From Malacoraja senta (lineage: Eukaryota), in contig CM075987.1 in assembly GCA_038087875.1 (NCBI GenBank), forward strand, positions 19,532,001-19,596,000: 64,000 nt of DNA, given 5' to 3'. How positions within the stretch are numbered: position 1 is the first letter of the stretch; each line of letters starts with the position of its first letter. The position numbers and the translations under genes were made by a program. Shown in pieces: positions 1-64,000 of the stretch. The notes beneath the pieces were generated by a model. It made no database searches. It was given only the letters and a program-made list of their open reading frames with translations, and was not told where the DNA came from.

Positions 1-1252
1 TATGGAGATGAGTGTGTGGCCAGGATGGTGTGGGTCCTTGATGATACTGCCAGCCTTTTTGAGGCAGCGACTGTGATAGATCCCCTCGATGGAAGGGAGG
101 TCAGAGCCGATGATGGACTGGGCAGTGTTTACTACTTTTTGTAGTCTTTTCCTCTCCAGGGCGCTCAAGTTGCCGAACCAAGCCACGATGCAACCAGTCA
201 GCATGCTCTCTACTGTGCACCTGTAGGTTAGAGAGAGTCCTCCTTGACAAACCGACTCTCCGTAATCTACTCAGGAAGTAGATGCGCTGATGTGCTTTCT
301 TAATAATGGCATCAGTGTTCTCGGACCAGGAAAGATCTTCAGAGATGTGCACGCCCAGGAATTTGAAGCTCTTGACCCTTTCAACCATCGACCCGTTGAT
401 ATAAACGGGACTGTGGGTCCCCATCCTACTCCTTCCAAAGTCCACAATCAGTTCCTTGGTTTTGCTGGTGTTGAGGGCCAGGTTATTGTGCTGGCACCAT
501 ATGGACAGTTGCTCGATCTCTCTTCTATACTCTGACACATCCCCATCAGTGATACGTCCCACAACAGTGGTGTCGTCAGCGAACTTGATGATGGAGTTCG
601 CACTATGTCCGGCTACGCAGTCATGAGTATAGAGTGAGTACAGCAGGGGGCTGAGCACGCAGCCTTGAGGTGCTCCCGTGCTGATTGTTATCGAGTCTGA
701 CACATTTCCACCAATACGAACAGACTGTGGTCTGAGAGTGAGGAAGTCGAGGATCCAATTGCAGAGGGATGCGCAGAGACCCAGTTCTGCGAGTTTGGTA
801 ACCAGCTTGGAGGGGATGATTGTGTTAAATGCCGAGCTGTAATCGATGAATAACAGCCTGACATATGAGTTTTTGTTGTCCAAGTGGTCCAGAGCGGAGT
901 GGAGGGCCAGCGAGATCGCATCCACCGTTGATCTGTTGTGGTGGTAAGCGAACTGCAGTGGGTCCAGGTTTTTGTCGAGGTAGGAGTTGATCTGCGTCAT
1001 GATCAACCTCTCAAAGCACTTCATCACCACAGGCGTTAGTGCCACAGGTCGATAGTCATTGAGGCACGTCACCTTACTCTTCTTGGGCACTGGTATAATT
1101 GATGCCCTTTTGAAGCAGGTGGGAACCTCAGACCTCAGAAGTGAGAGGTTGAAAATGTCCGTAAAAACTCCAGCCAGTTGGTCCGCACAGGTTTTTAGAA
1201 CACGACCAGGTATACCATCAGGTCCAGGTGCTTTTCGAGGGTTCACCCCAAT
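1..1252 (-). mobile_element. Rex1/Babar-type non-LTR retrotransposon, 5'-truncated RT fragment, in intron 1 of the left torsin paralog
   Basis: ORF 101-1321 has [53 protein letters not shown] and KFADD. Homology to the paralogous intron (28541) begins at ~1253, so the insertion is specific to this copy. Confidence 0.85.
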
Positions 1253-1892
1253 GAAGTACAATCTCATTTTAGAATTACTGATAACTAGAACCACCGTGTC
1301 CGGCAAATAAATGAGGATCACAGCCAGAACCTAGCAATTAGACAGGCGCATGGATTTGCAGGGAATAGAGGGATATGGGTTATGTGCAGGCAGAGATTAA
1401 TTTAACCCAGCATCAATGTTCAGCACCGATATTGTGGGCTGTAGGACCTGTTCTTGTGCTGTATTGTTCTATCTTCTGTGAGTGTTGGAGGTCAGGAGAC
1501 TAATAAAAGTATATGAGAGGCTTCCTGTGGTGTCCTGTTTTATCTATTTATTACATTATTATAGAAACAACACTATTTCAATGACCACTTTTCACTCTCC
1601 ATCCATCAAAAGAGACAAATAAAGTTAAGATTAAAAAATCAATTTCTTCTCCTTATTATTTCGGGCCAAATTATTACTGGCTTATTACTGGATTTATATC
1701 CAAATCTGAATTTGCATTGTAATTCCCATCAGCAAATATGTGTTGTGCATTGTTCATTGTCACAACTACCCTGGAGAGAGCAGACGTGTTGCAAGGTAGC
1801 CTGTGCAATCTGCATGTAAAAGTCCTGTGGATGCAGCACAAATAAATAGCCGGTGAACGTTAACGTGACGGTGAGATGTCACGACTATTTAC

Positions 1893-2064
1893 CTGTCAGG
1901 TTGAGTTTCACCCACTCGTCCTCACAACACTCCTGGAACTTGCAGTACACTTTGGGGAAGAGGCCGGTAAGAAAAGTGGCCACGCCATCTGCGATGCCCA
2001 TACTGATGGGCATCGCAGGAGTGGACAAGAGCATGAGCAGCACAGCCCGGACCATCACCTTCAT
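1893..2064 (-). CDS. TOR1A: Exon 1 of a second torsin-1 paralog; the remaining exons lie left of the window
   Basis: ATG at 2064; encodes [57 protein letters not shown]; phase-1 donor CAG|GTAAAT identical to the complete gene's exon 1. Confidence 0.85.
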
Positions 2065-2263
2065 GTTTTCGGTTTCCTGGCGGCCGCCCCCAAACAGGCG
2101 ACGAGGCACAAGACCCCGCCTCAGCGCAGCGGCCAGCGAGCCCTGACAACCCGGCGGAAGAGCAGGCGTCGTCACATCCGCCCCTCTGACCTTTCCCCAC
2201 CAACCCTCAGCCGGACATGTTTGTGAGGGGCATCCACACAGGCAGGAATATGGTGCTGACAAC

Positions 2264-2290
2264 CAAAGATACTCCGCTATAGGATCTTTG
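2264..2290. mobile_element. 27-bp two-ended remnant (excision footprint) of the CAAAGATCC-TIR element
   Basis: caaagat-a-ctccgctataggatctttg flanked by the 8-bp TSD ctgacaac (2256-2263 and 2291-2298); the paralogous site at ~29576 is empty. Confidence 0.85.
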
Positions 2291-2358
2291 CTGACAACAG
2301 TCAACTGGTCCCGCGCACTCACTCTATCTCTCTGTCTCATTTTCTGGAGAGTTGGAAC

Positions 2359-4779
2359 CAAAGATCCTATAGCGGAGCAAGATAGGCCACTCCTGCGAAA
2401 TGCAATGGGCTGACGTTAGTACGCAACGGAGCGGAACGTGGGCATTTTTGTCGTCCATTTCAGTAACCGGAACCTACCCGACCCGACTCGCAGTGTAATC
2501 AACGTTGCGGGGGAACGGTTTGTGTGTGTGATATAGGGTTAGATTCATAATTCTGTTAGTTCATTAATTCTTGTTAAAGAAAAAAATGTTTATAAATTAT
2601 GACTCTGGTAATTTTCTTTTTTTTAATGTTTTTTTAATCATTTCTTTATAAATGGCTCATATGCTGTGTTTGAGTTGATTTTGTATTACACTTGTACTGT
2701 AATTCATTCATCTAATCACACTGTTCACAACTGCAGTATTTGGGAAAATAATAGCAATATGAAGATTCCAGTTGCTCTAGCCCTGGAATGTTACTTAATG
2801 TTTTTGTGTCTATGGAGTTGTTTCTCAACAATAAAATGGGTCTGGTCTTCCCAATAGCCAGAGAGTGGAATGAGATCTGTCTGTAATGGTGGGGTTATCT
2901 AATTTAAGTATTTCACAAAATTAAATTCGTTTTGAGCAAGATTTACAAATGATGTATAACTTAAGGATGGTTTTATTCAGCGGGCATACAACTGATTAGA
3001 TTTTGCTGGAAAGAACACACATACATGAATGTGATATAGATGTATATAATAATATAACACACACATTTACATTTCTTCCAATTTTTATATCCAATGATGA
3101 ACTTTATTTCAGACTAGACAAGGGACAACATTAAATAAAAAAACATTGTAAACCTCCCCGCAACTTCACTTTGGTGTCTCGGCCGTGCTGATCCGGGCCA
3201 GACTCCCCGCACGCTGTGGAAGGAACATCTTTTCGCTTTTATTGTGATTTATTTATCTTTTTAACACTGAATATCTGATAACGACACATTAGCAGCATAT
3301 GGCACCAATATTGCACCAACCCACTCAATTTTAAATAATTCATATTAGAAATCCATTAACATGGTTAACACTTTGTTTCTGACATGCATAGTAAGATTTA
3401 CTTAATTCACATTATTCTGTGCGCGACATATACAGGGTTGCAGTGTTCAGCATATCAGCTAACCAGTGAAAGTGATGTACAATTCAACATATGTAACACA
3501 ATGATAGCCCCACCCCTGCTTACACCAAAGAGCAAAACGTCCAACGTAGATACAATAATAAATAAATCGCCATTTGCATTGTTTTGCGCAGCTAACAAAT
3601 CACAATTTCACACAATGTACATAAGACGGCAGTTATTTGACAAATACTCCGCAGTTCGGTGTAGGAGATCATGTCGGCGAGTATTCTGGACCCACTGTCG
3701 ACATCTGAAATGACAGAAAATATCATGCAGTCAATATGTTCTTTAAGTAACATTAAGAATGGCGGGACTGTCATATGCTGAGAGAATGGAACACTCTGGA
3801 GTATAGAAGGAGGAGAGGGAATCTTATTGAAACATATAAGATTGTTAAGGGCTTGGACACACTAGAGGCAGGAAACATTTTCCTGATGTTGGGGGAGTCC
3901 AGAACCAGAGGCCACAGTTTAAGAATAAGGAGTAAGCCATTTAGAACGGAGACGAGGAAACACTTTCTCACAGAGAGTGGTGAGTCTGTGGAATTCTCTG
4001 CCTCAGAAGGCGGTGGAGGCAGGTTCTCTGGATGCTTTCAAGAGAGAGCTAGATAGGGCTCTTAAAAATAGCAGAGTCAGGAGATATGGGGAGAAGGCAG
4101 GAACGGGGTACTGATTGTGGATGATCAGCCATGATCACATTGAATGGCCTACTCCTGCACCAATTGTCTATTGAGGCCTCGACTGTATCTGAGACAAAGG
4201 GGAGCACCCAGCTCTAAGATCTGGACTATAGTGAGAGTTCGGGCAGACTTAATAAAATTCTCAGTATAAAACAGAGTCAATATGTTCTTATTCTGTATTA
4301 AATAACAGAGAGGTAAGAAAGAAAATGCTCTTGAGAAGATTTTTACAAGCATGTTGCCATGAGGACTCGACTATCTGAGCTCTATGATCTAACTACAGTG
4401 AGAGATTGAACAGGCTAAATAAAATTTTCAATATGCCACAGAAGTAATAAATGTTTTCTTACCGTTCCTCCTTAATGGGGAACCTGAAGAAAGACAGGTC
4501 AGGTCGCCTACATTGCCGATTGGAGCAATTTACCGCAGAGCAGAATGCAACGCTAGTAGACGTGGACGCCATGGCCAAAGCGAAGATTTTTTGGATTCGA
4601 GAGCGGAGGCGGAAGCAAAGATCCTATCTTTGGGCGGAAGTAAGATGGCGGAAGCAAGATGGCAGAAGCTGGTTACGAAAATGGGTCCTATAATTACTGA
4701 ATCGATAATGAATCTGCCCATGACCGTACTACGTGTTTAGCGTAGGAGTAGTCCATCTTGCTCCGCTACAGGATCTTTG
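2359..4779. mobile_element. Non-autonomous TIR DNA transposon, P-like (CAAAG...CTTTG termini, 8-bp TSD)
   Basis: TIRs caaagatcctatagcggagcaagat / atcttgctccgctacaggatctttg; TSD gttggaac (2351-2358 and 4780-4787); single gttggaac at the paralogous empty site ~29632. The superfamily call rests on termini and TSD only. Confidence 0.8.
3780..4172 (+). mobile_element. CR1 LINE 3' fragment nested in the P-like element
   Basis: RRRGNLIETYKIVKGLD...ESRTRGHSLRI, typical of the CR1 ORF2 C-terminus, followed by the CR1 3' UTR. Confidence 0.8.
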
Positions 4780-6985
4780 GTTGGAACTATTCAGCAAGTC
4801 ACGCAGCATTTGTGATGAGAAGGAAAAAAACGAATATGTCTTGGAACGAATAAAATTAAGATTATAGAACCCCATCTAATCCAATCAACATATTATTCTA
4901 TTCCCTACTCACCTATTTATTTTTATGTTTCATTTTATGTGAATCTACTAATAATATGCCAATTTTCTGGATGTGTTAACTGTTATCTTCGATTTGTTCC
5001 CCGTAGTTTTAGACACATCCATATTTGTCCCCCTTGCAGAATTTATTTCTGGGGGGAGTTTCCAAATATACAAGGGAGGAAGATTATTTCCAGTTTTGAT
5101 TAGTGCTCAGAACCGTAATGCCTTGATGATTCAGGCACACGTCAAACACAGGACAATTTTTTTGGACTTGAAATAAGATCTCCGAGGAAAAAAAATCCAG
5201 AGGATGCACAAAGTTCTCAAAAGCATTTCAATATTCATGTTTTTGGCAAAATCTGGAAATAGAAATAGAAAACCTGTTATATGTTATAAAACACTGGGCA
5301 GCAGGTTCAATGGTTTTCAAAAGTGAATTGTATAAATACTTGATACAAACGATTACTCAGGTCTGTGAAGGAAAAGTGGGTGGAAGAAGCTGAAAAGAGA
5401 GATATTACAAGAGACATCATGAACACGATGGAATAAAAATAAGGCGCAAGTCGGGAGCATGATACATTAAAAGCAGCACTGTCACATATAGTGTTCCACA
5501 GTAACGTCTCTCAAAATTCGCAAAGATTCTTTAGATTAAGTTACAGATTTTTTTTTTTTGGATTTTCTGTAGTGAATGTATCCAAGATAAATTTCTTGTT
5601 GAAAGATTTTCTTAAAATGCTTTTCTAAATTTAATTTGCTTGACCTTTCTGTGTGCAATTGGTACTGTATTTGAGAAATTGTGCTTTGCTGAGGAAGCTG
5701 CAATTTTAGGATAGATGTGAAGGCTTTGGAAAGACTGCAGAAAATCATTTCAGGGATGATGGATAGACTGGAGAAATTGGGATTGTTTTCTATGAAGGAG
5801 AGTAGGTTGCAAGGAGATCTTAATAGCATTATTTAAAAAACCATATCGAGGAAAGACCATTTATTATGTTCTAGGAGCAGAATTTGCTCATTCGGCCCAA
5901 GTCTACTCTGCTATTCAATCATGGCTGATCTATCTTTTCCCGCTCAACCCCATTCTTTTGCCTTCTCCCCATAACCCAAACACCCTTCCTAATCAATATT
6001 CGTGTCAATCTCTGCCTTAAAATAAAGATTGACAAGGCCTCCAAGTTGTTAATTATTTGAGTGTCTCAAATGGCTGACAAATTTTGAAATAGCTTGCAGG
6101 TCTGGTACATTTAATGTTTAAGTGGGTAAGGCAGTTTTTAATGTATGCTGTCTAGCATCTCTGTACTTCACAATTTGAGATTTGTAATAGAAAAAAATCA
6201 CATGTGGTTAAAGTGCACATTCAGATTTTAATAAAGGCCATTTTTACACATTTTGGTTTCACCATGTAGAAATTAGAGCAGTGTTTATACAGTCCCCCCA
6301 TTTCAGGGCACCATAATGTTTGGGGCAGCAATGTCATGTAAATGAAAGTAGTCGTGTTTATTGTGTTGCATATACTTTGCATGCAATGACTGCTTGTAGT
6401 CTGTGATTCATGGACATCACCAGTTGCTGGGTGTCTTCTCTGGTGCTGCTCTGCCAGGCCTGTATTGCAGCCATCTTTAGCTGATGCTTGTTTTGGGGGC
6501 TAGTCCCTTTAGCATATAAAAGGCATGCTCAATTGGGTTCAGATTGGGTGATTGACTTGGCCACTCAAGAATTGACCATTTTTTAGCTTTGAAAAACTCC
6601 ATTGTTGCTTTAGCAGTATATTTGGGATCATTGTCTTGCTGTAGAATAAACTGCCAGCCAATGAGTTTTGAGGCATTGTTTGAACTTGAGCAGATAGGAT
6701 ATGTCTATATACTTCAGAATTCATTATGCTACTACCATCAGCAGTTGTACCATCAATGAAGATAAGTGATCCAGTACCTTCAGCAGCCTTACATGCCCAG
6801 GCCATAACACCCCCACCACTGTGTTTCACAGATGAGGTGGTATACTTTGGATCTTGGGCACTTCCTTCTCACCTCCATACTTTACTCTTGCCATCACTCT
6901 GAAATAAGTTAATCTTCGTCTCATCTGTCCACAAGACCTTTTTCCAGAACTGTGGTTGCTCTTTTAAGTACTTCACAAACTTCAG

Positions 6986-9900
6986 GTGTGCATCTGTGGT
7001 TGGGAGAAATTAACATCAGTGAAGGGCTTGAAGATCCACCAAGGGAAGAAAAAGTGCTTGAGAGAGCAGAAACATGGGCCTCGCATTGACCAGTACTTCT
7101 TACGAAGCAACCAGTCAAATCAGTCGAGTGAAGCACAGCGACGGGACACAAACCAAAGTTCGCAGAGCATCAGCACCCATGTCACTGAAGAGGGTGATAC
7201 AAGCACAGAAATGCCGGTGGAGGAGCCCACGCAACAACTACAAAGACCTCCATTGGAGGGAAAGATCAAAGGGCACAAACCTGGAGTGAAATGGCCCAAG
7301 GCTGTTGAAAAGAAAGAGTGGGAGACGGTCAACAGTGACCTTATACATATCTTGGAGCAACAAGCGGGCACAGCAGTGGAAAAGCTTGAAAGGATGGGCA
7401 ACACAATCTACAGCTATGGAGAAGAACGGTTTGGGGTGAGTAAAGGGAGAGGTGGAAAGAAATTACCAACACCAATCAAGTCCAGGAGGCAGCAGGAGAT
7501 CGAGAGGCTAATCAGAGAGAGGAGACAGTTGAAAAAGCAATGGAAAAAAGCAACTGACGCAGAGAGAGAAGGTCTCATGCTACTCCAAGAGGACATCAAG
7601 AACCGATTGGCAACCTTGCGAAAAGCAGAGAACTTGAGGAAACTTCGCAAGAAGAAAGAACACACAAGAACACGGTTCTATAAAGACCCTTTCAAGTTCA
7701 TCAAAGATCTCTTCGCAAAGGAAAAAAGTGGAACTTTGAAAACATCAAAACAGGAATTGGAGGAACACCTGGAAAAGGCCCACAAAGACACGAAAAGGCA
7801 TGAGCAGTTGGTCATCCCACATGACATCCCGCCTATTCAACCACCTGAATTCAACATGGACACCAGCCCTCCGAGATGGAAAGAGGTGGAGAACACGGTC
7901 CGGCGAGCAAGAGCAGCATCAGCTCCGGGGCCAAACGGAGTACCATACAAGCTCTATAAGAATGCACCGGATGTGTTACGCTTTCTATGGAAGCTCATGA
8001 GGGTGGTGTGGAAGAAGCAAACAATACCTAAGGCTTGGCGAAGGGCCGGCGGCGTGCTAATACCTAAAGAAAAGGATTCGTCAGACATCAGCCAATTCCG
8101 GCCAATATGTCTCCTCAACGTCGAGGGAAAAATCTTTTTTAGCATTGTATCACAAAGGCTGTCCACCTATCTGGTAACAAACAAGTACATTGATACATCT
8201 GTACAGAAAGCAGGAATTCCAGGATTTTCGGGCTGCTTGGAGCATACAAGCATGATCTGGCACCAGATCCAAGCAGCTAAGAAGGACAAGAGAGATCTAC
8301 ATGTGATCTTCCTCGATCTGGCCAATGCATTTGGTTCAGTTCCCCATGAACTCCTTTGGGAATCTTTTGCCTTTTTCCATGTACCAGAGCTCATCACCAC
8401 ACTGGTCAAGAAATATTACCAAGACCTGCAGCTGTGCTTCACAACAGCTGACTTCAGTACAACATGGCAGCGCTTGGAAGTAGGCATCATGGCAGGCTGC
8501 ACAGTCTCACCCTTGGCCTTTACAATGGCCATGGAAGTCATCATCAGGGCCTCAAAATGGGTGGTGGGCGGTGAACGAACCAGGGCTGGGCTCCGTCTGC
8601 CACCCATCAGGGCATACATGGACGACATGACAACACTAACCACTACTGCAGCATGCACCAAGCGGCTACTTGGAAAGCTGCAGGAGAACATCAAGTGGGC
8701 CCGAATGAAAATCAAACCAAGTAAATCTCGAAGCATCTCCATAGTCAAGGGGGTGCTTAGAGACACAAGGTTCTGTATTGGTGACGACCCAATACCAACA
8801 GTGTCTGAGCAGCCAGTTAAAAGCCTGGGAAGATGGTATAACGCACGTCTCAAGGACAAAGAGCAGGTGCAACAACTAAGGCAAGAAATTGTCAATGGAC
8901 TGGAGAACATCAATCAGACCCTACTGCCTGGGAAACTGAAGCTCTGGTGCCTACAGTTTGGACTCCTTCCTCGGACAATGTGGCCACTGACCGTTTATGA
9001 AGCCCCAATAACAACTGTGGAGAAGATGGAGCGAACCATAACTTCATACGTGAAGAAATGGCTCGGTGTCCCACGATGTCTAACTAACATCGGCCTATAT
9101 GGCAAAGGGGTCCTGGAACTACCTCTCACTAGTCTAACAGAGGAATATAAGTGTTCTAAAGTAAGACTCCAGATGACACTGAGGGACTCTAGAGACAAGA
9201 TCATCAGTGCTGTTGCGCCGCCCCTAGCAACTGGCCGGAAGTGGACACCATCTGATGCAGTACAGCAAGCTTCATCAGCCCTGAGGCACAAAGACATAGT
9301 GGGGCAAGTCCAGCAGGGAAGAGGAGGCTTTGGCCTTACGACAAGTAAACCAACTTGGCGAAAGGCCACAACATCAGAGCGGAGGACGTTGGTGGTTGAG
9401 GAGGTGCGGCGACAGGAGGAGGCCGCAAGAAGTGCAAAGGCGGTCTCTCTTGCCAAGCAGGGGCAATGGATGCAGTGGGAAGGTGTGGAGCGGAGGAAGA
9501 TCAGCTGGAAAGAACTATGGGAAATGGAAGCAAGCAAGATCAGCTTCATCATCAGAGCGACATATGACGTGCTTCCATCACCAAAGAACCTCCATCAGTG
9601 GTACGGCGAGGATCCAACCTGTGCCATCTGCCCAACTCCAGCGACCCTCAAACACATCATGGTAGGCTGCAAGACCAGCCTCACACAAGGGAGATACACG
9701 TGGCGGCATAATCAGGTACTAAAAAGCCTGGCATCAGCCCTTGAGAACAGGCGGTGTGCGACCAACTCCTTGCCTCCGAGAGCAAGCAACCCTCCCCTAA
9801 GGGTAATAACCTTTGTCCGAGAAGGACAGAAAACTTCCAAACTTCCTTCCACCAGATCAGAAGAAGGAAGCCAATGCAGGGCCCGTGACTGGAGGATGCT

Positions 9901-10306
9901 GGTGGACATCGGCCGACAACTAATTTTTCCACCTGAAATTGCTTCCACCACCCTCAGGCCAGACTTGGTGTTCTGGTCCCCTTCACAGAAGACTGCTTAC
10001 ATCATAGAGCTCACAGTTCCATGGGAGAACTCTGTTGAGGAGGCCTATGAGCGTAAGAAGCTGCGCTACGCAGAGCTTGCAGCAGAGGCAACGCAGCGTG
10101 GCTGGAACACCAAAGTCTATCCAGTTGAAGTGGGATGCAGAGGATTTGTTGCGTCATCTACCATCAGACTGCTGAAGGAGCTTGGAATCCACGGTCAAGC
10201 TCTGCGGAAGACCATAAGATCACTCTCAGAGGCGGCTGAAAGAAGCAGCCGGTGGATTTGGCTCAAGCAGAAAGACCCATGCTGGGCCCCAAGTATGTCG
10301 GGGTGA
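6986..10306 (+). CDS. RT-RLE polyprotein: N-terminal zinc finger, reverse transcriptase, CCHC knuckle, restriction-like endonuclease
   Basis: Uninterrupted 1106 codons: CICGW...IHQGKKKC, APGPNG, FRPICLLN, LDLANAFGSVPH, YMDD, CAIC...KHIMVGC, RHNQVL, RPDLV, ELTVPWE, KKLRY. No ATG at the 5' edge, so slightly 5'-truncated. Confidence 0.92.
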   Translation: MCICGWEKLTSVKGLKIHQGKKKCLREQKHGPRIDQYFLRSNQSNQSSEAQRRDTNQSSQSISTHVTEEGDTSTEMPVEEPTQQLQRPPLEGKIKGHKPGVKWPKAVEKKEWETVNSDLIHILEQQAGTAVEKLERMGNTIYSYGEERFGVSKGRGGKKLPTPIKSRRQQEIERLIRERRQLKKQWKKATDAEREGLMLLQEDIKNRLATLRKAENLRKLRKKKEHTRTRFYKDPFKFIKDLFAKEKSGTLKTSKQELEEHLEKAHKDTKRHEQLVIPHDIPPIQPPEFNMDTSPPRWKEVENTVRRARAASAPGPNGVPYKLYKNAPDVLRFLWKLMRVVWKKQTIPKAWRRAGGVLIPKEKDSSDISQFRPICLLNVEGKIFFSIVSQRLSTYLVTNKYIDTSVQKAGIPGFSGCLEHTSMIWHQIQAAKKDKRDLHVIFLDLANAFGSVPHELLWESFAFFHVPELITTLVKKYYQDLQLCFTTADFSTTWQRLEVGIMAGCTVSPLAFTMAMEVIIRASKWVVGGERTRAGLRLPPIRAYMDDMTTLTTTAACTKRLLGKLQENIKWARMKIKPSKSRSISIVKGVLRDTRFCIGDDPIPTVSEQPVKSLGRWYNARLKDKEQVQQLRQEIVNGLENINQTLLPGKLKLWCLQFGLLPRTMWPLTVYEAPITTVEKMERTITSYVKKWLGVPRCLTNIGLYGKGVLELPLTSLTEEYKCSKVRLQMTLRDSRDKIISAVAPPLATGRKWTPSDAVQQASSALRHKDIVGQVQQGRGGFGLTTSKPTWRKATTSERRTLVVEEVRRQEEAARSAKAVSLAKQGQWMQWEGVERRKISWKELWEMEASKISFIIRATYDVLPSPKNLHQWYGEDPTCAICPTPATLKHIMVGCKTSLTQGRYTWRHNQVLKSLASALENRRCATNSLPPRASNPPLRVITFVREGQKTSKLPSTRSEEGSQCRARDWRMLVDIGRQLIFPPEIASTTLRPDLVFWSPSQKTAYIIELTVPWENSVEEAYERKKLRYAELAAEATQRGWNTKVYPVEVGCRGFVASSTIRLLKELGIHGQALRKTIRSLSEAAERSSRWIWLKQKDPCWAPSMSG

Positions 10307-10365
10307 ATCTTTGGGACGGTTTGACACGGGACATGCGCTGAGGGTTGATCATCCTGCAGCGGGCC

Positions 10366-10440
10366 GCCCTTGTGGAGGGTGTATAGTGTTAAAAGGCCGA
10401 AACACCCAGTGATGCAAGGGTACACTACTGATGATGTGTC
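10366..10440 (+). ncRNA. Candidate non-circularly permuted (pseudoknotted) hammerhead ribozyme in the HERO 3' UTR
   Basis: GGGTG-TA (10377-83) pairs with GAAA-CACCC (10399-407); TAGTGT (10384-89) pairs with ACACTA (10422-27), which is directly followed by CTGATGA (10428-34); GCCCTTGT/GCAAGGGT extends stem III. Stem II is poorly defined. Confidence 0.6.
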
Positions 10441-11819
10441 ATATGCCCAACTGTCCTGAAGGTTACCCCCCCCACCCGATGTTGAGCGTCTACCACTCTC
10501 AACAATCAACGAATGTCGTGAAATGCTCCCCACCTATTGGCACAAGGGACTTCTTAACATCTTGTCCTGTGTATTTGATTCTGAAATAAGTTAATCTTCG
10601 TCTCATCTGTCTACAAGACCTTTTTCCAGAACTGTGGTTGCTCTTTTAAGTACTTCTTGGCAAACTGTAACCTGGTCATCCCATTTTTGCAGCTAACCAG
10701 TGGATTACATCTTGCAGTGTAGCCTCAGTATATCTGTTCATGAAGTCTTCTGCGGACAGTGGTATTGACAAATCCACAGCTGACTCCTGAAGAGTGTTTC
10801 TGATCTGTTGGACAGGTGTTTGGGGATTTTTCTTTATTATAGAGAGAATTCTTCTGTCATCAGCTGTGGAGGTCTTCCTTGGCCTGCCAGTCCCTTTGCG
10901 ATTAGTAAGCTCACCAGTGCTCTCTCCTTAATTATGTTCTAAACAGTTGATTTTGGTAAGCCTGTTTGGCTGATGTCTCTGACAGTTTTACTCTTGTTTC
11001 TCATTCTCATAATGGCTTTTTGGACTTTCTTTGGCACAACTTTAGTCCTCATGTTGATAAACAGCAATAAAAGTTTCCAAAGGTGATGGAAAGAATAGGT
11101 GCTGAGAGCTCTCTTATACCTGCATTAAGGAGGCATTTAAACACACCTGAGCAATTACAAACACCTGTGAAACCATGTTTCCCAAGCATTATGGTGCCCT
11201 GAAATTGGGGGGACTATGTATAAACACAGCTGTAATTTTTACATGGTGAAGCAAATGTATAAAAATACCCTTTAATAAAATATGACAATGCACTGTAACT
11301 ACATGTGATTTTTTTCTATTACAAATCTCCAATTGTGGAGTACAATTCTATTACAAATCACAAATTGTGGCAAATAAATAAATGGGTCTTTTTCCTAAAC
11401 ATTATGGAGGGCACTGTAGATTTCTAGTTTGATTTAGAAGAAGCAACAAACAGATCCTGATTGACATCTGTTCATTGAAAGTAGAACATTTTGCCTTCAA
11501 GTAAAGGCGACATCTTTAAAGGATTCAAACTGCCAATTGATAGAACGTTCGTGCCCACAATGTCAAATCATTGATGAAAACTATCAGGCCTTAGAGATGT
11601 GGTCTGTTTCCATTCACCAACTGTAGAACACGGTGAAGGACAGTGGACACACATTGGGCGGTGGACAAGTACAAAACAAACTAGGTGAAGATGCAGACCA
11701 AATGCGTTTACTCTTGGATAGGTCAGGGGAAAGCAGGAGCCAGACTCCAAGAATGAGACTGCAACAGTAAGAGAGCTGCAAGACTATCTCAAGAAGTATT
11801 AAAGGTGAAGCATCCAGGA

Positions 11820-12428
11820 CTTCATTAACTTCACCACCAATTTCCATCCTATACTCAAATTCACTTGGACCATCTCTGACACCTCTTTCTGCGCCCCCCT
11901 CGAACTATTGACTGTTATAAACCTACTGACTCCCACAACTATCTAGACTGCACTTCTTCCCACCCTACTTCCTACAAAGACTCTATCCCCCTACTCCCAA
12001 TTCCTCAGTCCACGCTGCATCTGCACCCAAGATGAGGTATTCCATTCCAGGACATCTGAGATGCCCTCATTCTTTAGGGAACGGGGGTTCCCCACTTCCA
12101 TCATTGATGAGGCCCTCATACGTGTCTCCTCGTTCCCCCTCATCTCCGCTGTTACTTCCCGCCTAGTCACAACAGGGACAGAGTCCCCCTAGTTCTTGCT
12201 TTTCACCCCATCAGCCGTCGCACACAACACACAATCTTCCAACATTTTTGCCACCTCCAACGGGATCCCACCACTAGTCACATCTTCCCTTTTCCGCAAA
12301 GAACCTTCCCTCCGCAACTCCCTAGTTAAATCATCCCTTCCCATCCAAACCACCCCCTCCCCAGGTACCTTCCCCTGCAACCGCAGGAGATGCAACACCT
12401 GTCCATATACCTCCTCATTCAACTCTGT
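11820..12428 (+). mobile_element. Penelope-like element fragment (RT C-terminus and linker)
   Basis: YKPTDSHNYLD-like and TPSPGTFPCNRRRCNTCPY segments; paralogous to 59640-60290. Confidence 0.7.
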
Positions 12429-12581
12429 CGGTCTTAGCGATAGTGTGAAAACAGGCCCTTCGACCCAACTCGCCCACAGCAGCCAACAATGTCCCAGCTA
12501 CACTAGTCCCACTTGCCTGCGCTTGGCCCATATCCCTCCAAACCTGTCCCATCCATGAACCTGTCTAATTGTTCCTTAAAC

Positions 12582-15414
12582 CGCTACCGTCGCCGAGCCG
12601 CAGGCTGGAGACCGGGGTAAGCGCCAGTGGTGCTTTTATCACCTCCACTGGGGCGCTGAGGCCCGCCGATGCCGTCCCCCCTTGCAAGTTTTCGGGAAAC
12701 GCCTCGGCCGATCGTCAGTAGGGGCTATCGGGATCGGTCAAAACAACCGCCTCTACGTGCGCGACTGCCACTCTGGACTTTGTTTCCTGGTGGACTCTGG
12801 GGCCATCGTGAGCATCCTCCCCCGGACTGGGCTGGACACCCGTGCTGGTATGCGTGGCCCTGTCCTGACTGCCGTCAACCTCAGTACTATCCGCGCCTAC
12901 GGCACGCGGTCCCTATCCCTAACCTTCGACTCCCGCCCGTACATATGTACCTTTACCGTCGCTGATGTGCCACTTGCTGCTCCTGGGCGCTGACTTCCTT
13001 CGGGACTTTTCCCTCATGGTGGACGTACGGGGCGGGCGCCTCATTCTTACGTGACCCTGCGACCCACGGCAACACCCTGTTCGCAGCGGAACGCGGTGGC
13101 TGAAGTTGAGGGCCCGTATGCTCCCTGCTAGCGGAGTTCCGAGCTCCTCACCCCTCGTTCCCGCGCAGCGGCTCCCAAGCACGGGGTGGTGCACCCACCG
13201 CAGGACCGCCATTGCATGCTCGGGCGTGCCGGCTCCCACCCTACAAGCTGTGCATCGCCAGGGAAGAATTCCAGCTGATGGAGGACATGGGGATCGTGCG
13301 GCGCTCGGACAGCCCGTGGGCATCCCCATTGCACATGGTCCTTAAATCATCTGGGGGGTGGAGACCATGCGGGGATTACAGGCGCCTGAACGCCGTTACG
13401 ACCGCGGACCGCTACCCGGTCCCACATATACAGGACTTTTCGGCCCATCTGGAGGGCGCTACCTATTTTTTTTTTAAGGTGGACCTGGTCTGCGGTTATC
13501 ACCGGATCCCTTTTCGCCCGGACGATGTGACCAAGACAGCCACCATCATCCCGTTTGGGCTTTTTGAGTGGCTCCGTATGCCTTTTGGTTTGAAAAACGC
13601 AGCGCAGGCGCTCCAGCGTCTAATGGACATGGCGGTCGGGGATTGAACTTTATTTACATCTACCTAGATGACATCCTGGTTGCGAGCCGCTCCCAACAGG
13701 AACACCTCACACACCTGCGGACGCTGTTCCAGCGGCTTCAAGACCATGCACTTGTCGTCAATCCCGCAAAATACCAGTTTGGCCTCCGCACTATTTCGTT
13801 CCAGGGGCACGTCACCTCACAAGCGCCACCCCATTGCCCTCTAAGGTGGAGGCCATCCGGCAGTTCCCCAGGCTGCTCACTGTGAAAGGGCTACAGGAGT
13901 TTGTCGGTATGGTCAACTTCTACCACTGTTTCGTGCCGGCAGCGGCCAGAATCATGCGCCCCTCTTCCAGTGCCTCGCTGGTAAGCCACGGGAACTCGGA
14001 GGCCGCGTTCGAGGGTGTGAAAGCGACGCTAGGTGGAGCCACCATGCTGGTTCACCCGCGGGCCACGGCCTCAACGGTTCACCCGCGGGCCACGGGCTCA
14101 ACGGTTCACCCGCGGGCCACGGCCTCAACGGTTCACCCGCAGGCCACGGGCTCAACGGCTCTCATGCCTCCGATTCGGCTGTGGGCAGGGAGTTGGAACA
14201 GCTCATTGATGGCCGCTGGCAGCCGCTAGCCTTTTTCAGCCGTCAGCTGAGGCCCCCCGAGCGCAACTACAGTGCATTTGACCACGAGCTCCTTGCCTTC
14301 TACCTGGCCATCCAACACTTTCGCTACTTCCTGGAGGACAGGCCGTTCACGGCCTTTGCCGACCACAAGCCCTTGACGTTCGCCTTGGCCAAGGTGTCCG
14401 ACCCATGGTCCGCTTGGCAGCAACACCTGGCATTCGTCTCGGACTTTACGACGAACGTGCAGCATGTGGCCGGGAAGTGCAACACGGTCGCCGACGCCCT
14501 GTCCCTGCTGTGGACCACGGTGTGGATTACGGGGAGTTTGCTGCAGCACACAGAGCGGACGACGGGATGGCGGACTACAGGACGGCCGCTTCAGGATTGC
14601 GGTTGGCTGACGTTCCATTCGGTCCCACGGGAGCGTTGGTGCTGTGCGACGTATCCATCCATCCATGGCCTGGCCCACTCTTCAATCCGGGCAACTTCCG
14701 CGCTGGTGGCGGACAAATTCATCTGGCAGGGCCTCCGCAAACAGGTCGCGGCTTGGCCTAGATCCTGCGTCCCCTGCCAGACATCCAAGGTGCAACGCCA
14801 TGTGCGGGCCCCGGTGCAAGACTTTGTGGTTCCCTTGGGCCGCTTCCTTCACATCCATGTGGATTTAGTGGGCCCGTTGCAGCCATCTCGCGGCGCCACG
14901 CATCTCCTCGTGGTTGTGGATTGGTTCACGAGGTGGCCTGAGGCTATTCCGCTGTCGGACACCTCCGCCGCGTTTTGTTCCTGGGCCCTCGCGGCCAATT
15001 GGATAGCTAGGTTTGGGGTTCCGGCAGACATTTCCACCGACCGGGGGACTCAGTTCATGTCCTCGTTATGGGCTTCGCTGGCGAAGTTATACGGGGCGCA
15101 GTTGCACCACACCACTGCCTATCACCCCCAGGCAAACGGGCTCGTGGCGCAGTTCCACCGCCACTTGAAAGCGGCACTGAAGGCACGGCTCACGGGCCCG
15201 GACTGGGTCGACCGGTTGCCTTGGGTGCTCTTAGGCTGGCACGGTCACATGAATGTGGGAGCTTCTTCGCAGATTTTTTCTGTAACCGTTCATTCTAGCG
15301 CCAAGCGAATAGATTACACATCGTTAAAATTTGGCTATCTCGACTCGGGTGACTACTTTGTTTGCGTTTCAAAATAAAGAATTTTTGCATACTTTAACAT
15401 CTCGACTGGCCAAA
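12582..15414 (+). mobile_element. Degenerate Gypsy (CsRN1-like) pol region and partial 3' LTR
   Basis: LVDSGA protease, SPWASPLHMV/DYRRLN/YLDDILV RT, RNase H (DHKPL), integrase (HIHVDLVGP, TDRG, YHPQANG); many frameshifts. LTR portion 15236-15414 matches 62968-63150 and is followed by TSD gtag. Confidence 0.9.
14049..14158 (+). repeat. 27-bp minisatellite x4 inside Gypsy pol (in frame, HPRAT[A/G]STV)
   Basis: Unit ggttcacccgcgggccacgg[c/g]ctcaac, with the two variants alternating. Confidence 0.95.
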
Positions 15415-15418
15415 GTAG

Positions 15419-16029
15419 AATAATGAATTCTGAAGTGTATCGACACAACCTATCTGCTCAAGTTCAAACAAATGTCTCAAAACTCATTGGCCAGCGGTTC
15501 ATTCTACAGCAAGACAATGATCCCAAACATACTGCTAAAGGAGTTTTTCACAGCTAAATAATGCTTGAGTGGCCAAGTCAATCACCCGGTCTGAACCCAA
15601 TTGAGCATGCTGATGAGAAAACTGAAGGGGACTAGCCCCCAGAACAAGGATAAGCTAAAGATGGCTACAATACAGGCCTGGCAGAGCATCACCAGAGAAG
15701 ATACCCAGCAAATGGTGATGTACATGAATCGCAGACTTCAAACAGTCATTGCATGCAAAGTATATGCAACAAAATACTAAACATGACTACTTTTATTTCA
15801 TCTGGCTGTCCCAAACATTATGGTTCCCTGAAATGTGGATACTATGTGTAAGCACTGCTGTAATTTCTACACGGCGAAACCAAAATGTGTAAAAATGGCC
15901 TTTATTAAAATGTGACAATGTGCACTTGAATCACATGTGATTTTTTTCTATTACAAATCTCAAATTGTGGAGTATAGAGACAAATAAATAAATGATGGGT
16001 TTTTGTCCCAAACATTAGGGAGTGCACTG
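15419..16029 (+). mobile_element. 3' half of a Tc1-family transposon; its 5' half is seen in the paralogous block at 62115-62917
   Basis: [16 protein letters not shown] segments; right terminus cactg|TA at 16029; begins directly after LTR plus gtag. Confidence 0.85.
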
Positions 16030-17005
16030 TAAATTTATAATGTTCCACCACCCCAGCACCAGTCATTTTAGATCCAAATTGCTTTAGAAATGCAATTCAC
16101 ACAAAAATTCCAAATGAAAAAAATCTGAGAATCACATGGTGGATTTTTTTTTTTTTTAACAAAACCTCTTTACAGTGGAAAAAATGTAGTTAAAAATATC
16201 AGACTTTTCATGTTTTACCAAGTAACATGTATTTATTTTAATCATGAGCCTGTCACATAATTGGACACTATAACAAAGTAATAAGATTATTCTGGTATCT
16301 GTATGAAATATTTTGTATAGTAAAAGTAATTGCTAAAACAGACACTATTTGCCTTTTTAGGAAAACGTATCTATCTTAACTGGCCTTAGTTAAAAAAAAT
16401 ATACACTTTACATGATTTGACCTGTAAAAATTTTGACACAAAAATATCAGTAAAGGCAAAACAAGAAAATTGTTGAACAAAAATCCCATGTTGGATATGC
16501 TTTTTCACATTTCCTACGAAGGAGAAATTGAGTACCTTGTGCATCAATGGATCGTTAGTGCATTGCAAAATAAATTAGTTTCTTCTCGTTGTCATTTGTT
16601 TAAGTGGGACGGTGGGATTAAACTTGAACATAATACATTGCTGATTTATTTGCAGGGTTCCTTCGTCAAGAGCATTTACTCAATTTTAAATTTAACACAA
16701 AAAGTGTATTTTTCAAAGAAGTGCAATGGCTCAATCTATGCAATCTATCAAGCTATGCAATCATTTTCAACTAATTACTTCCCTACTGTATGTATGTAAA
16801 CATGTGTGAAATTTTCAATCTTTAAATAGCAGCTTAAAATCACTACAGGAACAAACTGGCAAATTCAGATAGATTCAAATAGCGCGATCCCCAGGTAAAT
16901 ACATCAACTGCAGCAATCAATGACCCCATTAATTTTATTTTTTTTATTAAAAAAGTGTCCAGTGTCAAAAAGCAAAATATATTCAATTAAAAAAACACAC
17001 ACATT

Positions 17006-17250
17006 CTACAAGTAAAAATCCACCTTGGTGGCTACGGTTTTGCAGCCTTTGTCTGAATAGATCTTTTCATTTTCTGGGAAGTATGTCATTTCATCAGCTA
17101 CAGCAGTAATAATTTCCTCATCCGCATGATAACCCCTGGCTACCAGTTCTTCCTTGATACACAACTTGACATGTTTATATTCCAGAGGAAGGAATGGGAC
17201 AAAGTAGTCAATCACGTTTCTATCAATGAGGCTGGTGTGCCAGAATCCAC
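17006..17250 (-). CDS. TOR1A: Torsin exon 5
   Basis: TAG|GT GGA TTC TGG encodes [30 protein letters not shown]...VADEMTYFP...[16 protein letters not shown]. Confidence 0.95.
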
Positions 17251-20200
17251 CTATCCAATTGAACAAAAATACATTAGTTTACAAAGATCACATCAGGCAA
17301 AGCATCAAAATCATACAGCCATTCATATCTGAACTCGGATTATGTACCATTTCAATTTGCATGGTTTTAAAATTCTTCATTACCCTAAACACATCACAAT
17401 CTACGTAATCTTGACTAAACCATAAATCCGTCAGGATCTCTAGATCACCAGCTCTGGTCTTGCATAATTGTTCCACCATTTGTTCAGCTACCAGCATCCT
17501 CCAGTTCCTTCCCTTAACCTCTGCCTTTAAGATGCTTCATTGACCAATCATTTAGTCACCTGTGCGATTACCATTATGTGACTCAGTTTCAAACTTTTAT
17601 TGGTGAAGAATTTTTATCGAAATTACAAATTTTATAGAAGTGAAGCCTTTCCAATAATTTACAAGCTTCAAGCTCCTGCTGCTCTGAATTAGCCTTCAAC
17701 CAAACATTGTGGAAACTTAGCAATAAATGTCTGTGCTCCTGAGACTACAAGAAGAAAAGGCAATCAGTCAGTGCAGCAACCTTTGATGGAAAACAAATAA
17801 AACTGTAGATGCTGAAATCTGAAACAAAGGCAGAGATGCTAGAAGAACTCAAGCGTTATCTGTGGAAAGATAAACCAGTCAACATTTCCAGTCAGTGATC
17901 CTTCCTCAGAACAGAACTTTCAGCACTTTGATTACCCTCAAGTAGTCAATACTGGAAAGCACATAAATGCAAACAGCAAGCATGTCAGAATAGAATTAGA
18001 TGCATGCAGCTCCCAAAATGAGCATGTCAAACCTGTATAAAGAATGTCATAGATGTGCACTGGTAACTAGAATACTCATGGAAGTGGAAAAAGATATGAA
18101 CAGATAAACAAAGGCACAATGTTCAAAAATTGGAAACAAATAAAACAAAATTTAAAATTAAGAAATTTATCACTTTTATTACCTATAGTCAATAACCCTT
18201 CGTTTAGTCCTTCTATTATAGATAAAGCTTATACACAATGGGATAGACTAGGAATTAAAACGTTTGGTGACTTGTATGAAACTGGAAAATTACTTTCATT
18301 TCAACAATTACAAATAAAATATAAACTCGGAAATAATCAATATTTTAAATATTTTCAAATATGCGACTATTTGAAAAAATATACAAAAGATCATTATAAT
18401 AACCCAGTAGATGTATTGGACGAGGCAATGCAGATAAAAGCGGAATCAGCAAACTTAATATCATATTTGTATAATATTATTTTAAATGTACAAATACCAC
18501 CTACGGAGGGTATCAGAAGAGACTGGGAACAAGAGTTAGCTATTAAAATTTCAAAGGAAAGTTGGAATGAATACTTATTAAACGTGCATAAATGCTCGAT
18601 TAATGTAAGACACACTTTAATACAATTTAAAATTTTACATAGATTATATTATTCGAAAACTAAAATTCATAACATTTTCCCAAATGTATCATCTATTTGT
18701 GATAAATGTCAACCCCAAGAAGCTACTATAGCGCACTCATTCGTCTTCTGTACAAAAATTCAAAAATTTTGGAATGACATTTTTGAAATCTTTACAAAGT
18801 TATTTAAAACAAGACTGATACCCAAAGCAGAATGGATTATCTTCGGAATAACGGAAGATGATCCAGAACTAAATGTGTTTCAAAAGAAATTAATGGACTA
18901 TGGGTTAATAACTGGAAAAAAGCTAATTCTAAAATTTTGGAAGAAGGCTCCAATACCAACTATAAATATGTGGATTTCAAATATGTTTGAAACATTACAC
19001 CTAGAAGAGATAGGACTCCTCCTAGCAGGTAAACCAGATCACTTCCACCTGACGTGGTCTGCATTTATAGAATTATTACAAACATAGGGTGCAAAAGTAC
19101 TTTAAAAAAAATAAAAAATTGAGGTCAGGTAAGGGGGGATGACAGTTGAAGAGTTGGTATGTCCTATTTACGTAATACTCAAAAAAAAATTTTTTTTTTT
19201 TCTTTTTTTTTCCTCTCTTTCTCTTTTTTTTCCTAGGGCCTATCTCTTAACTCTTTTTTTTTTTTGTTTTTAATTTCGCTCTTATAGGGTCTTCGTCCTT
19301 TTTTGTTGTTACATTTTCTACACTTTTCTACACTTTCACTTTTTCCTTCACTTTCTTCTTTCTTTCAATCTTTTCCTTTTCTATTGTAAAAAAAAATAAA
19401 AATAAAGGGAGTACATTAATTGTAAGTAGATACAAATGACGAGTATTAATGTATGTGGTTGTAATGTAATGTACTTCTAATAAATAAAAATTAAAAAAAA
19501 AACAAAAACAAAAAAAAAAAACAATGTTCAAAAACGTCTAGCATAGCCTTCATAAAATTGAGAAGGATGTTTAGTTTAGTTTAGAGATACAGCAAGGAAA
19601 CAGTCCTTTCGGCCCACCAAGTCCCCGCCGACCAACGCTCACCCATACACCAGTTCTATCCCACACACTAGGGACAATTTACAGACGCCAAATCATCTAC
19701 AAACCCGCACCTCTTTGGAATGGGGGAGGAATGTACAAACTCCATACAGACAGCACCGTAATCAGGATCAAACCCAGGTCTCTGACACTGTACGGCAGCA
19801 ATTTTACTGCTGCGCCACTGTGCCGCCACAATGGTTGTACAGATTTCCAATTGGTGAGCATATTTTGTTCCAGTGTTTTTCACTGCACATTCCTCATTTT
19901 AAGCAAAAAAGTATATATTTCACTGGCTTCCCATTTCCCACCGGATTACCTACAAAATCCTGGTCCTCACCTACAAAGCCCTCAACAACCTGGCCCCCCC
20001 TTATCTCATTGACCTCCTCTCCCCCTACCAACCCTCACGGTCCCTCAGATCCACATCAGCTGGTCTCCTCTCCACTCCGAAATCAAACCTCTGCACTTTT
20101 GGAGGCAGAGCCTTCTCCAGGGCAGCTCCCAGGCTCTGGAATTCCCTCCCACAACCGGTCCGAAATTCTGAGTCCCTCACCATCTTCCAGTCCCGCCTCA

Positions 20201-23200
20201 AGACCCATCTCTTCATCTCTGCATACCCTTAGTCCCATGTTCCCCTACCCTTTGTCTTACTGCTCTATTTTGTTTTGTTTATTCCTGACTCTCAATGTAA
20301 AGCGACTTTGAGTCCTGAAAAGCGCTATATAAATAAAATCTATTATTATTATTATTATATTAATCAAATTTTACAAAGAAGATTCCAATAATTCCAAGTT
20401 GAACCAGTGCAGCTCATTTCAAACTTCCAAAATTTAGCATACATACTTACTGTTTTTGTTATTGAAGACTTCGATAGACAGTTTACGGTCAAGATCTTTC
20501 AATTGAATTTCCTCCCTTTTGCTTCCTCTGTGCCAAAAGTCCAGTGCAATCTCAGTAATCCTCTCTCCACCGGCATTGCTGTTCACAACAAACAATAGTG
20601 ATTTTTAACAAAGAACCAAACACTAGCTGGCATAGGCTTAAGGTGAGAGGGGAGAGATTTATGGGGCAAAATTTTCACTTGGAATATAGTCTTATGTAGA
20701 ATGAGCTGCCAGAGGAAGCTGTAAAAGTGTAAAAAATGATGCCTTTTAAAAGACATTTGGACATCTATATGGATAGGAAGGTTTTTGAGGGCTACAGGCC
20801 AAATGCAGGCCAACAGGACCAGGCCTGTATACCAACTTTGGTCAACATAGACATGGTGAACCAAAAGGCCAGTTTCATGCTGTGCAGCTCTATGACAAGT
20901 CACAAAGGGTATCCTCTGGAGCTTGTAGGCTTTAATACACCTCAACTCAACAAAACATAACTACCCCATCCTTCTCAAGCATTTCTCCATCATGAGGCTC
21001 CAGAGAATTTATCATGAAATCTCTGATGGCATCTCACTGTAGTACTGATGAAGTGATGGAACAGTTAGAGATGTCGTCTTTGAAATAAATGTTAAATATG
21101 CCCTCCAAGCTGATTGTCGAATGTTCTATTGTGTTATTTTGCAGATGACCAGGGAAGCTCCCTCCCGTGTCCTGACCAATACAAATCCCACAATCAATTT
21201 CAGGCAGAGAAAAGATCTGACTAATTATCAAATGTGTTTGTGGGAGCTGTTATGCTCAGATCAGCTGCCCTGCTTCCTATGGGCAGCACAGTGGCATAGA
21301 TATGAGATCTCCTGCTTCAGCACCAGTTGCCCAAGTTCAAATTTGATTGGGTGCTGACTGTGTGGAGCTTACATCCTTTCCTGTGACAACGAGTTTCTCA
21401 CTGGGGTCTCAGATTTTCTCACACATCCCAAAAATGTGCCGCATACTGAGTTGGATGATCAGCCATGATCATATTGAATGGCGGTGCAGGCTCGAAGGGC
21501 CGAATGGCCTACTCCTGTACCTATTTTCTATGTTTCTATGTTTGCTTAATTGGCCTTGCGTGGGGTTGGGTGGTAGAACCTGGAGGGAATTAATGAGAGT
21601 GTAGGTGAATAGGGAAAATTAGTGGGGGGGGGGGGGGGGATGGGACTGTTCTGACTGGTCATAGGTTCGATAGGTTAAAATAAACTCCTTCCATTAGGAA
21701 ATATGGAAATTACCACTTCCAAGGTATTTCATGGACTGTATAGTATTCTGGTCAGTATTATATAACAAGATATTACATGAATGCAAGTTCATTCTTATTC
21801 TTTAAGAATGCTTGTTTGGTGCTCAGGGGCTATGGTAAGAAGGCAGGAGAATGGGATTGAGAGGGAAAGATAGAGCAGCCATGATTGAATGGCAGAGTAG
21901 ACGATGGGCTGAATGGCCTAATTCTGCTCCTAGAACTTATGAACAAACACAAATATAGGTCTTGAAGTTTAATTTGAACATCATGTAAAATGGCATGCTT
22001 CAGTTGTTGCTCAGCTCTTAGACCACTGTTTGCTTTGTTGTCTGTTGTTCTATAATGACTGATCATGCATTACATTTATTCCCTCCATTATAATTTCAAT
22101 AGCATTTACAATATATGTCAACAAAGCCTTCAGTAAATGTGCAATAAAATAATGTACCCAATTACATTTCTATTTCAAATTCAGTATTTTCATTCCTTAA
22201 AGTTGATGATAGACTTTGTTCATGCGGTTCACTATAAATATATCTTTTACCTCAGAAAAATAAAAATCGCCTTCCTGTACACCACTCCATCAATGTTATC
22301 ATAGTACTCCAAATAAGGCTTAATGGCATCAATAAGGCCTGCTTGCATCTTGTCCATTTCATCAAAAATGAACATGGACCTGTCACAAGTGGACACATTA
22401 CCACGGATCCATTTCTGCAGCTGCTCCTAAGGATAGACATTTATTTTGTATGAAATATATTCACAGAACAACTCTTCACCACACCACCACAAATCCCCAA
22501 ACGCACCTATTCTCAACACAAACACTGTTTCATACAGCATCACTGAGATGATTATATATTATCCCCAAGTCAGGGTTGATTGATATTACAGGACTTTGCC
22601 TCATTGTGGCAGGAACAAAAGTCACTATAAATAATTGGTTGGCTGCTGAAGGCGAGTAAACTTGACACTTGATATGCATGTATTGTTATGTAGCTGTCTG
22701 GTGAAGCAAGAAATGTAAGTACAGAAGAGGGTTAGTTTGGTCGATTCTGCCTGTTTCACACCATAAGAGAAACAATATTATCTCCACTTGAATCACCCAC
22801 TCCTACATATAGAAATGTTTCAAATACATGGTTATGCTTATTACTACCAAACTTTTGGATATTGCTGCTTCTTATAAGCATCTCTGTTGTCGTTGATGCC
22901 ATTTCCATGAAGAGACTAAAGAACAATTTATTCCACAATTCCTTTAGCTGTGGGGCAACCATTTTTAAGGATGTAAATACAGTATCAAGGAGCATCCAGT
23001 AAATTAATATGCACTCAAGTCAATAAACTTCACATGAATTACAAATTTAAGCAGAAGTAGTCCGCAATGTAACCAGAATCATTATTTGGAGGCAAATGGT
23101 CTGATTTAATGTGCTACCCATTCCCAATTTCTTTCCTACATCTGCCAAGGTCCACCTCCAAAGCACCGTACCAGTTCCAATACCTCTCAGAATGTACCTA

Positions 23201-26200
23201 CATTACATGTGTAGCAGGTTATTCTCCTTGATACCAGTCAGGCATCAGAAATGACACTCTGATCATCAAACATAGCCAATTTATCAGTATATGAAGCTTA
23301 TCTGTCCTGCCTAACTCATAGGCACCAATCTGTATTATTGCTTCTCCCAATGTAAGGGTGGGTGGCCTCAATGTGTTATGAAATTAAAAAAATAAAATAA
23401 CATTTATTTTCATCAATGCTACATATATTGCTTATAATAAATTGGCTCATTTTCTAGCACTGTGATAGTCCCTCATGAATGATTTTCAATAATTGCATTA
23501 AATCTAGCATAAGGAAAGTCTTGTTAAGTGTTGGCACTATAACTTTTTATGATTAAGACCTATCAATTGACCAAAACAAAATTGATGACATATTTGTCAA
23601 TTCCTCAATGAGTATGCTACCAAGTTATCTGCACTGAGGATTTAGTGCTCAAAGTTCAGTTGGGTGGGATATCCCAGGCAGCCTCGTTTGTTTTATCTTC
23701 TGTAATCTTATGACCACCCAGCTAATCACACCAAGTCACTTTTGGGGCATCTTTCCCAATGTATGATTTCAATTGCTTTGTTTGAGAACACTCCTCTCAA
23801 ATGCCTTAGGACTTTTATACTACGTTAAAAAGGCACATTATAATGAAGCTATTGTGATGACATGCAGGAGAAGATTAGAAGCAAATAATCAGTATTGTTT
23901 TAATTTATATAATAAAACATTAAATACAAAGAACTGATTTTCATGCACCACTTTAATCTGAAGGTTTGGAGTTTGTTTAACTACTTATATTTTTTCTTAT
24001 GCATTCACCAAAAGTCTACAATTAGATTAAAACCATAATTCACGGTGATCCTTTATTTTATAAAGAAACTTTTTAAACTGCATGATTAAAACACAGCATT
24101 CACCATGCACCAAATTTCCATCATTTCATTTATAATCCTTCTGAACACCTTAATTAAAATGCATAACTGACTACTGATATCCAATACTCTCTATGCTCCC
24201 CTTCACGTTTTGATTCTTTAACTGCGAGGAGCATTGCCCCACACAAAATATCCCATCTAGCAATTTAAAATGTATCCATACTCTGATGTTACCTTATAGT
24301 GGCTGAGATATTCAGGGTGAGGGAAGTGCAAAGTGGAGATAAACTGATGAACATATGCACTCTGCATTCCATTTGTGTAAATGTTCTCAGCTATTATTTT
24401 ACTAATTAGGTTTTTGCCTGTCCCGGTCCAGCCATGTAGAGACAATGCTAGAGGTTTTTTAGGGTTTGGATTTGTGAAGAAACCATTGACAGCCTTCAAA
24501 ACAACTTGCTTGGCAATATGTTGTCCAAATAGTTTGTTATCCAAGTCCATCTTCAAACCTGGTTATGGAAATAAAAGGTTTAGATTATCACACAAAGAAC
24601 AAAATTCTTTAAAATGCAGAGTTTAACTGTTACACACATTTTCCACATTTTTAGTGCAGAGCTGAAGGGATGTTAACCATTTGGAGATATTGCCTCTCCA
24701 TCAGTACATAAAGCAGGGCTCGAAATTATCGGTTGCCCGGGTGCCATTGACCACCCAAAGTGCCGCCGGGCAACCTAAACGCAGTCATTTTGCCCGGCTT
24801 GGCACGCAAATACTGGTTTATGCCGATAAACATAAAAAAAACTGGAGTAACTCAGCGGGTCAGGCAGCATCTCTGGCGAATAGGAACGTGACGTTTCGTG
24901 CCGGCGCCGGCTGTCGTGCGGGGCAAAGATACTAGGAGCGTGGTGACGAAGGGTCGGAGCGAATGACGGGCCCCGAACAGCGGCAGCAGCGACCGCGATA
25001 GCGGCTCCACCGCCTCCTCCTCCCGCACCCCGCCCGGCGGAAGGAGGCCTCCCTCTCCCTCCTCCCAGCATCGACGTGTGAGAGGGGATGTTTTGAAAGC
25101 GCCATTGGCGGATTTGCAAGCAGCGGCCGTTATCGCCCTGATAACGGCCGCTGCTTGCAAATCCACTAACGGCGCTTTCAAAACAACCCCTCTCGCACGC
25201 TGAGGCCGGGAGGAGGGAGGGAGAGGGAGGCAGGCGGAGGCCTCCTTCAGCCGTCTGAAGCAGTTGCACCAAAGATCCTATAGCTATAGGATCTTTGAGC
25301 TGCACCGCTGGGCCCCGCACCTTGTGTTGGCTGGCAGGGGAGGGGAGGAGGTGGCGAGGAGATCCCAACCGCCACCCCCTTTGGCGGCGGCACTTTGGCG
25401 TTGGACAGGGACAGCCAAGGCAGCGGGGCGATGTTGTCTGAGGAGCGCTGACCTTCCTTCCTCCCCACCTCCTCTGCCGCTTCCCCCCCCCCCTCTCTCT
25501 TGTACACCCCCCTCCACCCCTCTTATCCTGGGACCCCTCCTCTCCATCCCGCACTGATCCCCATTCCCTCCTCTATTCAGTCCTCACTGACATCCCCTGT
25601 GCACCCATCCCCATCTACCCCCCCCCATCTATTCATCACCCTATCCTCGCATTGATTCTCCTGCCACCCCCCATCCATCCTGTGCTGACCCCCCTTCCCA
25701 TCCATCCTGCACTTCCCCCCCCATTCATACTGCACTGATCCTCCCATTCATCCAGTACTGACCCACCCTCCATTTATCCTGCACCAATCCCCCCATCCAT
25801 CCTCTACTGATCCCCTCATTCATCCTGTAGTGATCCCCCATTCATCCTGCACAGACCCTCCGATCCACATTGTCCTGACCACCCCCCCCATTCATCCTGA
25901 ACTGACCCCCCCATTCATCCTGTACTGATCCCCCCATTCAAGAAGAATGGGGGTAACAGTCTGAAGAAGGGTCTCGACCCGAAACGTTGCCTATTTCCTT
26001 CGCTCCATAGATGCTGCCTCACCCGCTGAGTTTCTCCAGCATTTTTGTCTACCCCATTCATCCTGTACTGATCCCCCTCCCCCCATTCATCCCGTACTGA
26101 TTCAACCCCCCCATTTCAACACCACTGACATCCCCCATCCATTCCGCACCGATTGCCTTCTCAACCCCCCCCCCCCCGCCATCTATCCACCCCACATTGA

Positions 26201-29200
26201 TTCACACCCCCCCCCCTCCCTGGCCCTATTGTGCTTCATGGTCTTCAGAGCGAACATTGACCATGTTTGATAACGGAATGCAATCAAATGTGTTTTAATT
26301 CCCAATGTTATTATTTGTTTTGACACCTTTATACATATTACCAAAAGAACAGTTGCGGCAGTTATGTCCTTTGGCCATCTCTTGTCAGTTAGTGTAATGT
26401 TTAACCTGTCAGATGGGTATAGTCGGCTTTAACAGCTATTATCAAAAAATGCCTTTAGAAATTTCCTTGCAACCTGTATATTTTGTTATGGATAAATTAT
26501 GTGGGAAGCGAGAGTGTTTCTGTACCAATAGCAATAACGACCTATGCTAAGGCCATGTCATGATAATTTTTGGTCCTTCTTAGAAAACGTGCTTGCATCA
26601 ATCAATCTGTAGTGTGCATGGTTAAGCATATATGTTACCATGGTCCAGGATTTATTGACACAGGTTGATCATATGCTGAATAGTCCAACCACATTTTTGT
26701 TTGGAAGTGGAAAAAACTAATAGAAATTGCATTAATTGCAATGTGTAAAAAGAGTTGAGATATTGTATTATAATTTTGCTGCATGTCATTGTGGTATATA
26801 TCATGTCTTGATTGGTGAATATGTTTAGGTTGTGAGTTATTTGAAGCAGAAATAATATGTGAATGTAGACAAAAGTGCTGGAGAAACTCAGCTCATGCAG
26901 CAGCATCTATGGAGCGAAGGAAATTGGCAACGTTTCGGGCCGAAATCCTTCTTCAGACTGATGGGTTTCGGCCTGAAACGTTGCCTATTTCCTTCGCTCC
27001 ATAGATGATGCTGCACCTGCTGGGTTTCTCCAGCACTTTTGTCTACCTTTGATTTTCCAGCATCTGCAGTTCCATCTTGAACATAATATGTGAATGCTTC
27101 ATTGAACATAATTCCGACTGGTAACTACACATTTCGTCTGAGCACATTATCGCACGCGTCATGCAAACCATCTTAAATGACCACCTAAACTGTCATTTGG
27201 CAACCTAAAAAGCCGGCTGGCAACAGGGAAAAAAAAGTTAAGTGAGAGCCCTGTAAAGTGGAGTACTTTGCTTTCTAATGTGGACATCACAGATTCCAAA
27301 GCATGAGGAAAGGGGGAATTATCCCTTGTGTCCTGGCCAATGTCTACCCTTAAGCAATGATCGAGTTATGTTGCTCTTTGGTGCATATTTACTCTACACA
27401 AATTGGCTGGCATATGAAGCAGGTTTATAATAGAGGCTATACTTCATTGGTTGATGAACCACTTTGAGATAGCCCAAGTATAATTTTCCAGCGATTCAAT
27501 GCTTAAAAATGAAAGCACCCTATTAATGTGAAGTGCTTCGGTCTGAGTACAGTTCAATAAAAAAACAATCAATACCCCACCCCATAAGAGTGAAAATGTC
27601 TAAATTCTGACCTCGGACTGTTTCTGTGCTCAGTTACACATCTGCCATTCCTTAACAATGTCTTAAATGTGCTTCTTTTCTTACCCTGTAAATGTTTTTG
27701 ACATTCTTAACGACACAAAGACTGCCTACTTCCATCCTTGTTTCATCATCTGTCCTACTTCATCTAATATCCTCAGGAAAACCTCATTCATTTATTTGTG
27801 TCACTCCAGATTCCAGTCCAGGCAAGTCCTGGCAAGTCTTCTATCCCCATATCTGGAATCTTCAATGCAGGCAGATTCCTGCTGCTCGGTTGTGACAGGA
27901 ATCAGTGTTGGCCCTCCATAATTTATATTACAAATTAGATTAAGAGACTGTATGAAGCTAAAACAAAATATGCGAGTAAAGAATAGAACAACATGTTGAT
28001 TGGTTTAGAAGTTTATCGATAATACTGATAGAGGTGGATGTTTCATGTAAAGATGAGTTCAAAATCATGATAGATGTGGACAAATTACATGACTTGGAAG
28101 CAGGGGGGAAAGGGAATTCATTCCCTTTGATAGGAGATATAAAAACAAAATTTTTTAACATTGAGATTGGTAAATAGTGATGTACAGTGTAATCTTGACA
28201 CGTTGGTTCATGTAAATGTGTAAATAAATGTAAATAAGTGAGTACCAGCAATTGGGAAAGCAAATGATTTGAACATCTTAATTGCAGAGTTTTTAGTATT
28301 AGTTTTAGAGATACAGCGTATTTTGGTCCACCAAGTCCATGTTGACCATCAATCACCTGTACACTAGTTTTATGTTACCCCACTTTTGCATCCTACACTA
28401 TAGGGGCAATTTCCAGAAGCCAATTAACCTACAAACCGGCACGTCTTTCGAATGTGGGAGGAAACCGAAGCACCCGGAGAAAACTCATGCAGTCGCAGGG
28501 CGAACACGCAAACTCCAACAGGCAACAACCACAGGGTGTGGAAGTGCAATCTCATTTTAGAATGACTGATAACTAGAACCACCGTGTCAGACAAATAAAT
28601 TAGGATCACAGCCAGAACGTAGCAATTGGACAGGCGCATGGATTTGCAGGGAATGGAGGGATATGGGTTAAGTGCAGGCAGAGATTAATTTAACCCAGCA
28701 TCTATGTTCAGCACCGATATTGTGGGCTGTAGGGCCTGTTCTTGTGCTGTATTGTTCTATGTTCTGTGAGTGTTGGAGGTCATGAGAGACTAATAAAAGT
28801 ATATCAAATTATGAGAGGCTTCCTGTGGTGTACTGTTTTATCTATTTATTACATTATTATAGAAAGAACACTATTTCAATGACCACTTTACACTCTCCAT
28901 CCATCAAAAGAGACAAATAAAGTTAAGATTAAAAAATCAATTGCTTCTCCTTATTATTTAGGGCCAAGTTAATACTGGCTTATTACTGGATTTATATCCA
29001 AATCTGAATTTGCATTGTAATTCCCATCAGCAAATATGTGTTGTGCATTGTTCATTGTCACAACTACCATGGAGAGAGCAGACGTGTTGCAAGGTGGCCT
29101 GTGCAATCTGCATGCAAAAGTCCTGTGGATGCAGCACAAATAAATAGCCGATGTATGTTAACATGGCGGTGAGATGTCACGACTATTTACCTGTCAGGTT

Positions 29201-29383
29201 GAGTTTCACCCACTCGTCCTCACAACACTCCTGGAACTTGCAGTACAGTTTGGGGAAGGTGGTGAGGAGGCCGGTCAGGGCGGTGGCCACGCCGAATGCG
29301 ATGCCCATACTGATGGGCTCCATGGCCGCCAGAAAAGGGGTGGACAAGAGCATGAGCAGCACAGCCCGGACCATCACCTTCAT
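17006..29383 (-). CDS. TOR1A: Torsin-1A-like ER/nuclear-envelope AAA+ ATPase, complete 5-exon gene, 335 aa: join(29383-29191, 24558-24293, 22426-22251, 20578-20451, 17250-17006)
   Basis: Signal peptide and hydrophobic NTD; Walker A GWTGTGKN; Walker B FIFDEMDK; sensor 1 FLSNAG; sensor 2 SDKGCKTV. Exons of 193/266/176/128/245 nt, all GT-AG, frame intact. TOR1A versus TOR1B is judged from motifs only. Confidence 0.93.
18130..19520 (+). mobile_element. 5'-truncated L1-clade LINE in torsin intron 4, antisense to the gene, 14-bp TSD
   Basis: Open ORF2 C-terminus ([14 protein letters not shown]...HSFVFC); T-rich 3' UTR, AATAAA and A tail; TSD acaatgttcaaaaa at 18116-18129 and 19521-19534. Confidence 0.9.
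19570..19830 (-). mobile_element. tRNA-derived SINE; related copies at ~28300-28520 (-) and ~55115-55380 (+)
   Basis: Minus strand has ggcggcacagtggcgcag (A box) and gggtttgatcc (B box), with a (ctaaa)n tail. Confidence 0.7.
19940..20360 (+). mobile_element. L2 LINE 3' fragment
   Basis: [18 protein letters not shown]...[17 protein letters not shown]...[10 protein letters not shown]; aaagcgctatataaat plus (att)n tail. Confidence 0.85.
20451..20578 (-). CDS. TOR1A: Torsin exon 4 (128 nt; absent from the ORF track)
   Basis: CAG|C AAT GCC GGT encodes [42 protein letters not shown]; donor GTAAGT. Confidence 0.95.
22251..22426 (-). CDS. TOR1A: Torsin exon 3 (176 nt)
   Basis: [67 protein letters not shown]. 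Confidence 0.95.
24293..24558 (-). CDS. TOR1A: Torsin exon 2 (266 nt)
   Basis: CAG|..[13 protein letters not shown]...[12 protein letters not shown]...[17 protein letters not shown]. Confidence 0.95.
25047..25231. repeat. Long GC-rich inverted repeat (arms ~90 bp, 5-nt loop)
   Basis: Perfect 25-bp core ggatttgcaagcagcggccgttatc / gataacggccgctgcttgcaaatcc around loop gccct (25135-25139). Confidence 0.9.
25270..25297. mobile_element. 28-bp palindromic excision footprint of the CAAAGATCC-TIR element
   Basis: caaagatcctatag+ctataggatctttg flanked by agttgcac / agctgcac (8-bp TSD, 1 mismatch). Confidence 0.85.
25550..26150. repeat. Degenerate C-rich minisatellite (unit ~23-24 bp, cccccattcatcctgtactgat), interrupted by a SINE-like piece at ~25955-26050
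   Basis: Many variant copies of ccattcatcctg..ctga. Confidence 0.8.
29191..29383 (-). CDS. TOR1A: Torsin exon 1 (193 nt)
   Basis: [70 protein letters not shown]. Confidence 0.92.
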
Positions 29384-29399
29384 GTTTTCGGTTTCCTGG

Positions 29400-29530
29400 C
29401 GTCCGCCCCCAAACAGGCGACGAGGCACAAGACCCCGCCTCAGCGCAGCGGCCAGCGAACCCTGACAACCCGGCGGAAGAGCAGGCGTCGTCACATCCGC
29501 CCCTCTGACCTTTCCCCCCCAACCCTCAGC
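29400..29530 (-). promoter_or_regulatory. Putative CpG-rich torsin promoter and 5' UTR
   Basis: GC boxes (ccgccc), ETS-like cggaag and a CRE half-site cgtca just upstream of the ATG; conserved at 2080-2210. Confidence 0.45.
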
Positions 29531-30591
29531 CAGACATGTTTGTGAGGGGCATCCACACAGGCAGGAATATGGTGCTGACAACAGTCAACTGGTCCCTCGC
29601 ACTCACTCTCTCTCTGTCTCATTTTCTGGAGAGTTGGAACTATTCAGCAAGTCCAGCAGCATTTGTGATGAGAAGGAAAAAAAACGAATACGTCTTGGAA
29701 CGAATACAATTAAGATTATAGAACCCCATCTAATCCAATCAACATATTGTTCTATTCCCTACTCACCTATTTATTTTCGTTTCATTTTACGTGAATCTAC
29801 TAATAATATGACAATTTTCTGGATGTGTTAACTGTTATCTTCGATCTGTTCCCCGTAGTTTTAGACACATCCATATTTGTCCCCCTTGCAGAATTTATTT
29901 CTGGGGGGAGTCTCCAAATATACAAGGGTGGAAGATTCTTCCCAGTTTTGATTTGTGCTCAGAATCGTAATGCCTTGATGATTCAGGCACACGTCAAACG
30001 CAGGACAATTTTTTTGGACTTGAAATAAGATCTCCGAGGAAAAAACCCCAGAGGATGCACAAAGTCCTCAAAAGCATTTCAATACTCATGTTTTTGGCAA
30101 AATCTGGAAATATAAAACCTGTTATATGTTATAAAACATTGGGCAGCGGGTTCAATGGTTTTCAAAAGTGAATTGATTAAGTACTTCATACAAAAGATTA
30201 CATAGGTCTGGGAAGGAAAAGTGGGTGGAAGAAGCTGAAAAGAGATATTACAAGAGACATGAACACGATGGAATAAAAATAAGGCGCAAGTCGGGAGCAT
30301 GATGGAATACTCCCTACTTGCCTTAAATCAGTGCAGCTCTTAATTCCATCCATTACTAAATACTAATTTCCTCACTATCTGTATGTTCTTTCTATACAAT
30401 GCACAGCACTTGATTTGGCTGCTCCACTAACATTTTGGTGCAGAAGAGGTTTACCACAATTTTGCTTGCATTATAGAGGGTATTAGCTATAAGGTTGGAC
30501 AAACTTGGATTGTTTTCTCTGGAATGTAAGAGTTTGAAGGGGAACCTGACTAGGGTTGTCAACTGTCCCGTTATAGCCGGGACATCCCGTA

Positions 30592-33500
30592 TGTAAAGAA
30601 GTTAAGTCTGACTCACTTGTAGCTTTACTTAACGTTTAATGATAACACAGGTTAAACACGTTCCAGCACTAACTGCACCCAGTCTGTCATCATGCTGGAA
30701 CCAGGGAGGAGCATGAGAGAGAGAGAGAGTTCTTATACTTGATAACTGAGGCGTGGTTAGCAGTACTGAGGTAGCTATGTTATTGGTTGCATGCATAAAC
30801 CATCTACAACCTTCCCCTTAGAAATCAAATACAATTGGAGCCGAGGCGGCGTCATTACACTAAGCATGCGAGTTTAAACAAAGTCACCGTAGCGGACAGG
30901 TGGCTTAACAATGCGACCCGAACGCGTGCGTACAGCGCCTTCCTCCCCCCCCCCATCGGTAAGAAGAGAAGGCGTAGCGGAGGCAGGCAAAAATGTTAAG
31001 GGAGGAGGAGACGCAGTCGGAGCTGGAGAGACAGGAGGAGGAGAACGTGCAGGAGGTGAAGCAACCCGGCCAAAACCTGGCGGCAATGGAGGAGGAGAAC
31101 GCAATAAGCGAGGGGACTGGGGCATGCAGGGAGCAGCAGGGTGATCGGCAGCAGCAGGCGGGAACCGCAACGGAGGAGCATAAGGAGCCGCAGGTGGAGG
31201 CTTCGGCTCGTTCACAGCCAACAGGTGTTGATGGCTCCGCCGATAGACAGTCCCATCGAAATCTACCAGGTAGGATCTTGGAGAGTCGTCCACACCAACC
31301 ACGGTCGCGAGGCGGGAATAGCCGGTGGTTGTCCGCATCCGAACGACCTGCCCGGGTAGTAGAGGCAGCAGAGGTCGGCAGGACCTGTCGTGGGAACGTC
31401 GTTGAACCTCATGCTTCTGTTCGATCCGCTGTTGGACAGTGGCAGGATTGAGCACTTTGGGTAGCAGGGACTGCTGGACGATGGGCATAGGTGGTCTTGT
31501 CATCCTTGACATCAGACGCTGGGCAGGGGAACCCATGGTCGGGTCCCGGGAGATGTTACGTAGGTTGAGTAAGCCCAGGTAGAAATCGCAGTTAGACAGG
31601 CGGGACTGCTCCAGCAGACCCTTAGCACTCCGCACGGCCCGTTCGGCCAGGCCGTTACTCTGAGGGTACTCAGGGCTGCTGGTGTAGTGATGGAAGTTCC
31701 ACCTGGCAGCGAAAGCTTTGAACTCGGCACTTGTAAATTGCCGGCCATTGTCAGTCTGCAAGCGGACAGGGGCACCGAAGGTGGCGAAGTGCTTACGCAG
31801 TTTGGTGATGACCATCTCGGAGGTGATGGAAGGAAGGAGGTCCACCTCGAACCAGTTGGAGTATGAGTCCACCAGGACGAGAAACTGCTTGCCCCGCCAT
31901 TCGAATATGTCGGCAGCCAGCGATGTCCAGGGCATGGTGGGCGCCGGCTGCTGCAAAAGAGGCTGACGCTGCTGGTGTGGGGCGAGGTTGTTGCAGGAGG
32001 AACAAGAGGACACTCGGTTCCTGATGTATTTGGCCATACCAGGCCAGTAGAATCGTCCCTGGGCATGAGAAACAGTGGCCTCGACCCCAGGATGACTGCT
32101 GTGGGCTGCGTTGTAGTATAGATCTACAGAGAGGCTGGGACCACGACCTTGTGGCCTTTGACGATAACCCCATCCTGGATCACCAGCTCATCGCGGACCA
32201 GGAAGAACGGTTGGGCACCCGATGGCAAAGTGGTGCGTCTGTCGGGCCACCCACGCTTGATGACGGCTGCCAGCTGCTGCAAAGCAGGGTCAGCGGCGGT
32301 GTGCTCGGTCAGGCACTGCAGCTGCTTGGTTGGTACAAAGTTGACGTTCAGTACCAAAAGGTCTTCCTGCTCGTAAGGGTGGCGGTCACAGGATGCCCGT
32401 GGGGCACGAGAAAGTGTATCAGCCACATGCATCTCCGTGCCCTTCTTGTATATGATTTCGAAATCAAAACGCTGGAGTTGCAGCATCATGCACTGTAGTC
32501 TGGCAGGGGCAACATGTATGGGCTTGTTTTCGACTGTGAATCTGCAGCCGAAGAGGAAGTCTTTGAATTTTGAACAAGCAAACACCACAGCCAGGAGCTG
32601 CTTCTCGATCTGAGCATACCGTTGCTCCGTGTCGGTCATTGTCCGCGAGGCATACGAGACCGGTAGTAGCGAGCCGTCGTTGTAGAGCTGCAGGCAAGCA
32701 GCACCCAGTCCGAAACGAGAGGCATTACAGGTAACAACAATGGGACGGCGCAGGTCGAAGAATTTGAGTGTCGGGGTGCTGGTCAGCTTAGACTTCAGAC
32801 ATTCGAAAGCCTGCTGGTGTTGTGGAAACCAGGACCAGGCAGTGTCTTTTTTAGTTAGCTGCCTCAGGGATGAGCTCAGATCACTGAGATTCGGTATAAA
32901 CTTCCCGAGGTAGTTGACCATGCCCAGGAATCGTTGCAGACTAAGGACGTCGGTTGGGGCTGGCATCTCGGAGATCGCAATAGTCTTTTGCGGGTCAGGC
33001 TTCAGTCCCTTAGAAGTGAAGATGTGCCCGACGTACGGCACTTCGGAGACGCGGAATCGGCATTTTTTTTCGTTCAGTTTTAAATTGATCTGCCGGGCCC
33101 GGTCCAGGACTCGGCGGAGGTTCTTGTCATGTTCGGCGGCATTCTCCCCGTAGACTAGGATGTCATCCACGATGATGGCGCACGGCATGCCAGCGAACAG
33201 CTGTTCCATGGATCGCTGAAACACCTCGCTAGCAGAGTTATTTCCAAATGGCATCCGTAGGAACTTGAATCTGCAATAAGGAGTGGCGAACATTGTCAGG
33301 TCGGAGGAGCGTCTATCGAGTGGTATTTGCCAGAAGGAACTTTTGGCATCAAGGACAGAGAATACCGTGGCCTGGCCGACTTGAGCTGCAACATCTTCCA
33401 CGGTTCTCATGGGGTAGTGTGGTCGCCTGATCGCGAGGTTCAGGTCCTTGGGATTAATGCACACCCGTATCTCGTTCTTGTCCTTTTTCAGGGTTGCAAC

Positions 33501-35322
33501 CATGGTGGAGACCCACTCGGTGGGCTCGCTAACTGCTTCCAGCACCCCCATTGCGACCATGCTCTTCAGCATCGATTCCACTTTATCCTTTAAAGCAAGG
33601 GATACTCTGTGTGGTGCACGGACCACTGGCACCACTTTAGGGTCGGTGGCGATCTTGTAGACGAGAGACGGTTTGCCCAGCTCATTATCGAACAGGTCCG
33701 GGTACTCAGATATCGGATCCATCAGCACCTGTACTTCACGGACAGTACGGTCGAAGGACACTAGTCCCAGGTCCTGGCATGCCTGGTTTCCCAACAGAGT
33801 CACACAGTCAGAGTCAAGAACATAGAACATGAGAGGCCGCGATGAATTTTTCAGCACACAATTAAAAGTGGCCTTCCCCACAGGTTTCAGCACCTCACCC
33901 CCATAAGCACGTAAAGTCGAACGATCTGCAGTCAGTAGCTCATTATGCCTAATCTTTCTGAACAGGCTTGTTGACATAACATTGACCTTTGCCCCCGTGT
34001 CGAGCTTAGCTGAGAAAGAACAGTTGTTGACAGTAACGAGGACCGATGGATCAGGGAGGCGAGCAGGTGCGTGTAGGAGTGTAAATACACTAGCATCTCC
34101 TTGAGGACTAATTGGCTCAGAGTCGTGGGCAGTGTCGAGAGAGGACTGGGAACCAAACTCGCTATCAACTTGTGCCAGGTTGTTTAATACTTGTCTAGAA
34201 GCTGGGGGTAAGTTCCCACGGGAACGGCAAACCGCCGCGAAGTGATTCAATTTCTTGCAGAAATTGCAGGATTTTCCGTAAGCCGGGCACTGCGACTGCA
34301 TCGAATGCACATAATTGCAATTAGGGCACCTTTTAACGACCAGTCCTCCGGGGACGTAGCTTGCACGTGGCGCAGGTCTAGTGTTGTCTATTTTAGGACG
34401 CGGTTTGTTGAGACCAGTTAAGTTGACCGATCGACCAACAGAGTCCCGTTGTCCGAACAGTGGGTCAACGACTTCAGCCAACCTGCATGCATGCATTGCG
34501 TCGGTCAGAGTAAGATCTGGCCTTCTCAATAGCTCCGATCACAGTTTCTGATCCAGCATACCTGTCACTAGAATGGCCCTGGTAAGCTGGTCAGTCATGT
34601 TTTCAAATCGGCACCTCTGGGCGAGATATCGCAGATCAGCAATAAAACATTCAACAGGTTCATCAGGCTGTTGCTTCCTCGTAAAAAACTTGGCTCGCTC
34701 TAAAATGCGGTTAGAGGGTAAGTCGCAAATTTCGGCAAACTTTCGCAGCAGAGATACCGGATCGTTGGCAGACTCCGCAGGTACTTGAACCTGATCGTTT
34801 TCATCCCGGACCGCTGGATCATAGGCGAAGGCTCGTGCTCTCCTCATGGCATCAGGACCAGCAAGGTTCAGTAGGAGAGAAGCTTTAACAATGTCGGGAT
34901 CGTTGCGATGAACGATATTAATGTAATCTGTGAAGTCCATTTCAAAAGTCGCCCAGCGCTCCGCTATGTCAGCATCAAAGACTAGGGGCGAGGGTTTGCG
35001 GCTCGAGGATGCCATGGCAAAAGGTACAAAACTCCGATAAAGCAACACTTTCAAAGAAATAAAACCCGATAAACAGGAGGCGCGCGTTTTAACTTGCTGA
35101 CACCATGTAAAGAAGTTAACTCTGACTCACTTGTAGCTTTACTTAACGTTTAATGATAACACAGGTTAAACACGTTCCAGCACTAACTGCACCCAGTCTG
35201 TCATCATGCTGGAACCAGGGAGGAGCAAGAGAGAGAGAGAGAGAGTTCTTATACTTAATAACTGAGGCATTAGTTAGTTAGTAGGTAGCTATATTATTGG
35301 TTGCATGCATAAACCATCTACA
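30592..35322 (-). mobile_element. Full-length Gypsy LTR retrotransposon (Mag-like), 4.7 kb
   Basis: LTRs 35106-35322 and 30592-30808 (TG..CA, 217 bp); 5-bp TSD ccgta; PBS tggtgtcag (tRNA-Leu-like) next to the 5' LTR; PPT aaggggaagg at 30810-30819. Confidence 0.95.
30874..35013 (-). pseudogene. gag-pol polyprotein (gag with two zinc knuckles, PR, RT, RH, IN), disrupted
   Basis: CPNCNYVH..CPAYGKSCNFCKKLNHFAAVC, LDTGA, IVDDIL, TDNG, PQSNGLAE; in-frame TGA at 34539-34541 (probably CGA>TGA) and frameshift(s) near 32040-32125. Confidence 0.9.
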
Positions 35323-35996
35323 CCGTATATTGGGCTAAGTTGGTTTGTCCGCCCTTGTCCCGTATTTGACTGCGACTACTCGGGTCAAGGGGTCTGTTGG
35401 GTCGGAGCGCTGCGACAGGCCCCGCCTCACCCGTCCCGATGCATGTGCAACCCATGGAGTGCAGCAGCAGCGCCTCGCCCATGGCCCCGTCGGTCAGCAG
35501 CCCGGCTAGCTGTCTGACCTTCGGACCTTCGCTTATTCCTTCTCATGACCGATCATCGGTTCATGAGTTGGATGGGGTGCAGGATGTTACGTGCGACGTC
35601 GCGTGGCCTGGGCCAAAACTCCTCAACTGGCCCGCCAGCTGGGATTTGTGTGCAGTCCAGCACCCGGGCCAACTCATCATTTACCCAGCCACGGCCGAGT
35701 CGGTCAACGAATTGCCATTGTGAATTTGTCCCTTATTTTGACCTTTTGTCCCTTATTTGGGAGTGAGAAAGTTGGCAACCCTAGACCTGACAGAAGTATA
35801 TTAAATTATGAGAGGCATAGATAAGGTGGACAGAACCTTTTTCTCAGGGTGGAAATGTCAAAGACTAGACAAAAGGGCTTTAAGGTGGGAGGGTGGAAGT
35901 TTCCTCTGGCACCTCAAAGACATGCGGGTAACTGCAGCACTACTTTCCTAATTTTGTATTCAATTCCCCTTGTGAAAAGGGTCAACATATCTGTCT

Positions 35997-36630
35997 GTCC
36001 AAGTGTGCCGGCTAAAGTCGTGGTGCCGTGTTGCAGTACCTGGAAAGGTCCCTCATAAGGCCTTTGCAGTGGTGTATGGTGGGAATCGCGGCGAAGGAAG
36101 ACGTACTGGCAGTCCTGGAGGGCAGGTGGGACGTACGTGGTGGTGAGTCCGTGGCGGGACGTTGGGACTGGGGAGAGCGTGCCCACCTGCTCCCAGAGGC
36201 GTGTCAGCATGGTCGTGGGCGGTTCCTGATGTCCACGTGCCGCCGGGATGAAGTCCCCTGGGACCGTAAACAGGGCGCTGTACACCAGCACTGCCGAGGA
36301 AATTGCCAGGTCCTTTTTTGGAGCTGTGCGTATTCCCAGCAGGACCCACAGCAACTCGTCCATCCAGTCCGGGCCCGTGAGCCGTGCCTTTAGAGATGCC
36401 TTCAGGTGCCGGTGAAAACGCTCCACTAGGCCGTTTGCTTGCGGGTGATAGGCCGTAGTGTGGTTCAGCTGAGCGCCAAGCAGCCGGGACATTGGTAACC
36501 ACAACTCGGAGGTGAACTACGCACCTCTGTCGGAGGAGATGTCCACCGGCACAGCAAAGCGGGCGATCCAGTGAGCAGCACGTGCACACATCGCAGTGGA
36601 GGTACCCGAATGCAGGACGGCTTCCAACGG
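35997..36630 (-). mobile_element. Gypsy (CsRN1-like) integrase fragment
   Basis: TTAYHPQANGLVERFHRHLK, LQRPYEGPF. Confidence 0.85.
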
Positions 36631-36632
36631 TT

Positions 36633-37630
36633 CGATACCAAAATGGCTCAGGCTGCCACAACATATAGATCGGGCCAATAAAATTTGATAGCAGCGCTGA
36701 GGAGGAGGATTTCCTGGAATGTATACGGGATGTTTTTTTAAACCAATATGTAGAAGAACCGACTAGAGGACAGGCCATCCCAGACTGCATATTGTGTAAT
36801 GAGGATTAGTTAGCGATCTTGTTGTGCAAAGCCCCTTGGGCAACAGTGATCATAATATGGTGGAATTCTGCATTTGGATGGAAAGTAACACGGTTAATTC
36901 AGAGACAGGGTCTTGAACTTAATGAAAGGAGACTTTGAAGGTATGAAACAGGAATTGGCTAGGATAGACTGGCAAATAATACTTAAAGATTTAAAGACCA
37001 CATGGATGAACTACAAAAATTGTTCATCCCTGCCTGACGAAAAAATAAAATGGGGAAGGCGGCTCAAGGATAGTGTTAAATCCAAGGAAAAGGCATATAA
37101 ATTAGCCAGAGGAAGCAGCAAACCTGGGGACTGGGAGAAATTTAGAACAAGGAGGACAAAGGGATTAAGTAAGAGGGGGAAGAAAGAGCATGAAAGAAAG
37201 CTTGCGGGGAATATAAAAACTGACTCTAAAAGCTTCTTTAGATATGTAAAAAGTAAAAGATTAGTGAAGACAAATGTAGGTTCTTTAGCGAGTCGAAACG
37301 ATAGTTGGTTTACAAACGAGCTTTATTGTTAAAGCGGTGAAAACAATGGAGATCATACAACAGCTAAACACAAAAGCTCTTACCACAACGGTGGTTGAAA
37401 GTATGAATGGGGCTTGCCCAGAAAACGCTCGAAAACAAAACCCCTCCCCACAGTCACATGACCGAGGTAGCCAACCGCATGGTTCGACTACCCACAGGCA
37501 CCAGCAGGTGCCGCTACAGTTCCATATAATCAGAGACAGGTGAATTTATAATGGGAAACAAAGAAATGGCAGAACAGTTAAACGAGTACTTTGGTTCTGT
37601 CTTCACTAAGGAAGACACAAGCAATCTCCC
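36633..37630 (+). mobile_element. CR1 ORF2 internal fragment
   Basis: Homologous to 45110-45900; interrupted by a solo LTR. Confidence 0.8.
37284..37518 (-). mobile_element. Solo LTR, 235 bp, termini TG...AA, 4-bp TSD
   Basis: Minus strand reads TGTAGCGG...CGACTCGCTAAA with an internal AATAAA; TSD gttc at 37280-37283 and 37519-37522; termini resemble the LTR at 62918-63150. Confidence 0.85.
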
Positions 37631-37639
37631 AGCAACAAT

Positions 37640-38911
37640 ACCCACCAAGTGGCGCCTTATGATGGCAGCCTCGCCAAAAGTTTGCCTCGTCATTTTCTTC
37701 TTTTGTTGTTTTTAATCTGTTGTTAAATGGCAGATGGGGCTCGTCAGCCTGGGAAGGCAGTCCATCTAGGAGCGGGGGTCCTGTAGGTGACGCTACAGGA
37801 CCCCCCCCCCCCCAGAACCCGAGGTACCGAAACGAACGAGGACCCATATGGAATGACCAGAATTTGTGGTCCACGAAGGCGGGGCCGGCATAACATGAGG
37901 GGCCGGCGAAACAGTGCCGGGAGGACGCGGGGACCGCGAAGGCGTGGCGGGCGTAACATGGGGGGCCGGCGAAACAAGGCCGGGGAATGGCAAAGGAGGA
38001 GGCGCTGTCCTGAACGGCTGCCTGTCCTGCAGCTGTCCGTTTTTACCCCTTCTTTTTTTATTATTTTTAGTACGTTGAGTGTGCAGTCAGGGGGCCTAAT
38101 CTTTTTATGTGTGGGGGGTGGTGGGGGGGAAGGGGGAAACTGCTTTTCGAGTCCCTACCTGGACGGACGGGTTGCCTTCCTCCGAGCAGCGCCTTCGACC
38201 TGTCCTTGCAGCCTACCAGCGGGTCCTGGAGCGACGTTTCCCTGAGGGGACCTGGCCAGAACATCGGCTTTGGCAGCGGCGCAGAACATCGGCTTTGGCG
38301 GCGGCGCAGAACATCGGCTTTGGCGGCGGTGCAGAACATCGACTTTGGCGGCGGTGCAGCGCTGGAGCGCTGTCGTGGAGCGGGCGATGCCTTTCCTGGG
38401 CCGCCACGCTGGAACTCCAGTATGCTGGGACCGCCGATGAGAACATCGTGGAGCCGCGGTTCTGTGGAGCGGCCAGCTGTGACGCTGAACGTTACATCCC
38501 GGAGCCTGGGATCTCTCGCTGAGATCGCCAGTGTGTGGAGCTCCGTCCGGCGCGGTCTGTTGGCTTGGAAGCCGTGGTCTCCGGTGGGAAGGCGGCCGTT
38601 CCTGGCACCCCAAGCCGCTGGGGGTTCTCCCGACGCCGGAGCACCATCACCCGGCGAGAACATCGGGCGCCGTGGCGGCGACTGTGGAGGCTTCAATAGG
38701 CCCGACTCTGGGTGGACAAGAGGATGGGGACTGGACTTTGTGCCTTCCCCCACAGTGGGAACCACTGTGGGGGGATGTTTTTGTGTTTTGGTGTTGAACT
38801 TCTTTTTGAATACTATGTTGTATTTTTATTAGTGTGCTGCAAGGACATCTGAATTTTCCCTGAATAAGGGGATTAATAAAGTCTAATCTAAATCTAAATC
38901 TAATCTAAATC
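37640..38911 (+). mobile_element. GC-rich non-coding retroposon-like composite with a (ctaaat)n tail; contains a 25-bp tandem repeat x4 at 38257-38359
   Basis: Ends in aataaagtctaatctaaatctaaatct; repeat unit cagaacatcggctttggcggcggcg. Confidence 0.55.
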
Positions 38912-38914
38912 TAA

Positions 38915-40077
38915 AGGGTGGAGGAAACAGGCGTACTCAGTACAGGCGGGACGGCCGGTGGATGACCTTTACGTCGCAGCGCAGCAACACCCCCCGGGCT
39001 GTGCACATCCACGTGGGCGGGTTTGAGACGGCCGACGGAGACGGAACTTTTCCCGGCCTCCCACGTCCACCGTGAACGTGGCGACTCCGGTTCGCAGCAC
39101 CCGGAAAGGCCCTTCATAGACCCGTTGTAATGGCGAGCGGTGAGCGTGCCTGCGGATGAAAATATAGGCACACTGTTGTAACACCGCGGGCACATGCGGG
39201 ACGAACCGTGCCTGGAAGTGGGAACAGGGACCAACGTGCTCACCCATTCTCGAAGGCCGGCCAGCAGCGCCGGGGCTGATGCGACTTGACCTGGCACATA
39301 TGGACGGGTGAGCCAGGCCAAGGACAGCGTCGAAGACCCGCCGTCTCCAACTGACGGGGACGATAGGGCGTGCGCTCCCTATGGAGACGTCACACAGGAC
39401 CATGGTGCCTGCTGCTCCGCAGGGCACATCGGCGAGCCGAGGGCCAGAAACCGCGGTGCGGTAGGTTTCTATGCCTGCGCCCGCCCGCTGCGCTGCTGCC
39501 AGCTCACTGTAGTCGACGACGTGGTCGAGGGCCGAAATGGAGGGGATGGCGGGTGGGATAAGGCGTCGGCAACTACGTTAAGTTTTCCCGCGACGTGGCG
39601 GATATCGGTCGTAAATTCCGAGATGTAGGCAAGGTGCCGCTGCTGACGGGCGAACCACGGATCAGCGATCTTACCCAGGGCGAAAGTAAGAGGCTTGTGG
39701 TCCGTGAACGCGGTGAACGCCCGGCCTTCGAGGAAATACCTGAAATGCCTGACAGCCAGGTACAGCGTTAGAAGCTCGCGGTCGAAAGCGCTGTAGTTGC
39801 ATTCCAGAGCCTGCAGCTGACAGCTGAAATAGTCCAACGGCTGCCAGCGGCCATCAACGAGCTGCTCCAGAACACCACCTACAGCAGCATCCGAGGCGTC
39901 TACGGTGAGCGCGGTAGGGGCGGAAGCACGCGGGTGCACCAACATGGTAGCGTTGACCAGGGCTGCCTTGGCACCCACGAGGTTCCGCAGTTTACCCGCC
40001 AGGCACCGGAACAGGGGGCTCATGATGTCAGCATCTGCCAGCACAAAACGGTGATAAAAATTCACTATGCCGACAAA
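38915..40077 (-). mobile_element. Gypsy (CsRN1-like) RNase H and integrase fragment with internal deletions
   Basis: TVDASD, YSAFDRELL, TDHKPL, NVVADALS, YEGPFRVL. Confidence 0.85.
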
Positions 40078-40798
40078 CATCAGCGACTGCACTTCCTGAG
40101 GAAACTAAAACAGGCCTCAATCCCCACCAACATCCTCAGGACTTTCTACAGGGGTACGGTGGAGTCTGTACTCACGTACTGTTTAAATACGTGGTACTCT
40201 ACCTGCAACTGCTCGGACAGGAAGGCTCTGCAGAGGGTAGTGAGGGGAGCAGAGAAGATCATTGGCGTCTCCCTACCCTCGGTACAAGAACTGTTCCTGA
40301 GCCGCTGTCGGAAAAAAGCTCAAAAAATTGCCAAGGACAAAATGCACCCCCTCCACATACACCTGGATCTCCTGCCATCAGGCAAGAGATATCGCAGCAT
40401 CAAAGCCCGGACTACAAGACTGCTAAACAGCTTCCTGCCATATGCTGTGAGGCTGCTAAACAGCCACTCTGTACTCACAGTCACCTGATTCTGCGGCTTG
40501 GCACGGACACTATAATAACTGGCACTGGCCACTTCAATAACTGGCACTGGCCACTCAAATCAGCCACCCCGGACATGTTTATGATTGGTCTTACTGTACT
40601 TTAATGTTGTTTGTATCTATTTTAACTTATACTGTTCCATCAGGGACTGGATTGTTTTAGTGTTGTTATTATTATGTGTGAAATGTTTTAAACGTCATGT
40701 GCGATGCTCTGGTATTCCCTGGGAAACGTCTTTTCGTTTTGCACTGCACAACTGTTGCTTGCAAGATGACAATAAAGGAATTGAATTGAATTGAATTG
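40078..40798 (+). mobile_element. Rex1-type LINE 3' fragment
   Basis: QRLHFLRKLK...FYRGTVESVLTYC...LLPSGKRYRS; (gaatt)n tail. Confidence 0.85.
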
Positions 40799-40917
40799 AA
40801 ACTCCTGTAGCCCCTTCACGGTGAGCGGCCAGGGGAACTGCCGGATGGTCTCGACCTTGCAAGATAATATTTTTGTTTAGCATCTGTTTTGCAGCATTTT
40901 TTTCTCCTTTTGGATAG

Positions 40918-40988
40918 GATGACCCCTTTAAACTGAAGACGGGAGGTATGATTGATATGAAGATCCTGAAGGACCGAAAGCGAGAAAA
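40918..40988 (+). CDS. C9orf78: C9orf78/TLS1 splicing-factor exon (71 nt)
   Basis: TAG|DDPFKLKTGGMIDMKILKDRKRE|GTGAGG. Confidence 0.88.
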
Positions 40989-42517
40989 GTGAGGAATCGG
41001 AAATGCCATTTATTTGTTAATTTCATTATTATACACAATAATATAGCCCAGCAGTCAGCCTTTCAGCCCGTGCTGCTTCAACATGGTGTTTTTAAATAAA
41101 GCTATACTTGAGGCCCAAATAAAGCCTGTTGCAGCTTTTAGACTAAATAGCAATCATGTAACTGTATGCTTTGTCATACCCACCAGTATAGTTATGTAGG
41201 TAGATTTATGCTGTTTCTGTGGTATAGAAGAATATGTAGCTTTACTGTTTTTATTTTCCATTCATTCACCCAAATGACAAAAATGCAAAGTACATAAAAC
41301 AGAAGTTTTGTTCATTTAAGATGTGTCTGAAAAAGGAACGAACTACATGGACTAAAACTCCTATAATCTGCTATCTGCATGTTTGGAAATTACTATAGCC
41401 TAGCATTTGGCTCACCTGATTGTGTTTGCTGTACGCCCTTTATACTGGCCGGGGTCCCATTTTGCCACACACCATTCAAACTTGCCTGCTTCATTAGAAA
41501 AATTATAATTTTACAGTAGCACGCTTTTTCTTATAGTTAAGGTGAATTAGAGAAATGTTGATGTACTAATAGGAGCAATACCCAACCATCCAAAAAAATG
41601 TGCCAGTTCTGCACCACAGTGTCGAAGGTGCTGAATTATCGGAATTTACTGTAATGTGAAGGGCAGAAGGCAGTGAAGTACAACTCATGCTTCCTGTGCC
41701 ACCTGGCAAGCTGGTGTGAGTTGCCTTAGTATAATTTAGACTTGACGCCTCTTTTCTCTCCTACCCCTTCCCCACATCTCTCCTTGTACCTCCATTCATA
41801 GAACGGTACCGCATGGGAACAGACCTTTCAGTCCAGGTCGAACATGACACCAAGTTAAAGTGATCTCTCTCTAGCCTACATGTGATCCATATCTTGCCAT
41901 ACCCTGCATATCCATGTGTCTATCCAAAAGCCTCTTAAATGGTATTATTGTATCTACCTGCACCACAACCCTGGCAGTGCATTCCAGGCACCCACCAATA
42001 TGGGTAAAAGCAACTTGCCCTGCACATCTCTCTTAACTTCTGCTCCCCTCACCTTAAACCTATGCCCCCCTAGTCTTTGACATTTTCACCCTGGTGGGAA
42101 AAGGGCTCCATCTATCTTATCTAGCCCTCCCATAATTTTTTTATAACCTCTATCAGGTCTTCCCTCAGCCTCCAACACTCCAGAGAAAATAATCCAAGAT
42201 TGTCCAACATGTCCTTATAGCTACCTTCCTGCCTTTAACCTGTCTGAAAGCACTTGGCCTATTTTCTGCACTCTTCTGCAACTTTGGGAAAGTGTTAAGA
42301 ATGAAAAGCAATCTATCAGCCCTTGGTATCACTTGCAGGCATTGTGATGATCATTATAAACTCTCCAATCTTGCTATTGTGTCAATGGAGCCCAGAAGTG
42401 CCATTGAAGCAGAATATTGATTAATCTGTCTGGGAAGTAATTGTGTAACTGACCCTTTTACTGCAGTCACAATGTATTTGGTTCCTAGAAACTGACCTTT
42501 TATTTTCCCTTTTCCAG

Positions 42518-42598
42518 GATAGAGGAGGAAGACACAGACTTGAACTTGGGCACATCATTTTCGGTGGAGACCAATAGACGTGACGAGGATGCTGACAT
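42518..42598 (+). CDS. C9orf78: C9orf78/TLS1 exon (81 nt)
   Basis: CAG|IEEEDTDLNLGTSFSVETNRRDEDADM|GTATGT; phase compatible with both neighbouring exons. Confidence 0.9.
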
Positions 42599-43289
42599 GT
42601 ATGTTTGGCCTTACGTGGCACATTTTTGAAATGAAAAATAGCCTTTTCCCAGAAAACAAGAAACTGTAGGTGTTTGTAATTTGAGATTAAAACAGAAAAT
42701 GTGGGCTCATCCTCCTGTCCTTTGGCTAGTGCACTTTATCCATTGTCTTGCAATTTATTTCAATTGTTTATCTGGTTCCCTTTTGTAAATTAATATTCAA
42801 TTTGCTTTCCCGCTCTTTAGTAAATGAATTCCAAATCAGAACTTGTAATTTTTAAACAAAAACTATTTTTTTTTTGATAGTTACTGTAAATCCTGCTCTC
42901 CCAAGTTATTGACACTTTTCCTGGTGGAAATATTTTTATTTTATTCACTACATCATAACCCGTTATAAATTTTTACAACTTTTAAAATCTTGTCTTCCTT
43001 TTTGAACTACATCTGCTGCATTGTTCCTCTGCAATATAAAGTCTGTTGTATTATCCTGGTAAATTTCTCAGGCCGGGCATCCAATTTAATGTTGAAAATA
43101 AGGAGGACAGATACGTGGCTTGCTATATTGATGTTTCTGCTATGGGCATTGGCGAATGCCAAAATTAGATGGATCTAATTGCTGTTAAACTTCTAACACA
43201 GGACAGTAAGAATCTTAAGACTCAGAGCTCCGTGGATTTGGAAGCAACAGCAACAAAGAGAAGCAGGAGAAAACACTGATTGGCTCTAG

Positions 43290-46200
43290 CCCGAGTGGGA
43301 GGGAGAGTTAGAAGTCAGTCAGAGGGGGAAAACAGTTTAAAACTGAGGAATGTGGGTTGTAAATTGGTAAACTAGGCAATTTATCAGTCTATATAAGCAA
43401 GGCGGCTCTTAGGGAGCGGCAGTGAGGGAGCGGGCTTGTGAGGGAAGTGCCCTGTGAGAAAAGTGTGAGTCTTTGGCTCGAGAGTCATCGGCTGAGGAGA
43501 GGGAGAGACGAAAGAAGGAGATGTCAGGCAAGCTGATTCAGTGTGATGCTTTCAGTATGTGGGAGGTCAAGGACACTGCTGGTGCCTCTGGCAGCTACAA
43601 ATGTGAGAAGTGCATCCAGGTACAGCTCCTGAAGGACCGTGTTGAGGAACTGGAGAAGCAAGTGGATGACCTCAGGTTTGTCCGAGAAACTGAGTCGTTC
43701 CTCGACAAGTCCTGCAGTAAGATTGTTACACCTAAGGTACTGGAAGAGAGAAGGTGGGTGATGGTGAGAAAGGGAGGGAAGCATGGAATGCAAACATCCC
43801 CGGGTTTTGTATCTCTTGTGAGCAGGTTCACCCACTTAGAAGCTGTCGGGACAGAAGACGTTATTACACTGAGCGGCGGACTGGCTTGCGAAGCAAAAAG
43901 GGCTGTTGAGCCAAAACCAAAGAGGCCAACGTCAGGCAATGCCATTGTAGTTGGAGACTCCATTGTTAGAGGTACGGACAGGGGTTTTCTGCGGCAACAG
44001 ACGGGATTCGAGGATGGTGTGCTGCCTTCCTGGTGCCAGGATCCAGGATGTCACAGACAGAGTGCAGAAAATCCTCAAGGGCGAAGGTGAACAGTCGGAA
44101 GTAGTAGTGCATGTCGGCACAAACGATGTCGGAAAGAAGGGGATGAATATTCTGCAGCGTGACTTTAGAGAGCTCGGAAAAATGCTGACAAGCAGGATCT
44201 CCAGGGTTGTTATCTCCGGTTTGCTTCCAGTTCCTCATGTTGGCGAGAGCAGGAACAGGGAGATACGGGACCTGAATGTGTGGCTGAGGAACTGGTGCAC
44301 GGGGCAGGGATTTAGATTCTAAGATCACTGGGATCTGTTTTGGAGTAAGGGGGAACTGTACAAAGGGGACGGATTGCATCTTAACATGTGGGGAACCAGC
44401 ATTCTGGCAGGCAGGTTTGCCACTGCTACACGGGTGGTTTTAAATTGAATAGGGAGGGTGGAGTCTCAAATGGGATAGTCGAGGATGGCGTTAAAGGGAA
44501 AGGGTTTCTTAAATGTGTGAGCAGAGAGACAGAGGGGTATAAAATGAGGGTGGAAGCAATAGGTAGCAAGGTGAAAAGTAAAAGTGGCAGGCAGACAAAT
44601 CCAGGGCAAAAAATCAAAAAGGGCCACTTTTCAACATAATTGTATAAGGGGTAAGAGTGTTGTAAAAACAAGCCTGAAGGCTTTTGTGTCTCAATGCAAG
44701 GAGCATTCGTAATAAGGTGGATGAGTTGATTGTGCAGATAGCTATTAATGACTATGATGTAGTTGGGATCACGGAGACATGGCTACAGGGTGACCAAGGC
44801 TGGGAGCTGAACATCCAGGGATATTCCATATTCAGGAGGGGATAGACAGAAAGGAAAAGGAGGTGGGGTAGCGTTGCTGGTTAGAGAGGAGATTAACGCA
44901 ATAGAAAGGAAGGACATTAGCCTGGAGGATGTGGAATCGATATGGGTAGAGCTGCGAAACACTAAGGGGCAGAAAACGCTAGTGGGGAGTTGTGTACAGG
45001 CCACCTAACAGTAGTAGTGGAGTTGGGGATGGCATCAAACAGGAAATTAGAAATGCGTGCAACAAAGGTAAAACAGTTATAATGGGAGACTTCAATCTAC
45101 ATATAGATTGGGTGAATCAAATTGGCAGGGGTGCTGAGGAAGAGGATTTCTTGGAATGTATGCGGGATAGTTTTCTAAACCAACATGTAGAGGACCCAAC
45201 AAGAGAGCAGGCTATTCTAGACTTGGTATTGAGTGATGAGGAAGGGTTAGTTAGCAGTCTTGTTGTGCGTGGCCCCTTGGGCAAGAGTGACCATAATATG
45301 GTTGAGTTCTACATTAGGATGGAGAGTGACATAATTAATTCAGAAACAAGGGTTCTGAACTTAAAGAAAGGTAACTTTGAGGGTATGAGACGTGAATTGG
45401 CCAAGATAGACTGGCAATTGATTCTTAAAGGGTTGATGGTGGATATGCAATGGAAGGCATTTAAAGGCTGCATGGATGAACTACAACAATTGTTCATCCC
45501 AGTTTGGCAAAAGAATAAATCAGGGAAGGTAGCGCATCCGTGGATAACAAGGGAAATCGGGGATAGTATCAAAACAAAAGATGAAGCATACAAATTAGCC
45601 AGAAAAAGCAGCCTACCAGAGGACTGGGAGAAATTCAGAGTCCAGCAGAGGAGGACAAAGGGCTTAATTAGGAAAGGTAAAATAGATTATGAAAGAAAAC
45701 TGGCAGGGATGATAAAAAACTGACTGCAAAAGTTTTTATAGATATGTGAAGAGAAAAAGATTAGTTAAAACAAATGTAGGTCCCTTGCAGTCAGAAACAG
45801 GCGAATTGATCATGGGGAACAAGGACATGGCAGACCAATTGAATAACTCATTTGGTTCTGTCTTCACTAAGGAAGACATAAATATTCTGCCGGAAATAGC
45901 AGGGGATCGGGGGTCAAATGAGATGGAGGAACTGAGTGAAATCCAGGTTAGCCGGGAAGTGGTGTTAGGTAAATTGAATGAATTAAAGGCCGATAAATCC
46001 CCAGGGCCAGATAGGCTGCATCCCAGAGTACTTAAGGAAATAGTGGATGCATTAGTAATAATTTTTCAAAACTCTTTAGATTCTGGAGTAGTTCCTGAGG
46101 ATTGGAGGATAGCTAATGTAACCCCACTTTTTAAAAAGGGAGGGAGAGAGAAAACGGGGAATTACAGACCACTTAGTCTAACGTTGGTAGTGAGGAAACT

Positions 46201-46880
46201 GCTAGAGTCAGTTATTAAAGATGGGATAGCAGCATATTTGGAATGTGGTGAAATCATTGGACAAAGTCAGCATCGATTTATGAAAGGGAAATCATGTCTG
46301 ACGAATCTCATAGAATTTTTCGAGGATGTAACTAGTAGAGTGGATAAAGGAGAACCAGTGGATGTGTTATATCTGGACTTTCAGGCTTTCGACAAGGTCC
46401 CACATAAGAGATTAGTATACAAACTTAAAGCACACGGTATTGGGGGTTCAGTATTGATGTGGATAGAGAACTGGCTGGCAGACAGGAAGCAAAGAGTAGG
46501 AGTAAACGGGTCCTTTTCAGAATGGCAGGCAGTGACTAGTGGGGTACCGCAAGGCTCAGTGCTTGGACCCCAGCTATTTACAATATATATTAATGATTTG
46601 GACGAGGGAAGAAAGACTGGATAGACTTGGCTTGTACTCGCTAGAATTTAGAAGATTGAGGGGGGATCTTATAGAAACTTACAAAATAGTTGAGGCCAGT
46701 TCATTGGCTATATTTAAGAGGGAATTAGATGTGGCCCTTGTGGCTAAAGGTATCAGAGGGTATGGAGAGAAGGCAGGTACAGGATACTGAGTTGGATAAT
46801 CAGCCATGATCATATTGAATGGCGGTGCAGGCTCGAAGGGCCAAATGGCCTACTCCTGCACCTATTTTCTATGTTTCTAT
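43290..46880 (+). mobile_element. CR1 LINE with ORF1 (zinc finger and SGNH esterase) and a frameshifted, internally deleted ORF2, in a C9orf78 intron
   Basis: IVVGDSIVRG, HVGTND, DGLHL; APE motifs YRPP/MGDFN/SDH; RT motifs KSPGPD and [10 protein letters not shown]; (tttctatg)n tail. Confidence 0.9.
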
Positions 46881-47419
46881 GTTAACCTGTCATTGCATAC
46901 TGAGCACAACACAAAATGCGAGAGTACCTCAGCGGGTTAGGAAACTCCAGTGGAGAGAAAGGAGCGAAGAGGTTTCAAGTCACGACCCTTCTTCAGAATG
47001 ACTGTCATGTGGGGGAAAGCTGGAAAAGAGCTTTTGGGGGTAGAACAAAGCCTGGCAAATGATAGGTGGATACAGGGGTTAGGGCTGCGATTGGGTGGAG
47101 TAAATGACAAAGACTAGAGTGAAAAGTCGATAAGAGGGCATCAGATAAGGAGGAGTAAAATATAAAAACAATATTGGGGGAAGGGGGAAGATGAGATAAG
47201 ATAGTTGGAGAAATGATGGGGGTGGGACACGGGAAACTGAGAGGGTGAGGGGGAATATTGCTTGAAATTGAAGAATTCAGTGTTGATACCTTTGGGTTGT
47301 CACCTACTCGAGCGGTGTATGATGTGCTGTTGCTCCAGTTTGTGTTTGGCCTTCCTCTGGTAATGAAGGCAGCCCAGGACAGAAAGGTTGGATATATTGA
47401 TCCCTTTGCTTCGTCTCAG

Positions 47420-47617
47420 GATGAAGTATATTGAGACGGAATTAAGGAGGAGGAAAGGAATCCTGGAAAATGAGGAACAGAAGACAAAGGTGAAAAATCC
47501 AGAAGATCAGCTCGATGAACTGCCTGATAATATCAATGTTTCTTCCGCTAAGCGTACAGAAGAAATGCTATCCAATCAGATGCTAAGTGGCATTCCAGAG
47601 GTTGATCTGGGGATCGA
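47420..47617 (+). CDS. C9orf78: C9orf78/TLS1 exon (198 nt)
   Basis: CAG|MKYIETELRRRKG...EEMLSNQMLSGIPEVDLGI|GTAAGT. Confidence 0.92.
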
Positions 47618-48244
47618 GTAAGTGTTGAATATTTCTTTTGTCCCAGTGAGAGCCATTTGAAATCTCCCTGAAAATCCTGGTTACCATGGTTCCTATTGCA
47701 CAATACACTTCATCCAGAGAACTACTCCATCTCATTGGCCTACAAGGGTTAGCAGTGATAATCATAACAACAGATAATAAATTACAGAATTTATCTTGCT
47801 TTAGCCAAAATGTTCGAAAGAATGGATACATTTTGCCAATTATTTAACATGGTTAGATGCAATATATTGTAGATGCTCAATCATAAGTCCCATTGATGCA
47901 GAAATGTTTGGGTAGACCTTTCTTTGTCATTAATTGAATGGATTGAAAAATGCAGCATGGAAACAGGCCCTTTGGCCTACCGAATCCATGCCGACCATCA
48001 CTCATTCACACTAGTTCTATGTAATCCATATTCCAGGGCTGCCAACTCTCACGCATTGAGCGTGGGACTAACGCATTTGAGGAAATTCTCACGCTGATGA
48101 CAGAGGTTCTCACGCTCAAAAAAATATTTAAAAATATATATGAATAAATAAATAAAGTCACACTCCTCCACACTCACCAATTTTTATTTATTTAGCGAAT
48201 GCACAGTCCTTTAGCCAAGCAGTTGCCTCTTGATCTGCTGTATG

Positions 48245-51200
48245 TAGGTATGTTACAATACTTACCTTCAGCGGCGCTGTAATTCTGCCACTGTCCGTGT
48301 GCGCGATTTTGGGGCCTTTAAGGGGGGGCGGGGTTAAAGCGCGGGTTTCTCCTCCCTTGTCCTGAATTATATTTTGTTGGAGTACCAGCCTCTGTGAAAG
48401 AATCGTTCCGGGTGCCGTTTTGCGTAGTTTGTTTAAAAAATCTCCCAACAAGTTCAGCGTTGGAATCATTTTAAAATCATCTTCTGAAGCGTCAACGCCA
48501 ACAACGGGGACGGATTCCACACAAGGGAAAGGTAAACGAATGTGCCTTATTTTAATGTATAAACGTTCTGCTTAAGAGGCCTTTAATTCACTTTTTTTCA
48601 TGCGACACGGTGATTTTTACCCCCGAATTAACGGCAGTATTTTTCATGCCAATACGGGGTTAAATTCACCGCAAATGAACGTTCCAAATAATCGCGTTCC
48701 AGAAATCCCCATTCGCAAGATGATATAAATTCCCATTAATTTACAGGTATTAAACATTCAATTCCTTCCATTTGGCCTGTAAATTCATGAAAATTAGAAT
48801 TAAAAATTATGTTATATTGTGAATTATTGTGTGAATATTATTTGGACACTTAAGCTTTTTAAAAATGTTAATCTATTCTTAAATAAATGGATAAATGTTT
48901 AAATCTAGTAATTGAATTTAGATGAAACTGATGATTTTCTTGTTGAGTATTTACTATTTGTTTTAGCATTTAACTTTATCATTTCTACCTTTTTTTCTAA
49001 AGCTGCAAATAATAACTTGTTTCTGTTAATGATGTTGAGTGTTTTTTTTAAAATTTACATTGTAAATAGATGTCTCCAAAGAAGAAATGCAAAATTGTCA
49101 ATCCAAAAGCCCAGGCAGGCATAGCTAGAGTTCAACTTGAAGAGAAGTTCTCTGTCATGCCTGAGTCTAAGAGGGATCTTAAAAATGGACACATCTTGTA
49201 CTTGTATACCTCGTTTGGAAAAAGTCTGCCTGAAACAGAGAAATCGCTGAGTTCACATTTCTCTTTGTCGGATGCAGAAGGCTATTCATTTGTTACTGTT
49301 AAGTTAAAAGTGAAGACTCTCGTTAACCGGACTTTGCTTAAGTTTAAAAAACTCACCAATCCCAAGGAACTTGGAGTATTTATGGAAATTTGTGATGAAA
49401 CTTTTAAACTTCCGGAAGGCAGTCAACACATTTCTTTAGATGACATTCCACTGCCTGGTGCTCAAGATCCTGAATCCTTGACATCTGCCGAAAGCCAAGT
49501 GCCCATATTTCAAGACACTGAGGACATGGGCGATGACAGTCATAGTCTGCATCCTCCACTGAATCTAGCAATGCCAACGACACCTGCTGCCTCACCTGAA
49601 CCAATGCCATCGACATCTAGTGTTTCAAAAAGATGTAGCAGAGAATTTCTAAGTCTTTCACCAGGGAAACAAAAATTGACGAAAAGACTAAAGTATATGT
49701 ACGAATCCAGGGCTGCTCTTTCAACAAAGTATCACACAAAGATCAGTGAACTTAGGGCACGGTTGAAAACTCCCAAACGTATAGTTAATCAAGCCTTAAA
49801 GAGAAAGCAAAACCAAATAGATTTAAAGGACAGAACGATTCAGGAACTCAAAACCAAATTACGTGATAATACTTCTGCACGAGTGCTTGCTAACACCAAG
49901 GCAGAGTTTTTGAAACTTAAAAAAGCACACAGACAATTGCTGATGTTTCGTGGCAGTACGAAAAGGAGGAAAACTGTTTCAATTCACCAGTACAGAAAAG
50001 TTCATGAAAATTTAAAGGACAGGGAAGAGGATGTGAGACGCCTCGAATTTGACAATCTTGTCCTCAAAGAAACAATCGAAAATCTGCAGGCTGCCAGTAT
50101 TGTCAAGGCAAAGGTGGGCCAGAAAACCTACTCCTCAACAATAAGGATGCATGTGTTTGACTGTATTGTAAACAAAGCTCCCACAGCAAACATTCCAATC
50201 CTGATAAGCCAGTTCTATAAGCGGAGTGGACTTCATCTGGATTATGTTCCTCGACGCAGTGCAGTTGAAGTTATGGCCCGAGAATTGGGAGCTATTGCTG
50301 AGTTGCAAACAGCAGAGATGCTCCTTGCAACAAGGGGTTTGACTGTGGGGTTTGATGCAACCACCCAGGAAGAGACCCACATTAACAGTGTTCATTTCAC
50401 CACCACAAACAACTGTCTCTCTGCAGCAGTTGATGAATTGGCTGGTGGGACTGCTGAGGACTATGCACAACATATTTGCGAAACAATTGACAATTTGTGT
50501 AAAACTTACATTTATTTTAATGAGCAAACAAATTTTCAAGATACAAGACAAAAGATAATCGACAACATTTCAAACACAATGAGTGACAGGTGTGCAGCTA
50601 ATCATGCTGCTATTAGAATTGTGAGTAGTGAGTGGGGTAAATATTTGAACGAGCTCTACTGCCACTTGCATCCTCTTGACTCCATTGCTACATCAGTTCG
50701 CTCAGCCCTAAAAATGCAGAAACAATCCGGAGGACAATTCTTATTTGGGAAAGACTGTCTAGCAGTAAATGCCATACTGCAGATGAGCAAACTTAGATAC
50801 AAAAACGGAAAAGGGGACCCAAAAGGATTTGTCGCATTTTTAGATGACAGGAACATCCCCCGAGGTGTCCTCCCACGGTACCGTGGCAACAGATTGCACA
50901 TACTGTTTCATATTAGTGGCAAGCTGATAGAATATTATGATGACTTTGTAGCACTGCTGAATAGCGGAACATCCTGTGGGGGGTTGAAAAGCGCCATCCT
51001 CCATGACTTCACCCAGGCTGAAGCAAAAGTAGAACTTCAGATATTGGGCTTACTTGGCAAATATCTGATTGGGCCTTGGATGAAACGCTTCTACACTTCA
51101 AGCCAGAATCAGATCAACCGTTGATGGCATCAAAGTGGTTAAAGGGGTGATTGCTGCTCTAAAGGAAGCCACAGAAAATCCAGAGAACATGATATTGGCA

Positions 51201-52515
51201 AGGGAAGATTTCTTCGGTGAGGAGGTACATCTTGACGCCACATTGAAAAAACTTTGGGAGCTACCAATACATCCACAGTTCAGTTCAAAGATGAGGAGCT
51301 GTCTTCAAGCTGTCATCACTGTGTTGGAGAGGCAATATAGTAAATACTTTGAACTTGATGTAACTGAGAAACTGAAGGAGGAGACTGCATCAGCAAGATC
51401 ACACAACATTGATGCGGAGGAGATAATGGGGATGTTTAGCTCATCGAAACAGAAATCTCCCAATGCCACCATGTGTTATTTGTCATGTAGGATGCGGGCC
51501 TGCAAGAATAGAACAGTCAATTACCTTGATAATCTCGAGGAGCATCGTAGGGAGGAGGTGCTCTGTAAGGCAATGAAATTGGGGAGAGTGCAGAGGAACA
51601 GACGGAAGAAAAAACAGAATGAATTGAGAGCAGAAATCATCAAGCGACAGAAAGGCAAGGAGCATGCTCGGGACACGAAAGAGAGGAAAAAAATAGAAAA
51701 AAAATTGAAAGAGACTGATTTAAACAGCATTCGCAGAGATTATCCAAATTTGGACTACTCCAAATGTGATGATCTACAGGACATACTTAATGGGAAAGTA
51801 GTGGGCAGAAAGGCATGTCATGTGTGGTTTGAAGAGCAAAAACCTGTAGTTTACAATGCCAAAATTGAAAAGTTGAGGAAAAACAAGGTGTACAGGGTTG
51901 CTTATTGGTTGCAATCTGACGAGTATGATGATGCTACTGATTTTGATATGCCAATGTACCAGCTAGCAGCTGATCTTCTCCTTAAAGATTTGGTCTTTTG
52001 CTAGAAATTGTAAATTAATTACCCATCTGTTATGGACTTACAGCATATAATACAATAATATTAAAGTTCTGATCTGGAGAATATCACATTTTTGAATTTT
52101 CAAAGCAGTCTGGGTGTTTATTACTATTTCCGTCACAACGGTCAATTTTGTAATTAGCTACAATTAAGTAACTAACTAATTATATGCTGCAATTTCAGGT
52201 CATCCAAGTAAGATTATTTTATATTTGTTTCAGAATGCTTCAATCTATAATAACTGAAAATTTCATTCAGTTCTCTTAATTTTTAAGAAAGTTATGGGCT
52301 TTTGACTGTCCTCGATCACAGCTTTTGAGACAAGTCAATGGAAAGGCAATAGGGAACAAGATGCTAATTTCCGAGTATGAAAATGGCCATAACTTTTTTA
52401 ATACTGAAGATATCAAAGTGAATTAGGTGTCAAATTAAACTTCTTGTAATGCTTTATCTGATGGGATAAATTACAGACTTGATTTTTAAAATCTCAAAAT
52501 TTTGTAACATTGCTA
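48245..52515 (+). mobile_element. hATw-type DNA transposon, autonomous-type copy, 7-bp TSD
   Basis: Termini taggtatgttacaa / ttgtaacattgcta; TSD ctgtatg at 48238-48244 and 52516-52522; internal long transposase ORF. Confidence 0.8.
49070..52004 (+). pseudogene. Divergent DDE transposase of ~975 aa, split by one frameshift at ~51119
   Basis: ORFs 49070-51124 and 51135-52004; candidate catalytic motifs GFDATT, MSDR, CHLH (CxxH), RYRGNR and HNIDAEE; N-terminal coiled-coil-like region. Confidence 0.75.
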
Positions 52516-53014
52516 CTGTATGAAGGGTGACAAGTCCTCCTTTAAGTCACACCATGGGGTTGGGCTGCTGCCCCATTTGTGAAGGCTGGCCAAGCAGGTG
52601 CCAAGTCCAGTCCTGAATAGTGTTGGTGGGCGAGGACTTCGATGAGGCATCGCTTGGCTGAGGCCTTCATTCGGAGAGCAGGTCCAACTGCTAGGTGCTC
52701 TTGAGGCTGGTCGTTGTTGCTGCTTTCGGCTTTGGGATGACTAGGATTCTTTGACTTGGCTCTCAGGCGTCGTCTTGTAGAATTTAGTCTGCTGGAAGGA
52801 TCATTGGCTTCCCCAGGCGAGCCTGGGTACTGACGGGGGGCGCGACGAGAACGCTGATCCATAGTCCCCCAATGAGAATAGTTTTTTTGTCGGCGGGTTC
52901 CCCGTAAAGAACGAGCAATTTAATTGGCTTAAGCCCATCACACACTATTTAAAATGGCTTTGACCCTTCTTCAGACTCAAGCATTTCTCCAGCATTTTTG
53001 TCTACTGCTCTATA

Positions 53015-54054
53015 TAGGTATGTTACAAAACTTACCTTCAGTCGCGCTGTAATTCTGCCACTGGCCGTGTGCGCGATTTTGGCGCCTTTAAGGGGGGGGG
53101 CGGGGTTAAAACGCGGGTTTCTCCCTTGTCCTGGAAATATTTTGTTGGAGTACAAAACTTCGCTGACAAAATCGTTCCTACTGGCGATTTGTGAATTTTT
53201 TTTAAAAATTAAATCGTCAATGTCAGTGCTAGAGTCATTTTAAAAGCAGCTCCTGAAGCGTCAACGCCAATAACGGGGACGGATTTCACACAATGGACAG
53301 GTAAACAAAAGTGCTTTCTTTAAATGTATAAAAGTGCTTCTTAAGAAGCCTTTAATTCACATTTTGTCATGCGACACGGTGATTTTATTCCCCGAATTAA
53401 CGGCAGTATTTTTCATGACAATACGGGGTTAAATTCACCGCAAATGAACGTTCCAAAAGACCGCGTTCCAGTAATCCTCACTCGCAAGATGAATTAAATC
53501 CCCATTAATTTACAGGTATTAAACATTCAATTCCTTCCATTTGGCCTGTAAATTCATGAAAATTAGATTTAAAAATTATGTTATATTGTGAATTATTGTG
53601 TGAATGTTATTTGGACACTTAGGCTATTTAAAAATGTTAATCTATTCTTAAGAAATTGATAGATGTTTAGATCTAGTAATTGAATTTTGTAATTAGCTAC
53701 AATTAGGTAACTAACTAATTATATGCTTTACTTTCATGTCTTCGAAGTAAGATTGTTTCATATTTGTTTCAGAATGCTTCAATCTATAATACCTGAAAAT
53801 TTCTTTCAGTTACCATAATTTTTAAGAAAGTTATGGGCTTTTAACTGTCCTCGATCACAGCTTTTGTGTTAAGTCAATGGAAAAGCAATAGGGAACTAGA
53901 TGCTAATTTCTGAGTATGATAATGGCCATAACTTTTTTAATACTGAAGATATGAAAGTGAATTAAGTGTCAAATTAAACTTCTTTTTATGCTTTATCTGA
54001 TGGGATAAATTGCAGACTTTATTTTTTAAATCTCAAAATTTTGTAACATTGCTA
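53015..54054 (+). mobile_element. Non-autonomous deletion derivative of the hATw-type element, 7-bp TSD
   Basis: Equals ~48245-48916 joined to ~52145-52515; TSD ctctata at 53008-53014 and 54055-54061. Confidence 0.88.
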
Positions 54055-55925
54055 CTCTATAGATGCTGCCTCACCCGCATTCCCATTCCCATGCAGATGG
54101 TGTGATAGGTGAGTCACGGTGGTGGTCCCAGCACCGGTCCCCCCCCCCCCCCCCCCGAGGCACCGCTCACACCTCCCACCCTCACCTCCGGCGGCTCTGT
54201 GTCCGGTGGCCGCTCTGTCCACACCCCATGGAGTTTTACCCCTTGCCCGGAGCCAGGAGCGGACCGTTGGTGCCGCGGGGATGAATCTCGGGCTAAGGCT
54301 CCGCTCCTATGCCTGACCCCCGGGTCACTGACCCTCACCTCCCCCGGACCCCCGGGTCACTGACCCTCACCTCCCCCGGACCCTAGTTGGACACAGAGAA
54401 CCTGGGCCGGCCTGCATTCCCGGGGAGGGGGGGAGAGAGGGAAATGTCTCCGCTCACTCCGGGTGTTGTCGCCGCTTCACTGACCCACACTCTCACACAC
54501 AACCTAACACACACCCTTACATAGACACTGGCGCACACAAGGTTTAAAGGGATCTGGGCCAAATGCGGATAAATGGGACGAGTTTAGATGGGGCATCTTG
54601 ATCTGCATGAACAAGTTGGAATGAAGGGCCTGTTTCCATGCTGTAAGACTATGACACACTGTAGAAAGGGTGCAATTGCTCTGGAGAGAATCCAGGGGCG
54701 ATTTATGAACATATTGGCAGGGCTGGAATTTTTGTTTCACTTTGAAGAAAGATTTGATAACTGGAATTGTATTCTCTGCAGCAACGGAGGTGAAGAAGAG
54801 ACTTCGTTGAGATGAATAATATTATGAGAATAGGATCTGTTTCGCTTAATAAAGAGTGTAAGAAGGAACTGCAGATGGTGGTTTAAACTGAAGATAGATA
54901 CTAAAAGCTGGAATAACTCAGCAGGACAGGCAGCATTTCTGGAGAGAAAGAATAGGTGATGTTTCGGGTCGAGACCTTCAGACTGAAGAGGTTGAAAACC
55001 AGCAACAAAACACAATGACTGGAGATGTGTGTTATCCAACTAAAGGCAGTAATCAGAATCATGTGTTCATCTTTATTGACGTGTCACCATAATAAATATT
55101 ACAGAAAAAATTAATGGGGTGGCACATCGGTAGAGTTGCTGCCTTGCAGCACCACAGACCCAGATTTTATCCTGACTACGGGTGCTGTCTGTACAGTATT
55201 TGTACATTCTCCTTATGACCACATGGTTTTCTGTGGAAATTCCGGTTTCTCCCACATCTGAAAGAAGTGCAGGTTTGTAGGTTAATTGGCTTCTGTAAAT
55301 TGTCCCTGGCATGTAGGATACAACTGGTGTAAGATACATTGCGGTCGGTGTCGACTTGGTGGGCCAAAGGGACTGTTTCCATATATATGTTTTACATATA
55401 TATCTTAATTTCATTGAACCATATACGGTTGAATATGTGGCATTATTTTCATCTTGTTTCTATAGTCAAAGGGCAAGATTAATTGATTTATTTGTGCAGA
55501 TCAGTGATGGAAGTCTGACTCCTCTTGCCTTGTTTCTATGTTTGTGTTTCTCTACATATGCATAACAGCATGAATTATAATCTGATTTCCATACAGGAAT
55601 ATACTAAGGTCATTCATGTGCTGCACCTGTTGATCAGAGCCTGGCTCTACTGTGGAAAGTAATTAGGAATGTAATTTAGCCTAACCTTATTCACACCTAA
55701 TCCAATTTGAAGTATAAATGTTGCATCGAGTGTAAGTTAAAAGTATGCACCAGATTCCACAATTTCAAACTGAAAAATGCAAAAGCTTCCTACCGTGGGA
55801 GGGGGGACATCCCTCTCTCACACCCACCCCTCCCCTCCCCCCCCCCCCCCCCACACAACCCCTCGGTTGCTGCACTCCCTCGAAATTTCTCACTCTCACC
55901 TCTAACCCAATGTTGCCAGCCCTGC

Positions 55926-57151
55926 TAGTTGCTGGGTGTCTTCTCTGGTGATGCTCTGCCAGGTCTGTATTGCAGCCATCTTTAGCTGATGCTTGTTTTG
56001 GGGGCTAGTCCTCTTCAGTTTTCCCTTCAGCATATAAAAGGCATATTTGGGATCATTGTCTTGCTGTAGAATAAACCGCCAGCCAATGTTTTGAGGCATT
56101 TGTTTGAAATTGAGCAGATAGGATGTGTCTATATACTTCAGAATTCATTATGCTACTACCATCGGCAGTTGTATCATCAATGCATATAAGTGAGCCAGTA
56201 CCTTCAGCAGCCATACATGCCCAGGCCATAACACTCCCACCACCGTGTTTCACAGATGAGGTGGTATACTTTGGATCTTGGGCACTTCCTTCTCACCTCC
56301 ATACTTTACTCTTGCCATCACTCTGAAATAAATTAATCATCGTCTCATCTGTCCACAAGACCTTTTTCCAGAACTGTGGTCGCTCTTTTAAGTACTTCTT
56401 GGCAAACTGTAAATCTTATTTTTGCGGCTAACCAGTGGATTACATCTTGCAGTGTAGCCTCTGTATTTCTGTTCATGAAGTCTTCTGTGGACAGTGGTAT
56501 TGACAGATTCACACCTGACACCTGAAGAGTGTTTTCTGATCTGTCAGACAGGTGTTTGGGGATTTTTCTTTATGATAGGGAGAATTCTTCTGTCATCAGC
56601 TGTGGAGGTCTTCCTTGGCCTGCCAGTCCCTTTGCGATTAGTAAGCTTACCAGTGCTCTTTCTTCTTAATTATGTTGATTTTGGTAAGCCTGTTTGGCTG
56701 ATGTCTCTGACAGTTTTATTCTTGTTTCTCACTCATAATGGCTTTTTTTAAAAACTTTAATTGGCACAACTTTGGTCTCATGTTGATAAACAGCAATAAA
56801 AGTTTCCAAAGGTGATGGAAAGACTAGGTGCTGAGAGCTCTCTTCTACCTGCATTAAGGAGGCAATTTAAACACACCTGAGCAATTACAAACACCTGTGA
56901 AGCCATGTGTCCCAAGCATTATGGTGCCCTGAAATCGGGGGGACTATGTATAAACACAGCTGTAATTTCTACATGGTGAAACCAAAATGTATAAAAATAC
57001 CCTTTAATAAAATCTGACAATGCACTGTAACTACATGTGATTTTTTTCTATTACAAATCTCAAATTGTGGAGTACAATTCTATTACAAATCACAAATTGT
57101 GGCAAATAAATAAATGATGGGTCTTTTTCCTAAACATTATGTAGGGCACTG
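55926..57151 (-). mobile_element. Tc1-family transposon, paralog of 6157-11416 and empty site for HERO
   Basis: VKHGGGSVMAWAC, QQDNDPK; terminus cactg|TA. Confidence 0.88.
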
Positions 57152-57171
57152 TAGATTTCTAGTTTGTTTTA

Positions 57172-59027
57172 TTTTTATTTTTTTTATTTTTTTATTTTTA
57201 TTTTATTAGAAGTAAGTACAATTGTATACAATCATATTTTCATAATACCTTTTATGTACAGCTTCTTATTTAAATTTTTTTTTGAAATAAAGAAGAAAAA
57301 GAAAAAAGTTCGATAATGAGAAATAGAAAAATGTGAGATATAGTGTGTGAAAAAGAAAAATAAAGAATGAAAAAAGAAAGTTGAGACATAGAAAATAGAA
57401 GAAAGAGAATAAAAGAAAAGAGAGAAGAAAAGAAAATAGAAGGAGATCATTTATAATCTTGACCATCCGCAGTCACGGATTAGCTTTTACACCTGTTTTG
57501 CACCATACGTTTCCAAAAGACGACAAATGGAGACCAACTCGTTATGAATTGGTCAAATTTATCTATTAGGAGGAATCGCATTTCCTCAAGATGTGCGGTA
57601 TCCAACATACTTGCAATCCACATTTTGAGCGTTGGTATTGGTGTATTTTTCCAAAATTTCAATATTAATTTTTTTGCTATTATTAAACCATAATTAAAAA
57701 TTGACTTTTGAGATGAGCTCAATTTGTTCCCGTCTTCCATTACCCCAAATATAATCAATTCATTATTGGGTTCCATTTTTGTCTTAAATAGTTTTAAATA
57801 TTTGAAATATTTGAAATCCAAAAATCCATGAAGTTTTATACAAGAAACAAAAGAGTGTGTTATAGTTGCGTCTTGGGTTAAACATTTATCGCAAATGGGC
57901 GATATATTTGGATAAAATTTATTTAATCTTGTTTTTGAGTAATATAATCTGTGTAAAATTTTTAATTGGATTAGATTATGTCTTGCGTTAATCGAACACT
58001 TGTGAATGTATGTCAAATACTTTTCCCATGTAGCCTTCGTATTTTTATCAATAATTCCCGTTCCCACTCTTCTCTAATTACCTCGGTCACAGGTAAATCT
58101 ATATTTAAGATACTATTATATAAATATGATATTAATTTTTGTGTATCAGCTTTTATATTCATTACTTCTTCTAGTAAATCAGGAGTTATTTTTTGATATC
58201 CCTGTATGTATGTCTTCAAAAAATTACAAATCTGAAAATATTTAAAATAATGAGTGTTTTTCAGTTTAAATTTTAATTGTAATTGTTGAAATGATAATAA
58301 ATCTCCCCATTTCATACATATCCCCGATCCTTTTAATTCCTAAACTTTCCCATTGATTATATATTTTATCCATCATAGATGGTTTAAATAAAGGATTATT
58401 CGCTATCGGTGTTAACAATGATAGGTTTCTTAATTTTAAGGATAATTTTATTTGTTTCCATATTCTTATTGTATCTTGTATAATTGGGTTTTTCTTATAT
58501 ATTGTATTGTTCATTTTTTTCGGGGAGAAGAGGATTGTTCCTATATTACAAGGATAACAATCCTCTTTCTCCATTTTTATCCATTCTGTCTGTTGAGTTG
58601 AACTATCCAACCAGTAAATTATATTCTTAATATGTATTGCCCAATAGTAATACAAAAAATTAGGGAGTGAAAGTCCCCCGACATCTTTTGGTGTACATAA
58701 GTGTTCTTTTTTAATTCTGTGTGATTTGTAATCCCAAACAAAATTAGTAATATTAGCGTTCAGTTTAGAAAAAAAATATTTTGGTACATATACTGGTATA
58801 GATTGAAATAGGTATAATAATTGTGGTAGGAAGCTCATTTTAATAGCATTTATTCTGCCTATTAATGATAAAGGGAGTGTTTTCCAAAATTTTATCATTA
58901 TATTAAGTTTATTTATTAAGGGTATAAAATTGGCATTGAATAAAGCTTTATGTTTTCTAGTAATCTGTATACCCAAATATTTGAATTTTTCTGTTGCTAT
59001 TTTAAAGGGGGATTTCAATAAGTGTAT
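57172..59027 (-). mobile_element. 5'-truncated L1-clade LINE, frameshifted, flanked by a 188-bp duplication
   Basis: [41 protein letters not shown]-rich tail at 57172-57205; direct repeats at 56984-57171 and 59028-59215. Confidence 0.9.
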
Positions 59028-59639
59028 AAAATGTATAAAAATACCCTTTAATAAAATCTGACAATGCACTGTAACTACATGTAATTTTTTTCTACTACAA
59101 ATCTCAAATTGTGGAGTACAATTCTATTACAAATCACAAATTGTGGCAAATAAATAAATGATGGGTCTTTTTCCTAAACATTATGTAGGGCACTGTAGAT
59201 TTCTAGTTTGTTTTAGAAGAAGCAACAAACAGATCCTGATTGACAAGGTGAAATCTGTAGCTAGATTACAGAGTAGTAGTACCGGATATAGTCTGTTCAT
59301 TGAGAGTAGAACATTTTGCCTTCAAGTAAAGGCTACATCTTTAAAGGATTCAAACTGCCAATTGACAGAACGTTCGTGCCCACAATGTCAAATCATTGAT
59401 GAAAACTATCGGGCCTTAGAGATGTGGTCTGTTTCCATTCACCAACTGTAGAACACGGTGAAGGACAGTGGACACACATTGGGTGGTGGACAAGTACAAA
59501 ACAAACTAGGTGAAGATGCAGACCAAATGCGTTTACTCTTGGATAGGTCAGGGGAAAGCAGGAGCCAGACTCGAAGAATGAGACTGCAACAGTAAGAGAG
59601 CTGCAAGACTATCTCAAGAAGTATTAAAGGTGAAGCATC

Positions 59640-61120
59640 CAGGACTTCATTAACTTCACCACCAATTTCCATCCTATACTCAAATTCACTTGGACCATCT
59701 CTGACACCTCTTTCCGTGCCCCCCTCTTGATCTCATCGTCTCCATCACAGGAGATACACTATTGACTGATGTCTGTTATAAACCTACTGACTCCCACAAC
59801 TATCTAGACTACATTTCTTCCCACCCTACTTCCTGCAAAGACTCTATGCCCCTACTCCCAATTCCTCTGTCTACGCTGCATCTGCGCCCAAGATGAGGTA
59901 TTCCATGATGTCCTCATTCTTTGGGGAATGGGGGTTCCCAACTTCCATCATTGATGAGGCCCTCACACGTGTCTCCTCGTTCCCCCTCATCTCTGCTGTT
60001 ACTTCCCGCCTAGTCACAACAGGGACAGAGTCCCCCTAGTCCTTGCCTTTCACCCCATCAGCCGTCGCACACAACACACAATCTTCCAACATTTTCGCCA
60101 CCTCCAACGGGATCCCACCACTAGTCACATCTTCCCTTTTCCCGTTCCACAGAGAACCTTCCCTCTGCAACTCCCTAGTTAAATCATCCCTTCCCACCCA
60201 AACCACCCCCTCCCCAGGTACCTTCCCCTGCAACCGCAGGTGATGCAACACCTGTCCATATACCTCCTCCCTCAACTCTGTCCAGGGACCCTGACAGTCA
60301 TAGTCTTAGCGATAGTGTGAAAACAGGCCCTTCGGCCCAACTCGCTCACAGCAGCCAACAATGTCCCAGCTACACTTGCCTGCGCTTGGTCCATATCCCT
60401 CCAAACCTGTTCTATCCATGAACCTGTCTAATTGTTTCTTAAACGATGGGATAATCCCAACCTCAATGACCTCCTCTGGCAGCTTGTTCCGTACACTCAC
60501 CACCCTTTGTGTGAAAAAGTTACCCTTCGGATTCCAATTAAATCTTTTCCCCTTCACCTTGAACCTATGTCCTCTGGTCCTCGATTCCCCTACTCTGGGC
60601 AAAAGACTGCATCTACCTGATCTATTCCTCTCATGATTTTGTATATAAGATCTCTCCTCATCTTCTTGCGCTCAATGGAATTGAGATCCAGCCTACTCAA
60701 CCTCTCCCTTTTACTCACATCCTCTAATCCTGGCAAAATCCTTGTAAATCTTTTCTGAACCCTTTCAAGCTTGACAATATCTTTCTTATAACATCCTTCA
60801 ACGTTAGGCAGAGGTTCACTTGCACCTCCTCCAACCTCATCTACTGTATCTGTTGTTCCAGGTGTGGACACAACTGCATCCACGAGACCAAACGTAGACT
60901 GGGCTATCATTTTGCTGAACATCTTTGCTCAGTCCGCCTGGACCTACCTAATCTCCCGGTTGCCAAACACTTTAATTCCTCTTCCCATTCCCACACTGAC
61001 CTTTCTGGCCTGGGCCCCCTCCATTGTCGAGTGAGACTAAATGCAAATTGGAGGAACAGTACCTCATATTTCGCTGGGGCAGCTTACAACCCAGCGGTAT
61101 ATTGATTTCTCTAACTTGCA
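59640..61120 (+). mobile_element. Penelope-like element (RT end and GIY-YIG region), split by an antisense CR1 fragment at ~60310-60790
   Basis: GTFPCNRR.CNTC, then RQRFTCTSSNLIYCICCSRCG after the CR1. Confidence 0.75.
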
Positions 61121-62114
61121 TCCCCCCTCTCTTCATCCCTCCCCCACCCAAGTCGGACTAGTGTCGAAGTCGTCTTGTTGAGCCTTATTGTCTGTAATTC
61201 GTTTTCACCTAGCTCACAGCAAACAATGACGTTTCCTTTATCATCATTACTTTTTGTATATTTTCCATTGTTCTACATCTCTCTATATCACCGTCTATAT
61301 CCCTTGTTTCCTTTTCCCCTGACTCTCAGTCTGAAGAAGGGTCTTGACCCAAAATGTCGCCTATTCCATTTCTCCAGAGATGCTGTCAGACCCACTGAGT
61401 TACTCCAGCATTTTGTGTCTACTATTTAAGAAATTTGAGTACTTGGATGTGAACCAGAAGCAAGCACAAACATTTTTTAAAAACATGGTGCTTGTGAATG
61501 TGATTCCAAACACTAGTTCTGATACTAAGGTACACCTTTACATACAATTTTTCTACAACTGAAAATCTGAGGTTCATATTAACCTCTTTAGCCGTTTTGC
61601 AGAGTTTAAGATAGCGTCTGTTCAGAAATGGATACGCTTCTCTCTTTTCATATTACTGATATCAATAGACTGAATCTTTTATCTGGTTTTGCTGCAAAAA
61701 TATTAGGTTACAAATGTTATGTATAGCTTTTTCCACATTTATTATAATGCATGCAGACTTTAAATGATTGTAATTAATAGATATAAATATATTTAGCAAT
61801 TGTGTCCTTTTTCTACAGTCATAACTTAATTTCATAATTTAAATAGGAACTGAGTTTATTTTTATCCTGTGCTAATGGACCTCAAATCTCACTCCTAATT
61901 AGATTTATTATGAAACCTACAACTGTTTCCATGCTGCATTTTTGGTAAAGTAAAACAACATGTTAAAACTGATCTTAAATCTTCTCTTTCTATAGTGAGA
62001 TTTGAACCCACAATCGTTTGATTCACTGGTGCCACAAACTATGCCAAAGGTTGACACCATGAATGAGATACGAATGGGCGAGCCCAAAGGCTAATGGAAT
62101 GATGTTCACTTTGT

Positions 62115-62917
62115 TGCCCTCCATAATGTTTGGGACAAAGACCTATAAGTTATTTATTTGCCTCTGTACTCCACAATTTGAGATTTGTAATAGAAAAACA
62201 TCACATGTGGTTAAAGTGCACATCGTCACATTTTATTAAAAGCCATTTTTATACATTTTGGTTTCGCCATGTAGAAATTACAGCTGTGTTTATCCATAGT
62301 CCCCCCCCCCCCCATCCCATTTCAGGGCACCATAATGTTTGGGACACATGGCTTCACAGGTATTTGTAATTGCTCAGGTGTGTGTTTAATTGCCTCCTTA
62401 ATGCAGGTAGAAGAGAGCTCTCAGCACCTAATCTTTCCTCCAGTCTTTCCATCACCTCTGGAAAAATGTTATTGCTGTTTATCAACATGAAGACCAAAGT
62501 TGTGCCAATGACAGTCAAAGAAGCCATTATGAGACTGAGAAACAAGAATACAACTGTTAGAGACATCAGTCAAACCGTCCGCAGAAGACTTCATGAACAG
62601 AAATACAGAGGATGCACTGCAAGTTGCAAACCACTGGATAGCCGCAAAAATAGGATGGCCAGGTTACAGTTTGCCAAGAAGTACTTAATAGAGCAACCAC
62701 AGTTCTGGAAAAAGGTGTTGTGGTCAGATGAGACAAAGATTAACTTATATCAGACTGATGGCAAGAGCAAAGTATGAGAAGGAACTGCCCAAGATCCAAA
62801 GCATACCACCTCATCTGTGAAACACGGTGGTGGGGGTGTTATGGCCTGGGCATGTATGGCTGCTGAAGGTACTGGCTCACTTATCTTCACTGATGATACA
62901 CCTGCTGACGGTAGTAG
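62115..62917 (+). mobile_element. 5' half of a Tc1-family transposon
   Basis: TIR tgccctccataatgtttggga; RLQFAKKY, VLWSDETKINL, VKHGGGGVMAWAC; ends at TSD gtag. Confidence 0.88.
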
Positions 62918-63710
62918 TCTAGCGGCCCCTTGTGGTGGCCTTGTTAATATCGAACCCTCGCAATTGGCTGGCGCGGTCACATGAGCGCGGGAGCTTCTTC
63001 GCGGGTTTTTTCTGTAACCGTTCATTCTAGCGCCACGCGAATAGAATACACATCGTTAAAATTTGGATGTCTATTTCGACTCGGGTGACTACTTTGTTTG
63101 CGTTTCAAAATAAAGAATTTTTGCACACCCTAACGTTTCGACTCGCCAAACTGGTGACCCCGCTAGTCCGAATGGATTTCGGGCATTTGACATGCAAGCC
63201 GCCGCCTTCCCCGACGCCCAGCAAAACGTTGTGGGCCTGAAGCTGCCCGTGTTCTGGGCAGAGCAGCCTCAAGTGCGGTTTGCCCACATAAAGGCCCAGT
63301 TCCACCTCAGGAATATCGTGGTCGACGACACCCGGTATTTTTACGTCGTCAGGGCACTCAACCAAGAGACAGCCTCGCGGTTGCTGCCATACTTACAAGA
63401 CCCACCGGTGCTTGGCAAGTACGACAGCCTCAAGGCCCTACTGCTCCGCACCTTCGGGCTCAGCCGCCGATATCGCGCCGCCCGCCTGCTCCACATGGAC
63501 GGCCATCGACCATCTGACATTGACATTTCTCAAACAAATGCCGGACGACATCTGCTTGCTGCTCGCCGGGTCCGACTTCGCCAACCCCTTGCAGCTCGCC
63601 GAGCGAGCCGACGAATTGTGGCTCGCGAAGCGGCAGAACGGCGGGTCCATCAACCGGGAGTCCGAGCACGCACGCCAACCGCCCCGTAGAGATGCCCAGC
63701 CCTCCGCTAC
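62918..63710 (+). mobile_element. Gypsy (CsRN1-like) 5' LTR (62918-63150), tRNA-Trp PBS and degenerate gag
   Basis: PBS tggtgaccccg at 63152; gag KLPVFWAEQPQVRFAHIKAQF; LTR matches 15236-15414. Confidence 0.88.
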
Positions 63711-64000
63711 TGTCAGGTGCAGAATAGTGAAATAACAATCACGATGCTTAGAGAGTTTAGAGAAACAAGTTTATTTATTAGCAAGTGTGCAGAGTCGGGT
63801 GTCTCCCCTGTCAAGACACACCGAGAGAGAGGAAGTCACTTTCTTTTAAACACATCATTTTACATTTGTTACATTCATTCCTCCCCTTCGGGCTCTTTTC
63901 AAATCAGAGCACTGAGGTGCACACTCTACAGGTACCGCCCCTGGTGCCTCCCAGAACATACATCGCATGTACATTTAAATGAGACATCTTGTCATGATGG
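63711..64000. mobile_element. Probable LTR of another element inserted in gag, running off the window edge
   Basis: Abrupt switch at TGTCAGG...; antisense polyA signal tttatt at ~63770. Confidence 0.45.

What the first reader, a model, noticed from the sequence alone, without database searches (positions are those of the whole stretch)
10366..10440. Scrambled (non-circularly permuted, pseudoknotted) hammerhead ribozyme in the 3' UTR of a near-intact HERO retrotransposon
Seen: the hammerhead catalytic-core motifs are all present with correct flanking helices, but in an order matching none of types I-III. The substrate strand GGGUG-UA^-UAGUGU (10377-89) comes first, then GAAA-CACCC (10399-407, closing stem III), then ACACUA-CUGAUGA (10422-34, closing stem I). 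An 8-bp helix GCCCUUGU/GCAAGGGU extends stem III across a GGA/AGUGAU internal loop. Known: canonical hammerheads are circular permutations of these three strands, non-circular variants are rare, and R2-group elements normally carry 5' HDV-like ribozymes. Inference: cleavage after GUA at 10383 could process the retrotransposon RNA or release a 3' fragment. Caveats: stem II is weak (U after CUGAUGA, C before GAAA), and the integrated copy extends ~195 nt past the site, so uncleaved RNA was the template.
Basis: partly seen in the sequence, partly recalled or inferred. Interest (0 to 1): 0.82.

Follow-up and report, generated by a model that had tools for sequence, protein, structure and literature searches.

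The report
New-topology hammerhead ribozyme in retrotransposon tail
The tail of a fish-type jumping gene carries a complete hammerhead self-cutting RNA core wired in an order not described before, and the fold is kept by compensating mutations across very distant relatives, so it is almost certainly functional although cutting has not yet been shown.

Summary
Relatives of this R2-like (HERO-type) element were fetched from metagenome contigs at 82-33% protein identity. 39 of the 42 loci with a readable 3' UTR keep the same S-G-C ordered hammerhead core just after the stop codon.

A 39-sequence alignment is 92.1% paired against 58.9% when shuffled. 37 of 39 pairs show compensatory changes.

Two parts of the reading need correction.
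- Stem II is not the weak strand after CUGAUGA, which pairs at shuffle level (39.5%). It is GGCC 10362-65 pairing with 10395-98 (94.2% paired).
- The domain is larger, 10325-10445. It adds a closing helix P5 and a hairpin P0 between A9 and G10.1, a bridging helix, and a kink-turn-like loop.

The closest known relatives are the 'type SGC' non-circularly permuted hammerheads (Eckert et al. 2023). This form splits their 'block C'.

Cleavage is untested. No genomic copy starts at the predicted cut (0 of 450), and RNA reads were uninformative. Head-to-tail copies are the rule (130 of 141 5' ends), which suggests processing or re-ligation of transcripts longer than one unit.

The parts
6974..10582 (+). 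5'-truncated copy (unit positions 339-3954) of a 3954-nt R2-like/HERO-type non-LTR retrotransposon
   Evidence: BLAST against a natural full unit cut from a tandem array, 99.3% identity. The 3' end is shared by 29 other copies.
6968..10306 (+). Open frame of 1112 codons (full copies have 1181) holding the reverse transcriptase, with a C-terminal CCHC and PD..E..K endonuclease-like motif
   Evidence: Pfam RVT_1, E 3.3e-23. Best solved relatives are R2 proteins, E 1.4e-24. Invariant C885, C888, H896, C901, R997-P998-D999, E1014, K1030 in alignment A1. I read the endonuclease motif by eye.
10325..10334 (+). P5 5' strand (closing helix of the domain)
   Evidence: Pairs with 10436-10445. P5 is 90.0% paired and 8 of 8 pairs have double changes. 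It is 8-14 bp in 17 of 33 lineages, against a null mean of 3.8.
10336..10361 (+). P0 hairpin, ending directly at G10.1, with loop UUGAUCA holding a palindrome
   Evidence: outer part 99.3% paired, inner part 75.2%. Loop census.
10362..10365 (+). Stem II 5' strand (G10.1 to 10.4), GGCC
   Evidence: Pairs with 10395-98. 94.2% paired, 4 of 5 pairs with double changes, and this helix was not part of the search model. Also.
10366..10373 (+).
   Evidence: Pairs with 10414-21. 92.7% paired, 6 of 6 pairs with double changes. Contiguous length 5.9 against a null of 3.43+-0.21.
10374..10376 (+). J5, GGA: short strand of the kink-turn-like loop (NGA)
   Evidence: The NGA-then-G word is found in the large majority of 39 rows. 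Both strands fit the pattern in 22 of 33.
10377..10382 (+). Stem III 3' strand, ending in U16.1
   Evidence: 97.5% paired. The U16.1-A15.1 pair is found in 38 of 38.
10383..10384 (+). Predicted cleavage site, between A10383 (H17) and U10384 (1.1)
   Evidence: Placed by analogy with the hammerhead. H17 is A 11, C 15, U 12, G 0 of 38. Cleavage was not tested.
10384..10389 (+). Stem I 3' strand
   Evidence: Pairs with 10422-27. 93.3% paired, 6 of 6 pairs with double changes, and this helix was not in the search model.
10390..10394 (+). A-rich linker from stem I to stem II (UAAAA)
   Evidence: 0-8 nt, mostly 2-5 nt, in 33 sequences. Type SGC has about 3 nt here (PMC10085705, section 13).
10395..10398 (+). 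Stem II 3' strand, ending in C11.1
10399..10402 (+). GAAA (G12, A13, A14, A15.1)
   Evidence: G12 in 38 of 39. A13, A14 and A15.1 in 39 of 39.
10403..10407 (+). Stem III 5' strand
10408..10413 (+). J3, AGUGAU: long strand of the kink-turn-like loop (NNN-GA-N)
   Evidence: GA at loop positions 4-5 in most of 39 rows while the first three bases vary.
10414..10421 (+). Pb 3' strand
10422..10427 (+). Stem I 5' strand
10428..10434 (+). CUGAUGA (C3 to A9)
   Evidence: U4 38 of 38, G5 37 of 38, A6 37 of 38, A9 38 of 38. N7 is U 20, C 10, A 7, G 1. C3/G8 is C-G or the paired variants U-A (2) and U-G (2).
10435..10445 (+). P5 3' strand, starting right after A9. This copy's own changes at 10441 and 10443 leave two P5 positions unpaired.
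   Evidence: 29 of 29 other copies carry C and G at these two places.
10446..10582 (+). Rest of the 3' UTR up to the fixed 3' end of the element (no poly-A tail; variable poly-C tract at 10466-73)

Best explanation
Window 10325-10445 is a ~120-nt conserved RNA domain in the 3' UTR of an R2-like (HERO-type) non-LTR retrotransposon. It starts about 20 nt after the stop codon.

The domain contains a complete hammerhead catalytic core whose strands come in the order stem II 5' strand, substrate strand, GAAA strand, CUGANGA strand. All three hammerhead stems are closed internally. A fourth helix (Pb) ties the far ends of stems I and II together. Pb is joined to the far end of stem III through a kink-turn-like loop. 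The chain enters and leaves through a new helix (P5), plus a hairpin (P0), inserted between A9 and G10.1. Formally this is a circular permutation of the experimentally validated 'type SGC' hammerhead, opened inside its 'block C'.

Shown: the helices, the core conservation and the genomic arrangement.

Inferred:
- The RNA cuts itself between A10383 and U10384.
- The two halves stay clamped by about 28 bp (P5, II, Pb, III), so the cut is readily re-sealed.
- The domain's job is to trim transcripts longer than one unit, made from the head-to-tail copies that are the rule for this element, to unit length.
- Those unit-length RNAs are possibly closed into circles or clamped nicked circles, which serve as message and as template.
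For: Conservation:
- The S-G-C motif is present on the ORF strand just 3' of the stop in 39 of 42 relatives' loci that have the ORF end plus >=150 nt downstream. 34 were found by strict scan and 5 by eye or model with one deviation. Protein identity runs 82-33%.
- A covariance model built only from the nested helices finds 44 matches in 359,867 nt. All 44 are on the + strand, and the window has only 10328-10442 (99.7 bits, E 6e-21).

Covariation, 39 distinct rows and 39 pairs:
- 92.1% paired, against 58.9+-0.9 shuffled and 37-43% with partners slid.
- 37 pairs with changes on both sides; 460 such cells against 134.
- 0 of 500 shuffles reach any of the five measures.
- Stems I and II were not in the model and are 93.3% and 94.2% paired.
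- An independent MAFFT alignment gives 96.2% against 66.1%.

Core:
- U4, A9 and U16.1 in 38 of 38.
- A13, A14 and A15.1 in 39 of 39.
- G5 and A6 in 37 of 38; G12 in 38 of 39.
- N7 varies freely.
- H17 is never G (0 of 38).
- G10.1 in 37 of 38.
- C3/G8 changes only to U-A or U-G, never C-A.

Precedent: type SGC hammerheads in the same strand order, with the same bridging helix, cleave at the predicted site in vitro (PMC10085705, sections 13-14 read).

Genome:
- 130 of 141 exact 5' ends abut another copy's 3' end.
- 10 of 11 sampled full-length copies that reach the unit's first base (of 13 sampled) have a truncated upstream copy with a precise junction.
- 13 of 18 motif instances in relatives' contigs are followed by another ORF start.
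Against: - No cleavage assay was done.
- No genomic copy begins at the predicted cut. Of 450 exact copies of the 28 nt after the site, 0 are preceded by three non-element bases.
- 7 of 10 upstream partial copies run through the site. Every integrated copy therefore came from RNA that was uncut or re-sealed there.
- RNA reads from related organisms span 10383/84 at depth ~10 in both orientations. They show no pile-up of ends, but the depth is too low to decide.
- A chain break with two extra helices between A9 and G10.1 has no precedent. Eckert et al. state that known hammerheads have at most 1-2 inserted nucleotides there, so activity cannot be assumed.
- Simple geometry does not obviously let Pb, stem III and stems I/II all form at once. 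The kink-turn reading is from a recalled consensus, and five to eight lineages lack it.
- The nested fold alone is not unusually stable (z -0.83).
- Rfam models do not match.
Confidence: 0.6

Rival explanations
1. The domain is a hammerhead-derived fold kept as a rigid scaffold, for example the recognition site for the element's own reverse transcriptase or for a host kink-turn-binding protein. It does not cut to any useful extent in the cell.
For: - All integrated copies derive from RNA that was intact at the site; 0 of 450 start there.
- Reads span the site.
- It is by far the most conserved part of the 3' UTR across lineages. R2 proteins are known to bind structured 3' UTR RNA (abstract of PMC12222951, seen in the search listing only).
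- A conserved kink-turn-like loop and a palindromic hairpin loop look like binding or dimerisation sites.
- The unprecedented insertion at A9/G10.1 might disable catalysis.
Against: A protein-binding scaffold has no reason to keep every catalytic-core position of the hammerhead. The alignment keeps a free N7, H17 that is never G, the C3-G8 pair with its U-A and U-G variants, and the G10.1-C11.1 pair. Decayed copies show single core changes (L124 G12A, L126 G5U, L102 A6U), so the core is not simply immutable.
Confidence: 0.25
2. One reading: a plain type-SGC hammerhead confined to 10366-10440. Its stem II is the weak pairing between the strand after CUGAUGA and the strand before GAAA, and the 8-bp helix is a simple extension of stem III.
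For: The strand order S-G-C and stems I and III are right.
Against: - The downstream stem II is at shuffle level: 39.5% against 39.0+-2.5, with 220 of 500 shuffles as high, and its first pair forms in 1 of 38.
- The upstream strand gives 94.2%.
- The strand after A9 instead forms P5 with 10325-34.
- U10421 and A10422 are adjacent, with no linker. A straight stem III extension could therefore not coexist with stem I (my inference from helix lengths).
Confidence: 0.03
3. Chance resemblance: ordinary 3' UTR helices that happen to be flanked by CUGAUGA, GAAA and UA.
For: Loose versions of such a motif arise at 0.2-1.2 per window in random sequence. Copies within this genome are 97-100% identical and so carry no information.
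Against: The same words at the same junctions recur in lineages down to 33% protein identity, while every helix sequence changes.
Confidence: 0.01
4. A box C/D-like small RNA (kink-turn formed by UGAUGA/CUGA words) embedded in the UTR.
For: Weak Rfam matches to C/D snoRNA models: sR52 at 17.7 bits, E 0.56, and snoZ40 at E 3.2. Both are far below the gathering score of 50.
Against: The scores are at noise level. The conserved pairs and core do not fit a C/D architecture, and the CUGANGA word varies exactly at hammerhead position 7.
Confidence: 0.01

Closest known systems
Type SGC hammerhead ribozymes (HRIMA-1 motif and variants), Eckert, Friedrich, Weinberg & Weinberg, NAR 2023 (PMC10085705; sections 13, 14, 15, 18 read)
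   Same: - Same 5'-to-3' order of site block, GAAA block and CUGAnGA block.
- Same full set of core nucleotides.
- A short linker from stem I straight into stem II.
- A fourth helix that ties the other sides of stems I and II together.
- A direct connection from the far end of stem III to that helix.
   Different: - Their block C (stem I strand, CUGAnGA, stem II strand) is continuous and they assume it must be. Here the stem II strand lies upstream of the site block, and two new helices (P5, P0) sit between A9 and G10.1.
- Their RNA ends lie at the site block and after the bridging helix. Here those ends are joined through a kink-turn-like loop.
- Theirs come from metatranscriptome and metagenome sequences that also carry hairpin ribozymes (presumed circular RNA agents). 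This one lies in the 3' UTR of an autonomous animal retrotransposon.
- Theirs are shown to cleave. This one is not.
Classical hammerheads of types I-III, including those of Penelope-like elements and retrozymes
   Same: The catalytic core, the three stems, a stem I-stem II tie, association with retroelements that lie in tandem, and a proposed role in cutting multimeric RNA.
   Different: The strand order is not a circular permutation of the classical one. Rfam hammerhead models do not match. The host element is an R2-like LINE with a restriction-like endonuclease, not a Penelope-like element or a non-autonomous retrozyme.
HDV-like ribozymes at the 5' ends of R2, RTE and L1Tc elements (Eickbush 2010 and Ruminski 2011, seen only as citations in PMC13725137; abstract of PMC3774820 seen in a search listing only)
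   Same: A self-cleaving ribozyme carried by an R2-group element. In head-to-tail copies, the 3' UTR ribozyme of one copy lies ~340 nt upstream of the next copy's start codon, which is a 5'-ribozyme-like position.
   Different: It is a different ribozyme class, and it sits in the 3' UTR. Full-length copies do not begin at its cut site. No HDV-like match appears in a full unit.
Kink-turn motifs (Kt-7, box C/D, U4); consensus recalled, from no call
   Same: A 3-nt bulge of variable sequence followed by conserved G-A on the long strand, opposite conserved G-A on the short strand, between two regular helices.
   Different: It is seen only as a sequence pattern. It is absent in some lineages, which have a 3-6 nt bulge on the other strand instead. 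To my knowledge no kink-turn has been described in a hammerhead (one search found no such paper).

Membership tests
Hammerhead ribozyme (class) | Core nucleotides C3 U4 G5 A6 N7 G8 A9, G12 A13 A14, the A15.1-U16.1 pair, H17 not G | tested here: met
   Window copy: CUGAUGA, GAAA, U-A. In 39 distinct relatives, 37-39 keep each position, N7 is free and H17 is G in 0 of 38.
Hammerhead ribozyme (class) | Three helices I, II, III abutting the core, supported by covariation | tested here: met
   I 93.3%, II 94.2%, III 97.5% paired. 15 of 17 pairs show double changes. Also.
Hammerhead ribozyme (class) | Three continuous core strands forming a three-way junction (at most 1-2 nt inserted next to CUGAnGA) | tested here: not met
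   A9 runs into P5. G10.1 is preceded by hairpin P0. The junction holds five helices.
Hammerhead ribozyme (class) | Site-specific self-cleavage 3' of H17 that depends on the core | not testable with these tools
   Indirect looks were negative or uninformative.
Hammerhead ribozyme (class) | Match to the Rfam hammerhead covariance models | tested here: not met
   0 matches at gathering score in the window. None at E<=10 in 9800-10900. None at E<=1 in a full unit. This is expected for a permuted, pseudoknotted form.
Type SGC hammerhead (Eckert et al. 2023) | Block order S, then G, then C | tested here: met
Type SGC hammerhead (Eckert et al. 2023) | Block C uninterrupted, with stem II made by the strand directly 3' of CUGAnGA | tested here: not met
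   Downstream strand 39.5% paired, equal to shuffled. Upstream strand 94.2%.
Type SGC hammerhead (Eckert et al. 2023) | A helix joining the other sides of stems I and II | tested here: met
   Pb 10366-73/10414-21, with 0-2 and 0-3 nt to stems II and I.
Kink-turn | Helix, 3-nt bulge, tandem sheared G.A/A.G, helix (recalled consensus) | tested here: inconclusive
   The sequence pattern is present on both strands in 22 of 33. GA is conserved in both strands in most of 39 rows. Geometry is not testable.
HERO clade of restriction-like-endonuclease non-LTR retrotransposons | RT phylogeny grouping with HERO reference elements (HERO-1_SP, HERO-1_BF, HEROTn and others) | not tested
   No reference sequences were on hand. 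What I have:
- RVT_1 domain.
- Best solved relatives are R2 proteins.
- Homologues in teleosts, lamprey, amphioxus and bivalves.

This fits the hosts listed for HERO in PMC7650587 (passages read).
Retrozyme / Penelope-like 'ribozyme in tandem repeat' arrangement | Head-to-tail or partial-tandem copies, so that a full unit is flanked by two ribozymes | tested here: met
   130 of 141 5' ends abut a 3' end. 7 of 10 upstream partial copies start upstream of the predicted cut. 13 of 18 in relatives.
Retrozyme / Penelope-like 'ribozyme in tandem repeat' arrangement | Unit-length circular RNA | not testable with these tools
   A circle closed at the cut site is colinear with the tandem DNA, so short reads cannot tell the two apart.

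The most novel reading that the evidence does not exclude
An autonomous LINE-type retrotransposon clade found across bilaterians replicates in a viroid- or retrozyme-like way. A hammerhead of a previously unseen connectivity (five-helix core junction, kink-turn, all stems closed) cuts transcripts of [partial][full] head-to-tail copies to unit length. The ~28-bp clamp then lets the same ribozyme, or a host ligase, re-seal them into circles. The element's own reverse transcriptase starts internally at the fixed 3' boundary and runs round the circle. That regenerates the head-to-tail copies seen at 130 of 141 5' ends.
Probability: 0.25. Interest if true: 0.93.

Novelty: new variant of a known kind. 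Interest (0 to 1): 0.86.

Why it matters
Natural non-circular permutations of a ribozyme were first reported in 2023. They were known only from environmental sequence sets (metatranscriptomes and metagenomes) that also carry hairpin ribozymes.

- This finding places such a form in animal genomes, inside an autonomous retrotransposon present in hundreds of young copies.
- It shows a further permutation that breaks the one rule the 2023 study assumed, namely that the CUGAnGA block is continuous.
- The kink-turn-like hinge offers a concrete answer to the geometric puzzle those authors raised: how the far end of stem III can meet the helix that bridges stems I and II.
- It gives R2-group elements a second ribozyme class besides HDV-like ones.
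- Together with the near-universal head-to-tail copies, it makes a circular or multimeric RNA life cycle for a LINE directly testable.
- Pattern and model searches that assume contiguous blocks will have missed this family.

Tried and rejected
- Rfam: no family at gathering score in the window. Only noise-level C/D snoRNA and lncRNA hits around the site. Nothing at E<=1 in a full unit.
- Copies within the genome are useless for covariation. 30 of 30 are identical over 10366-10434, and protein and DNA searches of the own genome return only 97-100% copies.
- Viral contigs: one unrelated 25%-identity hit, L141.
- Sequencing runs: no RNA holder was listed for the stretch.
- Laying two raw RNA runs and two contig sets of related organisms gave depth ~5-12 on the element in both orientations. 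No places where molecules begin or end, and no joints. This is uninformative for cleavage.
- 5'-end census. I asked for 30 loci around 3'-terminal matches and then for 13 short stretches.
- One partial copy (L148) starts about 10 nt from the cut but not at it.
- Thermodynamics: the nested minimum-energy fold recovers Pb plus stem III but is not significant (z -0.83).
- A fourth helix directly between the flanks of A9 and G10.1, without P0, was looked for by eye and dropped once P5/P0 emerged.
- Earlier findings of this scan: nothing for this genome or sequence.
- Literature. No paper in the held library links HERO or other non-LTR 3' UTRs with a hammerhead. 'Type-SGC' occurs in one paper only. 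'Non-circular permutation' plus hammerhead occurs in 8 papers; 6 were listed and none of those is on retrotransposons.
- The supplementary figures and alignments of PMC10085705 were not opened. They might contain eukaryotic type-SGC variants.
Full report
OBSERVATION. A script that looks for the three hammerhead strands in any order (stem I >=6 bp, stem III >=5 bp, span 90 nt) finds one hit on both strands of the window, this one, in the order substrate strand, GAAA strand, CUGAUGA strand. I scanned random first-order Markov sequence worth 100 windows. The all-Watson-Crick version occurred 0 times and the version allowing G-U once. Looser versions occurred 20 times (5/4 bp, CUGANGA) and 122 times (4/3 bp). 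The hit is therefore unusual for one window but not for a scan of very many windows, so the sequence alone cannot decide.

SETTING. The site lies 77 nt after the stop codon of a 1112-codon open frame (6968-10306). The frame carries a reverse-transcriptase domain (Pfam RVT_1, E 3.3e-23). Its best solved relatives are R2 retrotransposon proteins (E 1.4e-24), followed by LINE-1 ORF2p. The genome holds hundreds of 97-100% identical copies. A 3' UTR query gave 1154 first-look candidates and a C-terminal protein query gave 3428. All copies end at window ~10582, without a poly-A tail. A natural full unit cut from a tandem array is 3954 nt: 5' UTR 131 nt, ORF 1181 codons, 3' UTR ~276 nt. The window copy is unit 339-3954, so it is 5'-truncated. 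Homologues occur in teleosts, lamprey, amphioxus and bivalves. That range fits the hosts of the HERO clade as listed in PMC7650587 (passages read), but I did not test clade membership.

COMPARATIVE TEST. Copies within the genome are identical over the motif in 30 of 30 cases, so I fetched relatives. An alignment of 25 homologous proteins retrieved 80 metagenome loci at 82-33% identity. An unguided alignment of the 3' UTRs of the nearer ones already showed the region conserved while the stems changed. For example, stem I UAGUGU/ACACUA becomes GUGGGC/GCCCAC, and the cut triplet is GUA, GUC or GUU.

A scan of all 80 loci for the S-G-C order found the motif in 37 loci. Every true hit was on the ORF strand just after the stop. 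Five chance hits elsewhere were set aside: L067 second hit, L069 minus strand, L090 first hit, L112 and L124. Of the 42 loci that hold the ORF end plus at least 150 nt downstream:
- 34 pass the strict scan;
- 5 more are members with one deviation or were missed for a trivial reason (L071, L085, L102, L105, L124);
- 3 have no motif (L068, L078, L121).

THE REAL STEM II AND THE FULL DOMAIN. In every parsed sequence the 4-5 nt before GAAA pair with a strand upstream of the substrate strand. In the window this is GGCC 10362-65 with GGCC 10395-98, which gives the canonical G10.1-C11.1 pair. They do not pair with the strand after CUGANGA.

The strand after A9 pairs instead with a strand ~25 nt further upstream (P5; window 10325-34 with 10436-45). 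P5 is 8-14 bp in 17 of 33 lineages, against a null mean of 3.8. The ~25 nt in between form a hairpin (P0, 10336-61) that ends directly at G10.1.

It therefore ties the far ends of stems I and II together. It is also joined to the far end of stem III through the loop GGA/AGUGAU. That loop has the pattern of a kink-turn: three variable bases, then a conserved G-A, opposite a conserved G-A. Both strands fit in 22 of 33 sequences. The kink-turn consensus is recalled, not tested.

FORMAL COUNTS. I built a covariance model from the nested helices only (P5, P0, Pb, III). It finds 44 matches in 359,867 nt, all 44 on the + strand. In the window it finds only 10328-10442 (99.7 bits, E 6e-21). I then added stems I and II to its alignment as pseudoknots:
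- 39 distinct rows are 92.1% paired, against 58.9+-0.9% for shuffled partners and 37-43% for partners slid by 1-3 columns.
- 37 of 39 pairs show changes on both sides.
- 460 cells carry such changes, against 134.
- 0 of 500 shuffles reach any of the five measures.

Paired cells per helix:

| Helix | Paired |
|---|---|
| P5 | 90.0% |
| P0, outer part | 99.3% |
| P0, inner part | 75.2% |
| II | 94.2% |
| Pb | 92.7% |
| III | 97.5% |
| I | 93.3% |

Stems I and II were not in the model, so the alignment was not fitted to them. An independent MAFFT alignment of 30 sequences gives 96.2% against 66.1% for stems I, II and III. The sequences in that second alignment had been picked by a scan that required stems I and III and trimmed at a parsed stem II start, so it leans towards the structure.

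CORE. In the model alignment:
- U4, A9 and U16.1 are invariant (38 of 38).
- A13, A14 and A15.1 are invariant (39 of 39).
- G5 and A6 are kept in 37 of 38, G12 in 38 of 39, G10.1 in 37 of 38, and C11.1 in 35 of 39.
- Position 7 is free (U 20, C 10, A 7, G 1).
- Position 17 is A 11, C 15, U 12 and never G.
- C3/G8 is C-G except for U-A (2) and U-G (2), all in one lineage group. C-A never occurs.

This is the hammerhead conservation pattern in detail. The three rows with a single core change (L124 G12A, L126 G5U, L102 A6U) look like decayed copies.

COMPARISON WITH WHAT IS KNOWN. Eckert et al. 2023 (PMC10085705; sections 13, 14, 15 and 18 read) describe natural non-circular hammerhead permutations. 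Their 'type SGC' has the same strand order, a ~3-nt stem I to stem II linker, and a fourth helix joining the other sides of stems I and II. It cleaves at the predicted site in vitro, and cleavage needs all four helices.

They assume that the block stem I strand, CUGAnGA, stem II strand cannot be interrupted. They note that known hammerheads have at most one or two inserted nucleotides there. They also flag as unexplained that in some members the far end of stem III connects directly to the bridging helix.

The domain here is formally their type SGC with its two ends joined by the kink-turn-like loop and the chain opened between A9 and G10.1, where P5 and P0 are inserted. It is therefore a further permutation outside their six. 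The kink-turn-like hinge is a plausible answer to their geometric puzzle (my inference).

In the held library I found no paper linking HERO or other non-LTR 3' UTRs to a hammerhead. 'Type-SGC' occurs in that one paper only. I did not open its supplements.

WHAT IT DOES. Direct evidence is lacking and the indirect evidence is mixed.

Evidence against simple release of a 3' fragment:
- The 28 nt after the predicted cut occur exactly 450 times in the genome. In none of these are they preceded by three non-element bases.
- Of 13 sampled copies with intact ORFs, 11 reach unit position 1. Ten of those are preceded, at a precise junction, by a 5'-truncated upstream copy.
- The starts of those upstream copies (2888-3831) scatter around the cut (3748/3749) without clustering. 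Seven run through it.
- RNA reads of related organisms cover the site at depth ~10 in both orientations with no pile-up of ends, which is too thin to decide.

Evidence for a role in processing long transcripts:
- Head-to-tail arrangement is the rule. 130 of 141 exact 5' ends directly follow another copy's last 8 nt.
- In relatives' contigs, 13 of 18 motif instances with room downstream are followed by another ORF start.
- Templates are therefore longer than one unit, or endless.
- After a cut, the halves would remain held by P5, II, Pb and III, about 28 bp.

My best reading, which is inference, is a self-cleaving and readily re-ligating hammerhead. It trims transcripts of [partial][full] arrays to unit length and may close them into circles or clamped nicked circles, which are then copied round by a reverse transcriptase starting at the fixed 3' boundary. 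The main rival is a hammerhead-derived scaffold for protein binding with little or no cutting in vivo.

CAVEATS.
- The metagenome contigs have no known hosts, and some are wrap-around assemblies of tandem copies.
- The parsing scripts choose the best pairing within small windows, so their helix lengths are biased upwards. The shuffle nulls and the tool's controls address this.
- The window copy is a dead, truncated copy. Its two private changes leave two P5 positions unpaired, although its core is intact.

Noticed in passing
window 10345-10351 (P0 loop); L061-L140 relatives: The P0 hairpin loop carries a 6-nt palindrome that differs between lineages but stays palindromic: UGAUCA, UGGCCA, UGUACA, present in about 19-22 of 33-39 sequences. 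Other lineages have G(G/A)GACG loops. This looks like a kissing-loop site for RNA dimers.
   Followed up: partly
own genome; loci L142-L155: Head-to-tail copies with a 3954-nt period and precise junctions are the norm. 130 of 141 exact 5' ends abut another copy's 3' end. Sampled full-length copies carry a 5'-truncated upstream copy of 124-1067 nt.
   Followed up: yes
L155 (unit positions 1-131) and L064 downstream of its ribozyme: The 5' UTR, with repeated GACAGCTGAC-like words, is recognisably conserved between lineages of ~67% protein identity. This suggests a second functional RNA or promoter element.
   Followed up: no
window 10583-10700: The flank is a very high-copy repeat. Laid depth is 300-500 there against ~10 on the element, and many reads continue differently upstream of 10580-10586. 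This element copy therefore inserted into another repeat.
   Followed up: no
window 10466-10473: A poly-C tract of variable length among copies of the family.
   Followed up: no
window 10441 and 10443: The window copy has A at both places, where 29 of 29 other aligned copies have C and G. Both lie in the P5 3' strand.
   Followed up: yes
L078 and L121: Two distant lineages (38-39% identity) lack the motif. The L078 3' UTR instead has three repeats of an AAUCCCCUCAG.../GGGAUUA hairpin unit and an isolated CUGAUGA.
   Followed up: no
window 10372-10490: Noise-level Rfam matches to box C/D snoRNA models (sR52 E 0.56, snoZ40 E 3.2). They are caused by the GA words of the kink-turn-like loop and by CUGAUGAUG.
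   Followed up: yes
window 10383, 10385, 10389: About half of the laid reads of related organisms carry C, T and A at these places: a GUC triplet and two stem I changes. The matching partner changes at 10426 and 10422 were not listed, because coverage of those reads drops after 10412. This is probably a sister subfamily.
   Followed up: no
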